In this document: positions 1-64,000 of the stretch, piece after piece | How positions within the stretch are numbered: position 1 is the stretch's first letter | Layout of the letters: every line of letters starts with the position of its first letter | Source of the DNA: Felis catus | Taxonomy: Eukaryota | Assembly (NCBI RefSeq): GCF_018350175.1 | Contig: NC_058368.1 | Span: forward strand, 4,278,001 to 4,342,000 | DNA: 64,000 bases | Direction of reading: 5' to 3' | Made by a program: the position numbers and the translations under genes | Notes under the pieces: model-generated | Told to the model about the DNA's origin: nothing | The model's database searches: none | The model's input: only the letters and a program-made list of their open reading frames with translations

Positions 1-383
1 ATCTGTCCTACTGCGTGCTGGTTTGCAATTGCGTGTCAATACTTAACATTCGTTTTAAAAAAGGAAAACAGTAACTTCACAATATTTTTTCCTTTTTATA
101 AAAGAGGTCACTTCTCATGAAAACTTTGGATACACGCAAAAACGTATAGATGTATATATGTAAACACATAATTTCTTCACATCTTTTTCTGTGTGCGTGT
201 TTTTTATATGCTTTAGTATGTTTGTGGTTCTATAAAAATCAGAATTATATTTGTATGTAAATAGAAGTCTAGAAGGCTGTTCACCAAATGTTGACTGTTC
301 ATTTCCAGTTTATAGGATGGGGTAATCTCTATTTGTAAATTTCTTATCTAATCCCACTCTTCTTAGTTTTTTTTTTTTCCTGT

Positions 384-580
384 GGGGCACCTGGGTAACT
401 CATTCGGTTGAGCGTCCAACTCGATTTCGGCTCAGGTCGTGATCTCACGGTTCCTGAGTTTGAGCCCCACATCAGGCTCTATGCTGACAGCTCGGAGCCT
501 GCTTCAGATTCCGTGTCTCCCTCTCTCTCTGCCCCTCCCCTGCTCAGGCTCTGTCAGTCTCTCAAAAATAAACATTAAAA
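384..580 (+). mobile_element. Can-SINE (SINEC), followed by a second CT/AT tail fragment to ~680
   Basis: ggggcacctgggt...tcggctcaggtcgtgatctc...(CT)n...aataaa. Confidence 0.93.
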
Positions 581-796
581 AGGATTCTCTCTCTCTCTCT
601 CCGCCCCCCCCCCCCCGACCAATCTCCCCTACTCATACTCTCTCTCTTCTGCCTAAAATAATTTTTTTCTTCAATAAACTCATATTATCTTTGTAACCAA
701 AAATGTAAGCTGCCTCAGTGAACAAAATGGCTTGTAAAGCTGTGTACATACGTGTAGTTATTCCTTATGTTACATTCTCACCAGTAAAAAAATAAT

Positions 797-892
797 TGTG
801 TGTGTGTGTGTGTGTGTGATGTGGATGTGTGTGGGGTGTGTGTGTAGATGTGTGATGTGTGTGGTGTGTGTGTGTGTCTGTGTCTGTGTGTG
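797..892. repeat. Degenerate (TG)n microsatellite
   Basis: Direct inspection. Confidence 0.95.
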
Positions 893-979
893 AGAGGGCT
901 GGAACATCTCTGTGCCCCTGTCCTGTACCACCAGGCCACTCAACAGAAACGTGCTATTTCTTCCGTCACGCGAGTCTCA

Positions 980-1340
980 TTTTCTCGTGGTAAAACGTAT
1001 GTACCATAAAATGGCTGATTTTATCCTAGGGCCCAAGACCTGTATGTTCTACTGGGGCTAAACTGCAATGAAATAATATAAATATGGGTAATACAAGACG
1101 AATAAAATAAAATATATATAACATAAAATGTATCAGTCTAACATCAACTGTTCGGTTCGGTGGCATTAAGGACACTCCCACCGCTGTGCCACCCCCGCCA
1201 CCACCCACCTCCAGAACCCCTTCCCCTTCCCAAACTGAAACTCTGTCCCCGTTAAACAACAGCGCCCCCCCCCCGGCCCCAGGCGCCCCCCATGCCACTT
1301 CCGGGCTCTCTGGCTTTGGCTGCCACTCCAGGTACTTCAC
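980..1340 (-). mobile_element. Old L1M 3'-end fragment
   Basis: gtggcattaa...cacctccagaac...cccaaactgaaactctgtcccc gttaaacaa is typical of an L1MA/MB 3'UTR read antisense. Confidence 0.7.
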
Positions 1341-1526
1341 AGAAGCGCTTGCTCATTTTTGTAAGGTAACAAAAGAGGGAGAGAATGAAACCTCGCATTT
1401 CCTTTCTCCAAAAAAGTCACCCAAGGGGGGAAAGGGCTGGGTTTTCCACAGCAACGTCGAACTGGTATTAAAGAGCAAGTTGCCAGCAGAACGCCTCGTG
1501 TCTCACGCCTCCGCTGACTTTCCCAG

Positions 1527-1629
1527 GGCCGGTTCACTTGATTCCGTCCCTGTGCTGTGACGAGGCCTGCAGCATCGACCGGGTGACTCTGGGCTGTAGA
1601 GTGCATTCCAAGACCACTCTTCAGGAGAG
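1527..1629 (+). CDS. TNFRSF19: TNFRSF19 (TROY) internal coding exon, 103 nt, cytoplasmic domain (GPVHLIPSLCCDEACSIDRVTLGCRVHSKTTLQER)
   Basis: Acceptor tttcccag|GG at 1526/1527 and donor AG|gtaact at 1629/1630. Translation resembles recalled human TROY GPVRLLPSMCCEEAC...; the phase-2 end joins the next exon in frame. This frame is not in the ORF track. Confidence 0.93.
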
Positions 1630-2203
1630 GTAACTCGGTATTTTTAATCCGCGTGATTCTATATCCCCTTGTGCAAATATGCGCTCTACTGATTTGCCAG
1701 TTTTCCCGCGAAACTATGAGAGATCATTGAAAGCAGGTTATTCGTGACATTCTGGACATCAGAGAGGGACAAATCTTTGGCAAGAGATAAGTAAGTCTCT
1801 CAAGGCTACTGATGCCCAGTGCAGTGTCCTTCACACGTTATGCTCCATTCGTTTCATTTTTTTCTCCTGTCCGTGATCTGTGACACTTCCGTCATCTGTA
1901 AGTAACGGTTAGCATGTCGTTTACCCATAGAATTTTAGAATAGCCATCAAGAAACTCAGTTAAGAGCAGGAAACCATATTTTAGACATCGGGTTAAGAAT
2001 AACTATCTTGATTAGAAGTAGGTATGAAACTTCAGTGTTAAAGTAAGTTCATTGAAGCAAGTTTATGGCAAAGGAAACACTAGAATGCTGACGTCATAGG
2101 TTGCTGTTCCATCCAGAAAACTTAAAAGCAGAGGCAGCGTATTGCCCGGTAGTGGTGTTTTTTCCTCCCTATAGAGTTACAGACCTTTTGAATGTGTGTT
2201 CAG

Positions 2204-2609
2204 ACACGCAGGTCCGGTGGGGGAGACCATGCCCACTTTCTTCGGGTCCCTTTCAAGGTCCATCTGTGGCGAGTTTTCAGATGCCTGGCCTCTGATGCAG
2301 AGCCCCGTCTGTGGTGACGACATCTCTTTTTGTGACTCTGATCCTGAACTCGCTGGAGAAGACGTTCATCCTCTCGGTCCGGAAAACCACTGCTCGTTCT
2401 CCTCGGATTCAGACAGTCGTCAGGATTCGGTTGGTGGAGCTGTTCCAATTCAAGCTCGTCCTGAAAACTTGACAGATGCCGCTGATTTCTCTAGACCTCA
2501 CAGCTCACCGACGGAATCAGTGCTAACTCAGGCTACACTGCCTGCCAGGAGGCAGCTGCATCAGGAGAGCGGCGACATGATCGGCCTGACCGCTCAGACG
2601 TCCCTCCAG
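2204..2609 (+). CDS. TNFRSF19: TNFRSF19 penultimate coding exon, 406 nt (HAGPVGETMPTFFGSLSRSICGEFSDAWPLMQ...AQTSLQ)
   Basis: Acceptor gtgttcag|A, donor CAG|gtaagg at 2609/2610; lies in ORF 2196..2708. Contains the conserved TROY motif PTFFGSL..SICGEFSDAWPLMQ. Confidence 0.96.
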
Positions 2610-2708
2610 GTAAGGCAGCGGCTGGTCTCGGTAAGGACGTGGCATCGACTCGTGCCAGGCCCGAGGGATGGGATTCCTCTCACCGTAGAACGTGGGGGGA
2701 CCCGATGA
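2610..2708 (+). CDS. TNFRSF19: TNFRSF19 unspliced (intron read-through) isoform C-terminus VRQRLVSVRTWHRLVPGPRDGIPLTVERGGTR*
   Basis: Frame stays open through the donor to TGA at 2706-2708. It starts VRQRL like the recalled human long isoform (VRQRLGSL*). Confidence 0.55.
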   Translation, partial: VRQRLVSVRTWHRLVPGPRDGIPLTVERGGTR

Positions 2709-5700
2709 GAAGGTTTTCCCATCTTCCGGAACTTCTTGTTCTAGTCTGTTTGGAGAATGTGTTTTAAATTGAATTTCAGGAGTCTTTTCTTGGTTTAACT
2801 AACAGCTACCCTCTAAGGCCATACTGAGCAGCTGTGTTCTCTTACTCTTCATAAATCCAGCTACTTACACGGCACCCCCTAGCTCCATTCCTGGCTGAGA
2901 GAGAGGAGTCCGTCTCGGAACGTCTTGTAAACCACCCCTCACCTTTATTTTCCCTGTGATGCTTTACTCCCAATACTGAAATGCACTTCATTCACCGTGG
3001 GGTTGATGGGAACTTGGATCTCTCAGAGTTTCTCTCGTTCACTGTTGTGTTCGAGATTGCTCTGCTTCGATCGGTTTCGTTGGAAATTGCCGGTTGTGAT
3101 CTGGGTCCAAATATTGCCTACGAACCTTCTAGAACCAAGGGTTTAAAATCAGGGTTGGGGGGAGGTGGTGACTGCAGGGAGATGGGCCTTTCAGGCCTGC
3201 TGCAAGGCTGGAGGCAGAGAAGCATCACGGATCCCCGGGCACCACCTCTGCTCTCCCCTTCGGCGAGGATGTCGCCTTTCCCCAGCGTGATTTGAGGTCT
3301 GCAAACATTTCCCTAATGTGAAAGCACATACACTGTTGGAATAGTCTTCCGGAAAAATGATGCCCGCCTTCAAAAAAAAAGGGCAGAATCACAGCACCAG
3401 CAAGGCTCCCAGGCCCCACAAGGCCCCGCCTGCACACGCAGCCTGTGGGAAAAATGCTCTGGCACGTGGGTGCACTCTCGACGCGTGCCTCTGTTTCCCA
3501 CAAGGTGATGTGTCCTTGTCTAATTACGTTAGACACAGCCTGAAGTCAAAGGGTGAATTAGAGATGTGTTCAAGAACAGCATGTAGGTTATATGTTGATC
3601 TAAATCTGCAATACTTTTTTTCTTCTGAACTACCAAGAAAATTCTATAGAGAATTTACAGGGAATTCTACGCAGGAAACACTTGTTGGCTTTGGAGAAAA
3701 ACAAGGTGGTTTCTCTCCAAATAAAGGAAATACAGAAGAGATAAGGGAAGAAAAAGCAAACCAATTAGGCATTTAAAATGTAAAATACATGCTCTGTAGC
3801 TGAGGAAGGTGTTTACTGACCTTGTTCTTTTGAGCTGTCCCATCATTTTTATGACTTCCGTGATAATAATAAGAAAAGACTTAAGAGTTAGCCAAGTTGC
3901 ATAGGTCCCAAGAATGGACCCCATGGCTCAAAACCTTCGGGGCTGAGCACACCCAGCTGCCCGAAGGAGGCAACAGGTCCCGAGAGCAGGTGACAGAGGC
4001 AGAGAACAGCTTGGAGAAAGAGACCCCGCCCCTTTAGCAACTAACCCCAACTTCCCAGTCGGATGCCCTTTCCAAGTACTCTAAAATAAAAGTCTTGGGA
4101 TTCTTAAAATATTAAAATGACAAGATGTCCAAGTTTCTTGTGTATCAGGTCAATTGGTTTTGATCATGAACTTGCTTGTGTTACCTTCACAAATGTCTGC
4201 TACCTTTCCCCACATATCTGTTGCCAGGGGCGAGATGGAGTAGCTGGAATTGCGCTCCCGGTGACTACCGCGGGTTTTCCAGAGCATTGCCAGCCAATAA
4301 AAGTACTGCTCAGTTTATTGTGTAGCTCACGCCCAATTTTGTGATGTAAATTCGAAGACTAAGGAGTGAAGCATCTTGATGCCGAGTGGTGTGAGAACCA
4401 AAGCATTCTCTACCTTTTTTCTGATTATATTGTTGGTGAGGTGGGGGGATGCTGGTAAGCATTATTATTACAGCTACGTGAATGTAAAATGGGTTAGTGT
4501 AGAAGATTGGTGTAGATAATGGCACTGACTTCTTTTCAAAGACCATTGTCAAGGTAATGGTGATCTACATAAAGATACTTTCAACCCAAATTATTATGAA
4601 AAGAAAGTTATAATTACGTATAAAATGAATGGGAAAATGTTACATTCCGTTCAGGTTGCACAACGTAATTTAGTGATGACAGGTTTTTATTAGCTTTCCA
4701 AGATGTGTCCCCTCACTGGATAATTTGGTAAATATAAGCGAGACATTCTGAACTCAAGAAAGGAATTGTTAAAACGTGAATCATTTCAGTTTTCTCCCTG
4801 TAACCAAAACCAACAACAATATTTTGAGCCCATTTAAGACATCACCTTTTCCAAGTTCTGGAAAGCACTTTATGTTTGGTTGCACTTACCGAACGTGTGA
4901 TGCTTAGTGAGTGAACCTTAATCTTCAAAAGCAACCAGGAGGGAGACACAACTGCGCGTCTTTGGGAGATTAAGTCTCTTAGTTTCAAGGGTCGACAAAG
5001 AATGTAGCACAACTAGTTCTGTTTTTGTTCAACCCATTAGATTCCAGAAGGCAATTCGGATTTCCTCTTACCAGGCTGATTCTCCAAGGTAGGGACATAC
5101 TTACTTCACATAAAGAATTTTCGTTCAGCAGCTCGGTATTATGAACCAGAGGACTTCCGGCTCCTTGAGTTTGTGTTTAGTCAGCTTGACTGAACACCTT
5201 GAGCCCGTGGGCCCATTCGTAATCCAGCAAAGCGCGGCATTCCTGTTTGGAAAACACGTAAGGACAGCTGTAGCCATTATAGCCTCCCCCCTTTTAGTGA
5301 TTTATTTCTATATCTTTTCAATGGAACTTGAAATTCTTATCTAGGAATTCACTCATATTTTCAGCTTTTTAGCCTCAATTCTCCCCTTTGCTTCAGCTGT
5401 ATTGAGATGTAATTGACACTTACCATTGTGGACGTTAAGACGTGCGACGTGACCATTGGATGCACGTCTATACCACAGAATGCACAGTGGCACTTTTGTC
5501 TTTGCTTGGTGTGAGGCTCGGATTGCTAAGGCATGATGCATTTGTTTCCAAAAACTGTACTTTTACACAGTAGCTTTCTTGTGGGTGGTTTAAGACCACC
5601 CAGAATCTGATGATGATAGTTACGGTGCAGGATAAAGTAAATAGGTGTGAGAACCTTCTTGAGTCTGAATGACTCAATTCTAATCAAATTTTCCCAAACA

Positions 5701-6848
5701 CACCTCCCCAGAAGAGGAACAGACTAAGATATTTGGGACATCAGTTGCTAGGATACTTGGGAGCATGAGGCCAGGCTGCTTACCTACAGGAAAAGCTTTT
5801 TTGGGGGTGATGTTTTTAGCCATCATTGGAAATGTCAACATAAAATAATAGGAGGAGTGGTTAAAAAAAAAAAAAAAAGATATGACCTAGGATCTGGCTG
5901 CTCAATCTTTTAAACTTTTTTTTTTCCGTATTGGCAAAATGACTAACATTTGTCTCCCACAATAGTGTTAATGTGGTTCTTACTGTCATATTAACTGATA
6001 GATATATTTGATGAAACGATCTCATATTATTAAGAGTTCTTTCAGAAGTTTCTATATGTAGGTACTGTCCTTCAACTCAGGGGAAAAAATGTTCTCCTGT
6101 AAACGTACCTGATAGGTCACCAATGCCAAAATAGTGGTAAATAAGTGAATGAAAGGTTACAGCATAAAAGGAAGGTTTTATCCACTGCAGTAAAGTGCAG
6201 TTGGCCGATCCCTCCAGAAGTCAGGTCGCTGCCCTTCTGTGATAAGGGACAGATCTAAGGGTGCCACTTTGCTGAGGATATCTACCCTGGAAAGAGTGTG
6301 AGCCTTCCAGGAAGATCATTAGGAGTCCTTTCTAAACCATCTCTAAACTTTCTCCAGTGGTTTAGCAGAAGTTTTAAATGCAAAGAATAAGAATGTCACT
6401 ATTCACTAATCATCTTTGTTCTTTTAAAGAAGGGACTAACAGATCCTAACATCTTTACCTACAAATGCTTTACAAGAACACAACACAGAAACAAACTTTA
6501 AATATTTGAATGGGGTTGGAAATCAGCCAATGAATCACATGTTAATACATGTTGTTGGCTGTGGGTCACGTGATCGCCTCTGCAGTGTTGTTTGGAAATG
6601 CTGAGGGGCTGTGAGTTGTTATAAAATCTTTACTGTATTCTCAGAATACGTGGATACCCGGATATTCAGACACCATGAATGAGCTGCTTGTCTATATGTT
6701 ATTAAGTTCATTGTGTACTCCTAGTTAAAAGTCACGTACAATAATTTTGAATGATTCCAGTTTAGCAGCTTTCGTTCGTGAGGTTGTTTTTCAAGCTCTC
6801 CTTCTGTTGCTGTTTTGGGAAGCTTAAAGGACTTGCTTCTTTCTGCAG

Positions 6849-6908
6849 GAGAAGAATACGGATGGAACCCAGCAGGCACTTACTCCTCCGCTTGGGCTGA
6901 TGGACTGA
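6849..6908 (+). CDS. TNFRSF19: Candidate TNFRSF19 terminal coding segment via acceptor at 6847-6848 (EKNTDGTQQALTPPLGLMD*)
   Basis: cttgcttctttctgcag|GAG AAG ... GAC TGA, phase 0, compatible with the 2609 donor. Usage is inferred, not shown. Confidence 0.45.
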   Translation, partial: EKNTDGTQQALTPPLGLMD

Positions 6909-8733
6909 GCACTGTCTGGACCTTGCCTGGCTTCTGGGGGGAAAGAAAATAAATCTGAACCAAACTGATGGCGTTTTAAGCCTTTCAACCAGTTGCTTCT
7001 GAGCCAGACCAGCTGTAAGCTGAAACGTCAAGGAATAACAAGCAAAGACTCCAGGCACTCACGATACTTTGCATCTTTCCTGAACAAGAAGCTTCTATGC
7101 CACAAGCGAGACTTCAAAGACTGATGGGTTGAGTTTGCAGCCTACGAGATTATGAGCATGTAACAAGAAACAAGTGCATTCATGCGTATTTGCATGGCGA
7201 ATGTGGTCTTACCAGACTGAAGACCCAGGGTGTAAGTTTTCGCTGACGTTTGCTCTCCAGAAATAATTTCATATAGCCGCTGATCCTGTTAAAAGTCAAC
7301 GGCAGATTGGTTTCCTTAGTTTTTATGGAGAGTGGTTCCAAACTGAGCACGCGTATTTGAGGAAGCTCACGTTTCCGTCGTCTGATCAGGAGGTAAGAAC
7401 GGACTTGCACGCCACCTGCCTACATCATGGGTCTGTTAGGTGAAGTGAACTGGCCCGACTAGGAATCAGAGGAGAGCAAGTCTTTGCTGGAGTCGACACG
7501 AGTAACCTCGGCCACTGGTCTCAGGAGCCCTGCTAGACCCAGTATCGAGAGGGCCCGGGCTGGGAACGTGGTCTTTTCACTGATTACCCGCCTTGCAAAC
7601 CACTGAGCACATCTATCCTAGAGACTTGTGTGCACTGATTAACATACTTCTGCGGAAATCAGTCGATCGGAAGCATTTGTTACTTCTGTCCCTGTGACTG
7701 GGCTCAAAAGATCCAGAAGCTGTCCTTTACACAAAAGTGGTATTTGTAAAGATAATGTTCTTTTTTTTTTCCTTCCCATCCTCCTCACCCGCCAGTGTCC
7801 TGCCTCTGACAACCACCAGTCTGTTCTCTGCACCTGTGAGTTGGGTTGTGGTTTTGTGTGTGTTTCGCATCCTGTCTGACACGAAGGGCTTTAGACACTA
7901 CAGGTCAGGTTCCCCTGCCGCCAAGATGGAACACCGTGCGGGTGGTCCCATGAGACCGCACTACCTAGTAGAACAAAAAGAAAAGGCACAATTTGTAGAC
8001 GGCATCTAGGTGAACAGTTGGTGATTCCCCTTAGGCAGTCGGGCCAAGTACGACGGTGCGCCCTCTGACCGTGTACCTTTCGTCCCCACCGTGATCTCCT
8101 ATCTCAGCCACTGAGGCTGCGTGTAAGTGCTTCATTCTGGCACCCCATCCCTCACCTGCTTGGTAGTTACCAGAACTCTCTCTACAGCCAAGATAGAAAC
8201 GAACCCAGTTCAGTCACGAACCAGGGGAGGGCTCGTTTGCTGTTACTCTTCGTGCCCTGGGGAGGAATTACCAGAAGAGGATTGATTTGTTTCCAACTTG
8301 AACCTGCATGATCAGCTCTGGCCTTGGTCTTTTCACTGATTACCGTTGGCTGTGTCACACTGGCACTTAAGAGAGAAACAGAACATCATTGTGTTTGAGT
8401 GCACTAAAATTCTTCTGTTTCACAACTGCCCCAACCAAAGCGGTGTCTTTTACCTAACGCTTAAACTGCATTAAAAAAAAAAAAAATCTTAGGACATACT
8501 TATCTTCTCACTTCTTGAAACCGTGTTTCCACTCTTTGCAAGGTATTTAGGAAAATCTAATGACTCCTCTTCCTCGTGGCTGGGCTAGGTTATCCAGCTG
8601 CAGTTTTAGGTTCAAATGTGTGTGGATTCTCGTGACCTCGGTTCCTTTATCCAAAATAGGAAATTGGAGTCGTCTCAGGGTAACCCATAGCCTTCTGTGT
8701 CTGTTTAATACCCAGCCATAACTGATTGGCTTT

Positions 8734-8766
<33 letters not shown>

Positions 8767-9759
8767 GTAGCATGAACCAATGGTTTTTCAACTTTGATTA
8801 ACTCACCAGCTCTTATGAGAGTTGCTTCAGGACAGTCATGTACAATATTTAGGATTTGACCACAAGATGTCCGTGAAAATGCACACTGGAGTTTCCTTGA
8901 GTGGTTTCCCTGTAATTCACATATGTGTGCCATTGTTTGCAATCTGATCGTTTTGTTTTGACAGAGAGATGATCAAAGTAGGCCAGGGTTGTGCTCCTTC
9001 TGGTGACCTGAATATATTTTCCACATGTAGAAACCCTCCTCGACTTCAAAGACGTATAGTTGCTGGAGAGAAGGCTGGCTCGATGGGAATGAGACTGTGG
9101 CCCCCAAACCCTGAAACATGACTTTTGATCAGTAGGGAAATACTGAGGGTTAAACGTCAATTTCATCTGACGCTGCATTTGGGAAATCCTGGGTTATTTT
9201 ATCAAGGTGAAGACACTTGACCACCAGTGACTACAGAAACATGCAATAATGCTAGATTCTTCTATACTTTGGGTAAACACTTGAGAGGAAAATCCCGTCT
9301 GTGTTTCCCACAGTCGGAATATCCCTCTAGCGCCCACATGGATTCCCCACGTGGGTGCTGGGAAATCATCATCGGGTAATGAGACTGGGAGTGAGAGTCG
9401 GTGTGACGTCTAATGGTGCAGAAACCCACCAACAAGAATGAGACGAGGATTTGGGGAACAACCATGTAAAGGCATGGGTTTTCTCATTTTGTGTATATGG
9501 AATGTATTTTTCCAGTATAGATTTTTGTACTCTAAAGTGTTCATGTTGCTATTATCTAGTTAAGCTCTACTGTCTGTGCTAGTAAAAAAAAAAAAAAAAA
9601 GAAGAAGAAAAGAAAAAAGAAGAGAGTCTGTCATTGCTTGAAGGTCGCCAGCTTGAATCAATTTAGATTTCATCATTACTATTTTGCATACTGGAATTTA
9701 CAAATTTGTAAATTTTCATTTTCTTACACAAATAGTTTTGTAATACCTTTTTATATGTG

Positions 9760-9765
9760 AATAAA
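9760..9765 (+). terminator. TNFRSF19: Distal poly(A) signal of TNFRSF19 (a proximal AATAAA is also present at 6948-6953)
   Basis: AATAAA after a U-rich upstream region, at the position expected for the transcript end. Confidence 0.75.
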
Positions 9766-12594
9766 ATTGTTATCTGGTATTCATTCATACTTACATGTCC
9801 AGTAAAAAAAAAAATGGTGATGGGAATACAAATTTGTTTTCCCCTCTTGCTCCCCGCGTGGGGGTCTCCCTAAGTTCTGATCCTTCCAGTGTAACACTCC
9901 CTCCCTGGCCCCTCAAATGTCATGAGGGAGATTTGAAATCCTTCCTGGTGACCCGGTTCTATTTCTCAGGCATGTCAGACTACTGAAGAATGCTCTGAGT
10001 TATTTGAGAAGCTTTGGCATCAAGATTTTATTACGATCTCTTCTTTTGCCTCCTTCATTTCCTGACATAAATAGGGGAAAAATAAAGGAGAAGTTTTATA
10101 CTCATTCTTTCCAGAGGTCAGTAGACTGTTTTCCTGCAGAGGAGTGGACTAAACTCCCACAGAGCAACATCGGTCACTGTGAGAGTTTCGTCTTGCCTTC
10201 CCAGCTTCTGACCTTCCTTCCCTTCAGTAAAGCTTTGAAAGCTATTATTAGATTTTGAGAGAGGACTTTAAACTTCCTGGAAAAAATTAGGTTATTTGAA
10301 AGTGACGCCATATTCTCTCCGCTGGTTAGTCCGTGGTGTTAAACGACACTACAGATTCCCTGAGGGAAGGACATTAGCTGGTGTCCCTCTTTCATACCGC
10401 CACCCGCACACCAGCTCCTTGGCTCATGTAGACGTTTCCTGTATCCACGCGTACTGGTTGAGCTCGTGGGTGCCCTCAACTCTCTGAGAAAAGCAACTCA
10501 AAGCTTGTGAGGTTCTAACAGGAGGTCTGAAGGATCCCGTAGCCACACAAACAACTTATTTTCACTGTCATCACTATAATGAAGGTCTCCCTGCGGCTGG
10601 CCGGTTGTCGTTCTTTGTCCCATTTTAACTTGAGAAGGTATTGTCTGATTTTCTTAAAAAGGATTCGGCATAGGCAGCTTAAATTTATCATTCAGTCAGG
10701 TTGAAACTAAACGACACTGAGAATTCCCCAAACCTTCTAGAACACCTAAGAAACTTCAGTGTGACCTCGTAAGTGATTCTAGACATGTAATTATACAGAA
10801 TGAAGTCAACAGCTCACCGTGATGGTGGTTATGTCACATTTCAGCCCGAGGAAGGTCCCAGGGCGTCTCCTGTAGGGATCAAGCAGATCAGGGTCAGGTC
10901 TGTCCATAAACCACCAGAGGCATTTGAATCCGTGTGATTTATGGCTGCTTTCACATTAGCCTCTCCGAAAGACTTGAATTCTCAAAACCACTTTCTCTGG
11001 GACCATGGGTGGTCTTATGAAGCGGGCTTCCATTGTTTGTCCATAAAGGCAGGATTTTGTCTTACCGTGATTTCCCACGGCCTTAACTATTTCTGCTTAA
11101 GACAGAGCTGTGTTCTGTCACTTTTGTTTGGTGTTGAACTGAGCCGGCAGGACTCCGCAGAGGGATTTTCCCCACCGGGGTTGGCTATTTACAGTCAACA
11201 GAAGATGTAGGGAACTGTCCACGGCAATCCTTGAACAGCAGGTTAGGGAGGGAGGCTGCCTCTCAGCCAGGCACACGTCACCCCCTGCGCGGATCAGGTA
11301 CGATCGTTTCCCTTGAAGTTCCACACGCAGACGTAGCTCCTCTCAGAAGCCTCCATCCGAGAAAACCCTGCTTCCTAGGTCAGTCCGTCCTTCCTGCCTT
11401 CACCCGTCTGTCCATTCGTTCAGTATGCACGTGCATGAGCAGTAGCACAGAGTTGCAAACGCAGTGCCAGGGGTGACGCAAACAAGGGAGTGTGAGGGAG
11501 ACAAACCTTCGAAGTATTTATAAAATAGGTCTTTGTTGTAAAGACGTAAGGGCACATTCTTCTGAGGCATGGGGAGGGGGGCAGTGGCGTCGGGGAAAGT
11601 CAGGACTGGCGCAGAAGCTGGGTGAGGACCGAGGCAGGCCAGCAGGGAGCCGGGATGGGTGGAAGGTGCTGGCACGTGGACAGGCCCAGCTTGTTCCGGG
11701 AGTGCAGAGAGGTGCAGGGCAGCGGGGGGAGCGAGGGGGGAGCTGCTGAGGCCCGAGTGGCAGCTTGACAAGTGTCTGGAGTTCTCTGCCCTGGGCTTTG
11801 AACTTGACCCCGTAGGGCATTTACTTGCCTTCAAACAGATGAGTGACACTGACGTGAAGACTCCGAAACATCTAGTCTTTCAGAAGCTTGGAGGTTGCCC
11901 AACCAGGGCGAGGTAGACCCCTTTCCAGACTCTGGATGGCCCCGGGCGTGGAGGGCACGTGGCCACCTGGAAGAAGGGGCGGGAAGTGGACAGTCGGCCC
12001 CTGGTTAGGAAACTCTGAGCCTGAGGTCTTTTCTCCCGCCATCGAGGTCGCCTTGGTCCTGTTCTGATTTCGAGGGGGGCGGTGCTGACCCCGGGATCTG
12101 TGTTCGGGACTTGGCTGCACCCCCTGCTGACATCTCAGAAAACGCGGCTGCTTCACTGTGTGTTCCCCATGTGGCCGACCGCCTCCCCCAGGGAACCCAG
12201 AAGGAGGCTGGCCTCTGGCTTGGGGGTGGCGGCAACGCTCGGCGGCCCGCCCCGGACGTGCCACCACGTCCGTGGCCGCAGCCCCTCTGCTCCCCGGCTC
12301 TGGGCATGCCTGCCACGACACAGGGCTGTGGCCGACTCGCCGTGGATGCTTCAGCCCCAAATCCACGCACAGGGACCAGCTCGAGATGGAGGCCAAGCGT
12401 CCAGTCGAGAGGAGCCGCGCGGAGGACCCCAGGGCCTCCCCGAGCCCTGTCCTCACCCTCGAAGTTCATCCACGTGCTCTCCAGGGACCCAGAACTAACC
12501 AGCCGCGGCTGCTGCGATAACACGATGAAAAGTGTGCATCTTTCTGTAGAAGGGAGGGTTCGTGCCAATGTCGCTAAGGCCCAGCCTCGGATCT

Positions 12595-12626
<32 letters not shown>
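12595..12626. repeat. (GA)n microsatellite
   Basis: Direct inspection. Confidence 0.95.
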
Positions 12627-12628
<2 letters not shown>

Positions 12629-13190
12629 GGATTTATGGTGTTTTTTTCAAACGCAAGATTTGGGAAGCAGGTGCCAATGTGGGGAGGGAAGATTAGAATT
12701 CATAACTGTGAAAGATTAAGTTTCTCCTCCTTCGATCATCGGTTTCGTCTTTCCTTCGCGCCCCTCACCACAAGACCCAACCTCTTGGTCTCCAGCCTTC
12801 CAGCAGATGCGGAGGCTGCCTCCCCCCCTTTGCCCGACAGTCCCTGGCTGGATGACAGAGCAGCGCACAGAACAAAACGAGGAGAGGCGGCCCAGGGCTG
12901 CACTCAAGTCCTGTCTGACTGGAGACTTCGCATTCCCGCGAGGAATCTCACATTTAATAAATCTGCCAGGGGAATACCTGAGCTTGGCCGTCAAATCTGA
13001 TGACAAGGCGCCTTTGCAGACGCCCTTTCTTGAAATGAAGTGTCATGGGGAAGCCACGGAAGGCCAGGTTCCAAGTGACGCCTCTGTGGAGAATGTCTTC
13101 CTCTTTCAGCTTATAAACCGGTCAACTACCCACGACTGAAGATCCCAGGTCATTCTCTGGGCAGATCCCAATTAGACGCCGTGTCGGGGA

Positions 13191-13587
13191 GTGTGGTGGC
13201 TAATTTTACGCGTCGACTTGGCTGGATCCTGAGACCCAGATGTTTTGGTCCAACATCAGTCCAGATGTGGCCGGGAAGGTGTTTAGATGAGATTGGAACC
13301 AGTAGACTCTGAGTAAAACAGTTTACTCCCCATGCTGTGGTGGGCCTCATCCAATCAGGTAAGGTTTTAAGAGAATAAACTGAGGCTCCCTGAGGTGGGG
13401 GGAATGCTGCCTCCTCTCTGCCTTCAGACCTGGGTCCCCGCCTGCTGGCCTGCCCTGTGAATTTCACACTTGTCAGCCCCCACAGTCTCTTGAGCTAATT
13501 CCTTAAAACAAATCTTTTTACACACACACACACACTGACACTGGCACCCTATTGGTTCTGTTTCTCTGAAAAGCCCAGGTTAATGCA
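13191..13587 (+). mobile_element. MLT2-type (ERVL) solo LTR
   Basis: tgtggtggctaatttta...gggcctcatccaatcag...cctattggttctgtttctctg...taatgca, with TG...CA ends. Confidence 0.85.
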
Positions 13588-13712
13588 AGAACTAACCAAT
13601 CACTCCATCCCCCCAACTAAATAGACACCGGTGACCAAACATAGCAAAGTGTTCTCTGTTGGGCAGACCGGTAGAATCTCAGGGGACTCAAGGCTTTCTG
13701 AAAAGTCAGAGG

Positions 13713-13897
13713 GGGGCGCCTGGGGGGCTCAGACGGTTGAGCATCCGACTTGGGCTCAGGTCATGATCTCGCAGTTCGTGGGTTCGAGCCCCGCGTCAGG
13801 CTCTGTGCTGACAGCTCGGAGTCTGGAGCCTGCTTCGGATTCTCTCTCTCTCTCTCTCTCTCGCTCCCAAAAATAAATAAATATTTTTTTAAAAAAA
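13713..13897 (+). mobile_element. Can-SINE
   Basis: ggggcgcctgggggg ctcag... head, CT tract, A-rich tail. Confidence 0.95.
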
Positions 13898-14815
13898 GCC
13901 ACAGAACCCAGAAGTCATTGGTCTGTCAGACAGAAAATACAGAAAATACTGCGACTTCTCGACTTTGTCTTCAGACAGCTCCTCTGTGCTCCTCCTTCCC
14001 TTCCGTTCCACCAGTAGCACAGGCTGAGGTCCCCACCCCGCACTCTCCACTCCTCTCTACTCTGCCTCTCACCGCAGTGGACATCCCACATTGAGGGAAA
14101 GGCCTGGCCCCGGCTGGTTCAAATGCGATGACTACCTCTTAGTTCGGGGAGCGCAGGGGAAACAAAGGCCGCGGTCCCATTCTAGAAGAATGGCCAGATC
14201 GATTCTCTCTGAGGGGAGCCTTTGCATGAAAGCCCCCGGCTGGCCTGTATTATTAGACATGCAAAACGGTCTACAGTGTGTGATCTCAACTGGCCGAGAG
14301 CCACGGGGTCCTGTGAATTCGCCTGTCTCCTTGGCAGCCGGGCAGTGGGAAGTACTTGAATGCAAGAGGGTGACACACAGAAAGAGCCCGAGGTCCTCGG
14401 TGACTCAGAGACAGCGTCCGAGCAAGAGCCTCATCTTCTACGCTTCTCAAGTATCGTTTCGGTGACTCCGGTAGAAACTTGTTCCCCAAGACCCAAAGCA
14501 AAAAGTCCCTGCAGGCCAAACTTCTTCCAAAGAGCCGACCCCACCTATATAACCGTCTGAGTCCCTCCCGGGGGAGCTCTCTGTTTTCATTCTGAACACA
14601 GGCTCTGCATTGCTCTCGGACTTGGGGACTTGGGGTCCTAGGAATGGCATCTCCAGGACGTTTCTCTCACTGACTTAAAGGTGCAGCATGCCGTTTCTTA
14701 GGTCAACAAATTCAGTTGCTGATTTCCAACGCTTCTCGAAACAAATGATTGATTTTGTTAGTGGAGACCGTGAGGCTGAGTTTTAGAAAAATCATACAGG
14801 AAAAAGTACAGTGGA

Positions 14816-15032
14816 GAGGCATCTGGGTGGCTCAGTTGGCTAAGCGTCCGGCTTCGGCTCAGGTCATGATCTCACGGCTTGTGGGTTCGAGCCCCGTGCC
14901 GGGCTCTGCACTCATAGCTCAGAGCCTAGATTCTCTCTCTTCAGTTTCTCTCTCTCTGCCCCTCTCCTGTTCATACTTTGTCTTTCTCTCTGTCTCTCTC
15001 AAAATAAATAAACACAATAAAAAAATTTTTTT
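14816..15032 (+). mobile_element. Can-SINE
   Basis: Full head and tail; TSD-like aagtacagtgga / aagtagagtgga. Confidence 0.95.
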
Positions 15033-15091
15033 AAGTAGAGTGGAATCTGTCACACAAAACAAGCTCATAGCACATCCAAGGTATTCCTCGC

Positions 15092-15286
15092 TTTTTTGAG
15101 AGAGAGTGGGCCGTGGGTGCACATGAGCAGGGGAGGGGCAGAGAGAGAGAAAGAGACAGGAAATCTTAAGCAGACTCCCCACCCAGTGAGGAAACGGACT
15201 CAGGGCTTGATCTCAAGACTGAGATCATGACCTGAGCTGAACTCAAGAGTTGGACCTTTAGCCGACCAAGCCACCCAGGCATCCCC
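15092..15286 (-). mobile_element. Can-SINE
   Basis: Reverse head gccacccaggcatcccc; TSD-like ccaaggtatt. Confidence 0.93.
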
Positions 15287-15699
15287 AAGGTATTTCTCAT
15301 TTTTAAACATATTTATCTAGCTTGCTGTGCCCCTATATTCACAATCTATAGCTTGCTGGGTATCATTACTAGTTTTTCACCAAAATTCAATCCAACGAAT
15401 AAAGAGTTACCACAATAAAGGATATGCCAACTTTGGAGACAGCTTCAAAAGATACATTTCAAAGAAGTCTTAAGTAACAGTAACATTATCAGAATAACAA
15501 GTTGCCCAACCAAGGGACCTCTTTGAAGTTAATGATACTTATCTGGATATTCAAGGCTTGTTTGTTTTTTTAAATCCTAATACTTGACAGCTAGACCTTG
15601 TACATTGGATGTTTCTGTCAGGGTGATGAATAAACTCAAAACCAGATTCCTCACTTGGAGATCCGCTGACGATAGTGTGTAACATTTGAAAACAACTCG

Positions 15700-15950
15700 T
15701 CTCTTACTGAGCACTTTGACACCAGTATTCCATTGGATTTTCACATCTTCCCGTGAGTACTGTCATTAGCTTCATCTTCCAGATGAACAAATGAAGATTC
15801 AAGGAGATAAATAACCAGGCTTCAAGTCAGGAAACAGTAGAAATTGGTAGAAAACACGTTTAAAAAAAAAAAAAGTTTTCAGCCAGCAAGTGGTAGGGCT
15901 GGGATTTGAACCCTGGACTTCTGACTCTGTAAGCCATGATCTTTCTGCCA
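15700..15950. mobile_element. MIR fragment
   Basis: cagatgaacaaatgaagattc...ggctgggatttgaaccctggacttctgactc resembles the MIR core. Confidence 0.7.
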
Positions 15951-17269
15951 TACAATGCTTAACAAGCAACTTTCCACACTGAAGTGCAATGAGAAGAGAT
16001 TCCACGTTTCATGAGCATGCTTGTGCAGAATGAAGGCATAAGATTGAAACAGCAGAGCCCAAGCGAGGCTCCTTGCTTTGCCTTATAGCCCTAACATAGA
16101 GCTGGAAGGAACCTTAGCAACTGTCTGGACTAGCGGTTCGGCATGGTGGTCTGTGGGTCCCCAGATCCAGAGCTCTGAGGAGGCCGCCCAGGGAGAGAGA
16201 GAGAGAGAGAGAGAGCGACACCTGGGCTGGGAAACTGGCGCTGCTCTGAACACAAGACGATTCACCTCTTCGGTGTGCACATGGAGATACACGGACCCAG
16301 AGAATCTCAACTTCATCCTTGGTCTCCTGGCTCCAAATTCACCGATCTTCCTCCTCATCCAGGCTGGACTCCACCCTAACTTCTCTCTTTTCGGGCAGGA
16401 GACCGAACTGGAGAACCACACCACCGCTGCCCATGGCTTGCTAACGACTATGCTATGATTACATCCCTCCTTCCCCAACCCTCCTGTGCCTCCCCAGCCT
16501 CACAATGCCAAGTCCTGACTCCTCAGCAGGACAGCCAAGGCTCTTCAGGACCTGGCCTCAGGTCACCAGCTCAGCTTCATGTCCCTCGGTCTCCTGTGCA
16601 TCTCAGTCTCTCCCTCCACCCCACGCCCCAGGTCTCAGCTCTGGGCTCACTGAGGCGGCTGAGCTCCCAACACGCCGGGTCTGCTCTCGGACCTTCGCAC
16701 GGCACTCCAGCAAGGTCGTGCCTCCCGGTCTCCTGGGGAGCTCAGACTTCAGTCTCAAACCATTAGCGCATCCCTGGTAATGTCCCTAAGCTCCTTGCAC
16801 ACTTTGAAATATTTCCCCCTAAGGATTCCGTTGTTCTGCCCTGATTTTAGCAACTGTTATATTACTTCATGATCGCTTGCGTGAATTATCTTTCTTCTCA
16901 CTAGGCTGCCAGCAAGGAATTTTGTCTTTCCAGTTCTGCAGTTCTAGCCTAGAATAGTGTTTGGCACAAGATGGGTGTTTATGTACCCATTTACTATGAT
17001 GCATATTTATTTTTAATTTTTGTCAATTTAAATAATTATTAATAAAATAATAAATATTATAATAAACATTACACCAATAGTTACGGATAGACAGTAATTG
17101 ATGCATTACTTCTTAATTACAAAATTAACTGTAAATGTTAATTAAGTACAATTTTAATATCTTTTTCATAAATATGCATTTATTGTATATGGATTAAATA
17201 AATAAGTACATTTACTTCACAAATGAATGACTCTCAGATGCCTGAAAGCCCTACAGCCCTTAGAATAAA

Positions 17270-17503
17270 TTACAAATGCTTTATCCTGGCCTTCAAGGCC
17301 CTTTCTGATCCAATCCTTGCCCACCCCTCAATCATCTCACGCTACTCTCCCACTGGCTCCCTTCTTTTCTACACCTGGGCATTTGCACAGTTCTTCCCTT
17401 GAATTTTGATGGCTGATTTAGACTTATCCGAGGACTCACCTCAGGTGCACTCCCCCGCAAGAACTTTTCCCTGATCACTCTCATCTAAAATGCATATACC
17501 CTC

Positions 17504-17543
<40 letters not shown>

Positions 17544-17740
17544 ATTTACTTCCCTCTTGATGCTCAGCGTTTATTAATGTACAACATTCACTGATTTTTT
17601 TCATCATCTGCTTCCCAATATAATGATCAAGTCCCAAATAGGGAAGAACATTGTCTTTCTCATTCATCATTAAATCCCGAGTCTGGAGTATCATGGGCAC
17701 ATAGTAAATGCTTAAATGTTTGTTGAACAAATGATAAATG
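17270..17740 (+). mobile_element. L2 3' fragment with embedded (CA)n at ~17508-17540
   Basis: ctggccttcaaggccc...gggcatttgcacag...ggcacatagtaaatgcttaaatgtttgttgaac. Confidence 0.7.
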
Positions 17741-17929
17741 GGGTCAAGCATCTGTGTGTTTTATACAGTTGCTGGCTTCCTGCGACCTCCCCCTGACTTC
17801 TGACGTATTTACTCTGACCTTCGGTTCAGCATCAGACTAGACAACATGTCGCGGCTCATATTTGGGGACGAGGCAGTGACCTAACAGACTCATGGGGCTT
17901 TTTCCCCGGAAGAAGGGATAGATTTACAG

Positions 17930-18142
17930 AGGCAATACAATGTAGTGGTTAAAAGCCTGGGCTCTGAAGTCAGACTGAAAAGAATCCTACCCCCACACTC
18001 AACAGCTGTTGAGTGTCACCTGGTCCCCAAGCACCAGGTTCCTCCATTACCAAAAGGAGGCAATAATTGTCCCTACCTCACCGTAGAGTCATGAGAATTA
18101 ACTACGAGCTTAATGCACAAAAGCCCAGAGTTAATATTCATC

Positions 18143-18182
<40 letters not shown>

Positions 18183-18183
18183 T
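17930..18183. mobile_element. MIR fragment followed by (TTA)n microsatellite (~18142-18183)
   Basis: gtagtggttaaaagcctgggctctgaagtcagac...cctacctcac. Confidence 0.75.
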
Positions 18184-18759
18184 TCCAGGTCCCCCAAAGG
18201 CTACATAGTCCAAATGTCCAAGAACAGAGTCAGTGGCTTGATGCAAATTGACACAAAGACAAAAACAAAGAGACCAGATCCCAATCTGAGTTTCGCCACC
18301 CTGGGCACATCCCTTCTCTGGACCTCATTTGTCTCATTCTGTAAATAAATGGATCCGATTTCATAAGCTCCTTCAGGCCCTCGGGTTCTGCGATCTGAGA
18401 TCTTGGCTTACGGAGACTCTAACGTGCCACGCGTGCACCGGGGTGGGGAGAGCTGTGACGTCACCCAGCTGTCCCTGCCATCTCCCCCCCCCCCCCGAGC
18501 TCACTTCCATACCCGTCATGTCCCCATGGGTGGCAAGTGTCCAGTTCAAGCCCCAGCATCCCCTCCTCCCTCCACGTCATCTCAGGAAAGTAGCAGGACC
18601 TGGCGTGACCACCCCCACGGCCTCCCGCTGCCACATTATTTCTGGCTGCTGTTGGAGCGGACACACCCCCCAGAAAAAGTTTGTAGACCACAGAATGCAG
18701 GAGCTGCCACGGGTCTCTGGGAGGTCATCTAACCCCTTTTTCCTCTCTCAAAAATATCT

Positions 18760-19102
18760 ATCCATCCACAGATAAAGGGGCAAGCAAGATGTGGCAAATA
18801 TATCCCGTGGAATATCGTTCAGTCACGTACAATACGGATGAAGCTGGAAGACCCCATGCTCAGTGAAATAAAGGATAAATATCGTATGGTTCCATCGATA
18901 TGAAGTAGACCCAGACTGGGCAAATCCATAGAGACACAAGTAAAGTAGAGCGCAGAGTTTCTGCTGGAGAAGACGGGAGAGTTTCGGGTGTAGACGGTGC
19001 TGATGGGTATAGGACATCATGGATGTATTTAATGCCGCTAATTGTACACTCACGAATGGGTAAGATGGTCAGTTTTATTTGATAAATATTGTACCACAGC
19101 AA
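18760..19102 (+). mobile_element. L1M 3'-end fragment
   Basis: atggttccatcgatatgaagtag...ggcaaatccatagagaca...aatgggtaagatggtcagtttta. Confidence 0.75.
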
Positions 19103-19136
19103 TTTTTTTTAAGTATTTATTTATTTTGTGAGGGGG

Positions 19137-19170
<34 letters not shown>

Positions 19171-19487
19171 GAGAGGACAAGCTGCAGAGGGAAAGAGAAA
19201 GGGAGAGAGAGAGACAGGATTGCAAGCACAGTTTTTTTTAATTTTGCTAATTTTTTAACCCCTAAGGGTTTAGACACCTAAAGGGTTTATTTATTTTTGA
19301 GAGAGGGAGAGATACAGAGCATGAGCAGGGGAGGGGCAGAAAAGGGGGGGGGGCACAGAATCCTAAGCAGGCGCCGGGCTCTGAACTGTCAGCACAGAGC
19401 CCGAAACAGGGCTCGAACTCACAAACGGGGAGATCTTGACCTGAGCCGAAGTCAGATGCTTAATCAATTGAGCCACCCAGGCACCCC
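19103..19487 (-). mobile_element. Can-SINE tail fragment (19103-19228) plus full Can-SINE (19284-19487)
   Basis: Two T-rich/(GA)n tails, one reverse head gagccacccaggcacccc. Confidence 0.9.
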
Positions 19488-19844
19488 ACGAGCACAATGT
19501 GTAAAACCTTAGTCTATTACCAATATCAGGACTCCCAGGGGCTCAGCCCAAACCGTCTGAGACTCCCAAAATGGGTCCCAAGAAGTTGGGACAAGCCTCC
19601 AGGTGATTCTAACAAAACAGGAGTCCGAGGACGACTCATCCAATCTGCTCAGTTTACAGCTGGGAAGACTGAGGCCTAAAGCCCACCCCCCTTCTAAAAC
19701 CACATAGCTGGTAGGAGAGGAAGCACCCACTCACACAGCATGTTGTCCCCAAAGACGCTTGTCACAACATGAATGGCCTTGGGGACACTCTGCAGGAAGG
19801 AGCAGGAACAGTGGGAGGTGGAGTGGAGCCACGTTAGGCGTGGC

Positions 19845-20025
19845 AGTTAGACTTCAGCTCAGGCCACAATCTCACGGTTCATGGGTTCAAACCCCACATC
19901 GGGCTCTGTGCTGCCAGCTCAGAGCCTGGAACCTGCATCGGATTCTGTGTCTCCCTTTCTCTCTTCCCCTCTCTCACTCACACTCTCTCTCTTTCTCTCA
20001 AAAAACAAATAAACATTAAAAAGTT
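19845..20025 (+). mobile_element. Can-SINE, 5' degenerate
   Basis: gacttcagctcaggccacaatctcacggttcatgggttcaa... with CT tract and tail. Confidence 0.9.
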
Positions 20026-21005
20026 AAAAGAATAGAAAAGAAAATTAGGGGACTGGAAAGTAGATGTGGGAAATGGAAGAGACCTACGATAGAATGCATG
20101 AAAAATAAAATGAGAAAGCCTCCCATATAGCTAATTAGGAGTTCCAGAAAGAGCGAACACAGAGGGGAAGGGAAAGAAAATGTTCAGAGACCGTTTTCCA
20201 GAACCACCTGTTATATCTACAGTTCCAGCCTTAGACCCAGGCGAGCAGGTGCCCGGCCGTGGGTCCTGCACCTCAGGGAGCATCCGTGCTGTGAAGTGCC
20301 TTCCTTGAGGTTTTCTATGTTCCCCTCCAAAGGCAAGGTCTGAGCAGGGCTGGCAGTGTTCACACAGGTGCCCAGAGCCTGGAACAAGGCCATCCGTACC
20401 CTGTGAGGCACTCTCTGACTATCTGGTTTAGGGGGTCAACCAGATGTTCCAGTAGACCTCAGGTCTTGTCCCTGTGGATTGTCCTGGGGTCCCCAGGGCC
20501 AGATCCTAGAGCCATGGTGGCGGCCTCGTGAGTGGGATCCCTCCCATTTGTCAAAGCAGCGTATCTTTCTGAGGATCACACGTGACTCAGCTGCCAAAAT
20601 GACGCTGACATACGATTTTGTTGACACAGATGGTTTCTAGGGACCCACAAAAGCTATCTGCTCCGGGCCCCACACATCTTATCATTTATCAGCAATGAAA
20701 ATTGCTGTGAGTAAAACCGTGAGTGTGAGCCTACATACCGCAAAAGACAGAGAACATCTTTAAAGCCACCAGAGAGGAAAGACGGCTGGCCACAAAGGCA
20801 TGGCAGCAGCCTGAGCCCGGAGCATAGAGGTCATGGGCTTTGGAAAGGTATTTTCAAAATGCTGAGGAAAACCCTCAATTCCGTATGCAGATTAAAATCC
20901 TGTTTAAATGCAAAGCTAAAATAATGACATCTTAAGACAAAACAGAGAATGTACCCAATAATGGAGCCTCACTGAGGAGCCAATATTTTTTATTCAAGAA
21001 GAAAA

Positions 21006-21210
21006 AGGGGTGCCTGGCTCAGTCAGTAGACCATGAGACTCTTGATCTCAGGATCGTGAGTTCAAGCCCCACATTGGGTATAGAGATTACTTTAAAAGGA
21101 GAAGAGAAGAGAAGAGAAGAGAAGAGAAGAGAAGAGAAGAGGAGAAAAGAGAAAAGGAAAGAAAAAGAAAAGAGAAAAGAAAAAAAAGGAAAGAAAAAGA
21201 AAGAAAAATG
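21006..21210 (+). mobile_element. Short Can-SINE with (GAAGA)n / GA-rich tail
   Basis: ggggtgcctggctcagtcagtaga...ttcaagccccacattgggtatagagattact followed by a pentamer repeat. Confidence 0.85.
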
Positions 21211-22161
21211 GTGGCCAAACAAAAAAATAATAAAAATAAATATCTGGACAAATCTGTTATAAGATAAAAATGATAACTATGGTTGAGAAGGGGGATTGAA
21301 AACAAAATGGGTGGTTTTTTTCCTCTTCATTTTGGGAAGTGTGTAAATGTATTAAAATATATAAAATTTTATACTTTATATGTCAATATTATTCTTGTCA
21401 ATTATAACTCAGTAAAGCTTTTGAATAAAGAAAGAGAAGTAGAACTAAAATTCACAATGGTAATAACATGAAGGATGGGAGAAGGAATCAGGGTTAAAGC
21501 TGTTTGTTTTCAGAAGATCTCCATGTTTTTAGAAGGTTAAAGATATTCACACTAGACTCTAAGGCAAGTATGTATTTTTAAAATGCAAGTGTAACCCACT
21601 TAAAAAAAAAAAAGGAACAGATTACATAACTTCCAAACCACTAGTGGGAAAAAAAATTGGCATGAAGAAGACTGCAAAAATTTTTCTTTTGAAAAACCCA
21701 AGAGAAGGCAGGAAGGAGAGAAAAGAAAAAAGACGGTAAGTAGAAAGCACAAAATAACACGGTTAATATCTCAGCGACCACAATTAACATAAATTGTCTA
21801 AACTCGACGGTAAAATGCGTAGACTAGCAGACTGAATAAATAACAAAATCCAGCTATGGGTTTTTTCGTTAAAAGAAACATGCCTGTAATGAAAGAAGGA
21901 AGAATAAGCAGAAGGAAAAAATATCCAGGTACGTACTGCTCAAAGAAAGCTAGGATAAGCGATATCAATACAAGAACAAATGAACTTTAACGTGAAAATA
22001 AATGTATTAGAGTTACAAAAGAGGACCATTGTATAATCGGAAAAAAACAACAGGAAATATAGCAACATATAAACCTAATGGGATAGGCTCAAATATAGAA
22101 GTGGACAAATAAAATATGGACAAGATATATAATATGGACAGAATTACACAGTGAAATTATT

Positions 22162-22608
22162 TTTTAATAGTTTTTTGGGGGGGGGGCGCCTGGGTGGCTC
22201 AGTCGGTTAAGCGTCCAACCTCAGCTCAGGTCATGATCTCGCGGTTCGTGAGTTCAAGCCCCGCATCGGGATCTGTGCTGATGGCTCAGAGCCTGGAGCC
22301 AGCTTTGGATCCCGTGTCTCCCTCTCTCTCGGCCCCTCCCCCACTCATGCTCTGTCTCTGTCTCTCAAAAACAAAGAAACATTAAAAAATTTTTTTAAAA
22401 ATAAAATAAAATTGTTTTGTTTTGTTTTTAATTTGAGAGGCAGAAAAAGAGAGAGAGTGCAGTGGAGGAGCAGTGAGACAGAATCTTAAGCAGGCTCCAC
22501 CCTCAGCACAGAGCAGGACGCAGGACTCAATCTCATGACCCTGGGATCATGACCTGAGCTGAAGTCAAGAGTCAGATGCTTAACCGACTGAGCCACCCAG
22601 ACGCCCCA
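22162..22608. mobile_element. Nested Can-SINEs: + copy (~22183-22410) inside the T-tail of a - copy (ends 22608)
   Basis: A shared outer TSD acagtgaaattatt at 22148-22161 and 22609-22622 brackets both copies. Confidence 0.9.
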
Positions 22609-23156
22609 ACAGTGAAATTATTGAATCGACCTTTCCAGTGGGAGATTTCAACACATTTCCCACAATAAATTCAGTGATGGTCCCATCAAAATCCTGACAG
22701 TTTTTTAATTGAACTTCACTGTGCTGATTCTAAACTTTTTCTGGAAGAGCTAAGGGTCAAGAATAGCCAAACATTTCTGGAGACGAATAAAGCGAAGACA
22801 CTGTAAAGAGAAGGGAATTATGCCAGTGCAGTGGTCACAGCAGAAACCAGAAAGAAGTGTAAACCAGACGTGAGAATATGACACAAGACAGGCAGCACTG
22901 AGGGTCACGGGGGGTGGGGGAGCGCCCAGGACCATCCGTTATCTGTAGGAGACTTTTAAATAAAGTCGGAGACCTAGCTGATGCCACGCACAAAAATAAA
23001 TCCCGTGTAAATTAAAGATCTAAACGTTCAAAGCAAAACTCGAAACTTTTAGGTTAAAATCTATTATGGCCTCAGGTGGGGAAAGATTTCTTTAATGAGA
23101 CATAAAAAAGAAAACCCACAAACCATAAGGGGGAAGATTGATAAATTTGACTGTAA

Positions 23157-23385
23157 TAGACCCTTGAAAAACTCGGGGTTGGGGGCACCAGCCTCCCAGC
23201 CCTGAGCAGTCGAAAACCCACGTATAACTTTGACCACACCCCAAAACTTAGCCTACCATTGACCAGAGCCTTACTGATATATACTGTATTCTTAAAATAA
23301 AGTAACCTAGAGCAAAACAAAACCCCAAAAACCAAAAACGATGTTATGAAGAAAACCATAAGGGAGAGAAAGTACATCTACAGTC
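23157..23385 (+). mobile_element. Tigger2a-like DNA transposon fragment
   Basis: gacccttgaa...cagtcgaaaacccacgtataactttgac...tactgtattctt aaaataaagtaa. Confidence 0.75.
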
Positions 23386-23634
23386 CTGTACCTCCTGCCC
23401 GCACGGAGGGTCCCCGTGAGGCTCGGTCACCGGTGTACGGGCGGGCTCCCTGCCTGGCCACCTCCTCGGAGGCTCCAGTGCACACACGGGCCTGCTCCCA
23501 GGGTCCTGTGCCCGGATGAGAAGACACCGCCATGTCTGAGAGGGGATCGCCCAGAGTGAGCCTAGGCCCGTGCGTTGACAAGCCTGCCTTGGCCTTTTCT
23601 GGGCCACACTGCGATTCTGGTGACGTCCCAGGGC

Positions 23635-23806
23635 CAGGGCCGGCTTCAAGGTTGTGCAACCCAGGAGTCATCCGGGACCCCGTGCTCAGAAGGCGCCCGT
23701 CCGGTTTCGTGCTCTGTTTGCAGTCACCCTCTTAAAACCGTCAGTCACTTTTTAACAAGGGCCCCCATGTCCCCATGTTGAATTGAGTTCCCCCACCCTG
23801 GACCTG
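23635..23806 (+). mobile_element. MER45A-like hAT-Tip100 MITE
   Basis: cagggccggcttca...gtgctcagaagg...aacaagggcccc resembles the recalled MER45A consensus. Confidence 0.65.
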
Positions 23807-26800
23807 AATTGCAGTGTCTTCATCACATGGCAAGGTGAGGGGCATGGCCGGACAACGGGAGGCAGAAGGGATACAGGTGAAGTGCAGGGGGTCCTGGGAG
23901 CAGCCGAAACATGGCTTCCCCCCCTGGCCTCTCCTTCCCCTGCGTCAACCCTGCCTGCAGCTCTCATTACAAGATCCCCGCCCGGCCTACTAGGACCCGC
24001 TGTCTGCAAGCCCCGTCCTGTGAGCTGAGTAACCCCCTGTTCAGGGTGCCAGGCAGTGGACACCTCTGCCTCTGTTTTCACGGGGTTAGAAGCGTCTCGA
24101 ATCACTGTAACTTGAAGAGGAAAATGAAGAGGAAACCTTCAGAAACCCTGCTGTAACTGATCAGAGAAGACCAAACACCTTCCTAAGTACAGCAAAAGCA
24201 TCTGACGATGGCTTTAAGCGAAGAACCGGGTGGCATCTGTCATGCCCTGGGGTCTGAGGTCCAGGTTCTCTTGAGAAAGCCCAACTGGTGACTTCCTTTC
24301 CCTGGTTGCGGATCTATGGTTATGTCCATTTGTGGAGAAGAGTCGGCTCGTCTTTACTTCCTGTGCTGTACAAAGGGGCTCCGACGATCTGTGCTGTGGG
24401 GAGCCGTGGTGGTTCTAGAAGGGAGGTATGGAAACTGGGGGAACCTCCAAAAAATAGCCAAGGGAACACTAGATTCTGAGCTCTTTCTCAGCCCTTGTGA
24501 TGCCTTCGTTCATTCTTCCTCAAACTTTTTCTATGAAAAGGCTGGAAAAGTAGCACTTTAAAGAAAGTATAGAATTTTGACCAATCGACCCCATTCTATG
24601 AAAATCCACCCAATTCTATGAGCCTTGGTTGGGCAGGGGTGAGGTGTTCTGCCTCACCATCTCAGGCCTGTAGAGTCACTGAGAGCTGAAAAGAACCTTA
24701 TATGTAACGAAGTCCTGACTATAAATATATCAATATGGGAAAAGTGTGACTCAGGGAAAACCACTGACTCGGGCTCATTTCTGTCATCACGTTATCATCC
24801 CCAGAAACCACCACCACGTTGCTCCCCCACTCAATCTCTTTCAAGCACTGCTTCTGCCAGTTGTCCCACCACGACCGATGCAGGCAGCAGGCCACTGGGC
24901 GTCACGGTTAAGAAGCGTCAGCAGCGTAGGACCCAGTTCACGCGGTCCCACAGCCGAGCCCCCTCCCGGAGTTACTGACTGCCAACATGATGGATTCTGA
25001 AGCCATCAGTTCGAGGTGGGGTGTGAGATCCGAGTTGAGCAGCACATGTAGGCCCTTTACGTGTAAACCATTTTCAAAGTGTGAGATGAGGTTCGTGGAG
25101 ATCAAATGAGTTTCTAGGGTCAAGAACGCCTATTGCGAACCTGCTCGCTTGCAGGTTATAGCATGCTCCTACACCCACAGATAACGGAGAAAAATGGTTC
25201 ACATAGAACAGAAGGAAAGAACATCACTGAGAACCACGTCCAAAGGACTGGAATCAAAGCCGGGAGATGTTGAGAGAGTTTAATGTACTAAGAATCCGCT
25301 TTTACAAGGGCCAGGCTGGAGCCCTTCTGGGTAGAACAATCCCCGTTTTATTTTCAAAGATCATGCAGGAGGAGACTCGTACCACCCCCGGCTCCTGCCC
25401 TTGAGAGCCCTTTCTTGGCCCTTCTCCACCCCATGCCTCACGATTAGCTACGCAAAGCGTTTTCTCGAATCTAGATGCAACCCCTTCTTCTAGCACTAAC
25501 CCGCGGACGTCATGTAAAAGAGACGGAAAATAGAGCTGATCTCTGTCCTTAATAGAGTAATGCCTCCCCCACAAGAACCCTTAGGTCGTTGGGTCTAGCT
25601 CCCCGTGAAGAAGTCCCAGTTATCTTATGCTTTCATCACAGGTCGTATCTCTGGAGTCTTTCCATCAACTGCCATGATGGGCCCTGGTCGGCCAGAGGAG
25701 TCACTGAGTAAGTGACAGTCTGTGAGGCGGGAGGAGAAGGCTGAGCGCCGTCGGCTACGTGAGAAAGTTAATTCTCTTTGCCGTCGCGTCCCTGGCGAGA
25801 AGACCAGGGGAGGTGGTGGCCCATTAACTGAAACTAAATAAGCCTCCCACTCAAGGATGAGAATAGGATACCAGTAGCAAGAGGTGATAATTAAGGGCAG
25901 CAAATAAAAGGCGGTCCAATGTGGAAAAAATGCAAGCTCTTGCACTAAGGGGGACGGGAATCCCACACATAGTTATTAATGGCAAAGAGATAAAGTATTT
26001 GGAAAATACAAACACTGAAGGAGACCTCAGGGGAGTGAGAAAAGGCCAAGAAATTATATGTGAGCTGGTAACGTGATACGGCCGAAACAACCACGCAAAA
26101 CACAAGTCATTCTGAGCCGCATAGTTGAGGTATGAAGTCATGGACCGAGGAAGGGAGAGACCGCTCCTTGAGCCCTCGGAGACCACATCCAGGGCCCTCA
26201 GACAGTAGAGAGATTTAGATGAGACGGAGGGGATTGGAAAGCGAGCAACCACAAAGGGCAACGAGTGGGAGGGGCTGGTTTCGGAGGGACAAACCCACAG
26301 CTTGTGCAAGGGGCCACTGCGAACAGTGAGGGCCAAGCACCGGGGCCATGGACGGCCCTGCTGAGGGCGGGAAGGCCAACTAACTGAGGCATGCAGGCTG
26401 CTGGGAGCCGGACAGCTGTGGAGACAGCCGTGGGGCAGCAGAAGGCCACGGACCGTTGGCCAAAGCGGTTCTTCTGAGCGTGCAGAGGCCAAGCGTATCA
26501 CAAGCCATCAGAGCGTCCGCGTGGCCGCGTGGCACGGGTCCCCAAGAGCCTTGGGTGTGCTCAGGGGGAAAGGCCCTGGGCGTTTCCTACCAGCCTTTCC
26601 AGAGAACCAAAGGGTTTACACCGTCAAAGGGCAAACTTCTCAAGGACGAGCCTGCCTGTTCCACCTTCACTCGCCTAGACCCTGACTTCTGTGAGAGGCC
26701 GCATGATAGAGATCACCTCTCACTGGGTCGCCCTCCTGCCATGCCTGGCCTTTCTCTAACTTCTGGTGACCTATTTCCTGCCTGCGTTTTCACAAAAAGC

Positions 26801-27256
26801 CAAGGGAAGAGCGAAACGCAGAGGGGGACAGAAAGGACCAAAGCGTGTGGCAGAGAGGGCGGGGAGGCTCCTGGGGCGGCCGCGGGCCCGCGACGGCACA
26901 GGAAGCCGAGGGGGAGAGCCACGTGGGAGGGCAGCCCTGCCTTCCAGCGCCCACGGGTCAGCGGCCTGCCGGCCTGGGGGGCCCTGGCAGAAGAGCCAGC
27001 TCCCCAGCGGCCTCCAAGGGCACCGGACTGCAGGCTGCAGGCAGGTAACCGTGACCGGGGGCCTTTGTCAGCTGTATGACGCACACCAGTCTGTCACGCT
27101 TTCAGCAGACGTTTCCCGAGACTCACAGGCCCAGCGCTTGGCTAGACCCTTACAGGCAGAACGAACGGCGTGAACTTCAGCGGGACGAGGACACGGGGAA
27201 CTGGAAGTTGAGTCGCCGCTCCCCGATGTCACATGGTTTCAAATCTGTAAGTGAGA

Positions 27257-27473
27257 GGGGCCCCCGCATGGCTCAGTCGGTGAAGTGTCCAACTCTTGAT
27301 TCCAGCTCAGGTCATGATCTCACAGTTCGAGAGTTCGAGCCCGGCGTTGGGCTCTGTGCTGATAATGCAGAGCCTGCTTGGGATTCCCCCTCCCCCCTTC
27401 TCTCTGCCCCTCCCCACTCGCATGTGTGTATATATGTGTTCTGTCTCTCAAAATAAAAACACAAACTAAAAAA
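27257..27473 (+). mobile_element. Can-SINE
   Basis: Head, CT tract, tail; TSD-like aaatctgtaa / aaatctataa. Confidence 0.93.
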
Positions 27474-27689
27474 AATCTATAAATCAGAAGTCATTTCTCC
27501 TCTGATTTTCTAAAAGTCCCAGGGGCTTGTACCTCTCTGGTGGTGCCTTCAAAGGCCTTGGCCTTCCTGTCAGAACCCCTCTTCCAGCCCTTCTGCCACT
27601 GGGCTCGCTGTCTCTCTGTCTCACTCCGACATACTGAATTTTCCCAAGTGCTTTGAACCCATGATGGAAAAGACAATCACGCATACTTA

Positions 27690-27860
27690 GGAAGTACTAA
27701 CTCTGTGCCGTCCAGGGTTCTAAGGCTTTACTCACATTAACATGTTTAATCCTCAGAATGACTGGGAGGTAGGTATTCTCTTTCATCCTTATTTCATGGA
27801 CGAGGGCACTGGGGCACAGAGAAGTTAGGTAGCTTCCCAGAGGTCACACGGAGCAAATCA
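27690..27860. mobile_element. MIR fragment
   Basis: tttaatcctcagaa...gaggtaggtatt...actggggcacagagaagttaggtagcttcccagaggtcacac. Confidence 0.75.
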
Positions 27861-28429
27861 GCACCCGCGCTATTCGTGCCGTGGGACTCTCTCAAAAATA
27901 AAGATTAAGAAACACTTTTTTGAAAATGCAATACATCTTTTTCCATCGTATGTGAAACCATGCTCCCATCACATGACCTACGAAACTAAATTTAAAACGC
28001 TTTGGTGTTTTTCTATTGCGTAATTCAAGAGCTATCGCTTAAACACGAATGTACTTGTGGCTAAAAGACCAAACAAACAAAAAATGTCAGAGACTAATTA
28101 TTTGGCTCAAGAAAATACATAACGCTGGGGCAGCTTGGGAGGAAAGAAATGAGTTCCACAAAAACTGGTTTTACCAAAAATCATAAAATTAGTGATCGAA
28201 ATAAAAATAGTTTGCATTTGATGCTTATGGGGTGCTGCCCCTGAATGAAATGCTCCAGTGGCCGGCCAGCCTCTCGGGCTCTCGGTCTGGAAATTTACAG
28301 CTCCCTTTGAGGCCCCGGGAGAAGAGTGACCGGGTTCCTCCACTCAGGGGATCTCAGTAAATCTTTTAGGTGATGAGAGAGCCACTGATTTTTAAATTAA
28401 TTTATAATGCCATCACCTGTGTTTCTTAA

Positions 28430-28629
28430 TCTTTTTACAATGTTTATTATTGAGAGACAGAGAGAGTGAGAGGGGGAGGGGCAGAGAGAGGGAGACACAG
28501 AATCCGAAGCAGGTTCCAGGCTCTGAGCTGCCGGCACAGAGCCCGAAGCTGGGCTCGAACTCACGGACCGCGAGATCACGACCTGAGCCGGAGTCGGACG
28601 CCCGACCGACGGAGCCACCCAAGCACCCC
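28430..28629 (-). mobile_element. Can-SINE with 17-bp TSD
   Basis: TSD tcacctgtgtttcttaa at 28413-28429 and 28632-28648. Confidence 0.96.
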
Positions 28630-28665
28630 AGTCACCTGTGTTTCTTAAAAGACTATATATCCCTT

Positions 28666-28862
28666 GGGGCACCCGGGTGGCTCAGTCAGTTAAGCGTGTG
28701 ACTTCAGCTCAGATCACCATCTCACGGTTCATGGGTTCAAGCCCCACATGGGGCTCGCACTGAGCACTGACGGGAGCCTGCTTGGGATTCTCTGTCTCTC
28801 TGTCTCTCTGCTTGTCCGTTGCAAGTGCTCTCTCTCCCAAAAATAAATAAATAAACTTAAAG
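28666..28862 (+). mobile_element. Can-SINE
   Basis: ggggcacccgggtggctcagtcagttaagcg... with aataaa tail. Confidence 0.95.
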
Positions 28863-30111
28863 AAACACACACACCTCCCCTCCCCAGAAGCTCCATTTCT
28901 ACAAGCGAGGGATCAAAGGGCAGGCCTGGGCCTCCCCAGGTCTTGCATAAAGGAGCAGGACGGCAGGTGGGGCCAGGTCTCTGTCGGCCCACAGGTCCTG
29001 GGGAGCAGGGTGTTGCTGTCCGAAGCCCTCCACCTGCCCCACGGGCCCTGTCCTGTCCTCATCCCTCTCATTTATCCCACTGGCTACGATTTGGGGTGAG
29101 GCTTGGACAAAGGAAGCCCCATCTGGCCCGAGGCCTCAGCCGTGTGCTTTCGCCCGGTTTCCGGAGTCTTTCGAAGCCTAGCATGCAATGGCGTGTCACT
29201 TTGGCTTACTTGGCCGCTGTAGTTTGGGTCGAGGCCTCTACGTCAGAGTCCCTGGAGCCCGGACAGGGCTCCGTATTCCTCTGGCCGTGACAGCCTAGAA
29301 ACCACCAGAACCATTCGAGCTGAAGGACACCTAGGTCCCCAGTCACAACTGGACACTCCAGCACTGGACAGGGTCCCTCTCCCATCACCTGAATGCTCGC
29401 GATGGGGACGCGGAAGGGACATGGTGACTGGGGACCCAGACTCGAGCACCGCCCAGCACCCTCTCTCCCCCGCCCCAAACCAAGTGCTTCCGGGACCGAC
29501 CCAGAGAACGCAGCCCTGCCCTCTGACAACCTTCTAAAACTTGGAGCCAAAGCACTTTCTAACGGGCCAGGAGTATCACGAGGCATCACGAAGATGAGTA
29601 AAGGGTTCTGAACACAGGAAGAGTGAGACAACGGACGTTCTCAAGGCCTGAGGAAGGACGGTTCTCACCAGGGGCCCAGGGCGGCTTCAGCCCGGACCCC
29701 GCGGAGTCTCCAGCTGGTGCGTCCGTGAGAAGCGGGCCCCAGGCCTCCGGTATAAGCAACGTGAGCTCCCTCGGGCCTCTCCTGTACCACTTTCCACACA
29801 GGCTCGGGCCTCATAAAAGTTATAAGCTACTTTCCCAGGGGTTGCTGGGAAATTCTCGAGGCCTCTTAAAACGCCGAGGTTGGGAGCCGGGACTCCAGAA
29901 GAGCGGGAGGTGTCTGCGGGAGTAATTGTCAAACCGGTGACCTCCAGGCAACGATGCTGGCCGTCCTGACCACCTGCCGGGTAGGGGGACAACCGAGGAG
30001 CGTCCCTCCTTTGACCGCAGCAGCCGAGATGTAAAGAGTTAAGAAGAAAAGGCTCAAAGGTCAGGAAATCTGACACTCGATGGCAACAGCGGGAGGAGTG
30101 GAGACGCTCTT

Positions 30112-30114
<3 letters not shown>

Positions 30115-30146
<32 letters not shown>
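30115..30146. repeat. (CA)n microsatellite
   Basis: Direct inspection. Confidence 0.95.
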
Positions 30147-30148
<2 letters not shown>

Positions 30149-30770
30149 GCCGGCACGGTGACCAGTTGCCCTGTGCCCAGCTCTCTGCTGAAGGCCTGAT
30201 GCCTGCTGCCCGCGCAAGCGCTGGGGATACAGCGAGAGAGAAAACAGCGCTTTTGCACCGGAGGGCTCGTGTTGCAAGCGAGGGGGGCGGGCACCCGGGG
30301 AAAACCGGACTCCTCCGTGCCCGACGGGGCCGAGTCAGGGGAAGCGTCACGGGGGATCGAAGCCCCGCGTGGGGCCAGTCACGTGCCGGGAGGCGTGTGA
30401 CAACCGGTCCCTCGCGATGAGGCCCCGGTCTGTGGCGCAGCTGACTCCCGGGGCGCGGACGCTCCCTCCGTGGCGGATCCCACGTTACCAAAGCGGGGCC
30501 ACCGAAGGTGGGGCTGGGAAGAGGGGCACACAGTTGGCTCCCCGGACTTGGTCTGAGCCGGCTCAGGCTCCCCACTGGGAGGCTGCACAGGGCGCAGCCA
30601 AAGGGGATGAGCCCCAAAGCCGGACCGCCGGGCTCAGATCGCGGCTCTGAGGTTTACAGGCTCTGTGATCTTAGACTCCCTGTCCCTCGGTCTATCCCCC
30701 TGTTAAATGGGCACAACAAAAGTATCTCAGGATGGTGATGGGAATGAAGTGAGTTTTATTTATTTACTTA

Positions 30771-31170
30771 ATTCTTTTTAAGTTTATTTACTTATTTTGA
30801 GAGAGAAAGAGTGTGAGCGGGGGAGGGGAGAAGAGAGAAGGAGAGAGAGGATCCCAAGCAGGCTCGGCACTGTCAGCACGGAGCCCGATGGTGGGGCTCG
30901 AACTCACGAACCTCGAGATCGTGACCTGAGCCGAAAGCAAGAGTCGGATGCTTCACCGACTGAGCCACCCAGGAGCTCCCTTATTTACTTATTCTAGAGA
31001 GACAGAGAGAGAGAATGAGCAGGGGAGAGGGGCGGAGGGAGAGAAAGAGAGTCTTAAGCAGGCTCCTCGGTGCAGAGCTCGACATGGGGCTTGATCCCAT
31101 GGCCCTGGGATCATGACCTGAGCCGAAATCAAGAGTCAGGGGCCCAACCCAATGAGCCACCCGGGCATCC
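30771..31170 (-). mobile_element. Two tandem Can-SINEs (30771-30980 apparently inserted in the tail of 30981-31170)
   Basis: Two reverse heads; ttatttactta flanks the first copy on both sides. Confidence 0.92.
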
Positions 31171-31429
31171 ATGGGTTTATATATTTAAAGTGTTTAGAAA
31201 ACATCTAGCACGCGGTAAGCGATAGGTAAATATTTTCCAAATAAAACCCAGAAGGAACAGGAGGACAGGGGTCCGAGTTCGAGGCGTGGTACCTTTCTGA
31301 GTCCCAGAGCCAATCACAAACAGGGGGTGTGTCCTAGGAACAGCAAGATGTCAGACAACAGTGTGAAGGAAACTTTCGGGTTTTGAAAACTGTACTGTTA
31401 GTCTTTAGCAGAGCTCCGTGCTTCGAGAT

Positions 31430-31790
31430 AGACATCTACAGCCTTCAAAGGGTCAGGCTCCTTTCTACCACAGACCCTTTTCACACGCTGTTTCCTCTGT
31501 TCTTCTCGTGACAACTTCGGCTCTTTCACTGTCCTCTTAGAAGTCATTTTCCCGATGAGCCTGCCTGTGACCAACCCGATTTCAAATTGCATGCTTCCCC
31601 AGATCCCGCCTTCCCTTCCCTATTTTCCCATAGAAGTTGTTGCCCTTGAACCCATTGGCTGCTTATTTTCTGTCACGTCCTACCAGAACGTAAGAGCCAC
31701 GAGCGTAGAAAGCGTGGACAGTTCTGTTCGCTGTTGCCTCCCTAGTGCCTAAAAAGTAGCAAAGCAGGGGCTTAATAAGTATTTGGGAAA
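31430..31790 (+). mobile_element. L2 3' fragment
   Basis: ccctagtgcctaaaa...ggggcttaataagtatttg resembles the L2 3' end. Confidence 0.55.
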
Positions 31791-34439
31791 TGGACGGAGG
31801 GCCAAGTCTTGTTTGGGCTCAAGCTAACCTTTCAGGGTTATTAACTTCATAATATATTCATGCCAAACTGTGCCAAAGTCTCGGCTGTAAATTTTAGCAG
31901 TGTCAGTCTCAACCCAAGTGTCAAGGTAGCTCAGTGAGACTCATCAGTAGGCGTCCCCTCGTATGATGCACTCATTGCTTCGACTCGTGACCCTCCATCT
32001 GTGTCACACGTTCGAACATTTTTTCTCACAGACTTTTCTTCATGCCTCCCCCTCCCCGCTGGACCCGGACAGGAGGTACGGAGAACTGATATACCAGGCA
32101 GGCGCTGAGTAAATAGACTTTCTCTCCCTGTGAAGGTGGGCATCACAACCCCAGTGTTCTAGACAAGGAGCCTGAATCCAGTGAGGGTGGCACAGCTATT
32201 AAATGGCCGATCCAGGAATTTGCTCGGACGATCGAGCTTCTAAACCCGTGCTTTGGCTGATGCGTCATGTGGCCTCCGAGTGAGTTCTCGCTTTCTGGCT
32301 TATTGGCTACGCGTCCTTCTCTTCCACAATCACGCTGGGTTGATATACTCAGAGCCCAATGTAGATCTAGTCCCGGAGATGATGCATTTTAGGCACTGAT
32401 ATCAATTAACTGGGCAGATGTCATGCTCCTCTTTTCTCCCATTTTTCATAGAGCTCGTGGTCTTTCGGTCTTCATATTTTAAAAGTTTTCTATTTTTCGC
32501 GATCACTAGTTTATCTGTCCCCATCACTCACCCGAGTATAAGTGCGTGCAAGGCATTGTTCTAGGAAAGGAGGCAGGCGATAACGAGCGACACAGCCAAG
32601 TTCTTACGGCGCTTTCGTCGGAAGGTAAACAAAAATTTCCCTAACGTTCATTCAACAAATTTCGCTGAATGCTCTTGGTGGGTAAGACGCTGTTAGGTAG
32701 AGGAGCGACAGAGATATTCTCTTTATCCTCAGAAGAGTGAGTGCCCCACCCAGCAGGAGACGTATGTGCGAAGATTTTAACAGCTTATTGTAAAAAATTC
32801 TGCAGATGCCCCAAATCATCACGTTGATAACAAGTGTTAGGTCATTACTTACCACTTTGGTAATGTTTTTTCTGTAGCAGAGTTCTTGGGCAGTCAGAGA
32901 CCCTGGCTTTGAGCTAACAGGAACACTTACACACACACGCACACGCACACACGTGAGCGTCCCAGATTAAATCAGCATTTCATTGAATCAAATGAACCAT
33001 GTGCACATTACACGTGTGCGCGTATGCTTTCTGCTAACACTTTCTGAAGACATTTACAGTGTCCATAAAACACTGTGGCTGTTACCCTAAGATGTACGTG
33101 CGCCACGATGAACTCTTTCCGTAATAACCGTGGTTAATTCACAATCATCATAACTCATTCACGACTTCCAAGAAAGTCAGGCTCACACTCTCCACGGTAC
33201 GTTTCAGGATGCTTTGGCAAGATTCGCCTAACCTAACACGACAGCCACACGTAAAAACCAGGACCTGAACGGAAAGCATACCTGACTGCTTAAAATGATG
33301 GAAAACTCTCACCCCGACATCTCTGTCCTGGGTGCGTTCGGGCATTAAGAGATCCCTATCTTTGCACTGGCGCCCCTCAAATGCAAGAGTTCCAGGAATC
33401 CCTAACACATGGCTGGGTGGTCCTTTTTTTTTTTTCAAGGTTTACGCAGGGACGGGCCACCCCCCTCCCTCGTCCTCCCACCAGGTCACCTAAGGGCTGC
33501 TGTCACCGCCACAGCCTTGCTTGGCTGTAAAGGGGCCCTGAACCACTCCTTCGAGAGACTTTTAACGGCAAGAGCCACCTCTTTTGTTCTTGACAAGCCA
33601 ATAGGGTTTTTTTTTTCTAAGGGTTATCCAGAAACTAAGGTTAATTAAACATTGATAGAATTGCCATTGTGTCCATAACACATATGGAGGGGGAAAATTT
33701 CAGGACAGCAGCGTTTGGCAAGGAGATGGAATGATGCTTCGCAAATAACTCCTGGCCCGAAACTGTCCTACTATGTTCAGAGCTGGTGGAAATTTCCAGT
33801 CCAATTCTAGGTATGAGGCACTCGACTGCGCCACTGTCCCCCCGGGGATCTTGCCTTGCCCAGGACCTGTCACCCACCCCAGGACTTGGGCGTCCTGTCT
33901 GTCCGTGTCTATAACCTGGCTTCTCTGTCATCCAGTCCTCTCCAATCTGACTGGTGTGTCAGAAACCCAGTCAGGCTGGTGTCAGGACGGTTCAGCCCCT
34001 CCGTGGTGGCTCACGTCTAGTCTACAAACCTCAGCAACACTGGAAGCATCACTGCCTTCGGCTTCCAGAGGCCAACTCAGGCCCTCACCTTAAACCGGAT
34101 CTCTCAGTCCTCTGGTCCACCCCTAAGTCAGGACTTACGACTCTCCCATCATCTGCAGGGGACAGGAAGGCACGTGCCTTGTCCTGAGCTCGGGGAAGGA
34201 CCTGTCCTCCGGCTCCGACCAGTGGCCCCCATCCCCTGCCTTGGTTCGTTCTGATGTCTCATCCCGCAGGGAAAGCAACCACCTCTCCTTCAGTACCTTG
34301 ATGCACATTCTCACACTTGATGAGTGTTAAATACACAACAGAATAGCAGCCACACATGTGTTTGTCCCACCACGAGAAAGAGTACGAGCACTTTGCACAG
34401 GAAGGTCTCCGAAAGGGCTAGCTCACAAGTGGCTTTATT

Positions 34440-35360
34440 TTTTAAATTTTTCAATGTTTACTTTTGAAGGGGAGAGAGAGAGAGGGTGAGAGCAAGCGAG
34501 GGAGCTTGACCGGGGGAGGGGCAGAGACAGAGGGAGACACGGAATCCGAAGCAGGCACCAGAGCCCGACTCGGGGCTCAAACCCACAAGCCTCGAGATCA
34601 TGACCCGAGCCAACGTCAGCCATTTCACTGGCTGACCACCCAGGCGCCCCTCAAATGGCTTTATTTAAAATGAATGTACAAGGGAGCACCTGGGGGGCTC
34701 GGTCGGTTAAGCATCCGACTTCGGCTCGGGTCATGATCTCACGTTCCCTGAGTTTGAGCCCCGTGTCGGGCTCCATGCTGACATCTCAGAGCCTGGAGCC
34801 CGCTTCAGATTCTGTGTCTCCCTCTTTCTACACCTCCCCTGCTTGCACTCTGTCTCTCTCTCAAAAAAAATAACCAATGGGGCGCCTGGGTGGCGCAGTC
34901 GGTTAAGCGTCCGACTTCAGCCAGGTCATGATCTTGCGGTCCGTGAGTTCGAGCCCCGCGTCGGGCTCTGGGCTGACGGCTCAGAGCCTGGAGCCTGCTT
35001 CTGATTCTGTGTCTCCCTCTCTCTCTGCCCCTCCCCCATTCATGCTCTGTCTCTCTCTGTCCCAAAAAAATAAATAAAAAAACGTTGAAAAAAAAATTAA
35101 AAAAAAAATAACCATTAAAAAAAATTTTTTTAAATAAATAAAATGACTGTATAGGGGCACCTGGGTGGTTCCATCGGTTAAGCATCAGGCTCCTGATTTG
35201 GGCTCAGATTACGATCTCATGGGAATGAGCCCCACGAGGGGCTTGGTGCTGACAGTGCAGAGCCTGCTTGGGGTTTTCTCTCTCTCTCCCCTTCTGCCCC
35301 TCCTCTGCTTGTGCTCTCTCTCTGTCTCTCCAAATGAATGAACATTCAAGTAAAATAAAA
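34440..35360. mobile_element. Cluster of four Can-SINEs: 34440-34650(-), 34682-34870(+), 34879-35100(+, young felid type), 35154-35360(+)
   Basis: Four separate heads; the third is flanked by TSD aaaaaaaataacca (34863-34876, 35101-35114). Confidence 0.95.
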
Positions 35361-38300
35361 CGAACGTCTGAAAAGGTCTGCGAATGATCTAGTAGCAAGA
35401 TACAAAAGTTCTTACACGATGCATAACGTGAAAGCGAGACAATAAAGAGGAATGCAAGCTTGTGGTCGTGATTTCATACTCTTTGCGCTATGGCGTCACA
35501 AATCCTTGTTAGGTAGGGCGCAAAACTAGGCGGTATCTTAACCCCGTCGCCCTCGGAAACGCACTGCCCATTTGTTGTGCCCCGTCCCTCCTCCCCAAGC
35601 GGAGACTCTGAGGAGCCGCCAAAGTGAGTTAGAGGCGCAAAAGGATGAATTCTACACGCTTCTACTTACAGGGGCGAGACTCACGCCAGGCGGATCCAGA
35701 GACAGCAGACCGGTGGCCTCCGGGGCCTGGGAGGGGCTGGGGTCAGTCAGCCAGGGGTCTTCGCTGGGCAAGAGGCAAAGTTCCGGGGGCGGGGGGTGGG
35801 GGCGGGAATGTCCTTAAAGCCACAGAACCTTACACCGAGAAATGTTGACAACGGTACATTTTCACGTTATGTATATTTTCCCGCAATTTGTCAAGTATGA
35901 GAAAATCGCGCTCAGAACTCAGAAGGGTTCTCTTCCAATGGACCAAGCCATTTATGTCATTGATTTTACTTCAGCTTAACAAGCAAGTGAGACTTGTTTG
36001 GATGAGGCGCATCCTCACCGGATGCAGAGCTAGGCGAGGGTGGCCAGGTGCGTGGTGTTGAACCAGGTGCGTGGTGTTGAACCCCACTGAGTCCCTGGAG
36101 TGTGATGTTCCCCAGGTATTGTCACCTGCGTCACAGGCCCAGGCACCACTGCTCCCCCTGATCCCCTGCACCCATCTCTACTCCCTACCCCCCTCCCGCC
36201 CCCACCCCTACCCACACCTCCACCCCACCCTTCCCTCTTACCCCCCGCACCCTGGCTTGCGTGGGCCTCTGAGCTGGCCCGTGACTTAGTGGGCGGCAGA
36301 GGGAGGCCTGAACCCCACACACCCCAGACAGCCCCCCACCCTGGGCGTCTGTTTGCAAATGTGTGGTTCACCTTTACCTTTCCTTTTTCTCCTATCCCCC
36401 AACATTCATCTTAAGGTAAGGAGTGTTGGGCCAACTTTATTCTTTAAAAAGGACTGACTACCTTAAGTGGAGAATATTTTATTTAATTTCATCCCCAATC
36501 TCTTTGAGGGAAAAAAGAAAGTTGGTATATTTTTATTATGGGGTTTATATTGGAATTATCTAAAGACCTGCTAACATAGCAAATGGTTATGGCTAATAAA
36601 TTTGCTTTTGGAGTGCTGATTGTGTTCATGGGAAACGCCCAATATGGGGAAAATCTGTTTATATTCGAACGTTCACCATTTTGTATGCAAAGTCCTTTGA
36701 ATTTTACCACGAAAAGCCTCCCCGCTTTTTAAATGAGTAAATAATTCAAATCGGAATGTTATCACCTTAGAAAGAAAGAGTTCTAAGTTCTACGAGGCAG
36801 CACCTTTGACACAATATTAACGTTCTTGGAAAGGACATCTTATAAGTAAAAATGTGGTTGTGACTGTGTCTGTGGAAATAAAAAAACCTGCTTGAAATCG
36901 ATTAAGACGGGTTCAATTTAGGAGCTCGTGGACCCCGTGAGGCCCATGCACCAGAGTCCCTGCAAACTGGTCTCCTTTGATGGAGCACGTTCATCCGGGG
37001 ATGCAGGTGAGACACGTTCGAAATCAGTCCTCTGAGCAAATATCTTCCGGGCAATCGCCATGAGTCAGGTTCTCTTCCAAATGCTGGGGATTCAACAGGG
37101 ACTCCGAGAAGTCCACGCCATTAGAGACCTTCCAACTTAGAGGGGAAGAGACCACGGACACAAAGAAATGGCACGGTAATTTCATTCTGATAAATGAATG
37201 AAAAGGCGATGCTGTGAGTGAGACCATGTCAGAGCCCCCCACGGGCACAGGCGGAGAGGACCTCTCCAGGAGATGGCATTTGCGCTGATACCTTGGGGAC
37301 AGAAGAGCTGACTCCTGGCAGAGGAAGCCGCAAGAGTGGCAACAGGTGGAGGGAGCTGGTTAACGAGGAGAAAGCAAGAAAGCGATTGTACCTGGGGGGC
37401 CGTGCTAGAAGGCACGCTGGAGGGGGTGTGGTTTATTCCTAGTTTAGAGGGTATGTCTGGGTCTGGGGGAAGGACAGGAGCACCCTGCCCCCAGGCACCC
37501 ACATAACCAGCCCGGTGCCGGCCTGTCCCTGCCGCCCTATTCGGCTTTGCTCCTCCCAGGGGGCACCTCCCTTCTGCCGGGAACTGGCCTCATTCTGGTC
37601 TGCGTCTTCTCTCCTTGGAGGGGAGCCCGCACCTCACCTGTCTGTGCGTTTCCCATGGGGCTGCACACAGGGAACCCGTCCATTCCTGGTCCCCAGCAAT
37701 GTTCGAAAGAAAGCAGCCCGCATCCATGCGGCCCAGGCCTTTGGCCGTGTCAGGGCTGGAGTGACTTCTGACCAGCTGAGGTTGACCTCAGCTTACTTTA
37801 CCTTAAGACGAATACCAAGCAAAGAGCCCCGCTCTCTATGTGGGCCCCCGAAGGCCTGGCTCTTTAGTAGGTGATTTATTTACGGCTGTAGGGGACGGGG
37901 GTTTTAAACTCATGCTTGTGCCGGGTGGTGAATTTCATAAGCCAAACTTACTTACTATGCAAACCATTAAATGTGTAAGAAAATAAACATTTAGGGCTAC
38001 TTGTGACAGAGATTCGTCATTTTGAGAGATGAAAACTTTGCTCCTGGCATTTATGAAGATCCTACCTGTGGCCAGGACATTTCTCTCCATTTTTCTGTTT
38101 CTATCTCTGTCTCTCACACACACCCCTGTTGTTGATGGAGAGAGCACTGACCAGAGGACATCAAATGACATGGAACAACTCAGTGAGTCCCTGTCCCAGA
38201 GACCAAGGCTGGTTAATTCTCTGGCTTTGCACCCTTTGCTTTCAGAGGGTGGCCCGACACCTTAGCTGCTTTGATCTGCCACCTGTCTTTGGTACTGGTC

Positions 38301-39452
38301 TTCCAAAGGGACAGTTGTATGCTGGTTTCCTATCTTGTTTTCCTAACTTCCGGAAAGAAACAGAAAGGATTCTAAAACTCTGAGCCAAGCAGCTCCCAGA
38401 AAGAGGTGTGCCCAGAATAACGGACAAAGTGCCCGAGGCTGGCTCTGGGCCTAGGCCTGCCTCTTGCCGCGGGGACGCCCATGGGCCACTGGCGGTGGAA
38501 TCCAAGACCTCTTCTAGGGTGTCTGTCTGAGGACAAAGGTGAGTTGTAGGTGGGGAGTCAACGTCAAACAGAGGGCAGCAAGATGGCTGGGCACTCCCTT
38601 CCCTGGCTTGGCCTTTACTGGTGCGGGTGGGGATGAGGAAGAGTTCACTTGGCAAGAGTTCACACGGGTATGGGAGCACACCCTGAAAGATCTTGAGAAC
38701 ATCTCTGTCAGCTCCAGGTGTGAGGGATATAGGGCGTGGAGAGGCATGGAACAGGCTGATGGGCCGACCACCAGCTGCTAGAAACCCCGGTGGCTCAGGA
38801 GAGTTACCAGAATTCAGAATACCCAAATGCGGTATTCTGGTCAGAAGTCCTGGGCGTGCCCAAATCGTTGAGTCCATCACCCCTCTTACCTGCGGTTCAG
38901 CTGAGCCAGATGTATATACGGACGAGAGGCAGAAGGGGCGTTGCTATCCGATCGATTCACCTTCCACCCTCACCCCAGATGCTGTAAGATGATTCCAGAA
39001 GGATTACAATTCATTCATTGCCTACCATGGGCCAAGCAGCGTCCATGTGACTGTCATTCAGAAAGCAGGTGCTATTTCGTCCCATATTATGTTGAAAACA
39101 CTTAGACTTCTCCTGCCCCAAGCCCCAGAACTATTAAGGAATTGTATTTTCCCAGAATCATCCTCTCGTGACTTCACTACGATGCCCCCAGGGTTGGAAA
39201 ATACGATCTATGTACAGGATAGGTGTAAGGATCAATTTCAGGGGTCTGTGCCTCTGGAAACATTGTCCAGTCTATTCAAGAAGTTTCTCTCACTTTCCAT
39301 CCCCTTGTCCACCAGGAAAATTCCTCTATTAAGATGGCTCAAAATTGAAATAGTATTGAAACTACAGATATGTTACCCAACAAATTCTCCAAGATCAACA
39401 CAAAAGGACTAATCCAGAATGGGTACACGTTAAGGAAATATGCTCTCACATG

Positions 39453-39955
39453 CAGTTGACCCTTGAACTACGCAGAGGGTGAGGGGTGCTGACCCCTCCC
39501 CCTTGCAGTTGAAAGTCTATGAATAACTTAAAAAAATTTTTTTAATGTTTTTATTTATTTTTGAGAGCGAGAGAGAAGGGGAGATGGGCAGAAAGAGAGG
39601 GAGACAGGATCTGAAGCAGGCTCCAGGCTCTGAGCCATCAGCACAGAGCCCGATGCAGGGCTCGAACCCATGAACTGCGAGACTATGACCTGAGCTGAAG
39701 TCAGATGCTCAACCGACTGAGCCTCCCAGGCGCCCCAGTCCATGTATAACTTTGACTCCCCAAAGCTTAACTACTAATAGCCTACTGTTGACTGATAACA
39801 TAGTCCATGAACACATATTTGATATGTGTATTGGATACCATATTATAATAAAGTGAGCCAGAAAAAAGAAAATGTCAAGAAAATCACAAGAAAGCAAAAA
39901 TATATTTGCAGGCATATTTGTTGAAAACAGTGTGCATGTAAGTGGACCCACACGG
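39453..39955 (+). mobile_element. Tigger2a-like DNA transposon split by a Can-SINE (39530-39736, -)
   Basis: TIR-like cagttgacccttgaac...; ...taactttgactccccaaagcttaactactaatagcctactgttgac. The SINE has TSD-like agtctatgaataactt / agtccatgtataactt. Confidence 0.88.
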
Positions 39956-40835
39956 GACAATGTGTACTGATACAAACTTTCTAGAAGGAAATGGGGCAAA
40001 ATGCACCACGAGCTTCAATCACGCTGATACTGTTGGGCCTGGGAATTTCATTTCTAGAACTTTGAATGAAATCACCGTAAGTGGTCACAGATTAATTAGC
40101 AAGGTATTTAACTTCAGTGTTGTTTAGCAACAACCTAAATGCCCAATAAGGGTACTTGGTTCAATGAGCCAGGACCTTCTCTTGTCAGCAGGGAATGCGT
40201 CTTCGCAGTTATAGAGTCGTGGGCTTCCCAGAGAGTCCTACTGGTTGGTGAGTTACAGGTGCTGGGGGGTTGCGGGGGGCATCAGAGACCCCGTGCTTGG
40301 AGCCATCGTTTCCTTTCTTCCTCACTGTCCACCTGGGCCAACGCAGGAGCTGGGGACTTGGCCAGTTGTCTCCTTTAAACTCTCCCTGAGGTGGGTTCTT
40401 CCAGTGTATGAACAGAACGATAGAGTTGGCCAGCCCAGTGTGTCTCTTATGGTGAATTATGCCTCCCAATTTAGCTTTAATTAGGAATGGGGGAGGGGGG
40501 TGGTGAGATCTCCACAGCAGGTGGAGAACCAATCTCAATTGATTGGGGTGGGAAAGATGGGCGATGCTTACTGACTTCTTTCAAAGAGCCTCAAACACAT
40601 TCATTACAACTATATAGCCATTAAACTGGTATAGAAAAATACGTAGGACTCAGATGGTTGTATTTTAAAGCAAAAAAAGCAGGTTACAAAACAATAGGTA
40701 ATATGGTGCTGAGAAAACTGAGAGGACACCAACATCTTGTGGTGATTTTCTTCTTATTCTGTGTTCTCTAGTTTTTTTTGTTTTTGTTTGTTTTTTCACA
40801 AAGTGGTGTCGATTTAAAAAATAAGAATAAAATCC

Positions 40836-41045
40836 GGGGCCGCCTGAGCGGCTCAGTCGGTCAAGGGTCCGACTCGATTTTGGCTCAGGTCGTGATCTCA
40901 CGATTTGTGAGATCAAGCCCCACATCAGGCTCTGCGCTGACAACCCAGAGCCTGCTTGGGATTCTCTCTCTCTGCCCCTCCCCCACTCGAGTGTCCACCC
41001 ACACTTTTTCTCTCAAAGTAAATCAATTAAAAATATTTAAAACTA
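40836..41045 (+). mobile_element. Can-SINE
   Basis: Head, CT tract, tail; taagaataa on both flanks. Confidence 0.93.
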
Positions 41046-41959
41046 AAATTAAGAATAACATCTATATGTAACAATTTGCTCTGCGAATCATGATCTCTGA
41101 AGCCCTCCTCATGCCCCTCCAGGCTCCCTGGCATCACTGTGCCCCTCACCGTCCTCCCAGCCCTCATACACCCTGTACCAGGGCAGTTCTGGTACCTCAC
41201 TGTGTATGATCATCGCTTATTTACGGATCTCTTTTCCACTCGATTTCGAGCTCCTTCGGCCAGGGAGCACGTCTTCTCCATCTCTGTGGCCACAGCAACC
41301 AGCAGGGCACTCGGCTCATAATGGACACTCAACAGATGTTTGACCAACGTATTGCTGAACGGAAGGATAAGTGACATTTTAATAGGGTTCCCGGTACCTC
41401 AAGGGCAGTGACGGGGGAAACAGTGAGCAGCTAGGTGTTCTTTCAAGACGGAAGAAACGGAGGTGGGTTGGATGAACTCGGGAAGGCCCTCTCTATCCTA
41501 GGATGCCAAGGTTAGGCAAGCGAGACCTCACTGCTCTATCGTGGAGCAGCCCCTGCCTTCAGCCTGCACCACCTCTCACACGATGGCGAGCACCTGCGCC
41601 CGGGAACTAGCGATCTTGCAGGTAAACTGGACAGATGCGTGTGGAATCTTGCACCTCCATTCTCCTCCTCTGCCAGGCTCTAGGGGGGCTCACCACTTTT
41701 GTCTCAAGGGTACAGAAGAGCAGCTACAGTTGGATAGCTGTCCATTCTGGTGGACTCTGGCTTCTGGCCATAGCTCTTAGCACCTCACTCTGCCCCACAA
41801 AGCACCATAATCCCTCCTCGGTGGTGGTTCTTCTATTGTTTTCATCTGTCCAGGATCCTCTTCTGCTGACAGTCGGCCTCCTGTGACCATTTCCCTCTGT
41901 GTAGCTGCCCTCCTTCTTGCTCAGACCATGCTTCCAATTGAGTGGCCCTCTTCTATGTC

Positions 41960-42320
41960 CCGGGTTGAGTAATGACCCAGACTTCATGTGATCCTCACAT
42001 GACCCATGCATCAGAGCTCCCCTGTAGCTACAGTGCCTAGCTCAGGGCTGAGCATGTGACCAAGATGGGTCCAATCAGAATCAACCCAGGGACGTGCTAG
42101 GGCCATCGTGAAACAGGTGTCCTTTCCCCATTGGGGTTACTAAGCTGTAGCTGATTCTCGCTGCTGCCGTGTGGACGGGTGTGACCACCAGGGAGTGAAA
42201 ACCACAGAACATAGCTCTTTGGGAAAGAATAGAATTTGGACATTGGTAACTTCTTTTTACTGGCGTTTTGGTCTTGGACAAATTTAAATTCTGTAAGCGT
42301 ATCCTTGGTTAATAATAATT
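41960..42320. mobile_element. ERVL-type LTR fragment (LTR33/LTR16-like)
   Basis: gagcatgtgaccaagatgggtccaatcagaatc motif. Confidence 0.5.
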
Positions 42321-42325
42321 ATGAT

Positions 42326-42405
42326 GGGGCATCTGGGTGGCTCAGTCAGTTAAGTGTCCACTTCGGCTCAGGTCATGATCTTGCGATCTGTGAGTCCGAG
42401 CCCCG
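42326..42405 (+). mobile_element. 3'-truncated Can-SINE (tRNA-like head only)
   Basis: ggggcatctgggtggctcagtcagttaag...gagtccgagcccc, then unique sequence. Confidence 0.85.
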
Positions 42406-42769
42406 TTGTGACCAGATTTTCCCCAGTCCCCAGCACGGCATCTGTTTCACAGCGGGACACAGAGAATTGATGTCTGTTAAATGAGATGCCAGGCAGAAGG
42501 ACTCATTGCAATAGCACAATGCTTTCTCTGAAAATAACTTCATGCAAATTTGATGGGACTGTCCGCGGTTTCTGTGGGCGCTGTGGAAATGTACTGTTTA
42601 GATCTTCCTCAAGAGAGCCTGCGCTGGGGATTACAGTTGACTGACAGCACCAGTGGCTAAGCCTTGGGGTCCAGCACAGCAGGGTTGGTGGGCTGGGCTT
42701 CCCCTGGGCAGGGGACTCCACTCAGTGACGGACCGTGGCGAGGGTACTGGTGCTGGACCGTTTCTGGCG

Positions 42770-44280
42770 CTATTTTTAACAGCCTAACTGAAGCGTGATT
42801 CATATGCCACAAAATTCACTTATTTAAAGCATATACTTCAATGGTTTTCAGTATCGTCACAGAGTGGTGCGACCATCACCACTAATTCTAGATCATTTCC
42901 ATCATCCCCAAGTGAAACCCCACACCCGTGATCACTCCCCATTTCCTCCAGCTCCCACTTCCGAGGCGATCACTAATCTACTTTCTGCCTCTCTGTATTT
43001 GTCTACTCTGGAGATTTTATATAATTAGGATCATACAATTCTTGGTCTTTCGCTTAGCATCATGTTTTCAGGGTTCATCCACAGTGTAGTACGTAACGAT
43101 GCTTTGTTTCTTTTTACTGCTGAGTAACATTCCACTCTGTGGCTATACCACTTTTGTTTCTCTGCGTATCACTTGATGAACTGTGGGTAGTTTCTACTTT
43201 TTGCGTATTATGAATAAAGTTTCTATGAACATTCATGTATGAATTTTGGGATTTATAAAGATTTTACATTTACATATGAATGTGTTATACAAATATATAT
43301 TCAGACAAATATCCAATAGATCTAATATATTTAATATATTCCTATTTCATTTCACGGGTATATACCCGGGGGTAGAATTGCTGAGTCATATGACAACTGT
43401 ATGCTTAACTTTTTGAGTCATTACCAAACTGTTTTCCAAAGAAGCTGCACCATTTTATATTCCCATCAGCAATGGGAGAGTTCCAGTGTCTCCACATCCC
43501 CCCAGGGCTTGTTACTGTCTTTTTGACTTGCATTTCCCCAATGGTTAATGACGGGAAGCATCTTTTCATGTGCTTCCTGGCTGTATGTGTATCTTCTTTG
43601 GAGAAATATCTGTTCAGCTCCTTTGCCCATTTTTTAATTGGGTTATGTTGCCCTTTTATTGTTGAGTCATAAAAGTTCCCTATATTCAAGTCCCCTATCA
43701 AAGATAGGATTTGCAAATATTTCCTCCCATTCTGTGGGTTGTCTTTTTGCTTTCTTGTTAGTGTAATTTGCAGCAAAATGGAAAAGTTTTACATTTTGGT
43801 GCAGTCCTATTTATCTGTTTTTTATTTTGTCTCTGGTACTTTTGGTGTCCTATCTAGGAGCCCATTACTCAGCCCAAGGTCATAAAAATGTACACCTATG
43901 TTTACAGTTTTAGCTCTTATACTCAAGCCTATAATTCATTTGTAGGTATATGGGGTGAAGTAGTAGAGGTCTAATTTCATTCTTTTGTATGTGAATATCT
44001 AGCTATTCCTGAACCATTTTTTGGAAAGAGTATTCCTTCCCCATTGGAAGGAAATCAGCATTCTTGTCAAAAGTCAATTGACCATAAATGTAAAGCTTTA
44101 TCTCTGGACTCTCAATTTTATTCCAGTGGCCTGTATGTCTATCCTCATGCCAGTACCACACTGTCTGGATTACAGCAGCTTTGTGGTATGTGTTGAAATT
44201 GGGGAGTGTGAGTCCTCCGATTTTGTTCTTTTTCAAGATGGCCTGAGGTACTGTGTCGTTTACATTTCCATATGAATGCT
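42770..44280 (-). mobile_element. L1M (L1MB-like) 3' portion: ORF2 C-terminal remnant plus 3'UTR
   Basis: ORF-track peptides AILKKNKIGGLTLPNFNTYHKAAVIQTVWYWH...IESPEI..IYGQLTFDK and NPIKKWAKELNRYFSKED...HMKRC are L1 ORF2p motifs, with frameshifts. Confidence 0.92.
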
Positions 44281-44299
44281 GGATAGTTTCTGTGGGGGG

Positions 44300-44570
44300 C
44301 AGGACCCCTCTGGTGAGCAACTTTGACTTGCAGACTCCCCACTGGCCTGTCCAAAACCTTCTCAGAGTTCTGAGTTGCTTCCTCTTGCCTGATATTCCTT
44401 CCCCACCGCTCTCCTTTCACGGCTGTCTGACCTGCATCAGTGTCTAAGGGCTCTCCCTGCAAACTTTTCCTACCTCCTCTTTATCCTTCACATGCATTTC
44501 CCCCAATTAATCTCCTGTGCATCTAAGCCTGTCTCACCATCTGCTTCTCAAAGGACCTGAACTGACTCTG
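44300..44570 (+). mobile_element. ERVL-type LTR fragment (MER74/LTR16-like)
   Basis: Ends ...ctcctgtgcatctaagcctgtctcaccatctgcttctcaaaggacctgaactgac. Confidence 0.55.
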
Positions 44571-44669
44571 TTTCCCTGGCTTGGATTTTCTAAATCCCCT
44601 TTCAAACCTTTCTGATACACTTGGAGCTGTATCAATCCCCAAGCAGGACTTCCTTCTGAAGCATCCCTG

Positions 44670-44900
44670 CTAGGCGCTTATCAGCTTCTGTTCGAACATT
44701 TCCAGTAATGGAAGGGCCCCGTGTCATTGTTAGCAGCTCAACTTATTAGCAAGATATCCTTTATACTGAGTCAAAACTAGACGGCCTCTGTGGCTTTAGG
44801 TCACTGATAGTTTTGCCTTTCTGGGGACTGTAAAGGCTGTCCCTCCTCCCACATAGCAGTTTTTAAAAATGTCTGCAGTCAGCCAGCATGTCTTTCCTCC
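44670..44900. mobile_element. L3/CR1 fragment
   Basis: gaacatttccagtaatggaag...cagctcaacttattagcaagatatcctttatactgagtcaaaa. Confidence 0.5.
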
Positions 44901-44994
44901 AGGCTCTGTCCAGTTCTTTTCCTCATGCCTCACTTACCATGACTAATAGGCCTTCCATTTGTCTCCCTTGGATGAGACCTGCTTTGTTAAAATC

Positions 44995-45403
44995 TGAAAT
45001 AGGGTTCTCTAGGGAAATAGAACTAATAAAAATACACTGGGGGTCAGGAAGAGAGAGAGAGAGAAGGAGAAAGAGATTGATTGATCGTAAGGAATTGGTT
45101 CACATGATAATGGAGGTTGGCAAGTCCAGATCTGCAGGGTGGGTGGGCAGGCTGGAGACCCAGGAGAGCTGATGTTGCAGATGAAGTCCAAAGGTAGCCT
45201 GCAGCAGAATTCATCCTTGCTTGTAGAAGGGTAGTCTCTTGTTCTATTCAAGGCTTTGACTGATTGGGTGAGGACCACCCAGATTATTGATTAACCTAGA
45301 CATTAATCTCATTGAAAAACATCCCCACAGAAACATCCAGAATGATGTTAGGCCACCTATCTGAGGGGGCCCGGCCAAGCTGACACATAAAATTAGCCAT
45401 CAC
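44995..45403 (-). mobile_element. MLT2-type (ERVL) solo LTR
   Basis: agggttctctagggaaatagaac...actgattgggtgaggaccaccc...caagctgacacataaaattagccatcac. Confidence 0.85.
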
Positions 45404-46490
45404 GATGTCTATCTGGAGAATGTGACGCAGAAGCCAGCCACAATGCTGCAAAGCCCTGTGATTGGTGACGGGGGTGTAATACATCATTTCACACTCTTCA
45501 CACACCTCTGGGGACAATGTGGACTCATCCAACTCTACGTTCCTCAGAGGCATGTGATCGTGAGACCTGATGCCATCCCATCACCCTTGCCATTATCCTG
45601 ACCAGGTTTCTTGACAGAATGACCTACACTCGTTGCTTCTGGTTTCATTTTTCATCTGGTTTCTCTCTCCGCTCACATTCTCTTAGTCCCCAGGTGTAAG
45701 AGGAGCTATGGCCCGTCCTGCCCCTGCCCCTCTGCGGCCCTGGACGCTATCACTATCCCCACTCTGGAAACCCTTCCCTGCCTTAGCCAACATGATCCAC
45801 ACTCTCCTCCCATTTTGTTCAGTTCAACAACTGGTAATGGCTGTGTGTCACCCACTGCTGGGTGCCGGGGACACAGAAACTGCTCAGACCTCCTTTCCCC
45901 TCAGTTCTCTTGACTCTCTCTTCAGGCTCCTCCCATTCACGGTATAGAAGAAAAAGCACAGTAATATATGGATTGCGCAGAACTCCATAAAACACGCAAT
46001 ATCCATTAGGTAAATACTGAGCTACTACAACGTGCAAGACGTCGTGAGGGACCCACCCCAAAACAACAAAAGATGTAGCCTTTCCCCTTGGGGAATTAAC
46101 AATCTAGCAGCAGGGGTGATAAACATGTTCACAAACACATACATTATCAAGTAGGAAGCACAAGAGCTCTTTAAAAGATTTAATTACATGCCGTGAGTTA
46201 AGATCAAAAAAGGGAAACCAGGTCTCAGGCAAGTGGCCTCGGAGTTGCAACCTGATGTGCGTGTAGGATTTGGGCATGTGGAACACAAGGAAGGACGTTC
46301 CAGGCAGAAGCAGCTGCCTTGAGAAGGCACAGGTGAGGCGGAAGGCACACAGGGCCCGGGATGCCACCAGCTATCAGGTTGCCAGACAGTTTGCTTGGCA
46401 TTTTTTTTCAAACGTTCAACATGGACTCCGTGCAAGGTTCTTTGGTAGCAACACGGTGTGGTAAGCAACACGCTTTAGAAGTGTCTTCTA

Positions 46491-46672
46491 GGGGCACCTG
46501 GGTGGCTCATTCAGTTGAGTGTCTGACTCTTGATTTCAGCTCAGGTCACGATCCCAGGGTCGTGGGACCGAGCCCCGAATTCTGTGCGGAGCGTGGAGCC
46601 TGCTTAGGATTTGTTCTCTTTCTCCCTCTGCCCCTCTCCCCCACTAGCACTCTCTAAAATATAAAATAAAAA
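46491..46672 (+). mobile_element. Can-SINE
   Basis: Head and tail present. Confidence 0.93.
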
Positions 46673-49563
46673 TCCCCTTAAAATCAGCATCTTGTATTTT
46701 GTGGGGGGAATGGATATAAAATAATCTGTCTAGGTTTCAGTCTCTCTGGTTCTTTTGGGGTGGCGGTCACCTCTTTGTTCTGGAATCCTTTGCTCATCTG
46801 TTTCACCGAGGCAGTCCTTCACTTCGGTCCCTTTTCTCATTTCGGTCCCTTTTCTCGTTCCTCCCTGTCACTTCCCTCAAGACCTCCCTGAAGACGTACT
46901 TGCTCTTACATTCTGGTCTAACCTGTAACCACACACTAGAAGTCCCTTCATTCTTCGGCACCTGTCGACTACACAGTTAGCAGTGTTGAGGGCAGAATTC
47001 AGATTTTAATCATCCTTGTTATTTAGAGCACCCATCACAGGGCTTACAAAGCTGTAACTGATTCGGTCCGAACAAATACCAACCGTGCTGAGAATTCCCA
47101 CACGGATAGGCGTGAGAGAGACAAACATACTACATGTCACACTTCCTATCGTGCGTGTTTTTGTGTGTTCCGAGTGGTTCTCAGGACCTCGGCTACTGTA
47201 TGTACCCGAGTGACTGCATAGTTGTGTCCCTCACCCCCAACAGGGTGCTAATGTTGCTCTTACGTAAGGAGACCAACTATGTTGTCATGATTAAATTCCC
47301 CTGGCCTTTGACCTCTCAGGAGCTCTAGGACTTGCTAAGTGTTCTAACCGTGATGTATCCCAATCTTCCCTAATGCAAGTCCTTGGCTTTCCCGGTCTGA
47401 TGTTGTAACATTATATCATATTCTGCTGTGTCTTCTATCTGCCCATGGGCCCCTTGGCCTCCTCAATGGGTCATGTGACCATACAACACTGCATCCATGT
47501 CTATGTGTACACTTGAGAGCCTGCAGAAAACATGCATGTTCCCCTGAAGACGTGTATCAAGTGGGAAGGGTAGTGAAGTTGGCAAGGAACCCAAGAAGCT
47601 GGCTCTGGTCCTGCGTCTGCCAGTGACCGGCGCTGTGCCACCAGACAGGTCACCAAGCCTGCCTGCCTCAAAGGTGAGGAGCATCCCATGAGATAACTAC
47701 AAGACAAAGTTTTCCATAAACTGAAAAAGGGCACATGAGTGTCGAGCACTGTCGTTGTTCAGTGTTTTATCTCAATCACTTTTACCAACCAGACTAGACC
47801 TTGGGTGTGAATACAACGTCTGTCTGCACAAATTGTTCCGCGAACGTCCCAGAGACGTTTTCTGAATTTGCTTCCAGCAGCCAAGCATTTCTTCAGAATT
47901 GGAAAAATTCTTTAAATTTGGCTCTCTCATGATTATTAAACTTTTTGTAAATGTTCAATGATTAAAATTAACATATCGCCTACTTTTTTTGAAGTTTGGG
48001 AATAGAAGAAGAAGAATGGAGAAAAATAAAAGGCCAATCTCCAAACACTAAAGATAACCACATTAACATTTTATTCATTTTCCTACAGTTCTTTTTCTAC
48101 GTGATTTTTTTCGTGCTTATATATTCATAAGTGCTTCGAATTGGATTTTTGGAAGCTGGTGGTATATCATGGTTACAGGAGAGAATTTTTCCCCCGAGGA
48201 ATTGCTGTGCGCTTATGGGTTTATTCCCATCATAAGGAAAAGCATTCATAATAAAATAATTTGCTTTTATGATTTATCCAGCTGTTATTTTGAAAGAGGC
48301 AGTGACCCCTCTGCATTCTTAGAAGCTCCATAGGGATTTCCTTTCCTTTGATGCTTGGCCTAAAGTATTTTTTCTTTTAGCAATTTTTAAAGAAAGGTAC
48401 AAAGCTTAGATGTTTCCTGAGCCCTTATATATCTGAGAATGCTATTTTGCATCTCAGACTTTACCTCTCAAAACTTTTTTTCACTGTCCTTTGGCATTTA
48501 ATGAAGATGAACAACTGCATTCTGGGATCACCGTAATTTTTTGTTCCTTTATGCGTAAGCCTGTTATTTCCAGCTGAATGTTTTTAGTAGTTACTTCCCA
48601 GCTTTGTGCAAAATGTCATCCATAGGTACTCCAAAAAAGGGGGTGAGGGTCCTATGATCAAATGTGTTTGGGAAATACTGGTTCCTATATGCAATGCTAG
48701 AGATGTTCTGTAATTGCAGGATTGCTAACTTTCCACACTTAGTTAGCATTTCCCAAATGTATTTCACAACAGGACCCTTCTGAGTTCACAAGTAACAGCT
48801 ACTGGGAAGTGTTCTGCAAAGCCCAATTTGGGATACGCTGGCTTAGAATTTTAATTATATTCGTAATTAACCTCTCAAAGGACAGGCAGATTGCGTCTAC
48901 GCAAGGGTCTCTTTTCACTGTTTTATTTGTTTTGGTCTGGAATGCAGGATTCTTTTCTTTTCTAATTAAAAAAACCTAAAATGCACTAAGGTATAATTTA
49001 CTGTTTTAACCACTTCTAAGTGTACAGTTCAGTGGCATTAAGTACATTCACATTTACTGGGCAACCATCAAAATCCCCTTGTTAAACTGCACACTTATTT
49101 TTTCTTCCCATCTCAAAAGTTTCCTTAAATCCCCGGAATGGCATGTATCCACCAGAGCAACTCCAACGTGCTGGAGGCTGTTTTGAGCCGTGGGAATGCA
49201 GAAGAATTGATCTTTTGCTCTTGCCTTTGTTCCTCAGAATTCTGTCACCCAGAGGAGGTTGGCTCCCCTCTCGGCCACCTGGCCATCGGTCTCACCACAT
49301 CTCTTTGAGCTGCACCCGGAGATGCTTCTCAAGGTTGACCTCGACAGTCTTGCTCTTTTCTGCTTGGATCACGTTTTAAATCACTGTACTCACGTCTCAG
49401 TTTCTCTGCCTTTTTTTTTTTTTAGCTTATCCTATTACCTTATTTTTGCTCAGCGTTTCTTTTATGGCTTCATTTAATAGTGTGTTTTCTCAAATCTCAT
49501 TGAGAATACCAGAGAGGTTTCCTACAATGTGCCTTATTTACTTCCTTTAAAAAATAATTTTCA

Positions 49564-49780
49564 GGGGCGCCTGGGTGGCTCAGTCAGTTGGGCGTCCGAC
49601 TTCGGCTCAGGTCATGATCTCACAGCTCGTGGGTTCGAGCCTCGCGTCGGGCTCTGGGCCGACAGCTCAGAGCCTGGAGCCTGCTTCGGATTCTGTGTTT
49701 CCCTCTCTCTCTGCTCCTGCCCTGCTTGCTCTCTCTCTCTCTCTCTCTCTCTCTCAAAAATATATAAACATTAAAAAAAG
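49564..49780 (+). mobile_element. Can-SINE with perfect 17-bp TSD
   Basis: TSD tttaaaaaataattttc at 49546-49562 and 49781-49797. Confidence 0.96.
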
Positions 49781-51253
49781 TTTAAAAAATAATTTTCCAA
49801 GTTATTACCTTCCAAGTAGTCTTTCCCTTTCCTTTTTCTTCTGTTTGTACAGAGGCTCCACACAGAGTCTCCTCCTCCCTCGCCTTCGGCGAGGAAAAGA
49901 CCCAGAGGCTTCTCTCTGGGTTTCCCAGGGGCACCGTTTCTGACCGGCGGGTTGATGTGTCTTCAAGTCCATTCCCAGAACGGAGTTAGCATTTGTGTAC
50001 TGCGAGTTTGTCCGGTAAGATCTTTCCTTTCCTTGGCTCAGAGACTGAATAAACGGGGTGGAGCTTGGACACAGTTGCATTCCTCCCTGGGCACCAGGAT
50101 CGGGGCTCTTCCTGTGGCCATCACCCCGTCAAGCCTAGCCTGCCCTTCCCCAGTGTTGTCTGGGTATAGAGACGGCTCCCCTGGCAGGCTTGCCCTATTC
50201 CCTGCTTCCTGCCCAAGTATTCGCTGTGAGATGCAGTTTCCAAGTGTTCGCAGACGGAGAGATTCAAATGGGGAGGAGGTGGAAACGCGATAAATGGCAG
50301 CACCCTGGCCAATGTAAGCGCCCTGCCCTGGTGGTAGGCCAGCGGCTCTGCCTTCTGTCAGGTGCACACTTCGGGTTTCTCAGCGCGAGCAGGAGGTGGG
50401 GGCAGAAGGGAAGGTCTGTCAGCCTCGCGCCCAGGGGGATCCGGGACGCGTGGGCCACTGACATTTCTTCATCCGGTCTCATCTGTTTCCGAGCTTGTAG
50501 AAATCCCTCCAGATCCTACGAATAGGCTGGACATGTGTTCTAGCTGTGGGGATTTTAAATCTTGCCGTTTGCTTCATCTCTGGTCATTTAGTGAGAGGCA
50601 GAAGAGGGTGTTAGCGGATGCCATTTTAAGCTCAAGTCTATAATTAAATTCTCAACTTTGATGGTAGGAAAAACCCACTGAAGAATTTCTCTCCTATTAG
50701 TAACAGGCAGTGATACAATATGCAAGGATGCAAAGCAGATAGGTTCAGGATGAAGGCAGACGTGGCCTGAATCCCACTTTCCTTGTTTACCAGTTGCTGG
50801 GTCTTGGCACATTTGCTGGTTGATTGCCCTTCCCTTTGTACTTTCATAATCAAGCCCGAAAAGCATGAGTTCAAGTCCTCTCTGTCCTGAGCCCACCCGT
50901 GCAGTGCCCAAGCACTCAGACGAACCCAGTGCAGTCAACTACAAGTACTTTGGAAACCATAATTGCTCCACGTGCATTTTCAAGTGGCAATCATTCAAAA
51001 GAACTACACGTGTAACTCTTCTAAAGACTGTTGCAAACTAAAATAAGTTTGCTTTTAATTAAGTCTCTAATTGAACCAATTAGAGATCAATGCAAGGGGA
51101 AAAGTTCAACAGGAGACTGGTTGGATTAAGGAAATGCCCATACTTTGCATTTAACTACGCTAGGCTCTAGTTTTTATTAGCTCATTGAGTAGATTTCCAT
51201 ATGTTCAAAAATCTGCCAAACAGGCTAAAAGCCAGAATAATTAAAACAAATTA

Positions 51254-51259
51254 TTTATT
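51254..51259 (-). terminator. MIPEP: MIPEP poly(A) signal (3'UTR ~51235-51401)
   Basis: tttatt on + (AATAAA on -), about 145 nt downstream of the stop codon. Confidence 0.8.
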
Positions 51260-51401
51260 CCCAGTTCCATCCATTTAAGCTTTCTCAGAAGTTATTACAG
51301 AAGTGAATACTGAAAGCAGAAACGAGAGTTCACAGCTGTACCATTTACAGCAAAGTTCATCTCTACAATGGCCTTGATTTAAAAGATCCAAGGTGCTTCC
51401 G

Positions 51402-51569
<168 letters not shown>

Positions 51570-51766
51570 CTAGGGGAACATTCTGGCTTTTTGAAATGAG
51601 AGCTTGGCTCTATGACCTGTGTGAACATTACAAAAAGTCATGAGTAAAAAAAAAAATTCATGGTCAGTATGCGGGCCCTGAAGCTATTTATGATTTTAAT
51701 ATATTTTTACTATCTAATCAGCAGTTAGAATAGAGATTTAGGACCAAATAGGTTTCCCCAGAGTTA

Positions 51767-51992
51767 AAAAAAAATTTTTTTTAACATTATTTATTTTTGA
51801 GAGACAGAGAGCGGCAGAGCATGAGCAGGGGAGGGGGAGAGAGAGACACACACACACAGAATCCGAAGGAGGCTCCAGGCTCTGAGCTGTTTGTTAGCAC
51901 AGAGCCCGATGCGGGGCCCAAAGTCACGAACCGCGAGACCATGATCTGAGCCGAAGTCGGACACTCAACCGACTGAGCCACCCAGGCGCCCC
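51767..51992 (-). mobile_element. Can-SINE in the MIPEP last intron (sense to MIPEP)
   Basis: Reverse head gagccacccaggcgcccc; T-rich tail. Confidence 0.95.
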
Positions 51993-52709
51993 TCCCAAGA
52001 GTTTTTATATTGCAGATATTACTATATACTTAGAGTGATGTTAGAGGACTGAATTGTTAGTTATCTTTGAGTGCATTGGTTCAGAACTTAATACGTTTAT
52101 TTGCTTATCAAGTTTTACTGTGAGGTTCTATACACTTTAAAATCAACCAAGTGTAACTCTTTTGTAGAAATCTCCTATCAGAGTCAAGTTATTGGCTTCC
52201 CTCCAGATTTTCCTATTTTGGAGAACTCCTAGATTTGCAACTTTCTAATTGTATAATGAGGAATCATCTAAAATATCTGGTACTCAGATTTCGTCATTTA
52301 ACATTTGAGGTGGCTATAAATATAAAACAAGAAGATGTAATAGAAAACAAGGAGGCATCGTGTCTAGCATGTCTTAACAATTCGGTAAAAAGCTAAATTT
52401 ATCACCACTCTTCACTCTCAAAGAAGCCAAGATTCAAGCAATCAACGTTGTTGTTTTGACCATTATTCTTGGCAGATAATTCTTGGCTAACTCAAGGGTT
52501 GAGCAGGGCTCTATACACTGGCCTTTAATTTGGGGGTGGATCCCATAAAACTCATTCCAAAACAGAGACATTAAAAGATTGACAGAGTCCTCTATTATCA
52601 TCTCAGTCTTTAATGCAATTCAATTAAGATGTCTTGAGTATTTACTGTGTGTAAAGGATGAGGCCAGGTCACGAGCATTCAAAGACAAGCAGGCTAAGTC
52701 ACAATATGA

Positions 52710-54470
52710 CTAACTGTGAAAGCTAAAATTATGAAGCGTGTAGAAGAAAATACCTTTGTGACTTTGAGGTAGGCAAAGGTTTCTTAGACAAGAAAGTAAC
52801 AATAACCACAGAAGAAAAAAAACGATATGCTAGATCTCATCAAAAACAACAACAACAAGAAACTTCTGTTTTTTAAAAAGAAACCATTAAGGAAATGAAT
52901 AGGTAAATGACAGAATAGGGGAAAACACTCAACATATATATCATATATATCTCATAATGGATTGGTATCCAGAATATATAAAGGACTCCTTCAACTTATA
53001 GAAAGTATTTTTAAAAGGCACCTGGGTGGCTCAGTCAGTTGGGTGTCTATTGATTTCGGCTTAGGTCATGATCTCCTGGTTCATGATATGGGGCCCCATG
53101 TCAGACTCATGGTGACAGCAGGGAACCTGCTTAGGACTCTCTCTCTCTCCACTCTCTCTACCTCTCCCCTGACTCGTGGGCACTCTCTCTCTCAAAGAAA
53201 TAAACATTTAGGGGTGGCTGGGTGGCTCCGTCGGTTAAAATTCCTCCAGATTCTCCTATTTTGGAGAACTCCTAAATAGAGCTTTGCCTCAGGCCATGAT
53301 CTTGCAATTCATGGGTTTGAGCCCTACATCAGACTCTCTACTGTCAGTGCAAAGCCCACTTCGAATCCTCTGTCTCCCCCTTTCTTTGTCCCTCCCCTCC
53401 CATGCGCACACGCGCTCTCTCACAAATAAAAAATAAACATTAAATAAACAACCATTCTTAAAAAAAAATTTTAAAAGGGACAACAGGTTTGAGTAGACCT
53501 TTCACAAAAGAAGACAAGCAAATAAACACAACAGGCACTGAGAAGACACGTCATCATTGTCATCTGGGGAAAGAAAACTAAAGAACACAACCACCAGAAT
53601 GGCTAAAATTCCAAAGACCAAACGTTGGCAAGGCTGTGGGCCAGCATGCATTGTCACATATCAGTGATGGAGGGGTGAAGTGGTACAACCACTTTAGAAA
53701 AAGATCTGGAAGTTTCTTCTAAGATTCGCACACATGTACCCCACGACCCAGCCATTTCCTCCCAGGTATTTACCCGAGGGAAATGAAGGCATGTCAACAA
53801 AAAAGGATTTTACAACCCCCAACTAGATTCCATCGATAGGACATGGATAAACAAACACGGTATATTTGGAAAGTGGAATACCACTCAGCAACAAGAACAA
53901 CAACCCACTGATGAGTGAAACAACAACATGGCTGAATGTCAAAAGCCTTCCACGAAGGAGTGCACCCTGTTGGATTTTATTCACAGGAAGTTCAAAGGTG
54001 GGCCAAAGGAGTCTCTGGTGAAAAAACATCAGAAGAGCTGTTGCTTATGGGCGTGGAGAGGACAACTGACTGAGAAGGGACACAAGCCAGCTCTCTGGTG
54101 TGATGGTCACGTTCTATAGATGGGCAGTGATCGGCGTTATTAAGCGTATATATGCCTCAGAATTCATTAAACGGTACATTAAAGATGTATGCATTTCACT
54201 GTCTATAAATATTACCTAAAAAAGAGAAATAGTCATATAATAGTGTCTAGGGCAAAATGTACTGCTGTCTGACACTTGCTTTGAAAAATTATATATATTA
54301 TATACACATGATGGCTTGAGGGGTGGATAGAGGAATGGATGGTTGGATGTGTGACAAAGACAATAAAATGTTCATTGTAGAATCTAAGTGGCAAGCGCGT
54401 GTTTACTGTTCTTTTCATTCAACTTTTCTGAATGTCTGAAAAGTTTCAACACAAAACGTTTGGGAAAAAG
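52710..54470 (+). mobile_element. L1M ORF2-end/3'UTR fragment interrupted by two Can-SINEs (53017-53210, 53211-~53440)
   Basis: ggtaggcaaaggtttcttagaca; gtatccagaatatataaaggactcct; gtggtacaaccactttagaaa; ccaggtatttaccc...aaatgaa. Confidence 0.85.
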
Positions 54471-57400
54471 TCAACTGTGGGTGTTAACAGCATGCAAAGT
54501 GCAGTTGGTGGGAGAAGAGAGGGAGGAAGATGAATTCTGATGGAGAGATTCAGATGGCTTTGTGGAGGGATGGGATCTGAGTGGCAACTTGAAGGACAGG
54601 GAAGGGTCAGGGTCAAATTAGGCCCCTCTAGGTGGAGAGGACGATGTAGGAAGGCACGAAGGTGGGAAAAGGAAAAGAATGTATACTGACCACTAAGTGG
54701 TCTGCTGGGGTCTTGGAGGAAGGGTGGAGGCTCCGGGAGACATGTTTTATAAAGATTATAGGGCTTGGAACGACAGTGACCAGGATGAGAAGGTAACTGG
54801 GCCAGAATGTGAGAGGAAAGCCAACAGCTTGTCACATTTAGGTGCCGGGTTGGGGGGCGGGGGAACCATCAGGCCTCAGTCGGCCTTGAGAACAGAGAGT
54901 TTGGGGGCGGGTCCAGGACGGGACACATGGCCACGGTCATTCCCATCAGGGGGAGCGGCCGCGTGGGAAACTGCCCAAGGACTGGCTTGCGTGGCGGACA
55001 TAAAAACAGTCGTGCCAAACACGTACTCGTAAGCCACGGACTAGACCTGCAGTAGTTAAGAAAATAAGAATGTTGTAATGTTTTCAACTGCAGATCAAAA
55101 TATTCTCATCCTCATCCAAGTTCAATTCTACTATCTTCACCCAGGAAATATCTGAGAAATAAGGAGAAGCTACTGAGGGGGAAGTTCATTGCTTTGTCTT
55201 TATTTACAAAACTAAAGTTCAAAACATAGTTTTCCTTTCCCAGTCAAATAATCTCTACGGGTGAAAGAAGGCCTTTCCTCTGACCCAGCCGCGTCACTAA
55301 GGATGGAAATGGTTGAGTCTTTGATGGTTGCTAAAGTAGCCCATTTCACATTAGATCTTTAGATGTAGGTCATTGCTTAAGTAGAAGCAATCTGATTAAT
55401 AAATCAGGTTTCGGGCACTTCCTACGCGCCAAGTTTCTTAATGCAGAGAACAGCTGTAGGGAAAACATCTAAACGTGGCTCTCAATCAAACGTGTTAACC
55501 GATTACACCCTTTTCTTCCCTTTAGTATGTGAAACATTCTATAATTAAATGACTGGTCATTTATAATTAAATGCCTGGGCCTGTCAGAAGGTAAAACCCA
55601 GTTATTCAGAGCCAACCTGTTCAGTTAAGCATAGCCTCCTGTCCCTTTGAAGTGGTTCACTTTAACTCGACAAACTGCCAATATAAATATGACCTTGCTC
55701 TGTCCTTCGCGGGACGCGGACCTAGCTAGCCCGTGTCCTTCTCCAGTCTCCCATCCTCCACCGTGCCTGCGTCTCAGGGAATGGCAATTCTAGCAACAGC
55801 AAAACAAAAACATACACGCTCATGGCATTTTTAAATAAAATCTGGTCAGAAGTGGTTTGGTCATTTTTGTATGTCATGTGACTGCTAGAGACGAAGGTCC
55901 CCAAAAGAGGAAATCAGGACTCACTGGGATAAAGAATAGTCCTGAGGCAAGAATCCTCTTGGCATATCGTGATGGTATCCTTGCTTTAATTAGATTTAAA
56001 TGTTTGGCAAGTGTCGACATGAACTAGCTTCTACACAGAGAATTAAAAGAAAAATGCGACGTTTGCAGGCAGTTCCTTAAATAAGAAAAATTGAAATTAG
56101 CTTTCATATGTGTGTATGGTCCAGAAAGTTCCAGGAACTCTTTGATTTTTTAAAAAGCTGACAAAGACGTCCCCCTTGTCTTCAAGTCGTAATCTTAAAG
56201 GGTGATGATTAGACCCGCGGTCTCTTGGGAGCCCCTGGGAGCCAGGTTGGAGCTGTTCAGTCCCTGAGTGGAATTTCCAAACGTGTTTCACCGTGGAAGT
56301 TACCTAAACTGGGGGCGGTGGGGGGGGGGGGGGGGGGGAGGTGGGGAGAGGGACAGACGGATTTTGCCAAAAGAAGACTGAAACCTCACAACTAAAAAGA
56401 GGGAAGTGTTGACAGCCATGTGAGAAAGACAAAGTTGCATTAGGACAGACTCCGCACATATCAGTTCATAAAAAGGAAAAGAGGGAGTTGACGTTCATCT
56501 GTCCTAGAGGAAGAGACAATACGTAATGAGTAGCTGAAGAATGATGATTTAATTTATTTTTCTCCTCATTTTACCTGAGGGGCAAATGGGCTGATAAAAG
56601 TCGGTGCAAGCCAGGACATTTTCGTCTCGACCGCTCCGCTCCAACTAGCATGTTTCATAACCTTGCAATTATTCTGGGCCCGACTAAAATAAATTATGAT
56701 ATCAAAAGGATTCCAAGACTGACTCTTGAGGCAGTGGGGGTTTCCAAATTGTACTCTGTGCTATTCTTTCCAGTGCCTGTTGGCACAGAGCTGGGAATAA
56801 GTGAGGGTGAGGACAGCAGGCATGAGGACCTGACCCCACACACGGCTGGTCGAGAAGGGGTTCAGCAGAAAACAAAGCGCTGATAGCAGGTATCTGCCGA
56901 TCATTTACTATGGGCCAGGCACCTCGCTAAGAGCATCAACTCATCGGAACCTTAAAGCACATCTGTGAGGAACCTACCTTGCTAATAAAGCAGAGCAAAG
57001 AGAGATCACACGATTCTTACTTTTTTGTTGTTGTTGTTGAACCCTGGAAGCCTGGTGCCAGAGCCCACGCTCTCGGAGCGTGGGGACGTACTGTCTCGTG
57101 CCCTGGGGTTTTGTAAAACAACACATTCTCAAAAGGTCCACATTTAAATACCGGCATCCCGGATACGACAGAACCCGTATGTGTGGGGACATTCTGGACG
57201 GGTGGGGGGAGTCTGATAGCTGCCTGATGCCACCGCGGCTACACGGACCCAACCTATTAACTGTCCCCTCGCTGCCTTGAAGACGGAGCCAAAATGTCCA
57301 TTGTCTTTTGGGCAACTCGGTTTTGGCGCCACGGTTTACCCTTTGCAAACGGTCACAGCTACTTAACTATCCGTGGCGGTGGAGTGCAGAGGACCCTGGG

Positions 57401-57989
57401 AGCAGGCTCTACTGAAAAGGCCAGCACGGGGAACGTGGCTCTGCCCGGCCGTGACCGGGACCCGAAGCTCGGCCGTGCTCGGCCGCTGCTGCTGCAGTTC
57501 GAGGCATGACACCGGCAGAAGGAAGTGCCTAGGAGCTCTGCGCTTAAGGACGTCTTCTGGGTGGCCTCCAAGTATCTGTGGTAACTCCTTGCAAACAGAA
57601 GCCCTTACATGTTTAAGGGGCTCCCAGCTCTGCATATTTCTACGCTTTTACCGAGAACAAATTCTGTCAGTTCCAAGATGAGTTCAGTGCGTGTACGAAG
57701 CTGCCGGTTTACGCCCTGTTAGTTTGTAATGTATAATACATAATCTAACCAGGCTATTATTTAAGTATCAACATATTCTTGGCAGGAACTCTTTAACCTC
57801 TTGAGTGCCCATCTGGATGTCCAAGTAATACAATTATTTGAAAAAAATGACAGGGCAACTGGTTGGCATGTCGATTATGCCTCTAAGACAACCTGGCAAA
57901 CAGGGAATCTTGTTATGGTCCCCTTTACTAAGTGCCCCGAGAACACGGAAAATGACTGGGGCACTTGAAACCACTGTATATATACATGG

Positions 57990-58087
57990 AGCTCCCAACA
58001 CGGGGCTCGATCCCATGACCCTGGGATCATGCCCTGAGGCAAAATAAAGAGCCAGATGCTTAAATGACTGAGCCACCCAGGCACCCC
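57990..58087 (-). mobile_element. Can-SINE head fragment
   Basis: ggggctcgatcccatgaccctgggatcatg...gagccacccaggcacccc. Confidence 0.88.
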
Positions 58088-58259
58088 TAGAATTATCCTG
58101 AACCTTGGAAGGGAAGAGTTAACGCCTCCTCTTTGGGTCTATTTCACATCTTGCTTAACACCAACCAAGGGTGCCCAAATAAAGCTGTGGCTGAGTATGA
58201 CCAAAGTTTAGTGAATGCAAAGCAGGGTGACTGAAGTAACTATAAATAAAATCTTTGTA

Positions 58260-58467
58260 GGGGCGGCTGGGTGGCTCAGTTAGTTGGGCGTTCGACTTCA
58301 GCTCAGGTCATGATCTCGTGGTCCATGAGTTCGAGCCCCGCGTCAGGCTCTGTGCTGACAGCTCAGAGCATGGAGCCTGTTTCAGATTCTGTGTCTCCCT
58401 CTCTCTCTGCCTCTTCCCCACTCGTGCTCTGTCTCTCTCAGAAATAAACACTACAAAAAAAAAAAAA
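58260..58467 (+). mobile_element. Can-SINE (antisense to MIPEP)
   Basis: Full element; aaaatctttgt on both flanks. Confidence 0.95.
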
Positions 58468-58642
58468 TCTTTGTGAAGTTTTTTTTTCTTTCAGTCATTC
58501 ACTTATTCACTCACTCACTGTGTATCTGAGTGCCTAAAGTCAACTGAAGGCAGGCAAAAAGATCACACAGTTATTAGGAAGGTATAGTATATACACTATG
58601 TATAAAAATGACTAAGAATCTGTTCTATAGGAATATAAAACG

Positions 58643-58785
58643 GCATAGTTCTCAGACAAACATCATGGGTATTACCTGGGAACCTGCTAGAAATACAAAT
58701 GCTTGGTCTCAACCCCAGACCTACTGAATCGGGAACCGGGAGGGAACTTGGCAGGCAGTGATTCTGATGAAGTGTGAGTGCCGCA
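58643..58785. mobile_element. MER5A-like hAT MITE
   Basis: acctgggaacctgctagaaatacaaatg...ccccagacctactgaatc...gtgattctgatg. Confidence 0.8.
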
Positions 58786-61724
58786 GCCCAGATGGACATG
58801 TGGAAGCTGAGGAAAGTGGAAAATGCGATCGGGTTTCTCTCCGTTGGCAACTCTAACTCGCACAGGACGGGGCAAGGGAGATGTATTCCTATTCTATTCA
58901 GCTAACCTAGAAAAAAACATTTGTTTCTCAAGTGACATAGGAAACAAAAGCAGGATTGGCTTGGGACACCGTTCAAAGTTATGATTGCCAGGCCTCGAGA
59001 GAGAGGACACAGCTGGCTGGACAGGCCCCTGAAAGGATCCAGTGGCCTTGGCATGAAAACAGTCTGAAAATCTGGGGGCGGAGGAGGCGGGAAGGAAGCC
59101 GAGGGGAGCCGTGGCGCAGTGGGAGGGGGCGCACCGGACTGGCCTGGCTGAGAGGGGTCCCAGACGGGAGGCGAGCTTCGGAGGCGGGAGGCGGGGTTTT
59201 TGTTTTAGGAAAGGAAGCAGAGCGTACTTTGATCCCTAGCAACTCCCTGGGAGACAGCGCTTGGTGTTTCTCGATGACCGATGACCGACTCTCTGGTGAG
59301 GACGGCTCAGAACACATCTCAGAGGCTTCCTTCACGTAGCGATTCTGACCGTTCGGAGCTTGAGAACTGCAATCAGCTCTGTCCTTGAGAACTGTCCTCC
59401 GTGGACAGGAGCCCAGAGGGCCCAGCAGGGGCGCCTTCTCCAGGGAAAAGACAGGGAGGTCCATACAGGAGCCCGTGGTTGGCAGGAATGTCGCGAATTC
59501 TGTGAAAATGGGGTCCTCCTAGGGTGACTCAGAGAAGGGGGGAAGACGGGGGAGCTGGATGTTGGTGAGGTCGACTCCCCATAGACTTGACAAGCTCCCT
59601 CCTTGAAGGGGTTCGGAAAGGACACCCCGGCCTGGATGTTCCACGCCCCACGGCAGGGAGCAGGCGTCCTATCCAAGACGGAAATTCTGTGCAAACATTT
59701 ACAAAAAGTTAAATGCTCTGAATACCTGTGTGCTAGAGACACTAGGCACACGGATACGAGTGGGACACGATTTCTGTTCTTGACAAGTTCATTATCTGGG
59801 GAGAAAACCACGGAGATACGTAATAGCGAACGTAGAACAAAAGTGTATATAAGGTACAGACGGAGTCGGCGCAAAGGCGGGAGTGATTGAGTCACGAGCT
59901 CATCGTGGCGAAAGCCCCCTGGGACCATGTCGTTCCTTCTCCCGAGACACCGGACACTGCACCTTCTGAGCTCTGTTGTGACTTCCCCCTTTGATTCTGT
60001 GGCCACCTGCACAGTATTCCAAAAAAATTCTGCTTTGGTAAGCCAGAGTGGGTTCTATTTCTTCAAGAAGATTCCTACTTGATAAGAAGATCAGTTCACA
60101 AGTTATTAAAAGGAATTTAGGGACGCCTGGGGGACACTGATATTTTTGTTTGATTAAGGACCAACTTTCCAGACCCAGGGCTTGGACTAGAGGCAGGGTT
60201 TTTTGTTTGTTTGTTTGTTTTTTGGTTTTTTTTGCACATTTAAATAAGTCTGTCTTTCCTCAGATTCAGAAAGCCTGAGTGACACACAGCAAGCTTTATG
60301 TCGGATTTACTCTCTCCAAGTTCACTGGGGAGGAAAGGAGACTCTTCCTGGCCAAAGAGGAAAGACAAGCATCCCACTGTCTCACAGTCCTGGCCAGGTG
60401 TGCTGGGAGGCGTAAAGGGGGTCTAAGAAGCAGGTAGGATTGTCTCAGGAGTGTTCGGGTCCTCCTGAAGCGGGTTCTCTCCCTGTACAATCAAGGGAAA
60501 AAAATCGCCTTTACGTTTGTGGGTTTCAAAGGTGCAACGCAAGTTCGAGGATTGGCTGTTGTCCGAGGCTGGCCAGGAGAGATGAGGCCTGGGTGGTCCA
60601 TATTCGGGGGCCAGGTGGAGGTAAGCCCGACACCTATCGGACTGGCCACGTGTTCAGAGCCCAAGATAGCCAGGGAAAAAGAACTCCTCAGTTCTTTGAA
60701 AATCAAAGCTAAAAGGCAATCATATTCTGACCTTTCAGACACTGGTATTTGGCTTAAATTATATCAGTCAAGTTTACAGTTAGGGCCTACAGGTACCATT
60801 TATTTAGGGGTCAGGCTGGTGGACCAAGACAAGCCGTAGGCCCCCAAAAGGGAATGTGCTGGGGAACCCCTCCTGGGAACACAGCCCACTCTGTAAAAAC
60901 CAGCCAGGTAACTACCATGTGGTCTGATAAACAACCTCGTGGGCAATGTGCAGGTGCAGGTGAGGATTTTAGGCTGAATGGACCATTATCTGGCTTGGCA
61001 TAGCGTTCCATAACTTAACATTTCAGTGTAATTCTCCTCTTCTGACTATACCAAGGTTCTCCTTTGCAGGGATGCCCAGGGGAGATAGAGAGGAAAGATA
61101 AATTCTTCCTTTTGTAAACAAAACTTCAGAAGCCTCTAAACAAGGTACTATATCCTGATGGTTAAAGCGAGGGTTTGGTGAGCGACCACCTGAATTAACC
61201 AACTGGGTAAGGACCTTAGACCAGTCCCTTAACTTTCCATACCTCGTTTCTGCTCAGAGCAATCGGAAGTAAAGGTAAAATGTTAGAGTGGAATATAATG
61301 TTTGAAAATCATAAACCTGACAGAATGTCACCTTCTTTGCTAGACTGTTGCAAGAATTAAATAACACAGTGCATTTCCGACAGAAAATGCTCCGAAATTG
61401 GTAACAATAACAACCAGATCCAAAGGTTTATAAAGACCTACTTCCCAGTTCAGTGAATTGAAGAATGAGGTAGGCTGCTTACTTATTTATTTGCACAAGG
61501 TGAATTCCAAAACATTGGTCTGTGATTAAGAATTTAGGATAAGCTCATCAAACTCACAGTCCCAAGCGAGTTACCCAACTTGGTGTACTTTTTTCTACTT
61601 TTTGCCGTATCTGCTTTTTAGGAGACAACTGTTTCTCAGCTAAATGAAGAAAACTAAAAAGAGGGAAACAAAAGATGCAACGAAAACCCTTATTAGGAGC
61701 TCTGAGGAAAGGTCTGTCAAGAAG

Positions 61725-61880
61725 AGATCACCGGGATGATGGGAAAGTTCTGGAAATGGACAGGGGTGATGGTTACAGGATTGGGAATATAGGACATTGT
61801 GAATGCCCACTGAAATGCATATTTAAAAATGGCTAAAATGGTAAATTTTATATTATATATCCTTTACCCTTATTTAAAAA
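61725..61880 (+). mobile_element. L1M extreme 3' fragment
   Basis: gatgatgggaaagttctggaaatggacaggggtgatggttac...aaaaatggctaaaatggtaaatttta. Confidence 0.8.
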
Positions 61881-63821
61881 CAGTGAGGACGAGGGCCCAA
61901 CGTACTAAGATAGAGCCTTTGACTCCCCCAGACGGTCAGGTGGCCCTGCCACCTCGGGGCTCTGCTGGCAAACACAACAACAACCAGGACGTGCCGACAG
62001 GCAGCTGAGCCCTCCAGATCTGAGAACGAGGGAAAAGGCCGGTCTGCGTCCGTTCTAAAAAACCCATCATAACAGTAAATGGCTGTCTTTCGTGAAATCA
62101 TCACATGTGTCAAACGCAGCTCCGTCTGATGAGGAATTACAGTACAAAGGCTGGCCTGGCAGTTTGAAAAGCCTGAAGTGAATTTTATGAGATCAGAACT
62201 CTAATTCCAGATCTGGCTCTCCCAAGCCTAGGGCAACCGCACTGCTCACCTTGTGCACTTTGAAGTTTTTCTCTGCTACAAGGCTGTGGTTACCCACACC
62301 TTTCTCTAAAGGTGGATTCCCACTATCTCCGATCAGTTCCTGGGAAAATCAGAACATCAGCCAGAAAGTGAAATTCCTTTCTTCCTTTGAACTGAGAAAA
62401 CCCGATGCCCCCCCACCCCCACCCCCAGCTCGGTTAATATCTGTCTCTGGTCAAACGGGAGGTTCTGTCTACGGGGCTGCTGACTGGACGGGTGCAGAGG
62501 GTCTGAGCTTCCTGCTGGACAGACGCCGATCCAGCCGGAGCCCCACATACACGGCGTGTTTACAAACTGGTTTCTTTTCACTTTATCGTCAGACGGAATA
62601 ATTCCATTTGCAACCACGCTTCTGGGTCACAAAACATTTTGCCTTTTGAAGCTCCACGTCTTCCTTAAACAAACACACCCACATATTAAACGTACACACA
62701 CCCTCTTCAAAAATCAGTGCGTTTACAAAAGGGAGGTCTTAGCCTTGAGAACGCAGGTGCTCTCTTCCCTTCCAGCTCTTTCTTCCAAAAAGCTCTCAGC
62801 TATTTCAGAGGCCATGTTGAGTAAACAGCCAAACAAGCCAGAGATTAGGGATTCTGTTTCCTTGGCTCCCATTCCAGGCTTGCCATTTACCTCTATTACT
62901 GCAACGATGTCATAATCCTGGAGCCACTAAATTCTAAGTCTGCTTCCAGGACATGCTTCCCTCCTTCATCCCTGTTACGCTGTGCAAGGAGACAGGGTTG
63001 CTGCCAACGAGTGTGTGGTGAAGTGCCAAAACCTGCTGGGCGTTCTCACTCGACAAATCTTATTTGGCTACGCGCAAGCCAGTTGATATCCCACCGACTC
63101 TGGTTAGCACACGTCACCTTTCGCCACTGTCCCTGGGGGGGGGGGGGGGATCTCACTCTGAGACCTCAACGGTACCTTCCTTGAGCATCAGTGTATTTGT
63201 GCCCAACATTACAAAAGAACGAACGGGAAAACTCAGTGGAAGAGGCACACAACCACTTCTCAAGCCAAAGCTTCCTGGTAGGACCTGAAAAATCAGTGGA
63301 AGAGACTACCGGTCCTTCCGAGACCCGTCCGGGCGCCCGAACCGGAGTCGCACCCCCACCAGGTGCTACGCTGTGACCTCGGGCAGTAAACTTGGGGAGC
63401 ACCACAGGACTGCTCAGTGCGTGAAGCGGGGGCGGGGGGAGACACAGGACAGTGTGCTCAGCACAGCACCTGGCACGTCAAAATCTCCCCACCGATGTTT
63501 CTAGCAAGTAGTTACGGGTATAGTTACGGTTTTCGTTCTCATTCCTGTGGTTGCTGCCACTGCTACTCTCTCCAGTCCACTCAACTCCAACAGTGTAAAA
63601 GCAGGAGAAATTAGTCTGAACTGGTTAATGTCCAACATAAAGCACTACTTATCTTAGGAAAATCAGCATGTGAGGCTCCTGCAGCCTTTTAATGACATTC
63701 CTATCCTAACGTGAAAAAGCACGTGCATCAGAAGGAAGACCCAGGGGAATGGGGTGCTAGAATTCCAATTATTTTGAGGGTGTGATTTAAGACTTCAAGG
63801 ATTTTTTTAAAGCTCTTTTAA

Positions 63822-64000
63822 AATGTTTTTTAAGGTTTATTTATTTTTCAGAGAGAGAGAGAGAGAGAGGGAATGAGAGGGGGAGGGGCAGAGAGAGAGG
63901 GAGACACAGAATCCAAAACAGCTCCAGGCTCCGAGCTGTCAGCACAGAGCCCGACGCGGGGCTCCAACTCACAAACTGTGAGATCATGACCTGAGCTGAC
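63822..64000 (-). mobile_element. Can-SINE, cut by the window edge
   Basis: T-rich tail, (GA)n, ...gagatcatgacctgagctga. Confidence 0.93.

Follow-up and report, generated by a model that had tools for sequence, protein, structure and literature searches.

What becomes of the C-terminus of a receptor when the usual 3′ splice site of its last intron reads GG in place of AG? This question is raised by the 3′ part of the Felis catus TNFRSF19 gene (TROY/TAJ), which lies on the + strand of the window, i.e. the 64,000-nucleotide stretch of DNA that was analysed (C1:4278001-4342000 in the cat assembly). That the gene is the TNFRSF19 orthologue follows from the identity of its encoded exons. Specifically, the translation of the exon at 2204–2609 is 100% identical to the RefSeq Felis catus TNFRSF19 isoforms, and it gave 68 matches among 541 candidates, nearly all of them named TNFRSF19; the models were placed on the window by tblastn. 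The region of the terminal exon is single copy. The ectodomain exons are located upstream of the window, and full-length models carry PF00020 (TNFR cysteine-rich domain) according to the precomputed Pfam annotation. When the 50 longest stop-to-stop frames past position 7000 and two TNFRSF19 frames were scanned against Pfam, no match exceeded a curated cut-off. The window also contains a (GT)n/(CA)n microsatellite at about 740–950, and CVCVCV and THTHTH runs are seen in the ORF translations.

Two coding exons of the window precede the splice site in question. The first spans 1527–1629, as placed by tblastn of felid models and by the sequence, and ends with …GPVHLIPSLCCDEACSIDRVTLGCRVHSKTTLQE followed by the first two bases of an Arg codon; it is bordered by an acceptor AG at 1525–1526 and a donor GT at 1630–1631. 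The second, at 2204–2609 (acceptor AG 2202–2203), is the last large coding exon. It encodes the cytoplasmic region up to ...LTAQTSLQ, matches the cat isoforms at 100% identity and closes with ...ACG TCC CTC CAG | GTAAGG at 2609/2610, the junction being in phase 0. An earlier note, made from the sequence alone, had claimed that the terminal acceptor reads GG and had given the human end as ...SLQEA. Both statements are correct: g6817 and g6818 stand directly 5′ of GAAGCTTAA (6819–6827), after the pyrimidine-rich ctctccttctgttgctgtttt, and primate models do end in SLQEA. Judging by the EA ends of non-felids, the GG at 6817–6818 presumably stands in place of the AG of other mammals. The GAA GCT TAA (Glu-Ala-stop) at 6819–6827 would then be a relic of the ancestral coding end, to go by the non-felid proteins, and in the felid models it is intronic.

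The acceptor that had been claimed 30 nt downstream is present as AG 6847–6848 in the context ttgcttctttctgcAG|GAG (tgCAG|GAG), with 13 pyrimidines in the 20 upstream positions, and it is the acceptor used by felid models in the tblastn placement. The frame behind it is open to the extent that had been described, since 6849–6908 translates to EKNTDGTQQALTPPLGLMD*, with a TGA stop at 6906–6908 and with GAG as the first codon, which completes SLQE. Both acceptor positions are in frame because the donor is in phase 0 and the spacing is 30 nt. An in-frame AG with 20 open codons behind it could well arise by chance. We take the predicted tail as real because public gene models use exactly the 2609→6849 junction. 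Two AGs nearer the old site could compete with 6847–6848. Use of AG 6821–6822 (gaAG|C) would give SLQ-LKGLASFC..., and use of AG 6828–6829 (aaAG|G) would give SLQ-DLLLSAGEEYGW..., with Asp (D) as the first residue. Among the AGs at or past the old site, 6847–6848 (gcAG|G), which has its own pyrimidine run and is in frame, is the only one that restores Glu and the only one that joins a consensus context with Glu after SLQ. The sequence CAG GAG AAG at 6846–6854 (+) holds three in-frame AGs in tandem (6847–6848, 6850–6851 and 6853–6854); splicing at the second or the third would lose Glu, or Glu and Lys, and hence the SLQE motif.

The predicted end ...SLQ-EKNTDGTQQALTPPLGLMD turned out to be the exact end of the RefSeq cat isoforms X4, X5, X6 and X7, and tblastn maps residues LQEKNTDGTQQALTPPLGLMD of the cat models to 6843–6905. 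The tail had been called new. It does differ from the EA end, but it is already in public databases as the end of predicted isoforms, so no new isoform is described here. Our felid sample consists of the 29 models listed, i.e. 4 cluster representatives and 25 members, and takes in 15 of the 52 members that make up the largest cluster. The sources of these models are RefSeq XP records, UniProt entries for Lynx and a submitted Lynx pardinus annotation. Several sources mean some independence of pipeline; models of related species are nevertheless not independent observations, because pipelines pass models on by homology. The EKN(T/P)DG tail is found in 24 of the 29 felid models listed, from 13 species and both felid subfamilies. 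It ends models of Felis catus, Acinonyx jubatus, Lynx canadensis, Lynx pardinus, Prionailurus bengalensis, Panthera leo, P. pardus, P. tigris, P. onca, Neofelis nebulosa, Herpailurus yagouaroundi, Puma concolor and, with a variant end, Leopardus geoffroyi.

The alternative that survives best is that the EKNT tail is minor or exists in models only. The transcripts would then mostly end at 5041–5079, read through the donor or use the AGs at 6821–6822 or 6828–6829, and the functional felid receptor would mostly be made without SLQE. There are indeed other ends to choose from. The alternative terminal coding segment at 5041–5079 (IPEGNSDFLLPG and a stop, with acceptor AG 5039–5040), placed by felid models and tblastn, ends 5 of the 29 felid models listed with IPEGNSDFLLP(G/S). 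Cat isoform X2 uses it, and so do models of Lynx, Prionailurus, Panthera pardus and P. uncia. The resulting SLQI lacks the Glu that the TRAF2-type motif needs. The exon may be carnivore-wide, because a grey seal model has a counterpart, IPKGNSDFLLTC. Read-through of the donor GTAAGG (2610–2615) would lead into the frame VRQRLVSVRTWHRLVPGPRDGIPLTVERGGTR and a stop, which by comparison with primate models is the counterpart of the primate 423-aa form. This frame adds 32 residues in the cat and is used by none of the felid models listed. The read-through end is just SLQVRQ-stop in P0006, P0096 and P0097 (canid or other caniform ORFs or models). The length of the read-through tail is therefore not conserved, as the primate end has 11 residues and that of the cat frame 32.

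A transcript-derived tail was sought in two protein searches. The exon query against proteins of 77–245 aa gave 29 matches among 42 candidates, with the felid tail in none of them, and a second query, made of the C-terminal 50 residues of the cat model, gave one match among two candidates when run against proteins of 30–182 aa. That match, P0094, was also the sole cat-like match of the exon query. P0094 is a read-through ORF on a metagenome contig (ENA, 848 nt), identical to the cat exon 2204–2609 save for 21 residues missing in frame, and it continues past the donor as …SLQVRQRLVSV…. The in-frame gap may stem from a polymorphism, from misassembly or from internal splicing. The absence of a transcript-derived ORF with the EKN tail from both searches and the two AGs between the old and the new acceptor agree with a minor EKNT form. 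P0094 would agree with it as well, but it may simply be genomic DNA. What speaks against a minor EKNT form is that acceptor use at 6849 is common to the 24 models from several annotation sources, that the tails expected from acceptor use at 6823 or 6830 are absent from the felid models listed, and that 6847–6848 has the best context, CAG|G with a pyrimidine run of its own. We consider it rather unlikely that most felid transcripts end elsewhere.

It is far less probable that the GG at 6817–6818 reflects a mistake in the assembly or a rare allele carried by the reference cat, with the EA form being what cats normally make. None of the 29 felid models listed has the EA end, and in 13 species, from separate assemblies, the tail is the downstream one. 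In addition, a run search returned 24 runs (11 marked 'DNA?', 3 unmarked, 6 RNA and 4 raw RNA). The 14 DNA or unmarked runs, which are from the same organism, hold 0.94–0.99 of the sampled words of 2190–7100, although this measure is not specific to base 6817.

How the tail is distributed across mammals was seen from the C-terminal ends of 68 cluster representatives. Three of the 68 have the EKN tail and all three are felid; an EKN-type tail is found in none of the 65 others. A two-residue end after ...Q (EA, ES or EV) is present in 34 of the 68, all non-felid, and these include meerkat (a feliform), badger, raccoon dog, rhinoceros, horse relatives, primates, elephant, rabbit and rodents. Donor read-through (VRQ...) ends nine representatives, among them the 423-residue macaque form, and the IPEGNS-type exon ends two (Lynx and grey seal). 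Four cetartiodactyl representatives end in ...ERTCFFLQ (three with EAERTCFFLQ and one, deer, with GDERTCFFLQ), and the remaining 16 have other ends. Tails of the ERTCFFLQ type, from whale, hippopotamus and deer, are seen in P0026, P0039, P0047, P0051 and P0104. The model of the striped hyena, Hyaena hyaena (P0009, 415 aa), stops at ...SLQ without EA or any other tail, unlike that of the meerkat. By protein sequence, EA is the end that mammals widely share, and the EKN tail does not extend beyond the cat family.

The downstream CAG itself is older than its use in cats. The last seven residues of the cetartiodactyl end, RTCFFLQ, are the translation of cat 6828–6848 in the same frame, and therefore the downstream CAG is old 3′UTR sequence that predates the felid acceptor use. 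Least probable is the alternative that mammals ancestrally and commonly spliced at the downstream acceptor, which would make the felid state nothing special. It could draw on the age of this homologous stretch, but cetartiodactyls code for the stretch because they lost the stop behind EA; they keep EA and still use the upstream acceptor. Besides, the 65 other representatives include 34 with a two-residue end and none with an EKN-type tail. Non-felid mammals, including the meerkat and several caniforms, end in EA, and the downstream site is therefore not the one that mammals commonly use. A scan of metagenome contigs with the 20-mer 6829–6848 gave two loci with unrelated flanks, which are chance matches. 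The proposal of a lineage-specific shift that turned 3′UTR into coding sequence and kept SLQE is thus supported by the gene models and their species distribution, the lineage being the cat family and not the domestic cat alone.

A 3′ splice site that has lost its AG is normally no longer used, and splicing moves to the next suitable AG. We propose that the ancestral AG at the 3′ splice site of the last TNFRSF19 intron was lost in felids, leaving the GG of the cat; outgroups would accordingly be expected to carry AG at the position of this GG, to judge from their protein ends. The old site, which in most mammals would join ...SLQ to Glu-Ala-stop, would have been replaced by the strong CAG|G 30 nt downstream, so that splicing from the donor after 2609 would have moved, in frame, into the former 3′UTR. 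In this way the two-residue EA end would have become the 19-residue tail, and the first codon, GAG, would have rebuilt S-L-Q-E across the junction, no longer beside the free C-terminus. The shift would have taken place on the felid stem, later than the split from mongooses and earlier than the split between big and small cats. An origin on the felid stem is indicated by the presence of the EKN tail in both Pantherinae and Felinae. What is observed is the state of the cat sequence, the tails with which the gene models end and the species in which these tails occur; from this we infer the ancestral AG and the actual use of the junction in RNA. As a whole, an acceptor shift on the felid stem, with the motif kept and the tail nearly neutral, is in our opinion a likely explanation.

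The TRAF2 consensus is (P/S/A/T)x(Q/E)E, and most known TRAF2 motifs are internal. As had been predicted, the felid models keep SLQE, with S-L-Q from 2601–2609 and Glu from GAG 6849–6851, and the resulting sequence fits the TRAF2-type consensus near the C-terminus. The EKN form is the only annotated felid form with SLQE, because read-through gives SLQV and the 5041 form gives SLQI. TRAF2 binding may therefore be retained in the EKN form. A review describes SLQE as a TRAF2 site that is present in the 417-residue human form only (PMC13613319). Isoform 1 has a length of 423 aa there, which matches the macaque read-through model, and it is described as having no TRAF binding sequence, yet both human isoforms, isoform 1 included, activate an NF-kB reporter (PMC13613319). 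Moreover, human TROY with a C-terminal 3xHA tag has been used in NF-kB reporter cell lines (PMC6140379). By analogy, neither the internal motifs elsewhere nor the tagged TROY construct suggests that the extension abolishes signalling.

The tail itself is expected to be nearly neutral. Other felids differ from the cat at 0–2 of the 19 tail residues and at 4–9 of the 135 residues of the preceding exon, which are similar proportions, and this protein comparison gives no sign of special selection or conservation on the tail. T4P and M18T are common to Pantherinae, and P13S is found in Prionailurus. A different end is seen in Leopardus geoffroyi, where the models P0077, P0080 and P0088 have the cat tail up to ...TPPL and then VWTLHGFWGERK. 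This end matches the +2 frame of the cat (…STVWTLPGFWGERK), with its cat counterpart at about 6890–6952, and it stops at a TAA that overlaps the AATAAA at 6948–6953. The switch of frame implies a frame-shifting deletion in Leopardus (length not divisible by three), through which the felid stop and the four codons before it disappeared. The distal tail is thus dispensable in at least one lineage. We regard it as doubtful that the felid tail is not neutral, i.e. that an internal SLQE together with the added Thr-Pro-Pro-Leu could alter the recruitment of TRAF proteins or of a partner of the free C-terminus, and that the downstream acceptor may have been fixed as the only nearby AG that restores Glu. 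If this is true, the cat family would depart from other mammals in how TROY signals in skin, hair follicle and nervous system.

The proposed acceptor shift can be compared with the ends of TNFRSF19 known from other mammals. In isoform 2 of human and other primates (417 aa, 'TNFRSF19.2') the same donor after ...SLQ is joined to the terminal exon region, with Glu as the first residue and SLQE formed, as in felids. It ends with EA, two residues past the junction in the primate models, whereas in the felid form the acceptor lies 30 nt downstream and 19 residues follow it. In isoform 1 of human and other primates (423 aa, 'TNFRSF19.1') the C-terminus is likewise set at this donor, but by read-through (…SLQVRQRLGSL in the macaque model), which places Val where the motif needs Glu, unlike in the felid EKN form. 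The cetartiodactyl EAERTCFFLQ (whale and hippopotamus; GDERTCFFLQ in deer) shares with the felid tail that former 3′UTR at this locus was made coding, by a different route. Cetartiodactyls kept the old acceptor but lost the stop behind EA, and their protein ends right after the CAG; in felids the acceptor would have moved and the stretch up to the CAG would be spliced out. In cryptic 3′ splice-site activation, an AG is lost and the next usable downstream AG with a pyrimidine run is taken. The felid case resembles it in the loss of AG, the use of a downstream AG and the keeping of the frame, and differs in that the change would be fixed across a family of species and is not a disease allele.

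The event is thus of an ordinary and well-known kind, a downstream AG activated after the loss of the authentic one. Judged by titles and abstracts of the literature on TNFRSF19 in Felis catus or feline, no paper deals with the felid TNFRSF19 C-terminus; the match for Felis catus is on kitten diet. If our explanation holds, the locus gives a clean and datable example of how a single base change in a splice site can give a signalling receptor a different end throughout a mammal family, and the change falls on the very residues that form the TRAF2-type motif of TNFRSF19. Work on cat TNFRSF19, or comparative work on felids, should not assume an ending like that of the human 417-residue form. As to the 3′ end of the transcript, the AATAAA at 6948–6953, 40 nt past the felid stop, is by its motif a candidate polyadenylation signal, and further AATAAA-type signals follow at 8470, 9760 and 10081.
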